55,027 bases of DNA from Sarea resinae (lineage: Eukaryota). Each line of letters begins with the position of its first letter. Position 1 is the stretch's first letter. Where the stretch lies: the NCBI GenBank assembly GCA_026026165.1, contig JAPEUD010000053.1, forward strand, positions 124,001 to 179,027, written 5' to 3'. The position numbers and the translations under genes are program-made. The notes beneath the pieces are model-generated. The model was not told the origin of the DNA. It was given only the letters and a program-made list of their open reading frames with translations, and ran no database searches. Shown one piece after another: positions 1 to 55,027 of this stretch.

Positions 1-327
1 TACCAACGCCATGGAGAGTCCAACGTACCTCTGTCGGCGTAACAAGAGGAGGCAGCCGTTCCAGCTTCGCGAGAGCTTTCTCTACTGCTCCACGGTCTTC
101 GTATGTCACATCTTGCTTAATAGGTTTCGTGGTCCAAGCTGTGTGTCGTGTTGATTAGTGAAACTGTGTCCATATCTAGGACCGAAGGTCAAGGAAAGGA
201 GTTGCTCACATGATGGAGACCAATCCTCTGATGTGCTTTGGTGAATGATACCATTGGACGTCCGTAGGGCGGCCGCAATCTCCCCGCTTTTGCTAAGTTG
301 TGGCGGCGAGCTTGCCAATCCAGCCAT
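1..327 (-). CDS. Class II DAHP synthase (phospho-2-dehydro-3-deoxyheptonate aldolase), 5' part; gene runs off the window start
   Basis: Exons 327-210 and 138-29; intron 209-139 (GTGAGC..CTAAT..CAG); next donor GTACGT at 28. Spliced product EDWSPSSWTTKPIKQDVTYEDRGAVEKALAKLERLPPLVTPTE matches the typical class II DAHP synthase N-terminus. The start could lie further upstream. Confidence 0.85.
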
Positions 328-990
328 TGTGGATTGGGAATTTGGTATCTATGGACATGTTAGACTTCCTGGTAAAACGGGCTTCAATGTTATTCAGAGC
401 GAAAAACTTTACGTCCAAATCGAAACAGATCCTCGATGCATGTTGCAGACATATGAAACTTTTGTGCAATAGAGAGAGCGCGCATAAAGCGTCCAATTCC
501 AGAAACTATACAAATCCTCCAAGGTCACATAATTGCAATGAAAACAGCAAGCATGATTTCAATTTGAATGTGAAAGATTGCACAACGGTGCTTTGACTAC
601 CCGAGTGATAATGGAATATGGTTCCCTTGGCATGGTTGGACACAAAAAATATCACACGGAGGTAACCGGAGAAGGAGAAGAATGACCATTTAGGACGATG
701 AAAAGAGGGAAACACCAAGAACGAGTCTCACCTCTTGACAATATATAGTTCGAGGCTATATTATCCAAGACCGTGTCGTGCCGGCTCATTCAAACCCGTG
801 GCAGAAGAGATGGAAAATATGAAGAAAAATTTGGTGTTGAGCAGGTCAATGACTCGAATGATCGCATTTAGAATATCTCAAACCTATCGGCAAATTCCGC
901 CACGACATCACCAGCCCGTCGCCAAATATCAACACCATAAAACGTAGCTTCTTGCCGGGTTCCCTCCATTTACCACGAGACACAGTCAAA

Positions 991-1500
991 ATGGCGGAAC
1001 CACAACCCTCACAGGTCCACGAAGGCGCCACCGGCCCCCGCGCCGCCGAAATCGAAGAAGGCGACGCGGCACAGCCTAAGTCCGCGGAAGATCGCAAAAC
1101 GGCGGCGGCGCTCTCTTCACTTGACGCCCGTGGGGACGACGATGCCGCTACGGGCAAGGAGATCGATACGGAGGCGCTAGGCAAAGCGATGAAGATTCTA
1201 GATGTTGGCGGAAAGGCGGCCAGCGTGAAGAAGACCGTAAAGGATGAAGGAAAGGAGAAGGAGGAGAAGAGAAAAGCTGCGATTAAGGTCAAGGCCGAGG
1301 ATGTGGGGTTTTTGGTAAGTCTGGCGGTTGGAAAGGGAGCCTGGGGGGCAGAGTGGAAAGCAGTCAGAGTACTAATCATCTGTTTCGCTCTTCAGGTCGA
1401 GGAATTGGAATTAACAAAGGCAAAGGCGACTGATCTGTTGAGGGCGAACGATGGGGAGACGGTCAAGGCCCTCAAGGCATTCGTCGCCGCATCTGCTTGA
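991..1500 (+). CDS. HYPK-like protein with C-terminal NAC-alpha-type UBA domain
   Basis: ATG 991; intron 1315-1395 (GTAAGT..CTAAT..CAG). Spliced C-terminus IKVKAEDVGFLVEELELTKAKATDLLRANDGETVKALKAFV is UBA-like, as in HYPK. Confidence 0.8.
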   Translation: MAEPQPSQVHEGATGPRAAEIEEGDAAQPKSAEDRKTAAALSSLDARGDDDAATGKEIDTEALGKAMKILDVGGKAASVKKTVKDEGKEKEEKRKAAIKVKAEDVGFLVSLAVGKGAWGAEWKAVRVLIICFALQVEELELTKAKATDLLRANDGETVKALKAFVAASA

Positions 1501-3530
1501 AGTTGTGGCATCTGCATCACCGAATTTGTCGCATGAATAGGCGCTCTTGCTGGTAATTCTCCATTCTCAAAGGCTTCGACTTCTCGGCACAGGCCTATAA
1601 AGTCGCACGGGTCTGAGCCGAGCTTCCAGAGTGATCCTTGATCTACTACCACCATCTTCACTCGAGCCCCACCCATATCATATGAGCAGAAGTCTTGCAT
1701 AATCATGCTGTCCTTCCCCAAATAAAGATTTCTCTGCATTTACCAGAGGCCTTGGATTCGGTCGCGCCTCGCAGGCATGCTTGGAGACAAGAGCTAGAAA
1801 AACCCTTGGCCTTCGGCACTTGAACGTGTGCCTCGCAAAAGCCGTGTCTTGTCCACTCCCTGGGACGTTGTACGAAGTACAGATTCCGTGGTCACGGAGC
1901 TACAATGGCTAGATATTGCAGCCTCGTGGCGGGCAGAGCACGCGCTCGTAGTCAACTCGCGTCGCCTTTGAAGCCAGGAGAGCATCTCCTGTGCAGTTCC
2001 GCGCAGTCGAGTCGTAGGAGGTAGCTATCCATCAATGGTTGTACAGGGCAGACGCCTCGCAGGAGGCCTTGGACCGCTTCGGCAAGCTCTCCGTGCATCC
2101 TGCAATCGCCTTACGTCCAATGTACCTACATTCCAGAGACTGAGCACGATGTCATGAGGGCAAAATGTGATGGGTTCGGCAGATGGATACGAAAGCCACC
2201 TCCATGTCTGTTCTCCTGGTTGTCCCATTGCCCCATCTTACTCTGTGATATGTCCACTGCCTCTCTACTGCGTAGACGCAGACCGGCAGACAGATTTGGG
2301 ACTACTTGGCCGTGATGGCCGAATTCGCAATGCTTGGACACTTCAAGCTCCAAGATCCAACACGTGAAGCAGCGGCTATCTTCAGCTGATCTGCGTGGGA
2401 TGAAACATGGAATATGCGTGCCTTCGCTGACCGTCTTCGAGAGCATCTTGCCCTTGCGGGTCGGCGGTAAAGACGGGCCGGGCAAGGTCACTACTACGTA
2501 GTACTCACACGAAGGGAGGTCACTTTGCGTGAGAAACACTGCTAGGTAGACCTGTACATTGCAACTCGAATACTCCGGAGTACACGTTCACGACCGCCCG
2601 TTGGGGATGGAGCTAATTCCGGTCAAGCAATACTAGGGATGGAGGTAGCGAGCAGGACTAAGGTCGAAAGAGCAAGTGATTTGCTCTGCAGTCCAATCGA
2701 CGCCCCTGAATGCTTCTCTCTCAGCGCCTCTGTCGACCGATAAGCAGCAGGACGGGGATCGACTGAAGAAAGAACTCGCCAGTGATCTGCGAGATCAACA
2801 GGGCGACGACCCAACTCTTCACTCTCGCTCGTCCGCTGAGGCTCCGGCGGGAAGATGAAACCGCGAACGTGGAGACGCCCCTGAGCCCATCAGGCACACC
2901 CGGTCGGCTCGTCACATTCGACGTCCCTTCGCTCGTCGCGCTCATTCCCGCCCCAGGTCGCGACCGTCGCGCAGAAGGGTACCGTGTACTTTGATGTGCT
3001 CGTTCGATCTGCCATGGCGGCAGGTACTGTGACCTCCTCGACCGACGGGAACGACCTCCCTTGTTCTCTTGTCCCCTTGTTCCCTCGCGGGCCCCGAATG
3101 GTGAGACCGCAGGCTTGAGTGCGTGATGAGAAAGTGATCGGCCGTGGGCGCCTCAATTGCTCCACCAGATTGCAGGAGTAGTATGGCCTGGACGTGAAGA
3201 CTTCTTCTCTTCGCGCTCTGACCTTCCCTTCCCTTTCCTTTTCTCCTTCTTTTATCTCGTCGTCGGCGCCACTCTCTTTGTCTCTTCTGCACGCCTGTCT
3301 TTCCTGTGCCTCGTGTGTGGTCATCTGTCCTTTGTGATAGACTCGTTTTTTCTTTATACAGACGCCAGGTCGTCTGCTCATTCATTTTCCGCATTCAATC
3401 AGAAATCCTCTGTGAGGATCTGCTACGAATTGCTCGCATTCTTTTTAAATAGACCCCTCCGGATACCGATTCGTTCCTTGATCAATTTCCGAGATTATAT
3501 CTGCAAAAAGCGTATCAAACCGTGTCAGAC

Positions 3531-4879
3531 ATGATGTTCATCACCTTCATTTGCGTGGCTCTGTTCATGGCCCTGTTTCATGCTACCGCAACAGTGGCAC
3601 AATCCCCTCCAAAGGCAGTCTTTGCCCATGTCATGGTATGTCTGATGGGTTCGACATCGGGTATGTGCATTATTAACGATCAACTATCCAGGGCGGCAAT
3701 TACGACTCCAACGAATGGCTCGAAGATATTCAACTCGCCAAGGACGCTCATATCGATGCCTTCGCCCTCAACTTCGCTGCCAACTCCCCCGAGCTCATTC
3801 CTTCTTTGACTGCGGCCTACAACGCCGCCAATCAGCTTGGCAACTTCTCCCTCTTCATCTCCTTTGACTACTCCGGCAATGGCCCGTGGGCCGGCCAGAC
3901 CGTTGTCAACACCATCAACCAATTCAAGGACGAGCCTTCCCAGTACCTCGTCGACGGCAAGCCCTTCGTCTCGACCTTTGAAGGCCCCAACAACGCCGCC
4001 GACTGGGGTTGGATCAAATCCCAAGTGCCCATCTACTTTGTTCCCTGCTGGACGTCAGTCGGGCCCGAATTCATCGCCGACAACTCCAATACCGATGGCG
4101 GCTTCTCCTGGAACGCCTGGCCTACCGGCGCCAACGACATGAACACCGAGGGCGACTCGGCCTGGATGTCCGCCCTCGGCTCCAAGCCCTACATGATGCC
4201 CGTCTCGCCCTGGTTCTTCACGGACCTGCCGTCGTACGACAAGAACTGGCTCTGGCGCGGCGACGATCTCTGGTATGACCGCTGGCAGCAAGTGCTCGAG
4301 ATGGACCCGCCCATGGTCGAGATCATCTCGTGGAACGACGTCGGCGAGTCCCACAACATCGGCCCGATCCGCCAGTCGGGCGTGCCCACGGACGGCTCCT
4401 GGTACATCGACGACATGCCGCACGACGACTGGCGCCGCACGCTGCCGTACTGGATCGACGCCTACAAATCCGGCAACACGACGCAGCCCACGGTCGCCAA
4501 CGACACCATGTCGTACTGGTACCGGCTGACGCCCGTCGAGGCGTGCTCGGACTCGCAGGGCACCACGGGCGGCGACACCGCCTACGAGGCCTCCGTCAAC
4601 CCCGACAATGTCGTGCAGGACAAGATCTTCCTGGACGCGCTGGTCACGGCGGCCGCCGACGTGTCCGTGCAGGTCGGCTCCAACTCGCCCACCTCGCTGC
4701 GCGCCCTCCACGCCGGCGTCAATCACTTCTCCGTGCCGTTCAACGGCCAGACCGGCAATGTCACGTTCACCATCAGTCGCAACGGCGCCACCGTGGTCTC
4801 GGGCACCGGACCCGCCATCTCGACCGATTGTCCCCAAGGCGGCAAGACGAACTTTAATGCCTACGTTGGCGGGTGCTGA
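3531..4879 (+). CDS. Secreted GH71 alpha-1,3-glucanase (mutanase)
   Basis: Signal peptide then KAVFAHVM; intron 3636-3691; motifs HIDAFALN, LFISFDY, GKPFVSTFEG, YMMPVSPWF, KNWLWRGDDLW, EIISWNDxGESH. Confidence 0.95.
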
Positions 4880-6063
4880 GGCGCCCATCGTGCCCATCGC
4901 GCCCATCGTACTGATACGCGCTCCTCGGGGAGGATGCGTGTATTGCCATGTCTTGTCCTTTTTGTGGGGGGTGGGAAGGGGGGGTGAGGCATCTAGTTTC
5001 CACCATTTCTCAAGCAGTGCCATGCAACCCCAGAAACCTTCTGGCGACCTATCTCTGCACGCATGCATCCTAGCGCCCACCCGCCACGAGAACCCTTCTC
5101 TTCACTTCTTTTCTTTCATTGATTCTTTCAATTTTTCATTCATTCATTCAACCACGCGCACTCTTTCCCACCCTTCCACCACACCACACCCTCGATCGCC
5201 GTCCGTCCGTCCGCCCGTCTATCAGTCCGTTTGTTTGTTTGTCCGTCTATCTGCCTCGACCGTCTCAACTCGACCCACCTCTTCGCGAAGGAACAAAGAA
5301 ATGGAGATGGGAGGAGCAGACTACGTTGATCGTTGTCCCCCTCTCTCCCTCTTTCACTCATCCACACCCACACCCACACATAGACAGTGCCCCCCTCCCA
5401 GACAAACAGCCACAGAACAGACACCCCGAACCAGAAACGGTCGCTAGGCCTCTCCTTCTGCTTCTCCTCCTTGGACTGCTCCTCGGACTGCTCCTTTACG
5501 ACATCAACGTCGGCTTCGACTCGCCATCTCTCGTTCCCCTTCCCTTCCCTCTGCTTCCATTCCATGTAGATAAAATGGTCCTCTTCTCTTCTCTTTTCTC
5601 TTCTTTTCGGTTTTTTTTTTCTTTCTTGGGCGATCGATTCCAACCTGGCTCGGTGTCTTTTTTCGGGGGAGTGGGGGCTTTTTTTTTGTGGTATAGAAAA
5701 CGGGGAACGAGGGGGCGGGGGCGATTGGATTGGATAGAAGGTTTTCCTGGGCCGGGAGGTGTTGGGGGGGAAGGAGGGGGGACGTTCGGGCGCGGGTACG
5801 ATGATGAGGGCTACGACGTCGAGAACTACGATCCTCCGTCGGGTGCCTTGGCTGGTGATTGGTGATTGGTGATGGCTGTTTTGAAGGCGAGAGGGAGTGA
5901 GAGATGTATACGTTTATAAATAAATGTGAAGTATGGATATCGATATCGAATATATGGTTTCATACCCATCCATGTCTATCTATCCACATATCCATTCATC
6001 TACTCGTCCATCCATCCATCGCTAGCTAGGACTTATGATTTCGCAATCACCAGTGGAACAAGG

Positions 6064-7663
6064 TCATAAGTCTCTCCTCGGAAGCGGGACTCCCTTCCTG
6101 ATCAACGACGTCCTCCTGCCGGCACCCATGCCGCCCCTCTTGACCAGCCTCGCAAGCGCGACCTCGGCAGCCGTAGCAGGGAGGCCCCCGAACTGGCTCC
6201 CGGGACCGAAATCGGGCTCCCCGCCCAGCGAGCCAAAGATATCGCCAATGTAGTTGCGCGGCGCGACGCCGCCCTGGAAGCCGACACGGACGCCGAGGCC
6301 CTGGGCCGAGGCCCAGCCGTCGACGATGCCGCGCACCACGCGCACGCCGGCGAGGTAGATGTTCTGGATGGCGGGCTCGAAGCCGCCCTGGTCGGCGTAC
6401 AGGAGGTTGTCGGGGGCGCTCTGGCCGGGGTAGGGCCGGTCGAAGTCCGACGCCGTGCGCATGACGATGATGCGGGAGAAGTCGACCAGGCCCGTGGTGG
6501 CAGAGGTGCTGCCGGAGGCCGCTTTGGCTGCGGGTGAGAGCGCGGCCCGGAGGAGAGCCTCCAGCGTCGCGTTGTCTTCCTGCGCCGTCGTGCAGTACGT
6601 GCCGGACCCGTTCGTGAGAAGCGACGTATAGTTCCCGAAGCCCGACGAGAGGATCGTGCCGCTGTAGTAGACGTCCGAAGTCGCTACGTCGCAGGCATGC
6701 ACCGAGGGCGGTTTGGTAGCGGCGGCGTAGGCGGTGTCAGGAGTGTAGTGTTTGCGGTAGGCCGCGGCTGTGGTGGAGTCGTTTAGGGAAGCCGTTGAGG
6801 CCAGGGCTATAGCCTTGATGCGCCGAGGCTAGTCAGGAGATTGCGGCTTTCTCGTTTGGGGAGGAGGGAAAATAGATGAGAGAAGGAGATGAGAGGAAAG
6901 CGCGGTCGGCAACAGAAGCAAAGAAACTCACAATATCTCTCAGATTCTCATTGACCTCAAACACCTCGGTGCCGTAGATACTCTGCGGATATTCATTCGG
7001 CGAGTCCGAGCCCTGGGGTATATACCCCCACGTATAATTGGCCGGCAGGTCGCGCTGGTCGAACTCGTACTGCAGAGCGACTTGCACGGCATATTTGGCA
7101 AAGGTGACGGAACCAAGCGTAGCGACCTCTGGATTGACGCCGGCGATGCCGGCGATGAGGAAATACGTCGTCGTGAGGTCGAACTTTGGGGAGGCGACGA
7201 GCGAGGAGATGGTCACGGCAGCGTTGATTTCTGTGGTTCATCTTCGATTAGCTAGATCATTCTCTCATATATGCAGAAGGAGAGAGAGAAGCTTACCAGA
7301 CTCTCCGGTCGTCAATTGGCAGATGTCGCCGTCGGCCGTGCAGTGCGCGTCCGGGAACAACGGCGAGAAGCCAGGCACGGTGATGTTGTTCGCCAACACG
7401 TCGAATTCGGGGATTCCGTACCACTGCTCCGCTTCTGGGGTGAACTGGTTGCAGGGTCGGTCAATTGAGCAGGTTCGCGATTAATCGCAAGGGCCAATCG
7501 AGAAATATACCATGCTGATGATGAACACCTTGGGCTTAATCTTGCCATTGTCTCTCGAAGCGAGCAGCGATCTGCCGGGCACTGCTGCTGCGACTGTCGT
7601 CGCCGAGATCAAAACAGTCGCCGCCAGCAACTGGCTTGCAGCGAACGTGGTGGGGAAGCGCAT
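6064..7663 (-). CDS. Purine nucleoside permease (NUP family), signal peptide-bearing
   Basis: Exons 7663-7511, 7444-7297, 7230-6932, 6813-6064. Motifs IKPKVFIISMF, CQLTTGESEINAA, YFLIAGIAGVNP, YCTTAQEDNATLE, RIIVMRTASDFDRP. Confidence 0.92.
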
Positions 7664-8597
7664 CTTCGCAACTGCAAGGCTTCAAACGAGACCGACAGAG
7701 AGATGAGACGGAGTGAGAAGAGCATCAAGGATGTCCATCGCGACTCGTCGATCGGCTTTTGTAGGTGGACGATCATGCCCAGCCGCACGCATGGGGTCCA
7801 CGCGATCGGCCGACGGCGGTGTCCATGGGCGTTGTGATTGACTACCTGATTAACCCTGCCGCAGCAGCTGCACCGAGAGTGTGGAGTAAGAGGTATGTAG
7901 CCTGTGGGATGTGTACTCCGTACGCTGTACGGAGTAGCAAGGCAGCAACCAAGTCTTGGCTCGGAGCTCACCCCTGCAAGGCAGATACTATGTATGTAGG
8001 GGACGGAGGAGGTAGGTCGGCGGGTCAGGAACCGGTCGATTCCCAACCCCGTCCATCGGTCAATCATGGCACATGAAGCTCTTTTCCCTTGTCTCCTTGC
8101 TCTCTCGAGCGATTGCAGAAAAGCCCGTCGACGGCAGGTCGAAAGGGAGATATGGCGCCCTTGGATTCTCATTTGTCGGGGTGCTGCATAATGTAGTCGC
8201 ACACCTTATCTGTGTTGTCGTTGCGGCGGCCCGAATCTTGGGAGCCCTCGGCTGTCATCACTTGCCTAGAAGGGCCAAGGCCCGACAGCTCGCCCGTCCT
8301 GATCCCTGCCGATCCCGCATTCCTCCACCACTTTGGACTTGATCGTCTCACCGATACGAGAAAACGATGATACACCATCGCTCTGGGCTAACTTCCACGT
8401 GGGGATTTCTACCATCCGAAGATGTTGCGTGCTCACGTTCTCTTGCGATTTAGGTAATCCACCCCTCTCCTGAAGCATGCGCGCCGACAGAACAAATTCG
8501 TCACGGAGCCTAAGTGGGGAAGAAGATTTGTAGAGAACAGAGCGAAATGCCGCAGAGATCCTCCTCCCATAGATGACCGCGCTTGGCCTGAATCGCC

Positions 8598-10797
8598 TCA
8601 AAGCGCCTCCCAAGCCGCCCCCTTCGGCATGCATAGCACATCCCACCGACTTGCTAGGAAAAGAACCGTCATATGGACCACAAGAAGTAAGATAGTCCCG
8701 CTATGTCCAAAATCCACAACACCCAGATCGAAAAGCGCCAGCAAGAGTAGCGGATAAGTGACCCATGGGCTCGTCGCTTGCGGGGAGCATGGCCTAGTCA
8801 CCGAAACGACCTTCAAGAAGAACAAGACGCCTCTTGTAGCTTCAGCAACGACAGAATTTGCCATGGGAGTTCGCCATATTGACGGGTTCGTAGGTGGGCC
8901 CATCAGTCGCGGCGTCGGAGGGGTCATTGTCGGAGAAGGAAACTTGGCTGGTCGAGGGCGAAGAACAAGACTCGAGCCATTTGGGCTGGCGCCTCCATCG
9001 GCATCTACCTCGCGAGTAGGGAGATTCTCCTTGTCGTCTTCCTTGGGGAAGGACCGTAGCCTTAACTTGGATGGGCCCGGTCTGGTGAAGGCGGAGGATG
9101 CTGTCGCTTGGGTATCGGGATTCCTTTCGTTGGGAGTGCTGGGCGACGGACTATCCAATCGTGTGATACGCGCATCGGAACGGATATCCTCAAAGATACG
9201 GCTCGACGGCCCATGAGCGTAGCCGCTCGTATCCTCCATGCCTGTCCCTGTTTTGATCCCCTGAAGAATGTCATCAGCACTGGGTCGCTGATTGGGATCG
9301 ACAGAAAGCAGACGCCGAAGAAATCTGTAAAGCTTCTCGGGCAAGTCAGTCCGGACACGTCTGTTATCATCGAAGCCGCTCCAGGCGGTTATCTCTTCGC
9401 GCAATTGTTCGAGATCCTCTTCTTCTTCGTTGATGTCGTCAGAATTACTATAAGGTAATCGACCAAAGCACATGAAATAGAGGATCATGCCGAGAGAAAA
9501 TATATCTGACTTGGTCGTGAAGTTACCGAAAACACCGCCTGGTCGATCGCGTCGTAATACCTCGGGAGCACAGTAAGAGATCGTCCCTGTGGCACCAGTA
9601 GACTTTCGTGCCATGTTCTCTACCTGGACTTCTCCAAAGTCACTGAGGAGGACCTTCATTTCCTTGCCCGTGTTATGCAGAAGACAATTGCTAGGTTTGA
9701 GATCGCGATGTATGTAGCCATTCGCGTGGAGATGACTGAGCCCAGAAGTGATGTCTCGGAAGAAAGAGTAAATTTCCTCAAAGCTCAAGCGTTTTGGGCC
9801 CTGTAGATTCTGCGGCGGCTCGGGCTGGCCTTTTGATCGCCGTCGTAACCGTTCCTTGAGCTGTTGTGTCGTAGATGTGGTTTTAGCAGACTGATATATA
9901 TAGCGGTGTAGATCGCCGGCATTGCAATACTGCTGCAGGATGAAGGCGCATGGTACGCTGGGACCGAAGTTTGTCAACTTGACGTCTTCTAGCCATACAT
10001 GGCGATAGGAGACCAGGTTCGGATGAGAGAGATGTTGTAGCAATTGTACTTCCATGAGGACCTTCTCCAGCCACTCGTGGTCGTCTCCAACAGGGACTCT
10101 CTTGCAGGCGAAATGCCCCAGCGTCACTCCATCCAAGACATGTTTGACCAACAGGACTACGCCCTTGCCACCTCGACCGAGCTCTCCTTCCTCTATGAAG
10201 AACCTCTTGAAGTAATTTGGACTGAAAGCTGCTGACGAGATCCCATGGGGTGGAGGCGGTGCAGCGGGAGTGCTTCCGATAAATTCGGCACCGGCAGGGG
10301 GACGTGTAGGGGTTTCCGTACCATCGGGGATCAGTTGGGCCAATCTTCCTTGTGGGGTCAACGGGGTTGATGATCCTGTCGACTCGGGCGAGCTGTGGTG
10401 GAGCATGCGAAAATATTCGTTGCTTATGAAGGACGTGTCGACAGCAGGGCTAGGCCCGCGCTGGGTTCGGCTGGAAGAAGTCTCGTGCTCTGTCCGTAGA
10501 GGTCGGTGACAGTAGGGACAATTCGAGAGTGGCTCGACGGTGTCTGGTTTGGTATTGGAGGCATCCCGTAGGATGAGATGTCTGGATTCGGGATCGTAGA
10601 CCACCACAGCATCGTTGTGACGCCTGTAAGAAGGCAGAGATGTGATCGTCAGTCGTCAGGTTCGCACTTTGCGGTACGCATTCAAAAGAGCCTTCAGCAA
10701 TTGGTGAAACAGAGAAACGGAAAACATACAAGACGACCTCACCGTGGGAGGTGTAAGGTATGAGAGACAGATTGCCGTGCGAATCGTCATCGGCCAT
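8598..10797 (-). CDS. IKS1: IKS1-family Ser/Thr protein kinase with hydrophobic C-terminus
   Basis: ATG 10797; intron 10729-10624. Kinase motifs LGRGGKGVV, FACKRVPVGDDHEWLEKVL, IHRDLKPSN, SDFGE, GTISYCAPE; N-terminal CPYC. Confidence 0.9.
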
Positions 10798-12840
10798 GCT
10801 TGATACTGCTATCTCAGTCTGACCCGGCCCGTGTGACAAGCTACGGAAAACTGGAAGGAGACATCAAGGGCGAGCGAAGAATCGAAGGATCATCGAGCTC
10901 GTCGGGTTCCTCTTATGGACCTGTATCCAGAATATTCAATGCCAGATCAAGATCATAAGCAGCTGCTGGATGAATGCGTGTCGTGTTGTGCATGTGGTGG
11001 GTTTCAGGCCACTTCTACTCCCACTTTACGTCCCCGGTCCCCGCAGTCCGAGGTCCCGCACGGTGCACCAGGCGAGCGACGTACCCGTAGTTTATTTTGG
11101 CCGATGATGAAGTTGGATGCACTCAGATCGGAAAAGAAAAGACAGCATAGTAGTATCGGAACAGCGGAATCATGAAGGCTGCTTCCAGGGCCAGGTAGGT
11201 CTGCGGTTTACGATGGGTACTTACGGAGGGCAGGGCAGGAGCTGGCCGTTCCAAATCAGAGGTTGCCGGCACTGCACCAACAGAGTGAGGTGGACGAATA
11301 CCTTATGGAATCCACCTCGATCAATGACCTCTCGACGAATGACATCATCGCAACTGACAATAAAGATGCTCGACGAGCAGCTCTTCTTTGGTGCGTGCCG
11401 AGAGTGTTCGTGTTGCCTGCGAGGCGGGCCCTTGAATCTATCTGAAAGAAAGATCTTGTACTAACGATTAAGCTCTAGCTGGACATGGAGCAGAGAGTGA
11501 GAGTAGGTATGCCCGGCAGATGGCAAGCGCAACGACGTATGTCACCATTCAGTGGCTGGCACAGGAAAGAGGACTCCGTACATCATCGTCCAGATGATCT
11601 ATCAGAAGACGACATTGTGCTTCTCTCGTGGGCACATCAGTGCCGCTTGATGTCAGGGCGTCACGAGGGAGCAGGTAGGTACCTAGGCAGCGTGATAGGG
11701 CATGGGGGCAGGGCATCCTCCTGCAGTATGGCCTAGGACTGCGCCAGACTCTGACGTTGTGATTGATCATCGCTACCGGGCTCCACTACGAATCAGGCGT
11801 GGGAAAGCACCCGACTGGTGTTTTGAGGCATCGGGGTCAGGCCAAGGTCTTCCGTATGTCAATGGCACGAAGATGCAGAAGCCGAGAGCAGAGAAGAAGG
11901 CAAAAGCCAAGGCGCTGATGGCCCGTCGTGGTGCTGCAAGGAGAGCAAAGCGGCATCCATGATCCATATCAATCTGCGCCGTCATGCGATGCGGCACGAT
12001 ACTCTGCGAGACCATGACCGGATCCGTACTCTGTACCGAGCTCGGACGCGGTACACTGTCCTCGCGGTCAGTACTCAGTACCCGGAAGGTCAGGTAAACA
12101 TGATCCATCCACTATGATGTGTGGTCGTGCCGAGACTTACGCATCTCAGGCTCAGACTTACGGAGTACATATGCCAGCTTGGTTGGCCATGCCCACTGGG
12201 CTGCCCTGCTCTCCCTCTCCCACACTGCCACACTGCCACCCTCCCACTCCCGTCTTGAGCTCACATTGATTGTCTCGCTTGCACCAGCACCAGCAGAAGC
12301 AGAATGGCAATATGGATGGCATTTGATCCATGTGCATTGCTTCGTCTCATGGATATCCCCATGGTCTCTCTCTCTCTCTCTCTGTGACATGCGACGCCGT
12401 CCATGTTCACGGTTCGGCGTCCTGGCATCGCGCCAGATACCATGTACTATGAGTAGGCACGGTATGATGATCCATCATCTGTGCGAGCTATCCGTTCTCA
12501 GGTAGACGGATCGATCTCTGCCCGTCTGCCAGGTCAGGTGTGTCCACTACGAGTACGACTCCGTCCTCTGCTGCTGCGTACTGCGTACACGCGAGTGCAG
12601 GCATGTCGAGCAGTGTCGAAACGAGACGCTCATGCCTCTTGGATGTTCCCTCTCCCGCAGAAGGACGGATGATCATGCCCTCAACTTGGCCGCCTCGTCT
12701 GGCCTAGACCCTCCTCCCCTCCTCGCCCTCTTCTCCTCCACATCCTTTGGTTCTCCGTGCTCCTCCGGCCGACAAGGGCAGAGGGCCAACTACCCTACCT
12801 CTCGACTCTACCTCTCTACCTCTTCTACCTCGTCCTTCTA

Positions 12841-12894
12841 CTCTACTCTGCTTTGCTCTGCTCTGCTCTGCTCTGCTCTGCTCTGCTCTGCTCT
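12841..12894. repeat. (CTCTG)n pentanucleotide microsatellite
   Basis: Seven perfect copies at 12856-12890 with degenerate flanks. Confidence 0.95.
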
Positions 12895-13872
12895 TCTCGA
12901 CTCTACTACTAACCACCACCACCAAGCACCACCACATCTACTCTTGCCTACCTGCCTCACGCAGTACTCGACCGACTCCACATTCGTACAAAGTACATGC
13001 CCTACACATACCTTACACACACATACACTTGCACACACTGACATACTCGACACACCTGCACGCAGCAATACCCCCCCTCATCCATGCAATTATCCTTTCC
13101 CTCATGTAACTAACATGTAGTCACACCGTCTCGAGTGACCGTCGACTTGTCCGATGGGCTCTCATTGGCCGTCGTCGGGCCTGTCCCTCTGGCTTCTGCC
13201 CCTCGCTCTCTAGACTCTCTAGACTCTCGTTCGCCCGCTCGCTCGCTCGCTCGTTCGCTAACTATTCTCCTCCTCCCCCCCATACATCAACCACTCACCA
13301 TCTTACGCACTTCGCCTGCCACAGTCGCGCATATTCTGCCACGTCCTTCGCCAGGCTCTCTATGGTTTCGGGCTCATGTAAGGCGACGCCTACGGGAGGT
13401 TCTACCCGCTGTGCCATCCAAACTGTCGGGCTCAAATCAATCATGTGACATACTTTGCTCCGCTTCGACGAATCAATTTTTTTCAAAACCCTCCTCTGCG
13501 CATGCGGCGGCGTCGTCGGTGGCTTTTCTCTCTCATCCTTCATCTTCCTGCTCAGAGCGCAACCCACAAAATAGCGCCATCGTCGTCCCTGTCCCGCTCA
13601 TCTGTCAAGAGTGCAAACCCCCCAATCTCCCTACCTTATGTGGGTGCTTGTCGATTCCTCCTCCTCTTTTTGGTGTCGTGCGCTGCCCCCTTGGCGCAAA
13701 CAATGACATTGTTTACAATCGCATCTCTCTCGTGATCGATCACCCTCTGTCTTTAGCTTAGAGAGTCTCATGTGACTCGTCATTCGCTTGATTGAACCCT
13801 TCGTTCCAGTGGTGAGAGCAGTTGCGCGTGGACGGTGGTGCCCGAAAAGGCCCCATTCTGCGCCGGGTCGGT

Positions 13873-15468
13873 ATGGCAAAGTCTCCTGCCATCTTGAAGC
13901 TATCCAACGAACTGCTCAGGGAGATTCTCGACCACATCGAAGCCGATCCGGAGAAGAGCGTAAGTATCGATCGACGCGCATATCTTTCCGTCGAGAGCTT
14001 TCGACCACCGAGTCCGCCAGTGCCCGCTCAGGCGCAGGACATTGGGCATTTCCGGCTGGTATGCAGGCGTTTTGCGGAGCTGGGGATTCCCCATCAATTT
14101 ACGCGTGTGACGGTGAGATTCTCACGCAAGGACCTGCTTCGGCTCGAGACCATCGCGGATCATGCCCATATTGCCGAGCATGTCAAGAAGTTTAGTTACA
14201 TGGTCCCATGTTTCTACGTGGAAGGTATGCTGACCGACGCTGACGCAAGACGACAATGACTGAATTAAACAGGCAGAGCGCGCATCCGGGAGCTCTTTCG
14301 CGATTTTCAAGGCGAGCTGGGCGCCTTGGACGCTGGCCATTTCATCCGCAAAGCATTGGATCAGATGGACATTGTTCGATCCCAAGACGATCTTCGGGCG
14401 CTGAAGAAGGCTGCCGTGGCGTTTACTTCCCTGCAGCATGTTCAGATTCTACGGCTCCAAGACGAAGCCGATCGACACCTTTTGGACTTCATTCGAGATA
14501 ACCGGGATCTTGCCACTCAACTTGTTGACCTTCGGTGGACACCAGCTTGTATCCATGGATCGAAGACGGTGGGCGAAGCGCTATTCGAAGCTCGCTCTCC
14601 TTATTTCCAGCGATTTTCTGGGCCGCAGATGAACCCTCAAAGTGTGATCGCCCTCAAAGATAGTCCGACCAGGATCGTTTCATCTCTCGCGGCTCGTCTG
14701 ACCTGCCTTGAACTCCACTTTGACGAGGGCTTCGAGCTGGATGCAAAGATGAGAGAGCTTTCACCCCTATTTAAAACAGTATTTTCGGCAGCCACCGCCA
14801 TGCAAGCCGTGCATGTAGGCTTTCCCTCGCGTTTTCCCTTGGGTCTGAAGCTCGAGGAAATCTTCCACGGCATTCGCTGGGAGAAACTCCGCGCTTTTGG
14901 CATCCAGGCTTGGAGACTTGACGCCGAGGAAATTGTCTCCCTCGCCCGACGTCATCGAAGGACGTTGAGAGGCTTGAGACTTCGTGATATCCTTCTCAAA
15001 GAAGGAAGCATGTGGAAAGACGTTCTGGGGATGCTACGAGAGGAGATGGAGCTCCTCGACTGGGTCAGCCTGCGACGAATAGGCTATTCCAAGTCATTCG
15101 ACGAACAGTGGGCCGGCAGTGTCGAGGTGCCCGAAGACCCGCCTGGGAGTGACAGCGATGATGAAGACGAATTCCCGCATCACATGGCTACTGAGGACGA
15201 CGGAGACTACGACGATGACGATGACGACGAAGAATTCGATGACACGGACGAGAGTATCGACAACGATAGCGACCAAGGGCCTGAAGCAAACGAATTGGCT
15301 CTATCTCCCGACACGCCGTCCTCGGTCCCGTGGTGTAACTGCGGCCAGGGCATGTACCCGGGTAGTGCCGACGAGCTAGGCGACAATGGGTTCAATGTAG
15401 ATTACCTGCAGCGAAAGCTCTGGGAGAAGTGGGTCATTGGGCGTTGTCCGGAACATAGCTCGAGTTGA
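13873..15468 (+). CDS. F-box-like protein with LRR-like central region and acidic C-terminus
   Basis: ATG 13873; ILKLSNELLREILDHI...FRLVCRRFAELG is F-box-like; intron 14225-14272 (GTATGC..CAG) joins the two long ORFs in frame. Confidence 0.75.
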
Positions 15469-15669
15469 CGGGATTGAGCTTGTCTCAGACGAGACACAAG
15501 ACGACAGAAACGGTATTTACCACAGGGGTTTTATCTATTTATCTTTTACGCGGATCTCCAGCATTTTTTAGCAAGGTTTGTTGGTTGAAGATTTGGCGGA
15601 GAGACGAGGAGGCCGAGTTGGTGTCGTTTGTGTGTGGAGGGGGGAAGGGGGGTGAGAGAGGCAGAGAGG

Positions 15670-16017
15670 GTGTGTGTGTGTGTGTGTGTGTATAAAAAAA
15701 GCTGTGTGCGGCAGGATTATGTACACGATAGACAGGTCTTGTCTCTCAGAGGCATAGTCACACACACAGCCACACAGCAATAGCACGCCAACAACAACAC
15801 AACAACAACAGCAGCAACATTATCATCATCATCATCATCATCATCATCTATCTCAATCCCCCGCCCTCTCATCCCCTCTCCACCCTTTCTAGCAGAAAAG
15901 TCGGGAAGCAATAATCACAGCTATTTCTAAACAAACAAAACCTACTATAATTCGTTCGTGCTCTCTAATTACAGATCCCATGTCGGAACCCACCCCGTCC
16001 CCTAAATGATCAATAAT

Positions 16018-16051
<34 letters not shown>

Positions 16052-16548
16052 AGAAATGTCAAAGGTCTAGATACTAGTGAGATACCTACCTACCTACCTA
16101 CCTACCTACCTACCTACCTCCCTAGGCAAACCTGTGGGTGTCCTAGGTGCGCCCTGATAAAGACTCCTAGGACCCGGGCTCGCCTGCGTTATGCGCCTTG
16201 GGCTGTTATATAGAGTAGTCGTGCGATTCTATAGGATGAGTTAAGGAAGGACTCTTTGTGTCTGTTGTTGTTATTGTCGTTAGGAAGGTGGTGGTACGGT
16301 AGGTTGTAGTAGTAGCACTAGCACCAGCAGCACTAGCACCACAACCACCCGCAGAAGTAAAGAAGATAAGGTAAGGGAGTATAAGAAGGCATTTTACTCG
16401 GTACGAGCCTACTAGCCTACTAGCCTACAGCGAACAGCAAAAAAGAAAGAGAAGAGAGAGGTAGTATAGATTAATTATCCTAGTTTACTGCTGTACTATA
16501 CTACTAGGTATAGAACTTGTCTGCTTGTTTAAGATAAGTTGGGGAGCT

Positions 16549-16592
<44 letters not shown>
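15670..16592. repeat. Microsatellite cluster: (GT)11 15670-15691, CAA/CAT runs, C32 16020-16051, (TACC)9 16083-16118, (AG)18 16557-16592
   Basis: Read directly from the sequence, between two convergent genes. Confidence 0.9.
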
Positions 16593-16597
<5 letters not shown>

Positions 16598-17071
16598 CCT
16601 CAAAGAAGGCTCGGTTTTGATCGTGGCGTATGTACATCTGAATAGGTCCGCTCGAGTGGCTTGAGAAGAGATGATGGTGATAGGATGGGATGGGATGGGA
16701 TGGGATAGAAGAGATGCGAAGAGATGAGAAGAGATGAGAGGAGCCGATATAATCAGCAGAGTAGAAGACAGGCAAGGAAAATGAGAAAGGGAAAGACACG
16801 GTGAAAAGACAAGGTGAAAAGACATGAATGCAAAGTACGCCATCCATGGGCGAAGGAGCGAAAGGAGAAGAGAGCAGTGAGAGACCTGGAGACCAGAGAC
16901 CAGAGACCAGAGACCAGACTAGAAGATAGGGAAGACGAAAAAGGATGCATGGACATAAACGCCATTTTTTTGACCCTGCATTGAACGCCGCCGCGTGTCA
17001 ACGCCACGCCCCCGCCACGCATGATTGACGAAAGAGAAGAATACAAGGAACAGAGGCACAAGTGACTTTGC

Positions 17072-18858
17072 TCAATCGAGCTCTTCGAATCGGCCTTCCT
17101 CCACGGCTTGCTCCACGGGGTTTCGCACGTTCATGACGCCTGTCCTCTTGAGTCTGTGTTTCGCTCATGGCGAGTCAGCTGGTGTCCAATGGGTCGATGC
17201 GTGGTCAAGAAAGCAAGTGAGACCTAGAGCAGAGTGGCACGAACCGTTCAAACAAGACCATCAACCTCTCCGCCTCCCTCTCCTTTTCTTCCTCCGTCAT
17301 CTCCGGCCCGGCATCCACCGGCTCCCTATCGCGTCTCTGGCCCGTGATCGGATTGATCGGGACCTCCCGGCCATCGCTATCCGTCGCGGTGGCCGTACTC
17401 CACGCCTGCTCCGCGTGCGCGGGGATCGGAAGGTTGTGAGTCATGAGAAAGCCCGACGCGAAGCCGTACCCGACGTTGTGCACAAACTGCGAGGCGTCTT
17501 TACCGGACATCTCGAACATGAGCGAGGAGATGGATTCGCGCACGTTGGGCGCCATGGCCGAGGTCGACAGGCGCAGGAGACGCGAGGCCAGCGTGTCGGA
17601 GCGGCCCATGGGCTTGTCGCGCTCCTCGTCCGACGGCAGGAGCAGCCATTGCATGTAGCGTTTCACGCTGTCCGGGCCGAACTCGAAGATCCGTCGCAGC
17701 AGAGTGATGAGCGGCGCGGCGAGCTGGTCGAGCTCGGTTTCCGAGTAGGTACGCACCGAAGCGTCGAGGATGTTGATGAGGTGCTCGACGTTGGTCTTCT
17801 GGTCCATTTTCGGGAACATGGGCGACTTCTGGTCTTCGAGATCGAGATTCATGACGGCGTTGATGAGGTAATTGATTGGTTGGTGCAAGGGCGGATTTGG
17901 CACGCGATGCCGGCAGAGGATCCGCAAGATTTCCGGGATCGAGGGGTCGAAGTCGCCAGAACGGTCGGGATAGAAGTGTGTTATATTGAATACCAATTTC
18001 AGGGTTTCGGACAGGGCCATGTCATCGTGGGCGGACGGTTTGGTGTTGCGGCTGCTTTTTTTGGAGTACACCTTGGAGTGTCGTGCAATGTTCTTCCCGA
18101 TGGATAAGCATTGACCTGCGCCAGATTCATCGTAGATATCGAACTTACTTGGTTGATGCTCTGGGCGAGCTGGCAATCATCAATCAATGTTTCAAAGTTC
18201 AAGTCCGTATCGTAGGTTAGGAGAAACAAGATGCGCGAGATCAAGAACTCGTCGTCGCTGTTGTCTTCCTGAAGAAGTCGTCAGCATATGTGCCCGGGCG
18301 TGAGAACAGTCTTGTTGCCCTGCCTTCAATCTCTCTGCCGCCTTCGGGGCATATCCTAGATCCACAAACATCTGCCGTGTCGTGGGTGCGAGGAACAGTG
18401 CGTTGACCAAGCATCGAAGTGCCTCGCGAGACGCCTCTGTCGAGGTCTCCCTGAAGCTATGCCTGGCCAAAGTGTCGATACCCTGCCCATAATCATGTCA
18501 GACTGATGTCTTCGAGAATCCGGATAGCCAGCACTGACCTCTTTCGTAAAGATAGGGCCTGCATTTTCGACCTTGCGTCCGTATATCTTCACTTGCTCCA
18601 ATCTCTTCTTCCGCTCTATATTACCACTTCATCAGTCTCTTGCTAAACGAGCATGGGCGTGGAGCACTCACCAGCTGGTTGGAGCGTCTGCTCTGAAAGG
18701 TCGACTCGTAGAGTCTCCAGCAGGCTCGTCACCTCATCCAACTTGGCTGCTCGGCATCAGCAGGCTGATTGATCAAGAACAGCATAATGTAGCCCAGGGT
18801 ATGCAGACCTTCTCTGGACGACTGAGTGGAGCCATTTCGAGTCCTGGTTACGCTGGCC

Positions 18859-18860
<2 letters not shown>
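17072..18860 (-). CDS. ric8: Ric8/synembryn G-alpha guanine nucleotide exchange factor
   Basis: Seven-exon model from ATG 18860 to TGA 17072. Motifs EALRCLVNALFL, EFLISRILFLLTY, FVHNVGYGFASGFL, INPITGQ, EMTEEEKEREAERLMVLFERLKRTGV. Confidence 0.95.

Positions 18861-18894
<34 letters not shown>
18859..18894. repeat. (ATG/CAT)12 trinucleotide repeat directly abutting the ric8 start codon
   Basis: Read directly from the sequence. Confidence 0.9.
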
Positions 18895-20483
18895 CGTTGG
18901 GTGGTTGCTTTGGGCTTTGGGCTTTGGGCTTTGAATGCGCTTCGAGAGAGTGCCGCAATGGCGAGGGGCAGCCCAGGCTTTAACAGTGGGAGGGTGTGAA
19001 AGGCTGAGGCGGATTGTCCAGGCACCTACTCCAGAGTAGGTGGCGGATCGATGGATTCTTTGTCGTCGTTGGTGGTTGGCCCTGGGGCTTGCAAGCGCGC
19101 TGTGGGGTCAGTGGACGGCGTGGACGCCCTATTACGCTATTGACGTCTCTCGATCAAGAATGAATGGGCCATGTCAGCAGCACGGTCGGCTGCTGTCTTT
19201 AACAAAGGATATTGAGTTTCTACTTGGCTCGACTCGACAAAGAAACCCCTAAGGGTCCGAGACACTACTTTGGATATCCATACCAAGACTCTCGACCGTA
19301 CTTCTACTACTAAGGTATGTACTGATATAAGACTGAGGGGCGATCAACGACGATATGATGCCCGGAGCCATGAATATACCCAGACACACTTTCAGCCCAC
19401 AGCTTCAGGCTCCAGAGGATGGATACCTTGCCTACCTTGCCTACCTTGCCTACTGAGCTACTGCGGGGAGCGGCTGGCTGCGGCTGACGCGCAGTAGGCG
19501 ACACCACTAAAGCCAATTCGGCCGGTCTGTCCATTTGGTCCATCAGGCTCACAGCGAGAGTACTGAAGTAGTGCATGATGAAGGTATTGAGGATCCATCA
19601 ACATTTCATCATCAGCATCAGCATCAGCATCAGCATCATGGGACTCCATTGTAATGGCCGACGTGCACGAATAATGTACTGCCTCGTACCTTAGTCTTTG
19701 ATTTCCCCACACCGCCACCACGACTCCCCTAGCACAGTACCGCAGTACCTCCAGCTGTAACCTTACATAGTACCAGTCAAGGTACCGCGTACCAGTGTAC
19801 CGTGACCCGTCGCCGGTGTGTATTCGTACCCCTTGCCCTGTGCTCAAACCTGCATTACCAAGAGGTACTTCGGCGTACCTTTCCTTCGTCGATGTGACAT
19901 GTATTCGCATCGTGCACAGTCGTGAGAGCACGAAGAACGTGCACGCGATCACCATGGACAAAGGCTGTTCTTCCAGCTCGTCAATCTGCCATCTATTGCC
20001 TGTACATAGGAGGCGTCTCATTGCCTTGCACGACGGATATTTGCTGTGCTTCGTTTTGCAAGAGAATAGAATGGTGTCTACCATGCTGGCACTTAAATTT
20101 AAGCGTATCATTCTGATGGCTTAGTCACCTAATCAATTACCGTTCTTTGTCGTAGCTAGCGAAGCACCCAACGCGCATGACACGTCCCCGAGCGCGACCG
20201 GCCAACCACCTCGCGTTCTCCGGCGCCCATCGACTTGGAGATGCCATGGACTCTCAACCACCAGCGCAAAACCACCACGATTTGCTCTTGGCTTCGGCCT
20301 CACGACCATCACGATCGTTGCTATCCATTGTTGCTCCGGGTGCCTGCTGAACGGATCTCATCCCTCTTCCGATCCGAGTATGGTTCTGTCTCGCTTTGCT
20401 TCTGGTCCATGAGCCGTGTTTTTTGCTTTGGCGTCTGCTTCGTCTGATCTCGATACCCATTCACGCTTCCTCCGGATTCGATC

Positions 20484-23400
20484 ATGTTGCACTCCGCGTG
20501 TCGCCCGGAAAACTTGCCACGCCCGCCGACGCCCCCTCGAGGATCCTTGACCGATCTCAAGGGCGTTCCAACCTTTGGCGATTTCAATTCTTCCCTTGGA
20601 GATTTATCCCCTCTGCAGCCACTCGATACACCTCCAAACGAATACCCTTCATCATCTGCAGAATCTGGCAAGTCCACTAAGCGTGTGGGCTTCTCGCCAT
20701 GGACGGACTATCATAAGGCACCATCTTATCATAGCAACAGTCCTGGGTTGGAAAAGATCCTAAGGCCTCTTCCCCCATCGCGAGAGCGAAAATCGAGCAA
20801 GTCGATTCTGAAGCCATACGACAAGCTGGTGCCGTTACTCTCGACAACAAATTCGACAAACACAGGGGGCCACTCGGTGCATAGGTTCGCAAGTTTTGCA
20901 GCGATGTTGGAATCCGTTGTACAACAATTGGCGAGAGAAGGCCGTTCCTCACGATTAGACGCCTATATTTCTCTCTCTGGGACCCTGAAAGCGTACGATG
21001 GCGTGCCGGATGCCAAAGCCATGGCTGAAAAGATGGGCCTCTTTATGCAATTTATTCGGAGGGACATGTCCGCACGAATGCCGGAATCTGATGCCCTCGA
21101 TACACAGCTTATCACGCAAGCACTGAAGTTGCTCACGATCTTTCTCTGGACTCCCCAACTTTCGGAAAATCTCAACGAAGAGTTCCGATCCTTCATCATC
21201 GATCACACGATATCCGTCTTGGACGATTCTCGCGTCTCCAAAGCCATCATTAATCATTACATGCATCTGTTAGCCCATCAGAAATTCTCCGGTCGAATCA
21301 TGACAGCCGATCGGGCAAACCGTATCATCACGTCGCTGGCAACCATCGAAGATCGCGTTACGGGCAGTGGAATCATTGGAGAGCGTCTGATGGTGTACGG
21401 AAGACTACTGAATCAATCCAGAGCTGTCATGATAACGCGCGTTGGAGACTGGATTGAGCATCTCTTCTCCGGTATGCTGAGCACCGTCAAGGAGATTCGT
21501 GTTCGTGCGATCACTTTTGGAATAGAGTCGGGATTGGCTTTGGGAGCCGTTGAAAAGGTCTCGCAGGCGATGATGGAAATATTTGACAGGGACGTGGACA
21601 CGGAAAAGTTCGCCGATTACCTTGGTACATCTCTGAATAAAATGGTGACCGTGAAAGAGAATGGGGCGGTCGTTCCACAGATCTGGAGCGTCGTTGTGCT
21701 ATTCCTCCGAAGTCGATGTCAATGCCGTCGACATCGCCAACTTGAGCACCGTCAACTTGAGCACTGGGAGCATTTCAAGCTTTGGCTGTACACCATCCAA
21801 CGATGCTTCAATTCAAACGATCTTCTGATCAAATTCCAGGCCAATCTTGCCTGGAATAAGCTCATCTTTGCAATCAATCCTGACGCAGACACCTCTCTTT
21901 CAATTGTCAAAGTACTTCGCCAACCAATCATCGGCCAGCTCGAACGCAGAGGATCTGACAAGCAATCGAAAAAGGGTAGACAGATGGGATTCTCAAGCTA
22001 TTGCATGCTGCTTTACTATGCTCTACGACCCTCTGCGACCGAGAAGCAACTAGATCTGTACTGGAGAGAGTACGTCTCACAATTGCTGCAGAATTCATCT
22101 TTTAGCATGGAGACCTCTCAAGCATGCCAACTTCTCAACACACTATTCCGAGGGCCCCAAGCAACATGGAACGAGAACCGAGCCATGGAGAACGAACAGA
22201 TCAAGGTCGAAGAATTACCACGCCTCGATCCAAGATGGATCCGTTCAAGGTTGCATCTAATTCTGCCAGTCATACGGGCCATTTTCAAGCGCGGATCGGC
22301 AAACGACAGCGAAGGGAATTCTCGGAGCGAAAAGGTCTGGCACAGCTTAATGCAATCTATGGCCGATGCTGGTACCAAAGAAGTTACGATCTCGCTCGAG
22401 CTTATGGAAGCGGTTGCCCATGTTTTCAATACGCTTCAAGAGATCTGGCTAGAAGGACCTTCAGCCGTATCTGCCACCAACGACACTGCTCGCTTTTTGA
22501 AGGTCTTTCACAATCTTGTGAGATCTACAGTGTACTGTCTTGGTGCCGTCGTCTTCACCGAGAAGATCATTTCCAGAGACTCGCAGAACAGCTTTGAGGC
22601 TGCGTCTACCCCATCTCGCCGAGCCTCTCGCAATGGCGGGGCATTACAATCGCCGCTGAACCATCTGCTTCTGATACTATCACGGCCGAGCCCTGCCACC
22701 GAAGGTACGACTGACTGCGGTGACATGGCTCAAATGGTTCTGGAGGCTTCTTGTCAGTTTCGAAGTTCTAGGAAGGCTCGTCTTGAGCTCTTGAGAGATT
22801 GTATCCTTGTGGTCTTCCCGCAATCAACGAACGGATCCAAGTCGCTCCAGCTCTCTGCTCTATGGCGTGTCATCTCCGAGTCAGCCTGTGCTGCATTATC
22901 CCAAAAGAGAGACTCTTCGCCTATGACCTCGGATAGTCCACAGCCGGTAGGCCAAGAGTATCGTGAGGTCCTACGGATACTAGAAGCTGGTTCTCGCTTC
23001 GCCGATGAAAACGTGTTGGAGGCGTGGCACAAGCTGTTCAATAAATTCATCGAAGTAGTCAGGACCGAGACGGGTGATGCCGGAGTCATATTGGCCGTGA
23101 TAGAGCCAATGGCGAACGGTCTCCGCCTACAAGGTCCTGACCAGCCTGATTGGGTTTATGTTGCAAAAGTTATAGAAAAGACCACATGGCCGCAGAACAG
23201 ACAAGCACTTGATAGAGCTCGGAAAGCACTTTGGGGGACCGTCCCATCAACTCAAAAATCTTCGAACTTCGACCCTTTCAACCATCTATACGAAATGATT
23301 GACATTGCCCTGGAAGCTGGATACCGTAGGAAGCCTTTCGGCTCAAACGATATCACAGCTGTGCTATCAGCTCTCACGGGCTTTATCAAGAGCTGCCAGG

Positions 23401-26179
23401 CGTCATATGCTGGGATTCTTTTGAAGCGTGTTCAGAAGGGAGTAGCGTTGTGGGCCCAGGATCCGGAACAGAAGGTTAATACTAGTAACCCATCACTTGC
23501 GGGGCTTTACTCGATAGTCTGTCCTGACCAGTTCTGTATCTAGTGATCGTTGCTAATTGTCCTCACAGTTGCTGGAACTATGGTCTTCCATAGTAGGTGC
23601 AGTGAAGAGTCTTCCAAGGACAGACAGCGTGGTCCTTCGAACCCTTGACACATTGATCTGTGGTGGGCTCGAGAGCCGTCGAAAAGCCATTGTGAATTCA
23701 ACAATCACGCTTTGGAATGACTCTTTCGGAAATGAGAGCGATCTCGAATATCCGTCGCGAATCCGTTATGCTTTGCAACGTCTACGGCCCATCGCTGAGT
23801 TACAGCTCCCTTCCTTTCCAGAGAGCATGGATAGCGGAGTAAGTGAAAATCCGGTCTGCCAGATAGTTCTTTGCTGATAGGTTAGCTCGTCACCACCGTA
23901 CCTACATTCTCTGAGTCTCAAGAAGATCTCGATCTAGCCATAAGTCAAACCAGTCGATCAAGCCTCTCTCCCGCCAAGCCGAAGCGGCAGGACTCTCCAT
24001 TTGTCCCCATCGAGGTCCAGCCCCTATCTTCCGAATCACGCTTGGGATTGTCCAGATCTCCCTTACAAAATCGCACACCTCGACGCTCTCGTACATCCAC
24101 CCCGGTCAAATCTACGCCTAAAGCTCGTCTCCGTCATGATGACTCCCAGATTCAATTTGCACCAATCGATTCATCTCCTCCTGGTGAGGCTTCAGGAGAA
24201 TCACAGTTGCTCACTGATCGCCAAAGGGAAGTCAAGGAGCGACAACAGACGGAGGCCGCCATGTTTCCCGACCTTCGATCTAGCCCATTGCCACGAAGTC
24301 AAGTAGGGAAAGCTCCGCACTCTGAATTGACGTTGAGCTCTAGTCTGTCCAGGGACGGAAACGTATTGTCAGATGGGCCAACGACGCCGACTCTACCGCC
24401 ACCTGCTCACAGTCCTTTCAACGAGTTTTTGCTATCATCTCCGACACCTCGTCCAGACAATGACACGTCTTCGCCATTAGAACCACGAGCTGGTCGTGAA
24501 GAAGAACAGCCAATGGAATTTCCTTCTTCACCTCCATCGCGACTAGACACGGACGATGCTGAGGCTGCTCATGACGCAAGACCAACTCGTCCAAGAATTC
24601 TAGCTGTTGATGGTGCCAACTCAGTGGATAATGAGTCATCACAGCAAGCCACCGATGTCGCAGAAAAGGGCAGCTTAGGAACGTCTTGCTCTGATGGCGA
24701 TCGAAATATCGGCCATACTTGTAAGCCGGAAAAGGAGACTACCACGATCGCGTCTCTTGTAGACTCCTCTTCCAATAATAATGATGCCTCGGAGTCACAC
24801 AAAGCCACGGGAGAGATTGCCGTGAATGCTTCTCAGCCATCATTGTACCCCTCGGACGAAACGACCACGAACTATGGACGAGCACGGCAAGACGGTCCGT
24901 CCGTCAATCCTCAGCTTATTGGGAGCGTTGACGAAATCGGAACCGTTCCGTCGATCAGCGATGACGACGATGTCAGCCGAGTGCTCAACTCCTTTTGCAT
25001 TGAGCAAGAAGACTCCATCGTCCCAACGCAGGACACCCACTGCGCGACATCAGGACTAGAAGAAGCTGCTAGAGATGCCTCTCAATTTTCCGTGGCAACA
25101 TCTCAAGGATCCTCTCAGAAACCGAAGAAAAGGAAACGGGGTTCGGTTGGCCGAGGAAAGAATGGAAAGAAGGCTAAATCGACGGCAGCAGAATCTCAAG
25201 ATGATATCTTCGATAGAAACACGGCCGCCGATGATGACGATATGTTAGACTGCATTGTTGTGGTATCAAGACCAACTGAGGAATCCCAATCCCAGTCCCA
25301 ACCCACACTCGACTGCAAACCTGAGTCAACACCAAGGAAGCCATCCCAAAAGAACGCAGAGAATACCCCATATGTGTCTAGAAAAGGAAAACCAGGGCGA
25401 CCTAAGCGGAAGATTGAAGGGTCCCAGCAAGCCGATACGACTCCTAATGCTGAGCATAGAAGGTCAAAGAAACGATTGGCTTCAGAGATCAGCACAGACC
25501 AAGGAACTACGGAGACAGTCGAGGCAGCACGAGAAATCGGTAAATACTGCAGATCCTTTTGGACTTGTTCATTTCAACTAACGCTTATGTAGCTTGCAAC
25601 GCCAGTCCACCCGCTACGAAAAGGCGGAGATCGCCTCGATCGACCCAAGGCTCTCAAGTTGGTGCTTCTCTTCTCGACTCGGATAATGATCAGGAGGGTA
25701 GTACTTCCGGAAACTATGATTCGATAATGAGTAGTTTCAAGGCATCTTCCGGGAGGAAGGGAGGAAGGAGAAAAGCTAGCCAGGCCGGCAAGGGGTCTTC
25801 GAACGAGTCTCCAGACGTTGCTGTCGCCGAAACGCAAGCCTCAGCGGCCGTCAAGAAGAATCCAGTGGAACATTTAGATGCAAGAGAAGAAAGTCCGCAA
25901 GAAGTAGATGGAGCGGCATCCACCTCACGAGAGGATGTCCTAAATGAAGAGACAGGCCAACAGAAGGCACTCCTCGCGCGCGAGGGTGATTCCCTGCAGG
26001 AGCCTACAGCTCCTGAAGGAGAGGAAACAACGGAGACTGGAATTTTATCAGCATTGCGACGGATATTAGGGAGTTTGAAACGGGCAGTAGTGGGGCCTGA
26101 CGCATTACGAGAGATGGACGATGTCCTCTTCGAAGTCCGAAAGGAAGCCCATCAGGCGTCTTTGCGACATGCCGAGTAG
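20484..26179 (+). CDS. RIF1: Rif1 telomere-length and replication-timing regulator
   Basis: Introns 23517-23568, 23839-23885 and 25540-25592 join four ORFs in frame. PP1-docking motifs KRVGF (20679-20693) and SILK (20802-20813), a helical N-terminal domain, RLRHDDSQIQF and a disordered C-terminus. Confidence 0.92.
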
Positions 26180-26929
26180 GAGTTTGGATGATTGGTTCTC
26201 CCGGGGCCGGGTGGAGTTTTGGCCATGGGGTTGGATGATGGCATTTGGGGCATTGGAGTACTACTAAGGGCGTCACTTGTGTATCATTACGTTTCGTTGC
26301 GACCAACCCGCTCAGCTAGCCAGCCGTTGGATACCCACGGCAAGCATTGATCATCGTCTCTCTTCTCTCTTCTCTCTTGTCTCGTCTCTCGTCTCTCGTC
26401 ATCTATCGATTGACACGGGGAGATGCAGCAGATCTCGTGGTACCTCGATGCCATTGGCGAAGACGTACTCCGACGTACTCGGACGTACAGCGTAGTAGAC
26501 ATGAAACGATTCAGGGTCCGATGCGAGGGGTCTCGAATGATGTAGCCTTTGTAGCTCTGTAGGCCGTTGCTGTAGAGTATTGCTCGCTATGAGGGGCAGC
26601 AGCCCAAAGCTCTCGACCACCCCACCCCAAAACCGACCGATGAACCTGAGGCGTTCATGCTGCGAGGCTATCTCATTCAATATCTGACTTCATTGATCTC
26701 GAGATACTAGGCACGCATCCATTCCATCTTCCCCGAACACCTCTCAATTTCTTGCATTCACCTCAAGGACACAGCCAACTACCTAGAAGCTCAATACAAA
26801 TACACATACAAATACACATACACATACTCACAAGCATTCACTCCTCCGCACGCATCTTCACCTTCACTTCGCCCGCAACCAATCTCACACTTCTCATCAG
26901 ATCTCACATCTTCTGCAACAATCGCAATC

Positions 26930-28152
26930 ATGGTCGATCGTCCAAAGAAGCCCTCTGCGATTCCCGTGACTCCTGTCGCTCCTGCACCGCAGGTCAACAT
27001 CTCAACCGACAATGATCGTGTCAGTGCAACGCTTCCCACTGGCGAGTCCGTCGAGGTTCTCCTCTACGGTGCAACAATCATCTCCTGGAAATCTGGGGGA
27101 AAAGAGAATCTGTTCCTGAGTGAAAAGGCACATCTTGATGGCTCGAAAGCTGTGCGCGGTGGCATTCCCGTCGTCTTTCCCGTAAGGAGCTCCCCACCTA
27201 CCAAAGAGGGTTCCAAGTCACTAATCCTTGCCCTCAAAATAGGTCTTCGGTCCACCTCCTGCAAACCATGCCACCAGCTCTCTGGCCCAACATGGCTTTG
27301 CACGAACCTCTCGCTGGGAGTTTCTGGGCAAGTCCACGTCAGAATCGCGCTCACGCGCCAACAGCACGGGCGATGCGGGCGTGACACTGGATTTTGGGCT
27401 ATATTCTTCAAACCTGAGCGACGAGGCGAAAAAGGCCTGGCCTTATGAGTTTGGGCTCGTCTATAGCGTTACGTTGGGAAAAGATGGGCTGGAGACTGCG
27501 GTGAATGTGCGAAATGAGGGAAAGCAGACCTTTGATTTCCAATTGCTGCTGCATACGTATCTGCGTGTCGAGGTGAGCCTCAACTCTGTCTTTCCTATCC
27601 CACCATGATCAAGCTCGGAGACTTGGCGGCATCGCCTGACATGGTAGCTAATGCTACAGCAGGACATCTCTCAAGTCGGCATCTCAGGCTTAGACAAGCA
27701 TAGCTACGTTGACAAAGTCGACAAGGCCGCCATCAAAACCGAAACCGAAAACCCAGTTACCATCACATCAGAGACTGATCGTGTGTACAAATCCCTAGGC
27801 GATGCCACCATCACCGTATCCGAGAAGGGGAAGCCCCGCTTCGAGGTCTTTAGGGATAATTTGGATGACGTTGTGGTGTGGAATCCGTGGATCGAGAAGG
27901 CGAATGGAATAGCAGATTTTGGACCAGAGGACGGTTGGAAAAATATGAGTGCGTTTGAATCCTTTCTATTTCTGATCTCCCTTGCATCTTCGTAATACTT
28001 TTTGATGTTATTCGCGGTTCGAGAAAGATTGGACCGCTGACATAGTCTACCTACTTACAGTCTGCGTCGAAGCGGGCACCGTTTCATCGTGGCAACACCT
28101 CGAAGAAGGTGACACTTTCGAGGCGAGCCAGATCATCAGATCGGTGCTGTGA
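26930..28152 (+). CDS. Glucose-6-phosphate 1-epimerase (aldose 1-epimerase family, YMR099C-like)
   Basis: Introns 27182-27242, 27573-27662, 27949-28060. Motifs GATIISWK, AVRGGIPVVFP, QHGFAR, LLHTYL, ETDRVY, VVVWNPW, MICVEAG. Confidence 0.93.
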
Positions 28153-28534
28153 CTTCCTACGACTGATAGAACCTGCAAGAGCAACCTCTGAAAGGGGCTG
28201 TTGCGTTATGAGACCAGGAGAGACGAACGTGACGAGGGAATGAGAGTGGTTCTATTTTGAGTTTCGGGTGTCAATTGACTGCTCTTTACTGGTCTGGATG
28301 GGATGAGATGAAGCAAGTTAGCATAGAGATAGATGATGCCAGAATTTCTAACATTCACTAGATGGATCGAAGTGGTTAAAATGCTTCACAATACGTTCGG
28401 GTAATGATATCCTGCGCCTAAGCCAAAACACCAACGCTATGCCTATACATTTGCGAGGAAATCTTCTTTAGAACGCCGTCAAATGCTACACAGTCCAGCA
28501 TCGCGATACCCAACGCCTTGAGTTTCCCAACATC

Positions 28535-29727
28535 CTAAGCTTGCTCCATCGTCATATCGCCATCTCCGCCGGCGGCAGAGGCAGCGGCAGCTGTGGCAAT
28601 AGGTAGAGGAGCCGCTTTATCCTTGGCCGCCATTTCCTCACCAATGAAGCAGCCTAAGCCTGAAAAGGCATCGAATAGAGCACGAGCATAGTATTCGTGG
28701 ACGTCATAACCACCTGCCGAGTATTGCGGCTTCGATCGCACCTCCTCTAGCCACGGATGGTCGTAGTAATCCTGTAACACGACATACTCGCGCTCATCGG
28801 TGTAGCCGCCAAACGCATCGTACGGCTTCTCCGGCTCGGCCACGACCGCCTGCTTGAGGCCCTTGATCACAAATGACGAGCCATTATCCGCACCCGCAGC
28901 GCCGCCATTAAGGGATCCTGATGCCAGCGTGGCCTTCTGGTTCTGCTGCTCTAAAAGTAGTTGTCGCTGACGTTCTTCTGCCGTCCGCCGCGCTGTGCTG
29001 CGCTTCAAGACCACGCGCTGGCCCTCCCTTGCGATCGCTTCCGCATCCCCGCCCTCCCCGCTCGCCAGTCTCGAGATAACCTCACGTCTGCCCTCCTCCT
29101 TTTGTCTGCGGTCCTCAACCTCCTCTCGTCTGGCGGCCTCTCGTCTTAACCTCGCCCGCTCCCGCTCAGCCTCCTGCAGCGCCTCCACAGACGCATGTTC
29201 GCTGCTCTCCTTCTTCGCATTTGAACTGATGACCTCCCTGTTCGCGCGCGCATACTCCCGCAACTTCTGCTCCGTCTCCTCGACCTCGACCCCGGTGAGT
29301 AGGTTGTACGTCAACGTCTCGACATCCTCGAGGTAATTGTTCCAGTCGCGCAAGGTCTCGAACTCTTCCTGGCGCCGGTTGAAGACGGCCGAGATTCGGC
29401 GTCGGATGTCGACTTCACGCTCGATGTTTATGTCGTCGAATGTCTGTGGCCGGAACCGCGCTTTGCGGAGCGTGCGGTGGCAGCCAGCTACGGGGCAGGG
29501 GGCGGGACCCGCGGAGAAGATCCGGTCCACGCACGACGAACACATCTTGTGGTAGCATTCCGGGTTAACCAGGAAACGCATGTGTGGGTTGAGGTAGCGG
29601 GATTGTTTGCAAATGGGGCAGGTTTCTAGATTCCTTGTCAAATGAAGTTTCGATGAGACAAGAATCGGATTCGGAGGCATGGCTTACCTTCATCATCGCC
29701 TGGTCGGCGGGGGACTTGAGTCACCAT
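28535..29727 (-). CDS. TFB3: TFIIH/CAK assembly factor MAT1 (RING finger)
   Basis: ATG 29727; intron 29687-29626. RING CPICK..CYHKMCSSCVDRIF..PAPCPVAGC; TFDDINIEREVDIRRR. Confidence 0.95.
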
Positions 29728-30157
29728 AGTCACAGTGAGTATCTATAGATTATACGCAGAGGGAGGCAATAGAACGTGTGATGTTGATATTGAGGCGGAA
29801 GTAGCAGTTTAGAGATGTTTCTTTGTGTGGGAGCTATATGGAGGTGGCCCGAGAGCTCTCAGACATTAGAGCGTAATACTGCAGTCGAGCTCCGATAGTA
29901 ATAGATCAGCAGTGATATGAAATCGTGGCTGGCATGACCTACCTATAAAGCGGCAAGGGACTGTGGCTGACACAGTGAAGATGCATGTCTGCTTAGCGAA
30001 TCCACACCCATTCACACATCGCCGCTTTCATCTCACAGGTGCCCCGCCACAGATTCACCTATTTAAAATCCTCGACGATCTCTCTCCCAGTTTTGGCACT
30101 TCACACGACGCACGCAGACGCACTTAGACGGACGGTAAGGTCTGAGAGAAGACGAAA

Positions 30158-32641
30158 ATGGACGACGCTACGGTCAAAGATAGCTTTCTCGATCTCGAAC
30201 GACACCGTCTGCGATTGGAAGACAATGTCGCGAAACTGCGCAAATCGCTACAGCATTGGCAGACGTGGGAGGCCGAGTATGAGGGTCTAAAGGAAGAAAT
30301 CATCGCCTTCCGTGGGGAACCCTCGTCGGAGGATCTGGTACGTCTGGCCTGATCTTTAGAGAGTCTAAAGGGTCACGCTGATGCTATTGCCTCTTCTCAG
30401 GCTGCTCTTGGCGCCGACTTTGGAGGCACGTTGGTTAATGCCAAAGGTACGCGGATGTTCCTCTGAGCTCAGACTCAGCACATTACTAAGACGTCGCAGA
30501 ATTCAGGGAGCTCTTGGGTGAAGATAAAGGTGTTCCTCGCAGTGCGGAGCAAATCGTCGGTCTGCTTTCGAGACGTCTAGACTGTGAGCTGCCTTGCTTT
30601 TGACCTCAGTGAAAACTCACCGGACAATGAGCGCTGACGAAAGTCACAGACGTGCAACAGAATGTGAGGACCGTTGAAAAGCAGCTCAACACAGCCGAGG
30701 ACCGACTCAATGCTGTGCTTGTAGTGCGCCAGCCGGACATACGCAATGAAGAGGGATTACCATTGATGGAGATACGAGAGGAGTTGGACGAGGATGGGAA
30801 TGTGATTTGTATGTCATCTCTTACAGATTGTGAGCCAGAGTACTGACTGGTGTGAAGCTGGTAATACTTTGGCGGCTGGGAGTGTCGCACCCCAGGTGAT
30901 TGAAGCTCTTCGAAAAGCAGGTGTTACGGATTTCGACAAGGCCGAGGCCCAGGGAAATGCTGCGATCACGAACGGCGAAAAGTCATCAACAGCAGATGAG
31001 GAGAAGCCGGTCAACAAGTCGAAAAGCTCCGCTGAACAGGGCTCTCCAAAGCATGCGCCGTCAACTATTGAGGCTGTGACACCTACTTCAAGGCCACCAA
31101 CGCTACGGAAGAAAAGCGTCACCTTCTCACCAGACACCAAAAGTGGAGATGAGACTCCCTGGAGTCACGCCAAGCACGGAGACGTGGTCAAAGGCCCTCA
31201 ATCGAAGCGACAAGCTATAAATTCGAGCCAATGGACGCGTGTACGAAAGGACCTGGACGATCGCATCAACGAGGACATTCGCGATTTCAGCAGCACTGTA
31301 GAAGAAACTGTCTTCGACAATAGCGACGAAGAAGACGCCAACCCCAAGGTCACGCAGGTAGAAGACATCAACGATCAGCAATCACCGCCGATTGTTCCCT
31401 TGAATGAATCCCCTGAAGATGCAGTCCTCCGCCGTGAGATGCTCCAGTACGGTCTCTCCGAGGTTGGTGCCGTCGTCGCCGAGCTCGATCTTGATGAAAA
31501 CGGTAGCCAGTACTCTGATGACGAGGAAGAATGGGATAGTCACGACGAAGATGACGAGGATGAGGATCGCTTTGGCCGAAGCGTGCGATCTCCGCTCACG
31601 GCTGAGTATCGCGCTGAGATGGAAGCCTTGGAACGAAAGCTGAATGCTCGTATGATGGAAAATGTGGGACCGAAGCCGGAGATTTTATCTCTCGAGGAAA
31701 AGGCCGAGCAGGTCCACCAAGTCCGAATTCAGAGACAGGATGACCAAGCCATAAGCCTGCAGGAGTCATCAAAGCCGAAAAAGAAAGGCGTCAGATTTGC
31801 CCAGGAGCTGAATGTTTCGTCTGAGGAACAGTCGAAAGCCTCGAGAGCAGAAGCGGTAGCACCATCATCTGCGTCTGCAGAATCCACGACCGAATCATCA
31901 GCGCCGCCAATCCAAGATTCCATCGTCGAACGCAAGGCTCCCACTACTGGCACTTTGGGAACGTTTTCGACACCACGCAAACAGTCACGTTTCAAGTCTG
32001 CGCGTTCGGCATCGGAGCCGCACAGCCAACCTAAATCCGAAGCGGGAGCAAAAAATCAGACCGAGAACCGTAGACCTGTTGTTGCCAATGGGCCACTCGC
32101 ACAGGCGGTACTGGAACGTCGCACCCCAAGACTCAAGGATACTTCTCTCCCGCTCTTTCCGGCGTCGACTAAAGCCCCATCCACATTCCCGCTCGAGAAT
32201 ATCTTTCCAACCGCGCCAAGTCTATCTTCGCAAGACACGCCAGAAGGACCACAAGACAAAATTCTCTCGGATCGAATCACCGAACACGCTCCGTCTGCTC
32301 CCATGGCTTCTACCGCTTCCAATGGCAGCATTCCCGAGCCACCAGATGCCGAATCCGCATCGCTAGATCCCGCTCTGCACGCACAAGAGATCGCCGTCGC
32401 GTATCACAAGATGCGTAACAATTTTGTGCACCAATCCGGCGGATTTACCTCTGCGCCTCCTGATCTCGATATCGAAGGTCACGAAGTAGGCCAAGGCGAT
32501 GGAGTTGGTGAGGCTGGAGAGGTAAGGGTGTCATTGGATCACGGCATGGATGACGATCCTACCACCGAGGGGTCCGAGGGTGGTGGCTTGAGGAAAGAGA
32601 GGAAGATGAGCCGATTCAGGGCTGCGAGGTTGGGAAAGTGA
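30158..32641 (+). CDS. BUD27: Bud27/URI unconventional prefoldin-like protein
   Basis: Introns 30338-30400, 30447-30499, 30584-30649, 30809-30857. HWQTWEAEYEGLKEE, EEGLPLMEIREELDEDGNVI, C-terminal KMSRFRAARL. Confidence 0.85.
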
Positions 32642-33869
32642 CGGCAATTTGTCTCGACCGCCTCTCTTTGTCCGCGCGCCACATTGCCGACTGGCTGATT
32701 GGCTGGCTGACGCCTCGACCCTCTCTCTGCCTGGTAGAGCCTGGATCTTGGACCAGGCCGCAGAGGACTGAAAAGTTAGACGGTGCGATTTGTTGACCTT
32801 TTACACTCCTTGTCATCACGACTACAATTGCAAACATAGGTGAATGACGGTCACATGATTTAGGATCCGTACCAAATTCAACATGTTTCGATACTGATAT
32901 TGACTGACCATCAGATCATCGTCGTCGTTATTATCCCGTCCTGCAACATTGTTCGCTCCTCGTCCCTTGTCGTCTCGTGTCGTTTCGGCTTCTTTGGCGT
33001 CGACTCAGCTCCCGTCTGTCTTCATTCATATTCAGTAGGCCGGCTGTTCGTGTGAGACCTCGTCAATTTCCATTTTTCCCAGCCTACCCACCACGCTCGC
33101 CGTTAACCACCCTCCCAACCGCCCTGTCGCCATCCTCCTCCATGCCATTAACCACCCGAAACAGCCGACATCGACGAAATGAAAACATACAATGTCGTGA
33201 AGTCAATGAAACCATCCGCCCACCGTCATCCCTTCCTTCATTCATTCCTCATAGAAAGAAAAAAAGAAGAAAGAGAGAAAAAAAGAACAGAGCGCGATGA
33301 CACCCTTCCTCCCACTTCCTTCCCCTTTCTCTCATTCCCCCCTTCCGAAATACCAAAGACGAAAAAAAAACACATGGAACCAAAAGACCAAAAGACCAAA
33401 TCAAAAAAAAACCGCGATCACACAGCCGGGGCAAGCCGCCCCCCCCCTCATGGCCTGTGATCCGTTCGGCGATAGCCGTGTTCCTAGATGAATTTGCCTA
33501 TTCTCTTTTTTTCTTTCCTCTTTTCGTCTCCTTTCTTTCTAAGAGAATAGGAATTGAAGAATGGAAATCGAAGAGGGAAAAGGCAAAGCAAGGTCTTCTT
33601 TCTCTGACGTCTCTCTCTCTGTCTCCCTCTCTCTCTCTCTCTCTCTTTCTTTCTTTGTTGATAGGGGAATTAGAAATATCTATCTATCTATCTCTTCATA
33701 CGGGTGGGTCTACGATGTAGCCTGTATCAGTAAAGGAAAGGAGAGGAAAGGAAAGAGAGGAGAAGGTGGCGCAAGACTAAGAGAGGGACGTTCGTTGGGA
33801 CCATGTACATTTCCTTTTTTTTATCTTTGGTTCTGTTCTGGTCTTAGTGTAAGTCTTAGTCTGAATCTT

Positions 33870-35245
33870 GTATGAATTATAATTCTTCTTCTTCTTCTTC
33901 TTCTTCTTCTTCTCTTCTCTTCTCTTAGATGTTTAGTCCAAGGAAAGCTGAGCAGCGCAAAATGAGGCGGGGAAAATTTAGGCAAGGGAAAGCCTTAGGC
34001 AGCAGAGGGGGAGAGAACAGGTGCTAAAGAAGAGAGAAATAGAGAGAGAAGAGAGAAGGAAGAAAGGAAAAAAAGAAGGTATTAGAGTCTATAAGAATAA
34101 ACAGGTAGATAGACAGATAGATTTGTAAGTAGCTAGCTAAACAGCATCTACTCTACATCGACTCTATATCTACATCTACTTTATCTATATCTATATCTAC
34201 GTCTCTAGAAAATAATCAAGAAAAAAAAAGAAGAAGAAGAAAAGGATTAAGTCGGAAAACAGTGTTTTCTTTGTTTTGTTTTCTGTTTTCTGGTTTTTTT
34301 TCTCTCTATTTATCTTTCTACCTCTCTCTCTCTCTCTCTATATCTGTGTCACTTTCTGATTTTCAAGTAGAGATAGAGGTACAGAGTAGAGGTATAGAAG
34401 AGTAGAGTGCAGAGTAGAGTAATTAGAGGAAGTAGGTAGAGTAAGAAGTTTAAGTAGACGACTACTACTACAAAGCTATGATATTATTACCTTATATATT
34501 ATAACAACAACAACTACAACAATAAAAACAATAACATCTATATATATTACATACGTATATATTCCTAAACACCTAAACACCTAAACACCTAAACACCTAA
34601 ACACCTAAACACCTAAACACCTAAACACCTAAACACGTACCTATATATATATCTATATATATACAGAGGTAATATAATGTCGTATCTATTATAAATGCAA
34701 TCAATCAGATTGAATCTAATTACAAGGACTGATAAGAAATACTAATGCTAATACTAAGAAGAAGAATAGTAAAGAGAAGAGAGAGAGAAGAGAGAGAAGA
34801 GAGAGAGAGAGAGCGGAAAAGAGATAGAAGTAGCAGATACAGGAGTAGATAAACAAGCTAATCACCTACCTAGTCCCTCAATACCAGTACACACACACAC
34901 ACACATATATATATATACATACATATCAACCAAAATCCTTGCACTCTTTACCTAAGTAGCCATCGACGTATCTTCCTTCCCAACTAGCTTCCTTACCTAG
35001 TAGCTACCTACCTTATCAAACAGGTAAACCTCCCCCGCAATCGAATTCGCCCGACTAGTTTCGCATCGGTTCTGCAATCCGGCTATGATGGATTGAGGAT
35101 CGTGATAGGAGGGATCGAGAGATAGATGTACTTGGAAAGGTAATAGAGGTTTGGATGTATAGATGTGTATATAGATATCGATATAGATATGTAGAGATAC
35201 GATTGAAGGGGGAGAGGAAAAGAGAAAAGAGAAAGACGGAGCTGA
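33870..35245. other. AT-rich low-complexity tract with mixed microsatellites and RIP-like TpA excess
   Basis: No ORFs from 33876 to 35082; (CTT)n, (AG)n, (TA)n and (CA)n runs; many TAG/CTA/TATA trinucleotides by eye. Confidence 0.7.
34564..34635. repeat. Perfect octamer tandem repeat (CCTAAACA)9 = (TGTTTAGG)9
   Basis: Nine exact copies counted. Confidence 0.95.
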
Positions 35246-37702
35246 CTAGAAGCGCTCTCGGTCTCCGGAAGAGCGGACAGTCCTGCCATTGGACGCCGAT
35301 ACCACTAGCTTCCTGTCGTGGGAGATAGCCACGACTGTAACACTAGCCGTATGACCCTCCAACGTTTGGGCTCCAGCTGTTCCTGCGTCCCAGAGCCTGA
35401 CATTGTTATCATCGGACCCTGATGCCACAACCTTACCGTCCCCAGAGACAGCTACGGCGGGAACACTATCAGTATGGCCATACAGCGTGTTCAACGCTGT
35501 ACCCGTCGTCAGGTCCCATCGTCGAACAGTCTTATCCCATGATGCTGATACCACTAGCTTGTTATCACAAGAGATAGCTATGCCTCTGATAGGGAGCGTG
35601 TGTCCGTCAAGTGTTCGTAGCACCGCGTTCCACTCGCTGGGCACCCTCGGTATTTCATGTATGAAACGGGATATCTGGCTTTGGAAGCAGATGCGACCCT
35701 AGGCTGTTTCCCGGTGCAAGGTCAAGAGCGGAAGAATATGTTTGCAGAGGCGCCTCTTCAACGATAGGACGGCAATAGAGAATGAATCGCTGAGCGTCCT
35801 GAATAAAAGCAAGGAGACGGGGACTGTCCTGAGTCTGGGTTCTCGGGTTAATTGAGGAATGACTCGAATTTGGGCTTCACTCACTGCCACCATAAGTTTC
35901 AATGAAGCTATTGCGTGGGCCGCTTCCAGAGTGACTCTCATGAAGCTCAGAGCTTCAAGCCAATGAAGCAGATGCTTCCGCAAAAATTGATGCACAGGCC
36001 CTTCGTCGAGAAGCATAGCGTTCTCGCTCATGTCATTACTGCTTAGTTCAACATGCTGAACCCAATATTGGCAGGCGTATCGCAGTTCTGGAGGTAGCTG
36101 GTCTGCCACGGGCCCGCCTTGAGCCCCTCCCGCAAGGGTACCTGGTGCTTCCAGGTTACATACATCTTGTCCGAGATGCTCGGACATGAGCTGAATACAA
36201 GCATCCGCGATATTACCGTGTGCCTTGGTCTCGTCCACCCAAAAACGTCGATCATGACACCTCTGCTTGCTATGGAGAAATTCACGAAATGAAGGGTGGC
36301 GCACTCCGACAGGATCCCCTGCCCAGTCGGGAACATCCAAAACAGAATGGAGATGCCGTAGCCTCAAATGTACTGTCGTAACATTCACCGATAGTAGCTT
36401 GGAGATGCTCATAGCAGAGAGAGGTTTGAAGGCAGTGACGAGAGTTCCAATGATGTGTCTAAAAAGGGCAGCAAGCTGCTCCGTATCTTGGCTAGTCTTG
36501 ACATCCCTGAACGAATATTTCAGTATCTGAGAATACATTTCGTCAAGGTCTCTGGTTGGAGATTCGTCGGTGATCATCATATCAAAGGCATTTCTTGGCG
36601 AGGAACCATCCTTGCTCTTGCTCAGAATACAAAGGTCAAGAAGGTCGTCAGCCGGCCATTGATTGCTTCCTTTCTCGATAAATGCGCAGATTGTGGCCGC
36701 ATACATGAACCAACCCTGAGCTTTCTCAACGAGGAGTTTGATTTTGTCATCGCCTGGCCAGCTCAATGGCATTGGATACTCCAATGTCTCCCGGACTTTA
36801 TGTAATCTGTGAATAAAGAAACTCGAAATATCATTGTTGACAATAGTCGGCGAGATTTGATCAAGGGCATATTCCAGGTGCCAAACCCCTGGCATATCAC
36901 AAAAGCCAAGACGAACCGGGAGCTCCGGTCTACTAGTGACGAATATGCGCAACCGAATTGGTCCAATCAGTCTGGATTCAGCCAAGAGCTGGAGGATCAT
37001 CTTGACGTCTTTGTCGTTCTCGCACTCGTCCAACGCGTCGATTACAAGGATTAGTGGCGATCGGCATGAATCAGCCATCAAGCTGGAAAGTGGCTGAAGG
37101 ATAAGAAGCTTCCATTGTTCGGCAAGGCTCCGGTCAGATATATCGGTGTGCTTGGATGCCACTGTGCGGATACGTTCTTCCAGTGAAGATGATATACTCG
37201 CCAACTGCATAGCAATAGTGGTGAAGAACTTTTCCGTGTGGCTTCGATCGACAGTTCCTCTAGAGAAGAAAAAACTGGCTCCAAGGCGATTCTGGTCATA
37301 GTATTTCCGCGCTATTGTGCGTGCGATAGTGGACTTCCCTGCGCCTGCTGAGCCGTGCAACCAGAAAATGCATCTTTCATCTTGTCCCTCAGCCCATCTC
37401 ATGATCTCATTGCGGACTTCTGATCGAGTGTTGCTGTAGCAAAGAGGAACATGCTGTCGGATGGCCGCGCCAAAAGACGCCTGGGGAGTACATGGTAGCT
37501 CCTGGAGCGGGCCTTGTTCTAATCAACGCAATTAGCACTCTTAATTCATCTCTTCCCTTCCTGACAGCAGCTGACTGGTAATGAACGTATGTCCATTGTG
37601 AACCCTATTATCATGACCGCTGATCCGATGCCCTTGCCATTGATCCTCAGACCATGTCAGAGGGCGAGATTGGGTTAGCATCGGATCGTTGGGATATGCC
37701 AT
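35246..37702 (-). pseudogene. NACHT-WD40 NLR (NWD2/HET-E-like) with N-terminal amyloid-like motif; frameshifted and truncated in the WD40 region as assembled
   Basis: Exon 1 37702-37576; intron 37575-37519 (GTCAGC..GCTAAT..TAG); exon 2 37518-35885 with Walker A GSAGAGKS, LGASFFF, Walker B LVIDALDEC, FVTSRPE, HPSFREFL, LHWLEALS; intron 35884-35835; exon 3 has a 1-nt frameshift at ~35699-35696 and then about 2.7 WD40 repeats ending at 35246. Confidence 0.85.
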
Positions 37703-38006
37703 CGACGAATATGGCGGTTACGAAAGGAACTGGCACTCTCGACATTGGTGTGATGTCTCTATCAGTGCTGGTGGAGAGGGCATTTGGAGAATATTGCACT
37801 GGATCTTGAGTGGACTTCCCAACATGGTCGTTTCGGCTGAACCAAACGAGGCTGCATATTCAGTCTCGGTCGTGCCGCAGGCCTACATTAATAGTAGCGA
37901 ATTCCCTGTATATATCATCATCACATCTTGTCGTCTTGGCCAGAAACATGACCCTTGCGGGCCCTTTTTGCCTTTGCAGTGCTCGGCTTGGATACACTGC
38001 CGAGAG
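37703..38006. promoter_or_regulatory. Probable bidirectional promoter shared by the NLR and the HET-S-like gene
   Basis: 304 bp between divergent ATGs at 37702 (-) and 38007 (+); inferred from arrangement only. Confidence 0.55.
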
Positions 38007-38861
38007 ATGACAGATCCGTTCGGTATTGTCCCTGGCGCTTTTAGTATCGCTGCGGCCTTCACTACCTGCGTCGACTGCTTCGAGTACGTTCAACTCGGGC
38101 GGCATCTCGGACGAGACTTCCGGAGATACCAGCTCACGCTCAACTGCGCCCGGCTCCGTCTTTCGCGATGGGGACAGGCCGTCGATATCTACAACGACCC
38201 AAATCTCGGCAATCCAAGGGCAACCCGGACGGAGCTCCAGACCGCGCAGAATACCTTGTTTCAGATCCTCGTTCTGTTCGCAGACTCGGAAGCGATCTCG
38301 AAAAGTGACCAAGTGAACATGATGGCTGCTGAGGATGTTAACATTGATCCCGCTGGAGATATGGACTCCAAGCTCCTCGCAATCAATAGGAAAATGAGAC
38401 TGCTGGCGATGAAACGTCGGAAGGGCAGTAGTCTCTTGCACACCACGAGGTGGGCGCTTTATCACCGCACCCAACTCAAAGATCTCGTCGCAAATATAAT
38501 CCGATTGATTGATCATCTTGAGTATCTTTTCCCAGGAGGAACCTCTGAATCAGAGCTCGTGAGGCAGGAGATTGCACAACTTGCAGAAGGGCAGGACAAA
38601 CAGACGCTCGCGCTTGTTGAGGATGCTTCGCAGGATGTGGACAGCTTGCTTCAGAAAACGATCAGAGACGCCCGCACGGGCCATCAATATTCGAATATCC
38701 AGGTCCGAGGTCAAGCTCATAATGGAGATTCGTTTAGTGATGGATGGGCCGGGAATGCAACAGGAGGATTTCATATATATGACGGCATAGTAGTGGAAAC
38801 AGGTTCGAGGGCTCTGAATGGAAATAAATATAGGGGAAAGGATTTCTGGGATTCGAGTTAG
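38007..38861 (+). CDS. het-S: HET-S-like protein: HeLo pore-forming domain plus two-repeat prion-forming domain, 284 aa
   Basis: MTDPFGIVPGAFSIAAAFTTCVDCFEYVQLGRH..RLRLSRWGQAV closely parallels the Podospora HET-S N-terminus; C-terminal pseudo-repeats end in GNKYRGKDFWD (compare HET-s GNEYGGKGFWD). Intronless. Confidence 0.93.
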   Translation: MTDPFGIVPGAFSIAAAFTTCVDCFEYVQLGRHLGRDFRRYQLTLNCARLRLSRWGQAVDIYNDPNLGNPRATRTELQTAQNTLFQILVLFADSEAISKSDQVNMMAAEDVNIDPAGDMDSKLLAINRKMRLLAMKRRKGSSLLHTTRWALYHRTQLKDLVANIIRLIDHLEYLFPGGTSESELVRQEIAQLAEGQDKQTLALVEDASQDVDSLLQKTIRDARTGHQYSNIQVRGQAHNGDSFSDGWAGNATGGFHIYDGIVVETGSRALNGNKYRGKDFWDSS

Positions 38862-39580
38862 CCATGAGTTGAGGCGATCTGTATGTAGTCTGTAATTTCA
38901 CCGACACGCTCCTCAGGCGGCTTCTTCGTGAAGATTAGCCAGCTCTTGGGGGTTATCAGGGTAGGTTAGAGTGTACAAAGATTCACTCCATTCCATTCCC
39001 ATGAAGCCAACGCGAATCGACAAAGCCACAAGACAACAGTCACGGGAAATTCGATCGCTTGATCGATGGGTACTTGATCAATTGATAGAACAAGGCAGTT
39101 TTTTAATATAGTGACTATACACTAGCGGCGCTAACGAAAGTATCCTGCGCCATGCATACCCCAAATCATGCCCTATTCAACTCCGCTCAACTCCAAGCCA
39201 AAATCCGTGTGGCTAAACCGAGTAGGTTCTTTTCTTCCCTTCCTGTTCTTCGTATCCTCTGCTTTCAAAGAGAGAGGAGCCAGAAAAGGAGAAACGGAAA
39301 AAGCGACCTTTTGAAAGGGAAAAATTACAAGAAAGACACAGGCCCCAAACAAGCCAAAGCCAATCCGGCCTGTTCCTGATACCAATGCAGTAGAGTAATC
39401 AAACAGACTACCAGCCAAACTACCAAAGCTCCGACTTCCCAACCAGTCAATCAGTCGACCAACGTAGAAACCCAACTCCCAGGACCCCATGACGCAAGCC
39501 TACCTACTCCATTCGCTTGGTAATTCATTCGTTAACGATATAGTCGAGAAAAGGCTCCGTATGAATAACATCTCGCCCAC

Positions 39581-39846
39581 CCATCCATCCATCAGAAGGT
39601 TCAACCCGGGGACATTGTGGGCCGGGAAAAGGCCCAACAGTCAACCCGGGGTCCCTCCTGACGAATGGATGGATTCATTCATGTGCGAAAGCGAGAGTAA
39701 TGCCAAGGAGACAAGAAAAGAGCGGGCACAAGCTATCTATCCATCCAACCATCCACCCATCCATCAGGAGGTTCAACCCGGGGACATTGTGGGCCGAGAA
39801 ATGGCCCAACAGTCAAACCCGGGGTACCTCCTGATGGATAGATGGA
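39581..39846 (-). repeat. Two tandem copies (39581-39672, 39752-39846) of a ~93-nt imperfect inverted repeat; candidate structured RNA element
   Basis: Shared core GGTTCAACCCGGGGACATTGTGGGCC..GGCCCAACAGTCAA.CCCGGGG; outer stems of 19 and 21 bp. Confidence 0.85.
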
Positions 39847-39974
39847 CGGCTTCGGAAGATCAAGTATGACTGCGGAAACGACAGACTTGAGAGGCGGACG
39901 CGGAAGCAGACGAAAGGATTGAGAGAATGTGAAGCTGCTCCAATTGTTGTCCCGCGAACCGGCTCGTCGTTCAA

Positions 39975-41656
39975 CTAAAAAGTGCATTCGTCAAACTCTT
40001 CTTGCCCAGCCCACGGCAGCTCCTCGGTGCCTTCGGGCTCGCCGGTGTTCTCGGCCTCTTCGGAGCTTTCGGTGCGTTCGTGCTCCTCATGCTCCTCATC
40101 GCGGCCGGTCCACGGCCATCCCACATACTCGTCATCCTCGTCCTGCAGTTCCTCCGTCGGCTCTTCCGGATTGTCAGGACCGGAAGTGTCGACACATTCA
40201 TCGGCCTGCTTCTGACTCTCCAGGACGTCGTACAGAGAGTAAATCTGGTCCGACTTGGCGTCCATAGCGACCAGGAGCGACCTTATTTTGTGGTGAAGAG
40301 CCTTACGAGCGCGTTTGCCCATAGATGCATCGCTTTTGGCAAACTCCTCCTGGTATTGGCAGTTTTGCTCCTTGAGATGCGCGAGTTCATCTTCAAGACC
40401 TTGGATGACAAAAGCCAGCGCCACCGCCGGCGGTTCCGAAGGGCGGATTGTCGGCCCATCCTCATAGTCCTGCCAGCGGACCGCCTTTTTGGCTCTCTTG
40501 GCCTCTAGTTTCTCCCGCAGGAGTTGGCCATCGTTCGACTGTAAGGGACCGTCAGCGTCATAATGTCACCATATTGAAGCTGACTTACACTGACCTTGCT
40601 GAGCAAGGTTTCGTCCGCGCGCCCAGCGAGTCGCGCCTCTAGATGAGAAATTCGCTCATCTCGCCCAGCAAATTGCGCTTCGAGACCAGCTATCTGCTCA
40701 TCCCGCTTCACAATGTCTGCATCTCGCTGAGAGAGTCTTTTATCGAGACGAGCTATCTGCGCATCGCGCTTCGCAATGTTCGCATCTCGCTGAGCGAGCT
40801 CTTCATCGAGACGGGCTAGATGCTCTGCTTGTCGGGAAAGCTCATCGTCCCTTCTCGCAATCTCATTCTTCAATTTGAGTTCTTTGTTTTGCGAATGTGT
40901 CTCCAGTGAACCAAGTCTCTCTTGTAGCACCTTCAAGAAAACGTAAATATCCTCCTCATCCGTTGGGACACCCACATCTCCCATGTTGGCATGCTGAAGT
41001 GTGGTTTTATTGACGCGTTGTGCCGTGGCCTCGTCTACCGAGAGTCCAGTCATGTCCGGAATAGCAAAGGAATCCTCTTTGCGAGGAATCCCCCGACCAA
41101 AACGAGAATTTCTGACCGTAAAATTCGTCTTAGTCTTGGTATTAGGGCCATTCTCATAGATTGGAATTTCCGACTTTCGGTTACCATTGCGTGTGCGTGG
41201 GTTTGAGATCCTATAGTTGTCATCGATTGGAGGGGTTGCGGCTCCAAAATTCGTATCAAATCGCGACCCGGAAGGATGACCTCTGCCAATCTCGATCGAG
41301 CTCTCTTCATTGCCATTCCCATTGCCAGTGCCATTGCCAAGAGACATCCAATCGCCCTGACTGAAATCGGCAAACTCGGTCGCCAGCGCGGAGGTATTGA
41401 CTGGGTCCTTGGCCTCAGGTTTGAAGTAAGATTTGTACTTCTTAGCACTGTCGCGCAATGGTGGTAGGTCATTGGTCGCATTCTCCAGAGGCTGGGTGGA
41501 GAACGCATCGACGTGGAAAGACGAACTTGAGGTCGAATTGTTTGACCCTGCATTGGACCCTTTAGATGAAGAACCTGACCGTCGAGTCTGGTTCAGATCT
41601 CGGGCCATTTCGCGAATGAGTCTCGCGCGATGTCGGGAGTCCATGGATGTCGTCAT
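39975..41656 (-). CDS. Ppc89/Cep57-like spindle pole body coiled-coil protein
   Basis: ATG 41656; intron 40594 (or 40588) to 40539. PTDEEDIYVFLKVLQERL and PTIRPSEPPAVALAFVIQGLEDELAHLK..KSDQIYSLYDVLE resemble Ppc89/Cep57 coiled-coil and microtubule-binding domains. Confidence 0.8.
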
Positions 41657-42547
41657 CCTCTCAGGATGCTGGAGACCTGCTGGGCGGGCACCCAATTGTC
41701 AATCAACGACCTTTGGCGGCCAGAAGAATCGCATACCTCTCGAGATCTCAATTCTGCAGCTAGCAAAGTGATACTGGTGAAGAGGATGTGAGCGGTGGGA
41801 AGTCGGTGAGAGCGAGGATGGGTTGGTTAGAGCGATGGCGGCGGCGGGGGAGGTGAAGATGGCGAAGATGGCGAAGATGGCGAAGATGGGAGAGGATGGA
41901 CACGGCCCTGTTGTTGTGATCCCTCGAGCAGACTGCTAGTGTGATTGAGGTTGTGAGTGAGTGAGACGCGACTTGGGTCGAGGTTTGTTTACCTTTGGCG
42001 GTACATCTACCCGCTTGCTAAATGTACGAGGCTTGAGGTACCTCCTCCTCGATGCACACTACGCCCAAAATGGCAAAGAAATCTATACCACTTGTGGTAG
42101 TCTATTGATCCTAGGGAAGCTGCCCCACCTGCCTACGAGAACGATCGCTTCTACTATCGTTGTCTACAGCGCACGACGCCGTACTTCAGGTCATGCTTCA
42201 TATTGACGACGAAAGCGAGATGTAGCATGACTTGTGCATTATTGAACAGCAATCTAACTGGAAGGGAAGGTATGGATAAGTAGTGTTAGGACCTAAGCGC
42301 ACCTTCGCACGCGCCTTCCAGAAGTAAGCAGCAAACTCCTCTTCCCACCAGGCTCCCTCAGTTAATGCCACCTTAAGAACCGATTCGTCGAGGATATCAT
42401 CGTAAGCCGAAAGAAGAAGCCTAATCTCATACCAGCGCCGTCCATCCATTGTCCTGTGTGCCTTCCATGCATCAGACCTTTGATATGCCTTATCCTCCGA
42501 TGCCTTCGTGCCTTATGTTACACTAAGAAGAAAACCAGTCGCAAACT

Positions 42548-45247
42548 TCAGAGACTTTCCCCATCCCCCGTGCCATTTTCAACGCCAGACATTTCCAATC
42601 CCATAAAGAAGTCTCCCAAGCGCCCAGCTGCCTCGTCGGCGACTTTTCGCGCTTTGAGGTCTGCGAGCCTCGACTGCTCCGCCTGCTTCCGAGCCAGAAA
42701 CCTTTCAGCCGTCTCGAGGATTTTCCGGCAGACCCCTCGCCCGAGTCTAAAAAAGCATGTCGGGCAATGATAGTTTTCTCGGCAATATGAGCAGTCACAT
42801 GGTGGTGCAGCTTTCAGACAGTCCTGTACATCTGTTGTCAGTAATCTAGGTAGCAGGCACCCAAAAGAGAAAAGACGAACCAGGCACACCAAAATCCCGC
42901 AGCCTTCGCATTCCTTCATTTCCGCAACACATCGAGGGCGGCTGTCGCCAGGCGGCCGATACTGCAGGCAGAAGTATGATCCGCAGCCTTTCCACCTTCT
43001 GGAAGCATCTGCTCTACGGCGCAGTTGGGTTGTAGGTCCTAGAGAAGACACTTGAGACAGTCTCTTCGAGGCGGAATTTGAGCTAGCAGATGCGTCTGTT
43101 GTGTCTTCCATCGAAGATGGATGGGCCGAGTCGATGAGGTCGGTATCATCGCTTTCAGGAAGCCTCATCAGACTGGCTAGCTCTAGCGTACTGTTGGAAT
43201 CATTGAGAGCCCAGAGAAAGTCGCGTAGTAGCTCAAGCACCCTTTCCTCTCCTTTCCTAAGCACTTCCTCTAGATTTGACGTTTCCTCTCCCGTTCGTGA
43301 TGGCAGCCGCGTTGGGTTGCGCAGGAGATTTCTCTCGACGTTCAGGTCCCTCAAGCCACATACCCTCATCTTGAGTCCTCGCAAGTCGTGTTCTTTGCAT
43401 AGAGCAGCGTTGCACCCTTTACACTCTATCTTCCATTCTTTGGATGCGATGCACTCCTGACACAAGCTTCTTGGAGATGTTCTCTGCTGGAGGTCAATGC
43501 TCTGCTGCCCGAGAAAGTGGGATATATCTAGCTGTGATGATCGTTGAGCTGTAGATTGTGAATCCGAACCACAGGATAGGGCACTTTCCCTAAAGTCTTC
43601 GTCCTCCCATCCGTTTCTCCGCGGCAACGGCACGGTGCGTATCCTCTCAGCCCCTTGGCCGCCGATGCCTGGACCGACGAATGCGATTCCCCCTCCACCA
43701 GAGAACATTGGTTCCAAGCAACACCACTTCAATTTGAGATTTGGTGGCCGTGAACGATGGAGGTTTGGAAAGGTAGTATTTGCCGCATCAGCTGCAAGAT
43801 GGCCTTCATCGTCTGAGACCTCAGCTAAGAGGTTCGGCGAACGAGTGGCTCCTGGGGCCCACCAAAACCGGTCCTTTCGCCGACGCACGGGCTGCATAGA
43901 CGCTGATGGCACCCCATTCGTCGAACTTGATGCTGTCGCTGCATTTGGCGTAGGGTGAAACTTCTTTCTCCTCTTGGGAAGGGGTCTATCAAATGCGCAA
44001 CTCGCGCAGAAGGTTTTTCGACATCCCATACAGTGCATCCGAACACTGCACTGCTCGCACCTTTCTGGGATTCTGACTCCGCAGACATCGCACTTGATAT
44101 TCTCAACGAAGGTCAGATGGCTTCTGCGGAGATGAGTTGGCACTTCCTTGCCCTCCCCTTGATACATGCCTTCTCCTGTCCCAAGTGCTTCTCCCTCATA
44201 GCCAATTTCGTCCTGTTCCCACAGTCGTCCATCCTTCAAATCTGCCGTAGGCGACACAGTGGAAGACGGACCGATCGTGTTGGCCGATCGCCACAATCTG
44301 TCGAAGACTACCCACACTTCTGGAGCCGCTCCAATCGCCCTGCCGACAAAGTAGTCCTTCCTGCGTTGACAACGGCCACCGGGAGTTGGGCACCAAGCGG
44401 TGTCCGTCCATATTCCAAGCCCGTGACAGATACTCACAAAGTCATGCGTCGGTTCCGAGTCGGAGTCTCTTCGCACGAGGGATGCGGGCAGATAAGGGCG
44501 CCTCCTATGATGCCGACATCTGTAGGCATATAAACTTTTCAACCTGAGATTGCCGGTCTGACCCATCGGGGTGGATGCGCGATTGAGCCGAGCGACATTC
44601 ACATGCTGCATGAGGAATGGATTGATATGATATTTGAGCGAAACGTTCTTGCAGCCACGAACAGAGAGATGTTCCAAGGTCTCTTCGCGCTGTGGGAGGA
44701 TCACCGATGTGAGCGTGTAGCCAGATACCGCGGTGTTGTCCAAGTCGAGGCTCTTCAGTCTGGTCGCGATGGGGACGACCACGGTCTGCAATAGCATGTC
44801 AAAGGTGTAGAGCTTCCATCGCTGTGGTTTCTTCGTCGGCGTATGGTCACTGGGTGAGTTTTGCCCGTGTGGAACTGCGGCGGGCGGCGGCAGCGGCAGG
44901 AGCAGATGTTGCTGCACTTGCTGTCCCGGCAGCTGCGCATTTCGAAATGAGAGATATCGCCATGCTGTGGGGCAGGACTGCAAGAACGACCGGAGAAAGC
45001 GGGAGCTGTGATGCAATTGGATGATGGCGGAGGTCGGAAGCTGAAGAAGAAGGGATTCGAGAATGGGAGAATGGGTTGCAATCAGCCTCTCAAAGGGCGA
45101 CAGAGGAGAGTCGCCGCCTAACTCATCGATGGCCGTGTGCCAGTCCTCGATGCTGCCGTCATCATCATCATCGTCGACCAGAGATTGATCGCTGAAAGTC
45201 CAGGACCAGTCTGAGGATGAGCTGTTTGATTGAAGGATGGCGGCCAT
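42548..45247 (-). CDS. Cys-rich fungal protein with F-box/LRR-like N-terminal part and several putative zinc-binding motifs
   Basis: 899-codon ORF; PILESLLLQLPT (F-box-like), LKSLDLDNT and LEHLSVRGC (LRR-like), many CxxC pairs; probable in-frame 57-nt intron 42880-42824. Confidence 0.75.
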   Translation of the reverse strand: MAAILQSNSSSSDWSWTFSDQSLVDDDDDDGSIEDWHTAIDELGGDSPLSPFERLIATHSPILESLLLQLPTSAIIQLHHSSRFLRSFLQSCPTAWRYLSFRNAQLPGQQVQQHLLLPLPPPAAVPHGQNSPSDHTPTKKPQRWKLYTFDMLLQTVVVPIATRLKSLDLDNTAVSGYTLTSVILPQREETLEHLSVRGCKNVSLKYHINPFLMQHVNVARLNRASTPMGQTGNLRLKSLYAYRCRHHRRRPYLPASLVRRDSDSEPTHDFVSICHGLGIWTDTAWCPTPGGRCQRRKDYFVGRAIGAAPEVWVVFDRLWRSANTIGPSSTVSPTADLKDGRLWEQDEIGYEGEALGTGEGMYQGEGKEVPTHLRRSHLTFVENIKCDVCGVRIPERCEQCSVRMHCMGCRKTFCASCAFDRPLPKRRKKFHPTPNAATASSSTNGVPSASMQPVRRRKDRFWWAPGATRSPNLLAEVSDDEGHLAADAANTTFPNLHRSRPPNLKLKWCCLEPMFSGGGGIAFVGPGIGGQGAERIRTVPLPRRNGWEDEDFRESALSCGSDSQSTAQRSSQLDISHFLGQQSIDLQQRTSPRSLCQECIASKEWKIECKGCNAALCKEHDLRGLKMRVCGLRDLNVERNLLRNPTRLPSRTGEETSNLEEVLRKGEERVLELLRDFLWALNDSNSTLELASLMRLPESDDTDLIDSAHPSSMEDTTDASASSNSASKRLSQVSSLGPTTQLRRRADASRRWKGCGSYFCLQYRPPGDSRPRCVAEMKECEGCGILVCLVRLFSFGCLLPRLLTTDVQDCLKAAPPCDCSYCRENYHCPTCFFRLGRGVCRKILETAERFLARKQAEQSRLADLKARKVADEAAGRLGDFFMGLEMSGVENGTGDGESL

Positions 45248-47029
45248 GGCAGACGATGGATGCTACTTCATCTGCTCAACGGATGGAGTGAACATGGCCG
45301 TGAAGGTGTGGACAGCCGATTCCTGGGCGAGTGGTCGCGTGTGTCATGCGAAGGGTAGGTTGGTGGGATGTTGAATAGACATGGACGGGAAAGAGGGAGG
45401 GCCGAGTGAGGGTTTGAGATGGCACGAATCCCATGTGTTCTCAATCGGCGGCTCCGAGAGGACGTGGATTGCTGGACGTGGAGTGCCTGAGGTCGCCAAG
45501 GCAAGGTCGGTCAGGTACTGAAGCTCGCATAAAGCTCGAGGTGTCTCTCGAGGTATCGATAGCCTGATGCTGGCCGAGGGATCTCATTCGCGCGTCCACC
45601 TGGCACCGACTGACTCATTTGGCGTGGCCATCCATGGCCGAGATACGAAACAGGAACGAGGTGCTCGCAGCTCAGCGAGGATGAAGACCGAATCATACGG
45701 AGTTCGACCAGCTTTCGTGATGGACGTGAAGCCTGGTAGTCCGGGAGGTGTATGAAGCATCGAGTACGTTACTCACCTACCTTACCTACCTTACCTACTT
45801 ACTCTACACACTGAGCACGGCAGAGAGGCACTTGAGTCGGGTCTATGCAGCTCAGCCTTGACGACCATGACTTGGTACCCCATTCATGCTACGTCGATCA
45901 GTGAGTGGTCTCTCAAGAGCGCACGATCAACGGCGCCAAATCTTCGAACAGTTAGAGAGGCCGAGCAAAGAGTAGAGGGAGGTACTCGGAGTACATGCTG
46001 TGTACGAGTATCTGCCTACGAGATACAAGATACAAGGTACAAGGCCCTCTGCTTCCGTTCCATTGTGAGCTGACCAAGCCACTGCCGCTCCTTCAACTAA
46101 GTGAAAGGTGGCCGTGGTGGCCGTGGTGGCTCGACGATGGCTCACCTCGGCCACGTGATGGACGGGACGGGAGCAGCCCTGGAGAGCTGGAGATGAGATA
46201 GAGCATCAATAGGGAGCTTCCATGCTCCACTGGGCATGCTCCATGCTCCATGCTCCATCTATGAAGTATTGCCGGACCGTGAATCACGTGCCGAGAGGGA
46301 TGCAGTGCAATGCATCCATCCATCGCAGCAGTACTAGAAGTACTCTGAGTACAGCGTACAGTGCAGTGCCGTGACGCACAAAAGGGGTACGAAGATACGA
46401 AGATACCTCTACTCGATGGATCCATTCCGAAAGATGCCCGTCCGACTGCTGCCGCAGGAGGAAAGAGCAGCATCGATGCATCGGATTCTCATCTGATTCT
46501 CCCACCGTGATCCCTCTCATTTGCCGATGCCCATGTGCAGTCGTATGTGAGACTCCACTCGTGCTGCTCCGGAAGGGCCAAGTGCGCGGAGCCATCCAAT
46601 CCATTCGTACCAAGACCTGGGGCCCCTCCAAACTCCCCCCTCTCCCTCCTCTCTCTCCGCAAGAACGTGGGGCAGGCCGGACAGCCCCAGCCCCAGCTCG
46701 ACCTCGGCTCTCGGTCAGTCGTGGTCGCCCATCGCCCATGGCCCATGGCCCATCGAGCTACCACGACCCAAGTACCCCGTCGCCTGTGTCGGACCCATGG
46801 GACGACCTACGTAATCGGTAGCTCGAGGGATGGCATTATTGATGGCAAGCCATCCGTCCATCCCCAGAGAGCACCGCGACGCTTAAAACCTTCCAGCTCC
46901 CGTGTCTATCGGACATATCCTCACCGTCCTGACCTCCAAGTCAATTGACATCACTCCCACTCCATGCCTTGACTTCTCTTGACCCTTACGTCTTTTAATT
47001 GTTTGACTCCCTTTACCCCCGTAGGAGGC

Positions 47030-49237
47030 ATGTTTCGCGCGCTGGCCAGAAACCGTTTTCCATCTTCCGTCTTCAAAGCCTCTCTCAGCTCGACGCGCAC
47101 CACCCCCAGCCAGGTACGAGATGCTGATCCCACGCCGTTGGACCGAGAGCTGGACTGATCATGATGACAGATAGTCAGAATGGCACCCGCAAGCAAGCGG
47201 AGCAACAGCTCCTCGGCGCTTCCTGCAGGTTCGTGGTCCCGTGAAGCCCCGCTGGTCCGGAATGTACTCTGGCAGCAGCAGCCCTGATGCTGAGATTGAC
47301 CGTCTTCCAGGCTACCGAGAAGACAAGTCGAAACCGCCCATGCTTCGGTTCGAAGAGTCTCTTCCGAAGCTGCCCGTGCCCGACCTACAAGAAACGGCCG
47401 ATCGCTACCTCAAATCCGTCCACCCTCTCCTGAGCCCGTCCGAATACGAAAACACCAAGAAGGCAGTCGAGGACTTTGTCAAGCCGGGTGGCCTCGGGCA
47501 GACGCTACAGAAGAGATTGCTGGCGAGACGGGACGACCCCAAGATCACGAACTGGATTTACGAATGGTGGAATCATGCAGCGTACCTGGCCTATCGTGAT
47601 CCGGTGGTTCCCTACGTCAGCTACTTTTACTCATACCGAGACGACCGACGCCGTCGGAACCCCGCCAAACGAGCAGCGGCCATCACGACGGCGGCGCTCG
47701 AGTTCAAACGACAGGTCGACGATGGCACACTGGAGCCAGACTACATGAGGAAGCTGCCGATCGCCATGTCAAGCTTGGTGTACATGTTCAATACTTCTCG
47801 TGTCCCAGCGAGACCGGCCGATCATGCTGTCAAATACGACTTCAAGGACCACCGGTACATCGTCGTGATCCGGAAGAATCAGTTCTTCAAGGTGCCCACG
47901 GAGGTCGACGGGAAGCAATTGAACACTTCGGAGCTGGAGCAGCAATTCCGGGCCATCTACGAAAAGGCCGAGAAGAGCCCGGCAGTGGGTGCCCTGACGT
48001 CTGAGAACCGCGATGTGTGGACCGACGTAAGTCCTAAATATTTGGCTTCCTTTGTCCTTAAGCTGACGGTGTCCAGGCTCGCCAAATCCTACTTGATGCG
48101 AACACGGCCAACAAGGCGACCCTTGAGACGATTGAAGCTGCGTCTTTCATCGTCTGCCTCGACGATGCGAAACCCGTGACTCTCGAAGAGCGATCGCACC
48201 AGTACTGGCACGGAGACGGATCCAACCGCTGGTACGACAAGCCCCTTCAATTCATCATCAACGACAATGGCACTGCCGGCTTCCTCGGTGAACACTCAAT
48301 GATGGATGGAATGCCCACGCACCGTCTGAACGACTATGTCAACATGCTCATCTTCGGCAACAAGCTCGACTTTGAGAACCCGTCGATCCGCTCCAACGTC
48401 CCCGAGCCCCGCCCCATCAAATTTCACATCACCAAGGAGGTTCAAGAAGAAATCTCTCGCGCACAGAAGGACTTTGAAAACGTCATCGGCCAGCACGAAC
48501 TCCGCGTGCAGGCGTACCAAGGCTACGGAAAGGGTTTAATCAAGAAATTCAAGTGCTCACCCGACGCGTACGTCCAGATGGTCATCCAACTGGCGTACCA
48601 CAAGATGTACGGCAAGAACCGCCCCACGTACGAATCGGCCGCCACTCGGCGCTTCCAACAAGGCCGCACCGAGACCTGCCGAACGGTATCGGACGAGAGC
48701 GTGGCCTTTTGCAACGCCATGGCCGACCACTCGACGCCGCCCGAGAAGTGCGAAGAGCTCTTCCGCAAGGCGCTCAAGACGCACGTGCAATACATCAGCG
48801 ACGCCTCGGACGGACGGGGAGTCGACCGCCACCTCTTTGGTCTCAAGATGCTGCTGCAGGACGGCGAGGAGCTCCCGGCTCTCTACAAGGACCCGGCGTA
48901 TTCGTACAGCAGCAGTTGGTATATCAGCAGCAGCCAGCTGAGCTCCGAATACTTTAACGGCTACGGCTGGAGTCAGGTCATCGATGATGGCTGGGGTATC
49001 GCGTACATGATTAACGAGAACAGGTGAGTTTTTTCTTCCTTTGGCTCCGATACGAGGGCCCTGGGGATGCGAGAACCGGTTTTGCTAATCTCCATCGCCC
49101 TCCCCTCTAGCATCCAATTCAACGTCGTCAGCAAAGGCCTCGGAAGCGAGCGAATGAGCTTCTACCTCAACGAGGCCGCCGGCGATATCAGGGATCTCCT
49201 CTTGCCGTCCCTCGAGGCGCCCAAGGCGAAGCTGTAG
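47030..49237 (+). CDS. CAT2: Carnitine O-acetyltransferase, mitochondrial/peroxisomal (Cat2/AcuJ type)
   Basis: Introns 47114-47170, 47229-47310, 48027-48076, 49024-49110. Motifs LPKLPVPDL, NRWYDKPLQ, GEHSMMDG, TYESAATRRFQQGRTE, GRGVDRHLFGL; C-terminal PTS1 AKL. Confidence 0.96.
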
Positions 49238-49719
49238 ACGTTGACGTTTGCTGCGCGATACGATTTCTTTTCTTTTCCCCTCTCAGCAGGTCAGACGTTC
49301 TTTCTGGCTCTTTGTCTCTCTTTTTAAGGGGGATTTAGCTCATGGCGGGGGTTTTTGTGTGCTGGATAGATGAATCTTTCGTTTTCTTTTTCTTTTCTTT
49401 GGGGTATTGAGGACGAGGGTGAGGGCGAAGATGAAGGTGAGGGTGAGGGATATGTATGTCGATGCATCCTTGGTACTTTTGGGAGACACGGAAGAGAGTC
49501 AGAGTCAGAGGAAGAGCAAAAAAAAGAAAAAGAAAAAAGATACAATAACGTACAATAGCGACACCTGGAGAGAAGACGGATCAATGTCATGTCATGTACA
49601 GCGAAATCCAATCCCATCCGATCCAATCCCATCGCCAATCTTCCAGATGTTCCAAACCTTGTGCCAACCTTCCCGATTTTCACAAACGGCAAACACGGTT
49701 GAAAAACGATAATGATGAT

Positions 49720-49750
<31 letters not shown>

Positions 49751-49997
49751 GTGGGTGATATTCTACTACAGTACCGACTACCTACCTAAGGTAGGTACAC
49801 ATATCTTTATCTCTCAGTACCTACCCTACCTACCCTACCTACCTACTAACCTACCAACCTACCTATCTATCTAGCTATCTATCTATCTAGCTATCTTATA
49901 CGCCCATGTTAATAGGATCAATCGATGGATCATCTACCTACCTACCTACCTAGGTAGGTACTTGCTTTACTTTTACTATACTATATTCCTACGGTAC

Positions 49998-50066
49998 GAG
50001 GAGGAGGAGGAGGAGGAGGAGGAGGAGGAGGAGGAGGAGGAGGAGGAGGAGGAGGAGGAGGAGGAG
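49998..50066. repeat. (GAG)23 trinucleotide microsatellite
   Basis: Read directly; lies between convergent CAT2 and DPH2. Confidence 0.95.
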
Positions 50067-50240
50067 GCTGTGATTTATGGTATGGTATAGTATGATAGAC
50101 TGTTGTTGATTGACATTGGGCGATATGGAAGTTCTTGTAATACGACTCGACATGACACGACTCGGCTCGGCACGCCGGAGTAAGATGATGATAATAATAA
50201 TGAACCAGCACACAACGACTTCCGGCCCCTCGTCCTCGCC

Positions 50241-50276
<36 letters not shown>

Positions 50277-50308
50277 CTCTTCTTTATCTTTTCCTGTCGT
50301 CATCGTCG

Positions 50309-52342
50309 TCACCGTCGTCCCTCGCCCACACCTTTGCCCACGCCCTCGCCCTGACCCTGACCTTCGAAACCCCCATCCCCACCCCCATCACCACCGCCGA
50401 CCGTATACCCCCTCGCGATACCCCTTCTACCCTCTTCCATCACCGCCCCACCCCCCTGCTTACTATCGTCGTCATCGTCATGCTCATACGCGATCTGGAA
50501 ATCGCTGCCAAGGCCCTGCCACGTGCGCTGAGAGCGCAGGAACTCGGCGCCGGGGGAAGGCAGGCCGGCGATCTGGGCGATTTGCGTTGGGGCGCGGGTG
50601 GAGAGTGTGGTTGTTGTTGTAGCGTGGGGGTGTGAGGACGTGGATAAGGAGAAGGAGGAGGATAGGGGGGATGATGGCGATGATGGTGATGGGGAGGTGG
50701 TTGGTTCGTGAGAGTGGGAGTGGGACTGGGAGTGAGAGGGTTGCATTTGCATGGGCCGCGAGTGCGATACGTAACGCCCTGTTCGCAGATCGTATTCCGG
50801 GGGCGCGGATTCCGGGTCGGAGATGGCTTGGTCTTGATCTTGGTCTTGGTTTTGGCCTTGGGGATCGCCAGTGTGTGGTTCTAGATGGTGTTGGATCGTG
50901 GTGGTGGTGGTGGTCGCCTCCTGACTATCTCTCTTCACGTCTGCGTCTGCATCTCCGTCAATCTTCTCCCCACCGTTCGTAAGATCGCTTTCGCCCTCGT
51001 CACGACCACAACGACTGTCGTCTTCCCGCCGGTCCAGAATCCCCTGATAGTCTCCGCGCCACTCGCCCGTCCACACGCGCTCCTCGTCCGGCTGCAGCGC
51101 CAGCTCGAGCTCAAAGGGCGTGACGACGGGCCGCCAGAAGTCCTTGCTCTCGACCAGCGAGCTCTCCCAGCAGCCGACGACGACCCAGCCGGCGATCTCG
51201 GAGAAGTTGGCCACCTTGGCCGCGTTGACCTTGCCGACGACGAACGTGTAGGACTTCTTCCCCGCCGCCGCGATGAGTCGTTGGATGTGCGTGACTATGT
51301 GCAGGTAGTTTTTCACGCTGAGCGTGTTGATGAGGATGCCGAGGATCGGCGCGGTGGTGAGCGAGGTTAGGAGGCCGTAGCGCCGGCTTAGGGCTCGCTG
51401 GGAGGAGGCGAGGAGGGTGGTCGAGGTGGTGGTGGTGGAGGTCGATGTCGATGTCGAGACGGGATAGATCCGGACGGAGGCGACGCGCGAGGAGAGGGTC
51501 AGGAGGAGCGAAGTAGGAGGATCCGCAATGTGAAAAAGGTCGTAGGCTTTCAGATTCGCGCTGTCGTGCTTCACATCGTCCGGGACGGTTCGATTGGGCA
51601 GCGCGGCAGAGGGGTTGTGGATGATGTCTGGGGCGTAGATATGCGCATACCCTTCCTCTTCCGTCAGGCGTCTGTGCAGCCCCGCCATGTGGTTCGTGTA
51701 CGTGACGTCTGCCATCAGGATGATCCTCTGCTCCCGGTCCGGGTACGAGGCCTTGAAGGCGGAGATGACGGCGTCGTGTGCCAGTGGCCAGCAGGTGAAG
51801 ACGTAGATCACGGGCAGACGGGCCGTGGGCGAGAGACAGGCCCGGCCGTAATGCACGACTACGTCCGCGTTGACGTGTTCGGCGGCGATTTCGTCGACGC
51901 AGCAGGCGCCGTAGGAGGTATCTGCCAGGATGAAGAGGCGATCTTCCTCTGGAGGTAACGGCGATGATGCTGGTGCTGGTGCTGGTGCTGGCGTTGAAGA
52001 AATGGCGATTCCGTCCAGCGCGTCACTCAATCCATTCTCCGTCTGACTTTGGCTTCCCTGGGTCTTGCCCGTCTTCGCATCCTCCCGCCGTCCGTGTTCG
52101 AGACCTCGACTCAAGGCCTCAAAGACCCTCGGCGCATCGCCGAGCATGTGGTCCGGGAACTGCAGCGCTATCCTTCGCCATCGCCCCTGTCTGATCTCGG
52201 CCACTGTGCGCTCGATCTCATATGTGATGGCCAGTTCCTCGTCCGAGAGGGGCTTTTCGGTGGCGGGCACGACAGCGGGAGTGGGGTCTTCGAAGATGTG
52301 CGTGTCTGGTGTGGACAGCACGGGGGGTGCTTCGAGATTCAT
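50309..52342 (-). CDS. DPH2: Diphthamide biosynthesis protein Dph2
   Basis: IALQFPD, ILADTSYGACCVDEIAAEH, VHYGRACLSP, VGKVNAAKVANFSEI, PVVTPFEL, RTWQGLGSD, EEGRRGIARGY. Confidence 0.95.
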   Translation of the reverse strand: MNLEAPPVLSTPDTHIFEDPTPAVVPATEKPLSDEELAITYEIERTVAEIRQGRWRRIALQFPDHMLGDAPRVFEALSRGLEHGRREDAKTGKTQGSQSQTENGLSDALDGIAISSTPAPAPAPASSPLPPEEDRLFILADTSYGACCVDEIAAEHVNADVVVHYGRACLSPTARLPVIYVFTCWPLAHDAVISAFKASYPDREQRIILMADVTYTNHMAGLHRRLTEEEGYAHIYAPDIIHNPSAALPNRTVPDDVKHDSANLKAYDLFHIADPPTSLLLTLSSRVASVRIYPVSTSTSTSTTTTSTTLLASSQRALSRRYGLLTSLTTAPILGILINTLSVKNYLHIVTHIQRLIAAAGKKSYTFVVGKVNAAKVANFSEIAGWVVVGCWESSLVESKDFWRPVVTPFELELALQPDEERVWTGEWRGDYQGILDRREDDSRCGRDEGESDLTNGGEKIDGDADADVKRDSQEATTTTTTIQHHLEPHTGDPQGQNQDQDQDQAISDPESAPPEYDLRTGRYVSHSRPMQMQPSHSQSHSHSHEPTTSPSPSSPSSPLSSSFSLSTSSHPHATTTTTLSTRAPTQIAQIAGLPSPGAEFLRSQRTWQGLGSDFQIAYEHDDDDDSKQGGGAVMEEGRRGIARGYTVGGGDGGGDGGFEGQGQGEGVGKGVGEGRR

Positions 52343-52872
52343 GGCGAGGTTGTTTCTGAAGAAAAAATGCTTTGTTTTGGGCCATGCATGTCAACAATCT
52401 TGGTGAAGTTTTCTCGCTAGCGAAAAGAGATCGCGGGGCAGCGAATATCTAGATGGTAGCCCCACCATCGCGCACAGGGCAATATCTGAATGCTACAAAC
52501 ACGGGAGCGTGAAATACATGAAGTGATGATATACAGAAATCCACGGCATAACTCTCAGACCCGCAGGGAGATATACTGAAGTGAATTAAGAATCATCAGA
52601 CTCAACCACACGATGACTGCATGTGCTGCCATTTGTCATCCGAGTCGAGCGAAGTCGGCGGTGAGAGGATGCGTCATATCAAAAACTTCTGAGACTCAGG
52701 CGAGGGCTGCAGCCCAGAAGTGCAAGTACTGTTTGTATGTGCGGCGGTACAGAAGCTACCTTACAGCAGACTCCGACTACCACGAATGCTGTCCCGCCTC
52801 GACCAAAACTCCCCCTCCACCATTCGCACTCCTTCGCCATCTGCTCTTCTTCATCCCATCACCAACCTCACC

Positions 52873-54409
52873 ATGTCGCAATTCCTCAGTTCGATCATTC
52901 CCACGGGATCCAAGTAAGTCAACTGCTTTGTGGCTGCGATCAATGGCTAACACCTCGTCCCCAGGAAAGTCCTACTGGTAGGAATCCCACTGCGACAGCA
53001 ATGCTGGACTGATACTGACTCATTCCTAGCTCGGAGCGGGCTTCGTCACTCGCCCAACGGCAGAGATCTTGGGAGAATCCGGTGTGGGTGTCACAGTTGG
53101 TACGATAGATGGCACTCCTTTTGACTTTCAACCCAATTGACCCTTCTCAGCCTGCCGCACTCTCGAGAGCGCCAAGAAGCTCGCCCATGGCATCAAGAAT
53201 GCTCACCCCATCTCCCTCGATGTCACCAAGGCCGATGCCCTCGACGCAGAAGTGGCCAAGGTCGACGTCGTGATCAGCTTGATCCCATACACGTACCATG
53301 CCACCGTCATCAAGTCGGCCATCCGCGAGAAGAAGAATGTCGTGACGACTTCGTACGTCTCGCCCGCCATGATGGAGCTCGACAAGGAGGCCAAAGAGGC
53401 CGGCATCACCGTCATGAACGAGATCGGCCTGGACCCCGGTATCGACCACCTGTACGCTCTCAAGACCATCAACGAAGTGCACGATGCCGGCGGCAAGATC
53501 AAATCCTTCCTCTCCTACTGCGGTGGCCTTCCCGCCCCCGAGGCCTCCAATAACCCCCTCGGCTACAAGTTCTCCTGGTCTTCTCGAGGCGTGCTGCTAG
53601 CCCTCCGCAACGCCGCCAAGTTCTACAAGGACGGCAAGGTCGAAGAAGTCCCGGGTCCCGAGCTCATGGGCACCGCAAAGCCCTACTTCATCTACCCCGG
53701 TTTCGCCTTTGTGGCCTACCCCAACCGCGACTCGACCCCCTACAAGGAACGCTACAACATCCCCGAGGCCGACACCATCATCCGCGGCACGCTGCGCTAC
53801 CAGGGATTCCCCGAATTCGTGCGCGTGCTGGTAGACATTGGCTTCCTGTCCGAAGACTCCCACGACTTCCTCCAGCCGTCGGCCAACCCGCCCACCTGGA
53901 AAGAAGTCACGCAGAAGGTGCTCTCGGCCACGTCCGGCAAGGAATCGGACCTCGTCTGGGCCATCTCGTCGAAGACCAAGTTCACCGACACGGCCGAAAA
54001 GGAGCGCATCCTGGCGGGTCTGCGCTGGATCGGCCTCTTCTCCTCGGACCCCATCACGCCGCGCGGCACCCCGCTCGACACCCTCTGCGCCACGCTCGAG
54101 CAGAAGATGCAATATGGGCCCGGCGAGCGCGACATGGTGATGCTGCAGCACAAGTTCCTGATCGAGAAGGCCGACGGCTCGACCGAGACCCGCACGTCCA
54201 CGCTTGTCGAGTACGGCGACCCCCAGGGCTACTCCGCCATGGCGCGTCTCGTGGGCGTGCCCTGCGCCGTCGCCGTCCAGCAGGTGCTCAATGGCACCAT
54301 CAAGGACAAGGGCATCCTCGCGCCCATGGACCCCAAGATCAACGACCCGCTGATCAAGGAGTTGAGGGAGAAATACGGCATCGAGTGCAAGGAGCAGGTC
54401 GAGGCGTAG
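52873..54409 (+). CDS. LYS9: Saccharopine dehydrogenase (NADP+, L-glutamate-forming; saccharopine reductase)
   Basis: Exons 52873-52913, 52965-52977, 53030-53099, 53151-54409. KKVLLLGAGFV, NEIGLDPGIDH, SYCGGLPAPE, NNPLGYKFSWS, IRGTLRYQGF. Confidence 0.97.
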
Positions 54410-54980
54410 CGTCTGGTAGATGAATAGATGGGGTGGATATGTCCGGCCGAGACGAGACGAGAGGAAACGAGACCGAGGATGTGCCTACAGTCTGATTCGG
54501 CCGTCTCTCTGGCTCCCTCCTCTCTAGATAGACAAAATTTTAAAAGTCCATGATTTGATTTCCGCCAATAGCAAAGTACCTTCTCATGAATCCGTACGAT
54601 CACGTCCACGTCCACATTCACAATGACGACATGATGACGAAAACAAAAGATGAAGCCATCCAGGCTGGCTTCACGCAGTACTACACGACGTAGATAGGTA
54701 GGTAGATAGGTAGGTAAGGTATGTAGGTAGGTAGACAGACAGGTCGACAGAGAAGACAGAGAAGAGAGCAAGAATGAAACAAAGCCAAGCAAAAGGGCAA
54801 CACGCAACAGGCAACAAGCAGCAGGCAACGAGAACAGAAAGAGTCCAGTCCATGTCTGAAAGCTCCATCCATCTTCTCACCCACCCATGCCCTCTGCCCT
54901 CTGCCCTCTGCCCTATCCCCTTCCCTTCCTCTCCCTCACTCCCATCCTCCCTTCCTTACCAATTCATTCTTAACTACCCG

Positions 54981-54983
<3 letters not shown>

Positions 54984-55027
<44 letters not shown>
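54984..55027. repeat. Terminal poly-C run (44 nt)
   Basis: Homopolymer at the window end; may mark a contig break. Confidence 0.9.

Follow-up and report, generated by a model that had tools for sequence, protein, structure and literature searches.

Positions 35,246 to 38,861 of the window (the whole stretch of 55,027 nucleotides analysed, from Sarea resinae contig JAPEUD010000053.1) hold two adjoining, divergent genes: a plus-strand gene encoding a HET-S-like effector and a minus-strand NLR gene (37702..35246). The original prediction had given exactly these limits, which coincide with the stop codons of the WD40 frame and of the effector, and had also described the 304-bp divergent spacer and the housekeeping surroundings, both of which were recovered. 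The neighbours comprise genes for GH71, a protein kinase, Ric8, Rif1, and MAT1, and further for a Cep57-like protein, a carnitine acyltransferase, diphthamide synthesis, and saccharopine dehydrogenase, and the locus is otherwise ordinary for a filamentous ascomycete. Next to the truncated 3′ end of the NLR lies a block with a GC content of 0.33-0.45 and arrays of AG, TA, AC, and CCTAAACA. An in-frame upstream ATG lies inside the spacer at 37824 and is the start chosen by the database gene model P0003 (345 aa). The features of the effector side, the spacer, and the flanking block are as follows:

38007..38861, plus strand: coding sequence of the HET-S-like effector, intronless, 284 aa and a stop codon
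38022..38588, plus strand: HeLo pore-forming domain, residues 6-194 (PF14479, E 2.1e-42)
38679..38735, plus strand: amyloid pseudo-repeat r1, residues 225-243, GHQYSNIQVRGQAHNGDSF (profile of 118 homologue r1 segments, E 5.3e-12)
38769..38831, plus strand: amyloid pseudo-repeat r2, residues 255-275, FHIYDGIVVETGSRALNGNKY (profile of 116 homologue r2 segments, E 2.8e-9)
38835-38858, plus strand: GKDFWDSS tail after r2
37703..38006, no strand: divergent spacer, presumed shared promoter, 304 bp from ATG to ATG
33300..35245, no strand: low-GC, microsatellite-rich block

The effector is colinear with 119 homologues over 99-100% of its length, and its MxxxFG N-terminus corresponds to the same start in approximately 104 of them. 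The best homologues, Pseudogymnoascus proteins among them, share 50-58% identity with it. The predicted HeLo domain was borne out by the PF14479 match, and the PDB HET-s/HET-S sequences 2wvn_A and 2wvo matched the effector with E values of 2.4e-41 and 1.6e-39, respectively, the 2wvn match extending over residues 1-216; the HeLo fold was thus decided by sequence homology to the solved HET-S. The segment GRHLGRD places a histidine at the equivalent of position 33, the residue separating toxic HET-S from HET-s. This position is occupied by His in 91 of 107 pattern-matching homologues and by Pro in none of the 107. When considering the 60 columns that are at least 95% conserved among the 119 homologues, the effector retains 54; the six changes (E3D, F34L, T40R, Q138R, A208S, and G276R) are mostly conservative, and every invariant column of a 25-sequence alignment is kept.

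Two C-terminal pseudo-repeats of about 21 residues with the HRAM pattern are present in the effector, both matched by the r1 and r2 profiles, in agreement with the prion domain of the original prediction, and the C-terminal domain is accordingly listed here as a predicted two-repeat prion-forming domain (PFD). An R0 profile built from 10 orthologous NLRs also matched the effector (E 5.3e-4 among the 1925 ORFs of the window), and the HET-s PFD 2kj3 gave a weak match (E 0.16). The search with the Pfam profile HET-s_218-289 (PF11558), which had been proposed as a check, returned no match at E up to 10, either for the whole effector or for residues 215-284; that model is presumably specific for the canonical HRAM1 motif. 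In the numbering described in PMC4518210, r2 carries H3, Y5, I8, V10, R15, A16, and G19, and r1 begins G-H-Q-Y and r2 F-H-I-Y, both with His at motif position 3; the same description assigns His at this position to HRAM3, Asn to HRAM1, and Gln to HRAM2. By our own numbering against this published description, rather than by its authors' profiles, the putative prion-forming domain is of the HRAM3 type. The features shared with HRAM3 pairs include the G/S-H-x-Y start of r1 and r2, R/K at position 15, a small or hydrophobic residue at position 16, and Gly at position 19. Unlike most homologues, the locus has Asn in place of a hydrophobic residue at core position 18 in r1, r2, and the R0 motif of the NLR. 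Of 116 homologues, eight have Asn ahead of the conserved Gly in both repeats, one has it in r2 only, and none has it in r1 only; the claim that the locus has its own motif variant holds for the substitution itself, which is real, but not for its uniqueness. Judged by its sequence, the effector is predicted to retain every part that the mechanism requires: the HeLo domain with His at the equivalent of position 33, both repeats r1 and r2, and the FW loop at the C-terminus.

The NLR gene, whose splicing rests on comparison with related loci, is organized on the minus strand as follows:

37576..37702, minus strand: NLR exon 1, 42 codons and 1 nt
37583-37648, minus strand: R0-like motif inside exon 1, EDQWQGHRISGHDNRVHNGHTF
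37519..37575, minus strand: predicted intron 1, 57 nt, phase 1, GTCAGC...TTAG with a GCTAAT branch-like site
35885..37518, minus strand: NLR exon 2, NACHT/NPHP3_N and helical NACHT-associated region, colinear with orthologues
about 36929-37408, minus strand: NACHT/NPHP3_N domain (NPHP3_N E 9.3e-33, NACHT E 2.1e-9)
37331-37354, minus strand: Walker A, GSAGAGKS
37025-37048, minus strand: Walker B, LVIDALDE
35835..35884, minus strand: predicted intron 2, 50 nt, GTGAGT...CCCAG
35693..35702, minus strand: +1 frameshift after intron 2, CTAGGGTCGC on the minus strand, in a run of three G
35249..35605, minus strand: remnant WD40 array, out of frame with the NACHT part (PF00400 E 2.6e-29, three stretches)

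The position and phase of intron 1 are kept in all seven metagenomic loci compared, four of which also have the same A|GTCAG donor, supporting on a comparative basis the predicted joining of exon 1 to the NACHT exon. Excision of intron 2 restores colinearity by joining ..SLKLMVA to TQDSPRLLAFIQDAQRF.., and an intron is found at this site in all five related loci long enough to reach there. The NACHT exon is open for 607 codons and contains both Walker motifs. With only 42 codons in exon 1 and the NACHT-associated profile starting 39 residues into exon 2, the gene has no space for an effector domain at the N-terminus; the original prediction had likewise stated that the NLR lacks one.

The R0-like exon aligns with the R0 of orthologous NLRs by position and by its second half, RVHNGHTF, which agrees with the K/R-A-H/Q-L-G-N/D-T-Y of the orthologues; the first half has drifted and carries a one-residue insertion. 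Motif position 3 is Asp or His depending on the alignment. When exon 1 was scored against the family profiles of R0, r1, and r2, it obtained 1.0, -1.6, and -2.6 bits, respectively; these profiles did not detect an R0 in exon 1 (about 0-1 bit for R0), though they find the effector. Aligned with the PFD of its own effector, exon 1 reached a Smith-Waterman score of 32, a value that 145 of 5000 shuffled sequences and 14 of 1309 other 42-aa segments of the window attained as well. The claimed resemblance of the NLR motif to the effector repeats therefore survives as a weak likeness but not at the level of the profiles. Orthologous NLRs situated beside orthologous effectors carry clear R0 motifs.

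The gene had been read as a NACHT-WD40 gene, and both a NACHT domain and three WD40 repeats are indeed encoded, but not in one open frame. Beyond the frameshift, the spliced frame stops at a TGA (35655-35657), giving a 646-aa product without WD40, and the NLR is colinear with seven orthologues across this point, which related loci read past in a single frame. The WD40 remnant is composed of two full repeats and a third that ends after ..GRTVR, followed by the frame stop at 35246-35248, so that three repeats are present here versus 8-14 in orthologues; tblastn found no WD homology below 35258. Given the frameshift and the three repeats, the gene lacks a C-terminal WD40 region that continues the NACHT frame and could form a propeller. 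An alternative 52-nt 'intron' (GTCGCA...CCGAG) restoring the frame was rejected, since the orthologues have conserved coding sequence aligning with RICFQSQISRFIHEIPR, which this intron would remove; it is, further, without G at +5 and without a branch-like site. A collapse of WD repeats in the assembly was likewise rejected because the WD region has single-copy depth (flat, 363 versus 350), and there was no tandem-repeat signal in 35246-35700; the WD units are too dissimilar to one another to register as a tandem repeat.

Logan contigs from one sequencing run showed 0 differences over 35165-39000 at a flat depth of 350-363, and one of them spans 35165-35824, including the frameshift, with 0 differences at a depth of 363. 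The loose ends of these contigs carry adaptor-like sequence, which we take to be the Illumina Nextera adaptor, and with that identity a 1-nt error would be unlikely. Since the assembly may have been built from the single run that carries the DNA, this confirmation of the frameshift is not independent; two other runs contained almost none of the sampled words. We consider a sequencing error at the frameshift unlikely and, as far as could be tested, the lesions are not an assembly artefact.

When compared to other fungi, HeLo and NLR genes were found on consecutive locus tags in Trichoglossum, Agyrium, Chlorociboria, and Pseudogymnoascus, and on one contig in Hyaloscypha. A divergent NACHT gene was situated directly upstream in eight related metagenomic loci, with spacers of 261-436 bp in the seven that were measured. 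Seventeen close metagenomic relatives extend at least 1 kb upstream of the effector; of these, seven have a directly adjacent divergent NACHT gene and one has such a gene about 3 kb away, while the eighth directly adjacent case (L006, with 616 bp upstream) lies outside these 17. The upstream regions of the remaining relatives contain unrelated neighbours, transposase genes, or an NB-ARC/TPR gene, and some relatives carry in-frame stops. The synteny expected in relatives was thus found for the head-to-head layout in several of them, but adjacency of the NLR, while common, is not universal. Since the head-to-head pair recurs in other fungi, the locus is a member of the known HET-S/NWD2 amyloid-signalling kind and not a new system, and its descent from a pair of this type is supported by the sequence comparisons. 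Both the pair architecture, which the original prediction had called known, and the diversification of HRAM motifs are already described in PMC3321046 and PMC4518210. In the literature on Sarea resinae and Sareomycetes, including the combination of Sarea and HeLo, NLR or HeLo genes of this fungus were not found among the matches listed.

The Podospora anserina het-S/nwd2 pair, the HRAM1 paradigm, shares with the locus a HeLo protein whose C-terminal amyloid motif has two repeats, beside a divergent NACHT-WD40 NLR whose N-terminal part is a short motif only (PMC3321046, PMC4344463). On the effector side, the strong HeLo match and the His at the position-33 equivalent are likewise shared with HET-S. 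In contrast, the spacer measures 304 bp here versus 0.6 kb in P. anserina, the PFD has diverged from that of HET-S (2kj3 match and PF11558 result given above; HRAM3 His versus HRAM1 Asn), and the NLR is broken. The P. anserina het-s haplotype also combines an intact gene on the effector side with an inactivated neighbouring NLR; according to PMC3321046 and PMC4344463, every wild het-s strain carries nwd2 as a pseudogene. The lesion in that haplotype is a repa transposon scar, whereas here it consists of a frameshift and lost WD repeats, and the het-s HeLo domain has lost its toxicity through Pro33, permitting the prion, while the effector described here keeps His33. Known HRAM3 HeLo/NLR pairs include those of Pseudogymnoascus, for which PMC4518210 (Table 1) gives six HRAM3 motifs, and W9WR11/W9XJW2 of Cladophialophora psammophila, named in PMC5485727 (Fig. 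3 legend).

We consider it probable that the locus is a HET-S/NWD2 amyloid-signalling locus of the HRAM3 type that has kept an intact executioner while its sensor has decayed. In intact orthologues, following what is established in Podospora, a ligand bound to the WD40 propeller would let the NACHT domain oligomerise, and the clustered N-terminal R0 motifs would then fold into a beta-solenoid rung. This rung would template r1 and r2 of the neighbouring HeLo protein, and the folding of the PFD would free the HeLo N-terminal helix for membrane entry, leading to cell death. Given the frameshift, the three-repeat WD40 region, and the drifted R0, the NLR of S. resinae most likely cannot serve as a ligand-gated trigger, which would leave the effector an orphan; it may be silent, or its triggering may depend on a different NLR, encoded elsewhere in the genome, whose motif is compatible. 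The proposal of an immune pair would accordingly stand as to HET-S/NWD2 descent but not as to a working pair, considering the frameshifted NLR, its three repeats, the eroded R0, and the absence of a PF11558 match. Some observations run against decay. The open NACHT exon with intact Walker A and B indicates that the lesion is young or that the NACHT part is still selected, and the fit of the second half of R0, together with the rare Asn before Gly that it has in common with the effector's r1 and r2, suggests co-evolution until recently.

The 646-aa product also need not be inert, considering that strongly expressed WD-less NWD2 constructs in yeast still induce the prion and do so without the need for a ligand (PMC4344463). 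The R0-NACHT protein, if expressed, could therefore signal without ligand gating, for example by dose or stress, or it could regulate related NLRs in a dominant manner or be a decoy of them; the promoter-proximal part of its gene, comprising exon 1, the two conserved introns, and the NACHT domain, is intact. We judge this unlikely, as an NLR that templates constitutively would be expected to kill its own cell when it has an intact toxic HeLo protein next to it, and the first half of R0 is eroded.

At the other extreme, the whole module could be a relic in which the effector is also drifting towards loss of function. The effector is the most deviant full-length member of its family, with 6 of 60 conserved columns changed compared to a median of 1, a count reached by only two of the 119 homologues, both fragments, and it has Pro at position 9, in the N-terminal helix, a residue found there in none of 83 pattern-matching homologues. 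Moreover, measured against the chosen cross-class comparators, both genes show greater divergence than the comparators show among themselves (median identities of 54% versus 64% for the effector and 46% versus 57% for the NLR), while a housekeeping enzyme does not (79% versus 77%), and relatives with in-frame stops exist. However, the 284-codon effector ORF is open at full length, its six changes are mostly conservative, the invariant columns are kept, and diversifying selection on an immune module would equally give fast evolution; a relic is, on this balance, quite improbable. That the pair is fully functional, with the frameshift being a sequencing or consensus error or a private variant and the short WD array being enough for ligand control, is very doubtful: the NACHT ORF is long and intact with its Walker motifs, the frameshift sits in a run of three G, the supporting reads may share a data set with the assembly, and R0 matches in part, with Asn before Gly in all three rungs, but contigs built independently agree base for base (k-mer depth about 360), the single-copy depth of the WD region shows that no repeats were collapsed, three repeats cannot close a propeller and orthologues have 8-14, and R0 fails the family profiles.

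Under the preferred reading of an intact executioner beside a decayed sensor, the HET-S/NWD2 amyloid-signalling pair is extended to another lineage, that of Sarea resinae, to which a protein of the window also points by its 100% identity to one that NCBI labels as a Sarea resinae MAG. The locus would represent a second natural case, after Podospora het-s/nwd2, in which a HeLo executioner remains intact next to a sensor that has been inactivated. A bolder and unlikely reading takes the locus as a snapshot of an amyloid module being dismantled, with a sensor without ligand control and an executioner bearing a private 'Asn-ladder' HRAM3 motif. If this were true, the sensor would also have lost part of its templating rung, the orphan effector would be heading to a het-s-like prion or allorecognition role or be re-wired to an unlinked NLR, and the Asn18 variant would set a seeding barrier against canonical HRAM3 paralogues. 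The coupled Asn18 in r1, r2, and R0 provides a small, testable hypothesis on seeding specificity. If intact and broken alleles segregate among isolates, the locus would offer a simple system for how cell-death modules are disarmed and for whether orphan effectors stay triggerable.

The locus is a real, correctly placed member of a class of amyloid-signalling gene pairs already published for fungi; judging from the sequence, an intact effector probably stands here beside a non-functional sensor. The class assignment, made in the original prediction, was borne out by the HeLo domain of the effector, the HET-S-like gene (PF14479, residues 6-194, E 2.1e-42 by profile search), and by the divergent NACHT gene, the NLR. 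The window DNA is ascomycete, and the papers listed by literature searches included none about NLR or HeLo genes in Sarea resinae. The interval 35246..38861 extends from the stop codon of the minus-strand WD40 frame to that of the plus-strand effector ORF, and the two start codons lie 304 bp apart, which agrees with the spacer first proposed. Elsewhere in the window, a carnitine/choline acyltransferase gene (47175-49024) falls into two overlapping ORFs that differ in frame, covering profile positions 1-235 and 230-548, presumably because of a short intron.

Features of the gene pair
38007..38861, plus strand: effector coding sequence, 284 aa, intronless
37702, minus strand: predicted NLR start codon
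37702..37576, minus strand: NLR exon 1, encoding MAYPNDPMLTQSRPLTWSEDQWQGHRISGHDNRVHNGHTFIT
37575..37519, minus strand: predicted NLR intron 1, 57 nt, phase 1, GTCAGC..TTAG, joining exon 1 to the NACHT exon
37518..35885, minus strand: NLR NACHT exon, with NPHP3_N (E 9.3e-33), NACHT (E 2.1e-9) and Walker A and B motifs
35884..35835, minus strand: predicted NLR intron 2, 50 nt, GTGAGT..CCCAG

The NLR splice model has a comparative basis, drawn from related loci and orthologues. A GT..AG phase-1 intron in the position of intron 1 directly follows the N-terminal motif in 7/7 related metagenomic loci, four of which share the donor of intron 1 (GTCAG preceded by A); an intron occupies the intron-2 spot in 5/5 related loci extending that far, and once both introns are taken out, the NLR protein and seven orthologous NLRs align colinearly. 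Past intron 2, translation yields ..FIQDAQRFILYCRPIVEEAPLQTYSSALDLAPGNSL and then GSHLLPKPDIPFHT up to a stop at 35655-35657, for a product of 646 aa, and the homologous sequence (G)RICFQSQISRFIHEIPRVPSEWNAVLRTLDGH.. resumes in a different frame from 35693-35702. The NLR carries a +1 frameshift within a conserved coding stretch at 35693-35702, a point that related loci cross in a single frame into their own WD repeats. A 52-nt GT..AG 'intron' restoring the frame was rejected because it would remove 17 conserved residues and its donor is poor. Just three WD40 repeats (E 2.6e-29) follow the frameshift, compared to 8-14 in orthologous NLRs; the third ends after GRTVR, followed by SSGDRERF and a stop (35246-35248), and WD homology was not found below position 35258. 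No tandem-repeat signal was registered among the three units, which are too dissimilar. The reads carry the frameshift, and the WD array did not arise by repeat collapse, since Logan contigs of a single run (possibly the assembly source, so that the confirmation is not independent) cover 35165-35824 and 35795-39000 with 0 differences at depths of 363 and 350, respectively. A fully working pair, as originally predicted, is unlikely with the WD40 part out of frame and limited to three repeats. The NLR 3′ end adjoins a 2-kb block of low GC, rich in microsatellites. This block (33300-35245; GC 0.33-0.45; AG, TA and AC microsatellites) directly borders the shortened end and includes an array in which the 8-bp unit CCTAAACA is repeated 9.1 times in perfect tandem (34564-34636, 100% matches).

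Residues 1-216 of the effector match the solved Podospora HET-s/HET-S HeLo structures (2wvn, E 2.4e-41; 2wvo, E 1.6e-39). Its family is large and well conserved: 1120 candidates yielded 246 matches at E up to 1e-3, the closest non-self homologue among them showing 58% identity. Pfam HET-s_218-289 did not match the C-terminal repeats, even at E up to 10; the family has a common C-terminal pattern, GHQY.N..I.G.A..GD.. / ..SH.YDG..V...GKAL.GNKYGGKDFWD. Profiles of the two amyloid pseudo-repeats, r1 (118 homologue segments) and r2 (116), were searched against 1925 stop-to-stop window ORFs and matched the effector ORF (E 5.3e-12 and 2.8e-9, respectively) and nothing else below E 3. By the motif numbering described in PMC4518210, r2 shows H3, Y5, I8, V10, R15, A16 and G19, with Asn at core position 18, and so bears the signature of the HRAM3 motif subfamily. 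The database effector model P0003 (345 aa) begins at an in-frame ATG inside the 304-bp spacer (37824-38006), so that 61 extra residues precede the HeLo N-terminus. This extension is probably an annotation artefact, because MxxxFG is the direct start in about 104/119 homologues; if the upstream ATG (37824) were transcribed, the extension would come before the membrane-inserting helix.

When aligned with 119 homologues, the effector retains 54/60 columns that are at least 95% conserved, and its six changes (E3D, F34L, T40R, Q138R, A208S, G276R) are the highest number of any full-length family member (median 1). It has His at the site that separates toxic HET-S (His) from non-toxic HET-s (Pro). 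Decay of the whole module seems improbable. Residue 9 (38031-38033), within the N-terminal helix (IVPGAF), is Pro, found at this position in 0/83 pattern-matching homologues (Ala 67, Ser 12, Thr 2, Gly 1, Val 1). Using small, hand-picked comparator sets from other classes, we found that a saccharopine dehydrogenase exon of the window had a median identity of 79% to other classes versus 77% among them, while the effector had 54% versus 64% and the NLR 46% versus 57%, each exceeding the divergence of any pair among the chosen comparators. Both partners are therefore fast-evolving in this lineage, a pattern to be expected from either relaxed constraint or immune-type diversification.

Orthologous NLRs adjoining orthologous effectors have clear N-terminal R0 motifs, e.g., GHHYRDNNISGGQAHLGNTYYI, GNQYRNIRINEGAKAQLGNIYHI and RHRYKDIRISGGAKAHLGDTYHL. 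A profile of ten such motifs matched the window effector (E 5.3e-4), which marks the effector as one of the kind that these motifs address. Exon 1 of the NLR aligns with orthologous R0 at the right position, and its second half fits (RVHNGHTF versus K/R-A-H/Q-L-G-N/D-T-Y); the first half has DQWQGHRI in place of H.Y..I.I plus a one-residue insertion. Family profiles gave 1.0, -1.6 and -2.6 bits on exon 1, and its Smith-Waterman score of 32 against its own effector's prion-forming domain was matched by 145/5000 shuffles and 14/1309 control pieces. Position and descent thus make the proposed resemblance of the NLR motif to the effector repeats plausible, but the similarity itself is weak. Asn precedes the conserved Gly in R0 (HNG), r1 (HNG) and r2 (LNG) of the pair; of 116 homologues, 8 have it there in both repeats, 1 has it in r2 alone, 0 have it in r1 alone and 107 lack it in both (Fisher p 1.4e-11, without correction for relatedness). 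Its occurrence in all three motifs argues for past co-evolution of NLR and effector. The suggested motif variant exists, but it is common to a minority of relatives and hence not private.

In the synteny check proposed at the outset, the head-to-head layout recurs in relatives. Consecutive HeLo/NLR locus tags occur in Trichoglossum hirsutum, Agyrium rufum, Chlorociboria aeruginascens and a Pseudogymnoascus, and both genes share one contig in a Hyaloscypha. A divergent NACHT gene lies directly upstream of the effector in 8/50 metagenomic loci, with ATG-to-ATG spacers of 261-436 bp in the seven measured. Of the 17 close relatives that have 1 kb or more of upstream sequence, seven had such a gene directly adjacent and one about 3 kb away; in the others the genes near the effector were unrelated ones, transposase genes or an NB-ARC/TPR gene, so orphan effectors are not rare. 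Transposase-like ORFs (Tc5 HTH, DDE_1) lie beside orphan effectors in metagenomic loci L014 (1055-4568) and L002 (1859-2491); one in L014 separates the effector from an NB-ARC/TPR gene that lies 3 kb upstream. In-frame stops were observed in the prion-forming region in L009, L016 and L032, throughout the effector in L027 and within the NLR R0 of L022 (651-1104); these stops reflect either read errors or the decay of comparable modules in other fungi. The T. hirsutum NLR P0154, whose locus tag is next to that of the HeLo protein P0039, has the annotated N-terminus MVKLNSETLTITVRLNQ.., and in near-identical metagenomic loci (L025:474-1033, L008) the sequence ahead of the conserved first intron encodes MAGHEREV.SQGG.NFQGVHVYGKAQLGNTYYFG. 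The annotated N-terminus looks like a wrong-frame read-through of this intron, so that the public model would conceal the R0 motif.

In the established Podospora model, a ligand on the WD repeats makes NACHT oligomerise, R0 folds cooperatively into a beta-solenoid rung, the rung templates r1 and r2, and HeLo activation damages the membrane (PMC3321046, PMC4344463, PMC5485727, PMC4518210). The window effector has every sequence element that the receiving side of templating calls for; the sensor is without an in-frame ligand-binding domain, its R0 partly eroded. The closest parallel is the Podospora het-s haplotype, of which all wild strains carry nwd2 as a pseudogene (PMC3321046, PMC4344463), although the window effector retains the HET-S-type His. 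That a truncated sensor still signals is doubtful: NWD2 constructs without WD work ligand-independently in yeast (PMC4344463), but selection should act against a sensor that is constitutively active next to a toxic effector. This expectation fits a sensor that is dead or an R0 that no longer templates. The main new point is the broken sensor.

Follow-up and report, generated by a model that had tools for sequence, protein, structure and literature searches.

In P. anserina the gene of a HeLo effector with two pseudo-repeats, HET-S, adjoins the divergent gene of a NACHT-WD40 NLR, NWD2, and this NLR has a single copy of the HET-S repeat at its N-terminus (PMC3321046, PMC4344463). The mechanism of and the precedent for NLR-to-HET-S templating are described in PMC4344463, which also states that every wild het-s strain carries nwd2 as an inactive pseudogene. 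Effectors of this type are described as having two pseudo-repeats of ~21 aa, in each of which the Gly at position 19 is invariant, a loop of 6-18 aa and an aromatic tail, and motif position 3 separates the types HRAM3 (H), HRAM1 (N) and HRAM2 (Q) (Daskalov, Dyrka, Saupe 2015, PMC4518210). According to the same source His and Ser abound in r0, six HRAM3 proteins of Pseudogymnoascus are given in its Table 1, and the PF11558 model matches only 38 of 155 HRAM proteins. An NLR N-terminal amyloid motif likewise templates a clustered effector in PNT1/HELLP (PP motif) and het-eN/sesA/sesB (sigma motif), which by description differ from the locus presented here in their motif families and in their effector or repeat domains. 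PNT1 has a 54-bp intron at nt 95-148 of the ORF, right behind the short motif-bearing start (PMC7885112), and in het-eN the motif is hidden by a 5' intron (PMC3321046).

Here, we analysed a stretch of 55,027 nucleotides from Sarea resinae (assembly GCA_026026165.1, contig JAPEUD010000053.1, positions 124,001 to 179,027), which is called the window throughout the paper. As in NWD2/HET-S, a HeLo effector ending in two pseudo-repeats was found adjacent to a divergent NACHT-WD40 NLR. A literature search found no paper linking Sarea resinae (class Sareomycetes) with HET-S/NWD2-type systems. Our results bear directly on gene structure, membership in the effector family, comparative support for r0 and NLR damage. 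The explanation which we favour, and which we regard as fairly probable, is that of a genuine exon with a single divergent r0 of an NWD2-type NLR, a cognate HET-S-like executioner 304 bp away, a damaged receptor, and templating by homology.

Structure of the NLR Gene and Its First Exon

The following features define the start of the NLR gene.

37576..37702, minus strand: NLR exon 1, beginning with the ATG at 37702 and 127 nt long (42 codons plus 1 nt); the public model P0123 has the same N-terminus
37519..37575, minus strand: intron 1, 57 nt, phase 1, GTCAGC...TGCTAAT...TAG
35885..37518, minus strand: NLR exon 2, PLQELP linker and NACHT/NPHP3_N NTPase region (NPHP3_N 9e-33, NACHT 2e-9)
37703..38006, no strand: 304 bp of intergenic DNA separating the ATGs of the two divergent genes

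Exon 1 (37702-37576) opens with ATG, is preceded by an in-frame stop 5 codons upstream and translates to MAYPNDPMLTQSRPLTWSEDQWQGHRISGHDNRVHNGHTFIT. Both its coordinates and its translation had been given exactly by the sequence-only reading. When the 57-nt GT...AG intron is removed behind the phase-1 end of exon 1, the frame continues into the NACHT ORF. This predicted in-frame splicing, which had also been proposed before, agrees with the public protein P0123 (765 aa): its first 42 residues equal the exon 1 translation, the sequence then runs on as ...HTFITKQGPLQELPC, and exactly the exon 1/exon 2 junction predicted here is present. The exon had been called cryptic, a term that had to be dropped because the exon is already annotated in this identical public model. 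Intron 1 carries TGCTAAT 14 nt before the acceptor and ends in TAG, and its donor is placed 19 nt downstream from the start of the codon for the glycine at motif position 19 (G19). The first Met of exon 2 sits 17 residues before the Walker A motif; as far as can be judged from its reading frame, exon 2 is without a usable start of its own. Using a cutoff of E<=0.001, 19,474 proteins matched the NACHT region of exon 2. Because relatives align from query residue 2-8 and exon 2 has no usable Met, the NACHT ORF needs an upstream start. Taken together, the data support the view that an NWD2-type NACHT-WD40 NLR truly begins with the 127-nt exon, spliced as predicted.

Damage in the NLR Gene

Downstream of the NACHT region the gene continues with three further features.

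35835..35884, minus strand: intron 2, 50 nt, GTGAGT...CAG; junction ...LKLMVATQDSPRLL in P0123
35695..35711, minus strand: zone of the frameshift, lying between ...APGNSL in one frame (stop at 35655) and RICFQSQISRFIHEIPRVPSEW in the WD40 frame
35249..35644, minus strand: three WD40 repeats only, the third cut short (WD40 2.6e-29, 3 stretches); stop at 35246-35248

Compared to a full NACHT with a complete WD40 sensor, the NACHT is present, a frameshift is found near 35700 and the WD40 set is short. No other WD40 was detected anywhere in the window, and the DNA behind the WD40 stop is AT-rich and of low complexity. The frameshift zone is identical in independent contigs, at about 350x and with even depth, and these contigs bear out both the frameshift and the end after three WD40 repeats. 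Going by its sequence, the NLR gene is damaged, with a frameshift between NACHT and WD40 and only three repeats, a defect missed by the sequence-only reading; therefore, the NLR-effector pair is probably no longer ligand-responsive, like the nwd2 pseudogene next to het-s. As in the het-s haplotype, an intact prion-domain protein adjoins a disrupted NLR, whereas the damage here consists of a frameshift and WD40 loss and not of a transposon scar.

We also considered that the r0 exon and the effector are real and that the NLR is intact as a protein of 765 aa, with a true intron in place of the apparent frameshift and three WD40 repeats which suffice or work with a partner. The public model P0123 does give an open product of this length, spanning the frameshift with a 52-nt "intron" (35698-35647) that starts with GT and ends with AG; this bridge, however, deletes about 17 conserved residues which are retained by 4 aligned homologues and with which the residues encoded in the other frame are collinear. 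Its GTCGCA donor is weak, and no CTRAY-like branch site was seen when the segment was read by eye. The NACHT ORF of 607 codons and the WD40 ORF of 150 codons are stop-free, so any decay would be recent. Nevertheless, the third WD40 repeat is interrupted, homologues such as P0141 have many more repeats, and some seven blades are as a rule required for a WD40 propeller. For these reasons an intact NLR was judged rather unlikely.

The Effector Is a HET-S Homologue

On the opposite strand the effector gene was resolved into the following parts, with the motif numbering of PMC4518210 used for R0, R1 and R2.

38007..38861, plus strand: effector gene, 284 aa plus stop; homologue of HET-S ("small s protein")
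38022..38588, plus strand: HeLo pore-forming domain, aa 6-194 (PF14479, E 2.1e-42)
38676..38735, plus strand: R1, aa 224-243, TGHQYSNIQVRGQAHNGDSF; H226 at position 3, N239 at 18, G240 at 19
38769..38831, plus strand: R2, aa 255-275, FHIYDGIVVETGSRALNGNKY; H256 at position 3, N271 at 18, G272 at 19
38832..38858, plus strand: C-terminal aromatic tail RGKDFWDSS

A total of 246 relatives of the effector were identified at E<=0.001, several of them named "small s protein", and the HeLo domain matched the solved HET-S/s structures 2wvn_A, 2wvo_A and 2wvq_A with E 2e-41 to 4e-37 (best 2.4e-41). Both repeats of the effector follow the pattern H-x-Y...G-N/D, and about 120 close relatives, Pseudogymnoascus proteins among them, have the same repeat pattern. 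A NACHT relative was seen at 23 of 80 metagenome loci, and 22 of these 23 showed the same divergent NLR-effector arrangement. G240 and G272 are invariant across 32 aligned sequences, and the loop between R1 and R2 comprises about 11 aa. The relatives' proteins end in ...GGKDFWDD, a tail of the type described in PMC4518210. The G-R-H of the effector aligns with G-R-P in one solved small s protein chain and with G-R-H in another. The His at this site is what we take to mark the toxic HET-S form; because it is kept, the effector does not look like the detoxified het-s type.

With NWD2/HET-S the effector shares the conserved glycine, the aromatic tail at the C-terminus and a basic side chain at position 15. 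In contrast to HRAM1 HET-S, position 3 is His and not Asn, position 18 is Asn and not hydrophobic, and in length R1 falls two residues short of R2, which R0 exceeds by one. No match of the effector C-terminus to Pfam HET-s_218-289 (PF11558) was obtained at E<=1, and no prion-domain entry among the solved structures matched the effector at E<=0.01. HRAM1, the canonical HET-s prion domain, was ruled out by the missing PF11558 match at this cutoff and by the His at position 3. By this His, and as set by the text description in PMC4518210, R1 and R2 are classed as HRAM3 type. Also in line with HRAM3 are the G at 19, the hydrophobic or aromatic residues at 5, 8, 10 and 16, and the adjacent NLR with one putative, His/Ser-rich r0. 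The locus differs from usual HRAM3 in the Asn 18 of all rungs and, within R0, in the D at position 3 (in the register used here) and a one-residue insertion.

The Candidate R0 Motif in Exon 1

37583..37645, minus strand: R0 motif, spanning residues D20 to F40, with G37 (37594-37592) as the conserved glycine of position 19 and N36 as Asn 18

The alignment of R0 with R1 and R2 as put forward by the sequence-only reading is supported in the second half of the motif, carried by profile ranks, Asn 18 and the intron position, while the first half needs indels. Aligning exon 1 with the last 70 aa of the effector gave a score of 32 (shuffles 21.6 +/- 4.2), which was reached by 135 of 5000 shuffles; judged by pairwise comparison alone, the likeness of R0 to R1/R2 is only modest. 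Profiles of the relatives recovered R1 (r1 profile, E 2.8e-11) and R2 (r2 profile, E 1.9e-8) but missed R0: with HMMs of the relatives' r1 (88 sequences) and r2 (116 sequences) the R0 ORF gave no hit at E up to 100, nor did it at E up to 1000 with an HMM of 11 relatives' r0, which does find the window's own R1 (E 6.8e-4).

For a glycine-anchored comparison, a profile of 12 relatives' r0 was scored against six-frame positions. R0 ranked 6 of 86,323 for positions 15-22, 12 of 81,484 for positions 15-24 and 32 of 76,951 for positions 13-24. With BLOSUM-averaged scoring of the same profile ranks 1 of 81,484 and 2 of 86,323 were reached, and with an ungapped 24-residue r0 profile only rank 163 of 55,598. 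Comparative support for R0 is much stronger in the second half of the motif, where R15, V16, H17, G19, T21 and F22 are well kept. In the first half, in our register, position 3 of R0 is D where H, N or Q is expected, core position 8 is His, and a residue is inserted between positions 12 and 15. This register is tentative, because the local aligner chose a different one against R1.

Exon 1 was also compared with the r0 exons of 12 relatives, using 2000 shuffles each. Its score was reached by few shuffles for L001 (2), L022 (4) and L007 (20), and by 57, 70 and 109 for L020, P0133 and L078, respectively. For the other 6 of the 12 r0 exons it was no better than shuffles (L002 651, L023 234, L062 1282, L076 343, P0157 1307, P0171 1025 of 2000). 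The alignment with the r0 of L078 contains a single 1-residue gap and the common I-S-G and R-V-H-x-G. Both the NACHT relatives with short N-termini and the metagenome NLRs divergent from HeLo genes have an r0 motif followed by a P-L-x-x-L-P linker, like this NLR, and the spacing from R0 to this linker agrees with that of the relatives. A complex prediction for two R0 exon peptides with effector residues 215-284, run without controls, scored 0.00 against a mark of 0.34 and is given no weight here.

Could R0 be the relic of a true r0, unable to fold or template after the insertion and the substitutions, with ancestry as its sole link to R1/R2? The silence of the profile HMMs, the altered positions of the first half (D at 3, His at 8, the extra arc residue) and the damaged receptor gene would fit. 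We nevertheless consider this improbable, as the second half is well kept, exon 1 has preserved its start codon, its ORF and its splice signals, and position 18 agrees with the unusual Asn of the effector, which points to recent co-evolution and not to free drift. Chance likeness, i.e., an ORF upstream of NACHT with no amyloid motif and a short coincidental match to R1/R2, would accord with the weak pairwise score and the HMM results, but is already very unlikely given an intron position relative to the conserved glycine equal to that in 8 related loci, a second half top-ranked among about 80,000 positions, the linker spacing, the Asn 18 common to R0, R1 and R2, and a NACHT ORF that requires an upstream start.

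We therefore return to the favoured explanation of a genuine r0 exon with a cognate effector. The comparisons support R0 as a divergent HET-s-related r0 motif, closest to the HRAM3 type and of presumed amyloid nature. They also support a putative r0-type motif on NLR exon 1 that would be cognate to R1/R2 of the neighbouring effector, with predicted in-frame splicing to the NACHT.

Should the NLR be a pseudogene, drift of R0 may have begun already.

Intron Position Behind the Conserved Glycine

At 8 of 11 loci analysed (L001, L002, L007, L013, L022, L023, L062, L076) a GT donor was found exactly 19 nt after the start of the G19 codon, together with a frame-restoring intron of 40-64 nt. These are not 8 independent events, because the loci form about three related groups. 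L020 has GTATGT at the same +19 position, and at L078 a frame-restoring intron was looked for and none was found. At L021 the r0 ORF is cut by the contig or the pattern, and L024 has stop codons in both r0 and effector.

The HRAM1-type NLRs of L041 and L071 have a continuous ORF with no intron behind the motif, in contrast to the NLR of the window with its intron after r0. Introns were also enumerated behind other N-terminal motifs. We are aware of the fact that this enumeration, made from genomic sequence alone, leaves several candidates per locus. On this basis an intron is required at L052, L054/L055, L059 and L065, with phase 2 as the most plausible choice, and L060 was ambiguous.

A motif-bearing first exon has precedents, because PNT1 and het-eN show one. 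Hence, the earlier observation that the motif sits on an exon of its own gains from both conservation and precedent. The modular exchange of signalling motifs attached to it stays conjectural: L041 and L071 lack the intron, and another motif class most plausibly uses phase 2.

Asn at Core Position 18

All three rungs of the window, R0, R1 and R2, have Asn at position 18. Among the relatives Asn 18 occurs in 8 of 112 r1 and 9 of 112 r2, with both in 8. Only one of the 12 relatives' r0, that of L020, has it, and the r2 of the L020 effector has Asn 18, too. An Asn 18 in three rungs is thus, as far as these alignments tell, a minority state.

One further idea, which we regard as doubtful, is that of a private HRAM3 sub-channel defined by Asn 18 and the enlarged R0 arc, with the fixed phase-1 intron as a trace of the passage of a motif exon between NLR genes. 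The solenoid core would then contain a polar Asn ladder, for which Gln 18 of HRAM4 offers a parallel. If true, this ladder would act as a cross-seeding barrier towards ordinary Thr/Ile-18 HRAM3 pairs and would insulate paralogous NLR-effector pairs from one another. The phase-1 intron 19 nt after the glycine codon, fixed across distant lineages, could in that case record motif-exon transfer between NLR genes.

Proposed Mechanism and Implications

Amyloid formation, templating and cell death are steps that we infer from homology to the described systems. Upon oligomerisation of the NLR, its N-terminal r0 segments would stack into a beta-solenoid-like amyloid nucleus. By templating, this r0 nucleus would impose its own fold on the R1/R2 repeats of the effector, with the Asn 18 of the R0, R1 and R2 rungs possibly forming one continuous Asn ladder. 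Folding of R1/R2 would release the HeLo domain for membrane attack and cell death.

With this locus the list of presumed HET-S/NWD2-type amyloid signalling pairs grows by one. The arrangement itself is already known, and the general picture of fungal amyloid signalling is unchanged. In having a decaying receptor beside an intact HET-S-like effector, it resembles het-s strains with their nwd2 pseudogene. Short first exons that bear a motif, followed by an intron at a fixed place behind the conserved glycine, have to be taken into account in gene finding and motif scanning. Finally, the three-way match at position 18 provides a clean natural case of receptor-effector co-variation, which could be useful for the study of seeding specificity.

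The effector and NLR genes

The HET-S homologue (effector), its C-terminal repeats R1 and R2, and the introns and first exon of the NACHT-WD40 gene (NLR), the latter with the candidate amyloid motif R0, were placed as follows.

38007-38861, plus strand: effector gene, 284-aa protein
Effector aa 224-243, plus strand: R1, r1 profile match 2.8e-11
Effector aa 255-275, plus strand: R2, r2 profile match 1.9e-8
37702-37576, minus strand: NLR exon 1, ATG...ACC A, 127 nt, 42 residues
37575-37519, minus strand: NLR intron 1, 57 nt, GTCAGC at its start, TAG at its end, TGCTAAT 14 nt before its end
35884-35835, minus strand: NLR intron 2, as in the public gene model P0123

Effector residues 6-194 matched Pfam HeLo (2.1e-42), and residues 1-216 matched HeLo structures solved for 'small s protein' (2wvn, 2wvo and 2wvq; E 2.4e-41 to 4e-37). 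A total of 246 relatives were found at E<=0.001, several called 'small s protein', with 58-59% identity for the best non-self matches. NLR exon 2 matched NPHP3_N (9e-33) and NACHT (2e-9), and three WD40 repeats (2.6e-29) were found in a downstream ORF of a different frame. The two ATGs are divergent with 304 bp between them, for which NWD2/HET-S is the comparison (PMC4344463; PMC3321046). Upstream of its true ATG the effector frame stays open for a further 363 nt (37644-38006, plus strand), running across the intergenic DNA and, in antisense, over the R0 exon; a 345-aa effector call in one collection (P0003) begins at an upstream ATG, and the relatives' starts correspond to 38007. Downstream of the effector gene, two copies of about 100 bp with inverted-repeat ends (39577-39673 and 39749-39849; 87-91% similarity, at a distance of 172 bp) resemble miniature transposable elements.

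The first exon of the NLR gene

Translation of exon 1 gave the same 42 residues as in the sequence-only reading, with an in-frame stop 5 codons 5' of the ATG. A word search with this peptide matched one protein, P0123 (765 aa), a predicted gene model which its source lists as hypothetical, from a Sarea resinae assembly; its first 42 residues are identical, followed by ...HTFITKQGPLQELPC. The proposed in-frame splice to the NACHT is supported at the sequence level, as removal of the phase-1 intron 1 leaves exon 1 in frame with the long NACHT ORF and P0123 has the same start. The exon is not cryptic as had been claimed, being already annotated in P0123; it was hidden by the ORF size cut-off because its stop-to-stop ORF comprises only 58 codons. 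Irrespective of this model, exon 2 needs a start codon further upstream: its first Met lies 17 residues upstream of the Walker A motif, and the relatives' alignments begin at query residue 2-8 of exon 2 and run onward.

R1, R2 and the HRAM class

The C-termini of effector relatives carry two repeats (r1, r2), each with G/S-H-x-Y at the start and G-D/N-x-Y/F at the end, then G-G-K-D-F-W-D-D; of the 88 r1 sequences parsed, 80 were two residues shorter than r2. In the motif numbering of PMC4518210 (Daskalov et al. 2015), position 19 is an invariant Gly (G19), positions 5, 8, 10, 16 and 18 are hydrophobic, position 15 is R/K, and at position 3 the HET-s-related amyloid motif families HRAM1, HRAM2 and HRAM3 have N, Q and H respectively. 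Going by that text, the sequences of R1 and R2 are HRAM3-type. The Pfam canonical HET-s prion-domain model gave no match in the window's effector, which fits the 38 of 155 HRAM proteins that match it in PMC4518210.

R0 as an r0 motif

The sequence-only reading had aligned R0 with R1 and R2 and called for a profile check. Profiles were built from the relatives' r1, parsed in 88 of 119 sequences, and r2, parsed in 116 of 119; they recovered R1 and R2 among 1620 six-frame ORFs, but the R0 ORF was missing from the results of both HMMs at E<=100. It was likewise not reported at E<=1000 by an HMM built from the r0, the NLR copy of the motif, of 11 relatives; this HMM did find R1 at 6.8e-4. Aligned with the C-terminal 70 residues of the effector, exon 1 scored 32 (shuffles 21.6 +/- 4.2), a score reached by 135 of 5000 shuffles, in a register other than that of the earlier alignment. 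An ungapped 24-residue profile ranked R0 only 163rd of 55,598.

Comparison with relatives favoured the second half of R0 much more strongly. With a glycine-anchored profile of 12 relatives' r0, which omitted L013 (Arg at the glycine), L021 (contig without start) and L024 (internal stop), its R-V-H-N-G-H-T-F ranked 6th of 86,323 six-frame positions. Longer profiles ranked it 12th of 81,484 (10 residues) and 32nd of 76,951 (12 residues); by BLOSUM-averaged scoring it came 2nd of 86,323 and 1st of 81,484, and R1 and R2 ranked alongside. Chance is an unlikely source of such ranks, because prior interest was confined to about 30 positions at the NLR N-terminus. Exon 1 stood out against shuffles in six of 12 comparisons with relatives' r0 exons and was no better than shuffles in the other six.

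Shuffles (of 2000) reaching the exon 1 score, by locus or protein of the relative
Standing out: L001 2, L022 4, L007 20, L020 57, P0133 70, L078 109
No better than shuffles: L002 651, L023 234, L062 1282, L076 343, P0157 1307, P0171 1025

The L078 alignment, with one single-residue gap, brings together W/Y (position 5), I-S-G (10-12) and R-V-H-x-G (15-19), and gave the register used for R0. In this register R0 carries D at position 3, His at 8 and one additional residue between 12 and 15; the register of the first half is uncertain.

Asn occupies core position 18 in R0, R1 and R2. Among 112 relatives (7 of the 119 were not parsed) it was found in 8 r1 and 9 r2, both together in eight proteins. 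L020 was the sole case among the 12 r0, and the second repeat of its effector also has Asn 18. This pattern agrees with PMC4518210, where r0 and its cognate r1/r2 evolve in concert and position 18 covaries in register; the paper also describes r0 as His-rich, a composition seen in R0. As in the window, a P-L-x-x-L-P linker follows r0 at similar spacing both in the short-N-terminus NACHT relatives P0133, P0157 and P0171 and in the NLRs adjoining HeLo genes in metagenome loci. The claimed likeness to R1 and R2 is modest by pairwise alignment and was missed by the HMMs; the second-half ranks, Asn 18 and the intron position speak for it. All evidence together, exon 1 is very probably a true r0 exon, and the central reading, an r0-type motif cognate to R1/R2 on the NLR first exon, is supported by sequence comparison.

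Intron position and exchange of motif exons

Counted from the first base of the G19 codon, the donor GT of intron 1 begins exactly 19 nt downstream. Eight of the 11 loci analysed with an r0-like ORF (L001, L002, L007, L013, L022, L023, L062, L076; the other three being L078, L021 and L024) have GT at the same place and a frame-restoring intron of 40-64 nt. They fall in about three related groups and perhaps amount to three or four independent confirmations, not eight. On the donor side only, L020 shows GTATGT at +19. Printed precedents are PNT1, which has an intron of 54 bp at nt 95-148 (PMC7885112), and het-eN, whose 5' intron had been overlooked (PMC3321046). The words 'intron' and 'exon' are absent from the main text of PMC4518210, and a limited full-text search found no discussion of a conserved intron position.

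The motif does sit on its own first exon, as the sequence-only reading had it, and this exon is conserved. The further suggestion of that reading, modular exchange of motif exons, is possible but not supported: in other loci a different N-terminal motif is also separated from the NACHT by an intron, most plausibly of phase 2, and HRAM1-type NLRs have no intron behind the motif. In L054, L055, L059, L065 and L052, where NLRs lie by more distant HeLo-type genes, the motif is Q-P-V-S/N-F...I-A-I/V-Q/E-x-G, and an intron, most plausibly phase 2, is needed between it and the NACHT start. L024, with stop codons in the r0 ORF and in the effector's first repeat, is apparently a decayed pair. In L013 the r0-bearing NLR start, with Arg at the conserved glycine, is separated from the HeLo gene by about 3 kb (elsewhere a few hundred bp) of AT-rich, stop-filled DNA; the promoter region shared by the two genes may have received an insertion here.

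A damaged receptor

After intron 2 the frame runs through ...APGNSL to a stop at 35655, while the WD40 frame is another, open from 35698. P0123 bridges the change by a 52-nt 'intron', losing about 17 residues. We read the change, which falls after the NACHT-associated region and before the WD40 repeats (within 35246-35711, minus strand), as a frameshift, because these residues are kept in four aligned homologues and the WD40 frame has retained collinear ones; the model would then hide it behind an intron that deletes conserved residues. Contigs independently assembled from a public run, probably the window's own source and hence not an independent sample, were base-for-base identical over 34935-38900, with coverage uniform at ~350; this speaks against an assembly slip or a collapsed repeat. 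The NLR has only three WD40 repeats, the third interrupted and followed by a stop at 35246; no further WD40 similarity was found in the window. Any decay would be recent, as the NACHT and WD40 long ORFs are both still open.

Downstream of the stop lie about 2 kb of AT-rich, microsatellite-laden DNA (GC 0.33-0.40 at 33500-35000). Many microsatellites were seen at 33000-35245, including nine exact CCTAAACA copies at 34564-34636; candidate origins of the stretch are a degraded repeat or ordinary intergenic DNA.

Proposed mechanism

By analogy with the homologous NWD2/HET-S system (PMC4344463), oligomerisation of the NLR would bring r0 segments together, which could take a beta-solenoid-like amyloid fold and template R1/R2 of the effector; the HeLo domain would then refold and permeabilise the membrane. 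This NLR allele is probably not ligand-responsive because its sensor domain is lost, and recalls nwd2, a pseudogene in all wild het-s strains (PMC4344463). The effector has G-R-H where solved chains differ (G-R-P versus G-R-H). We take His at this site to mark the toxic HET-S form; with G-R-H kept, the protein sequence gives no sign of detoxified het-s-like character. The pair belongs to the HET-S/NWD2 type of amyloid signalling, already known, with HRAM3 as its closest family, and its three particulars are modest: a fixed intron position, an Asn-18 ladder and a decaying receptor.
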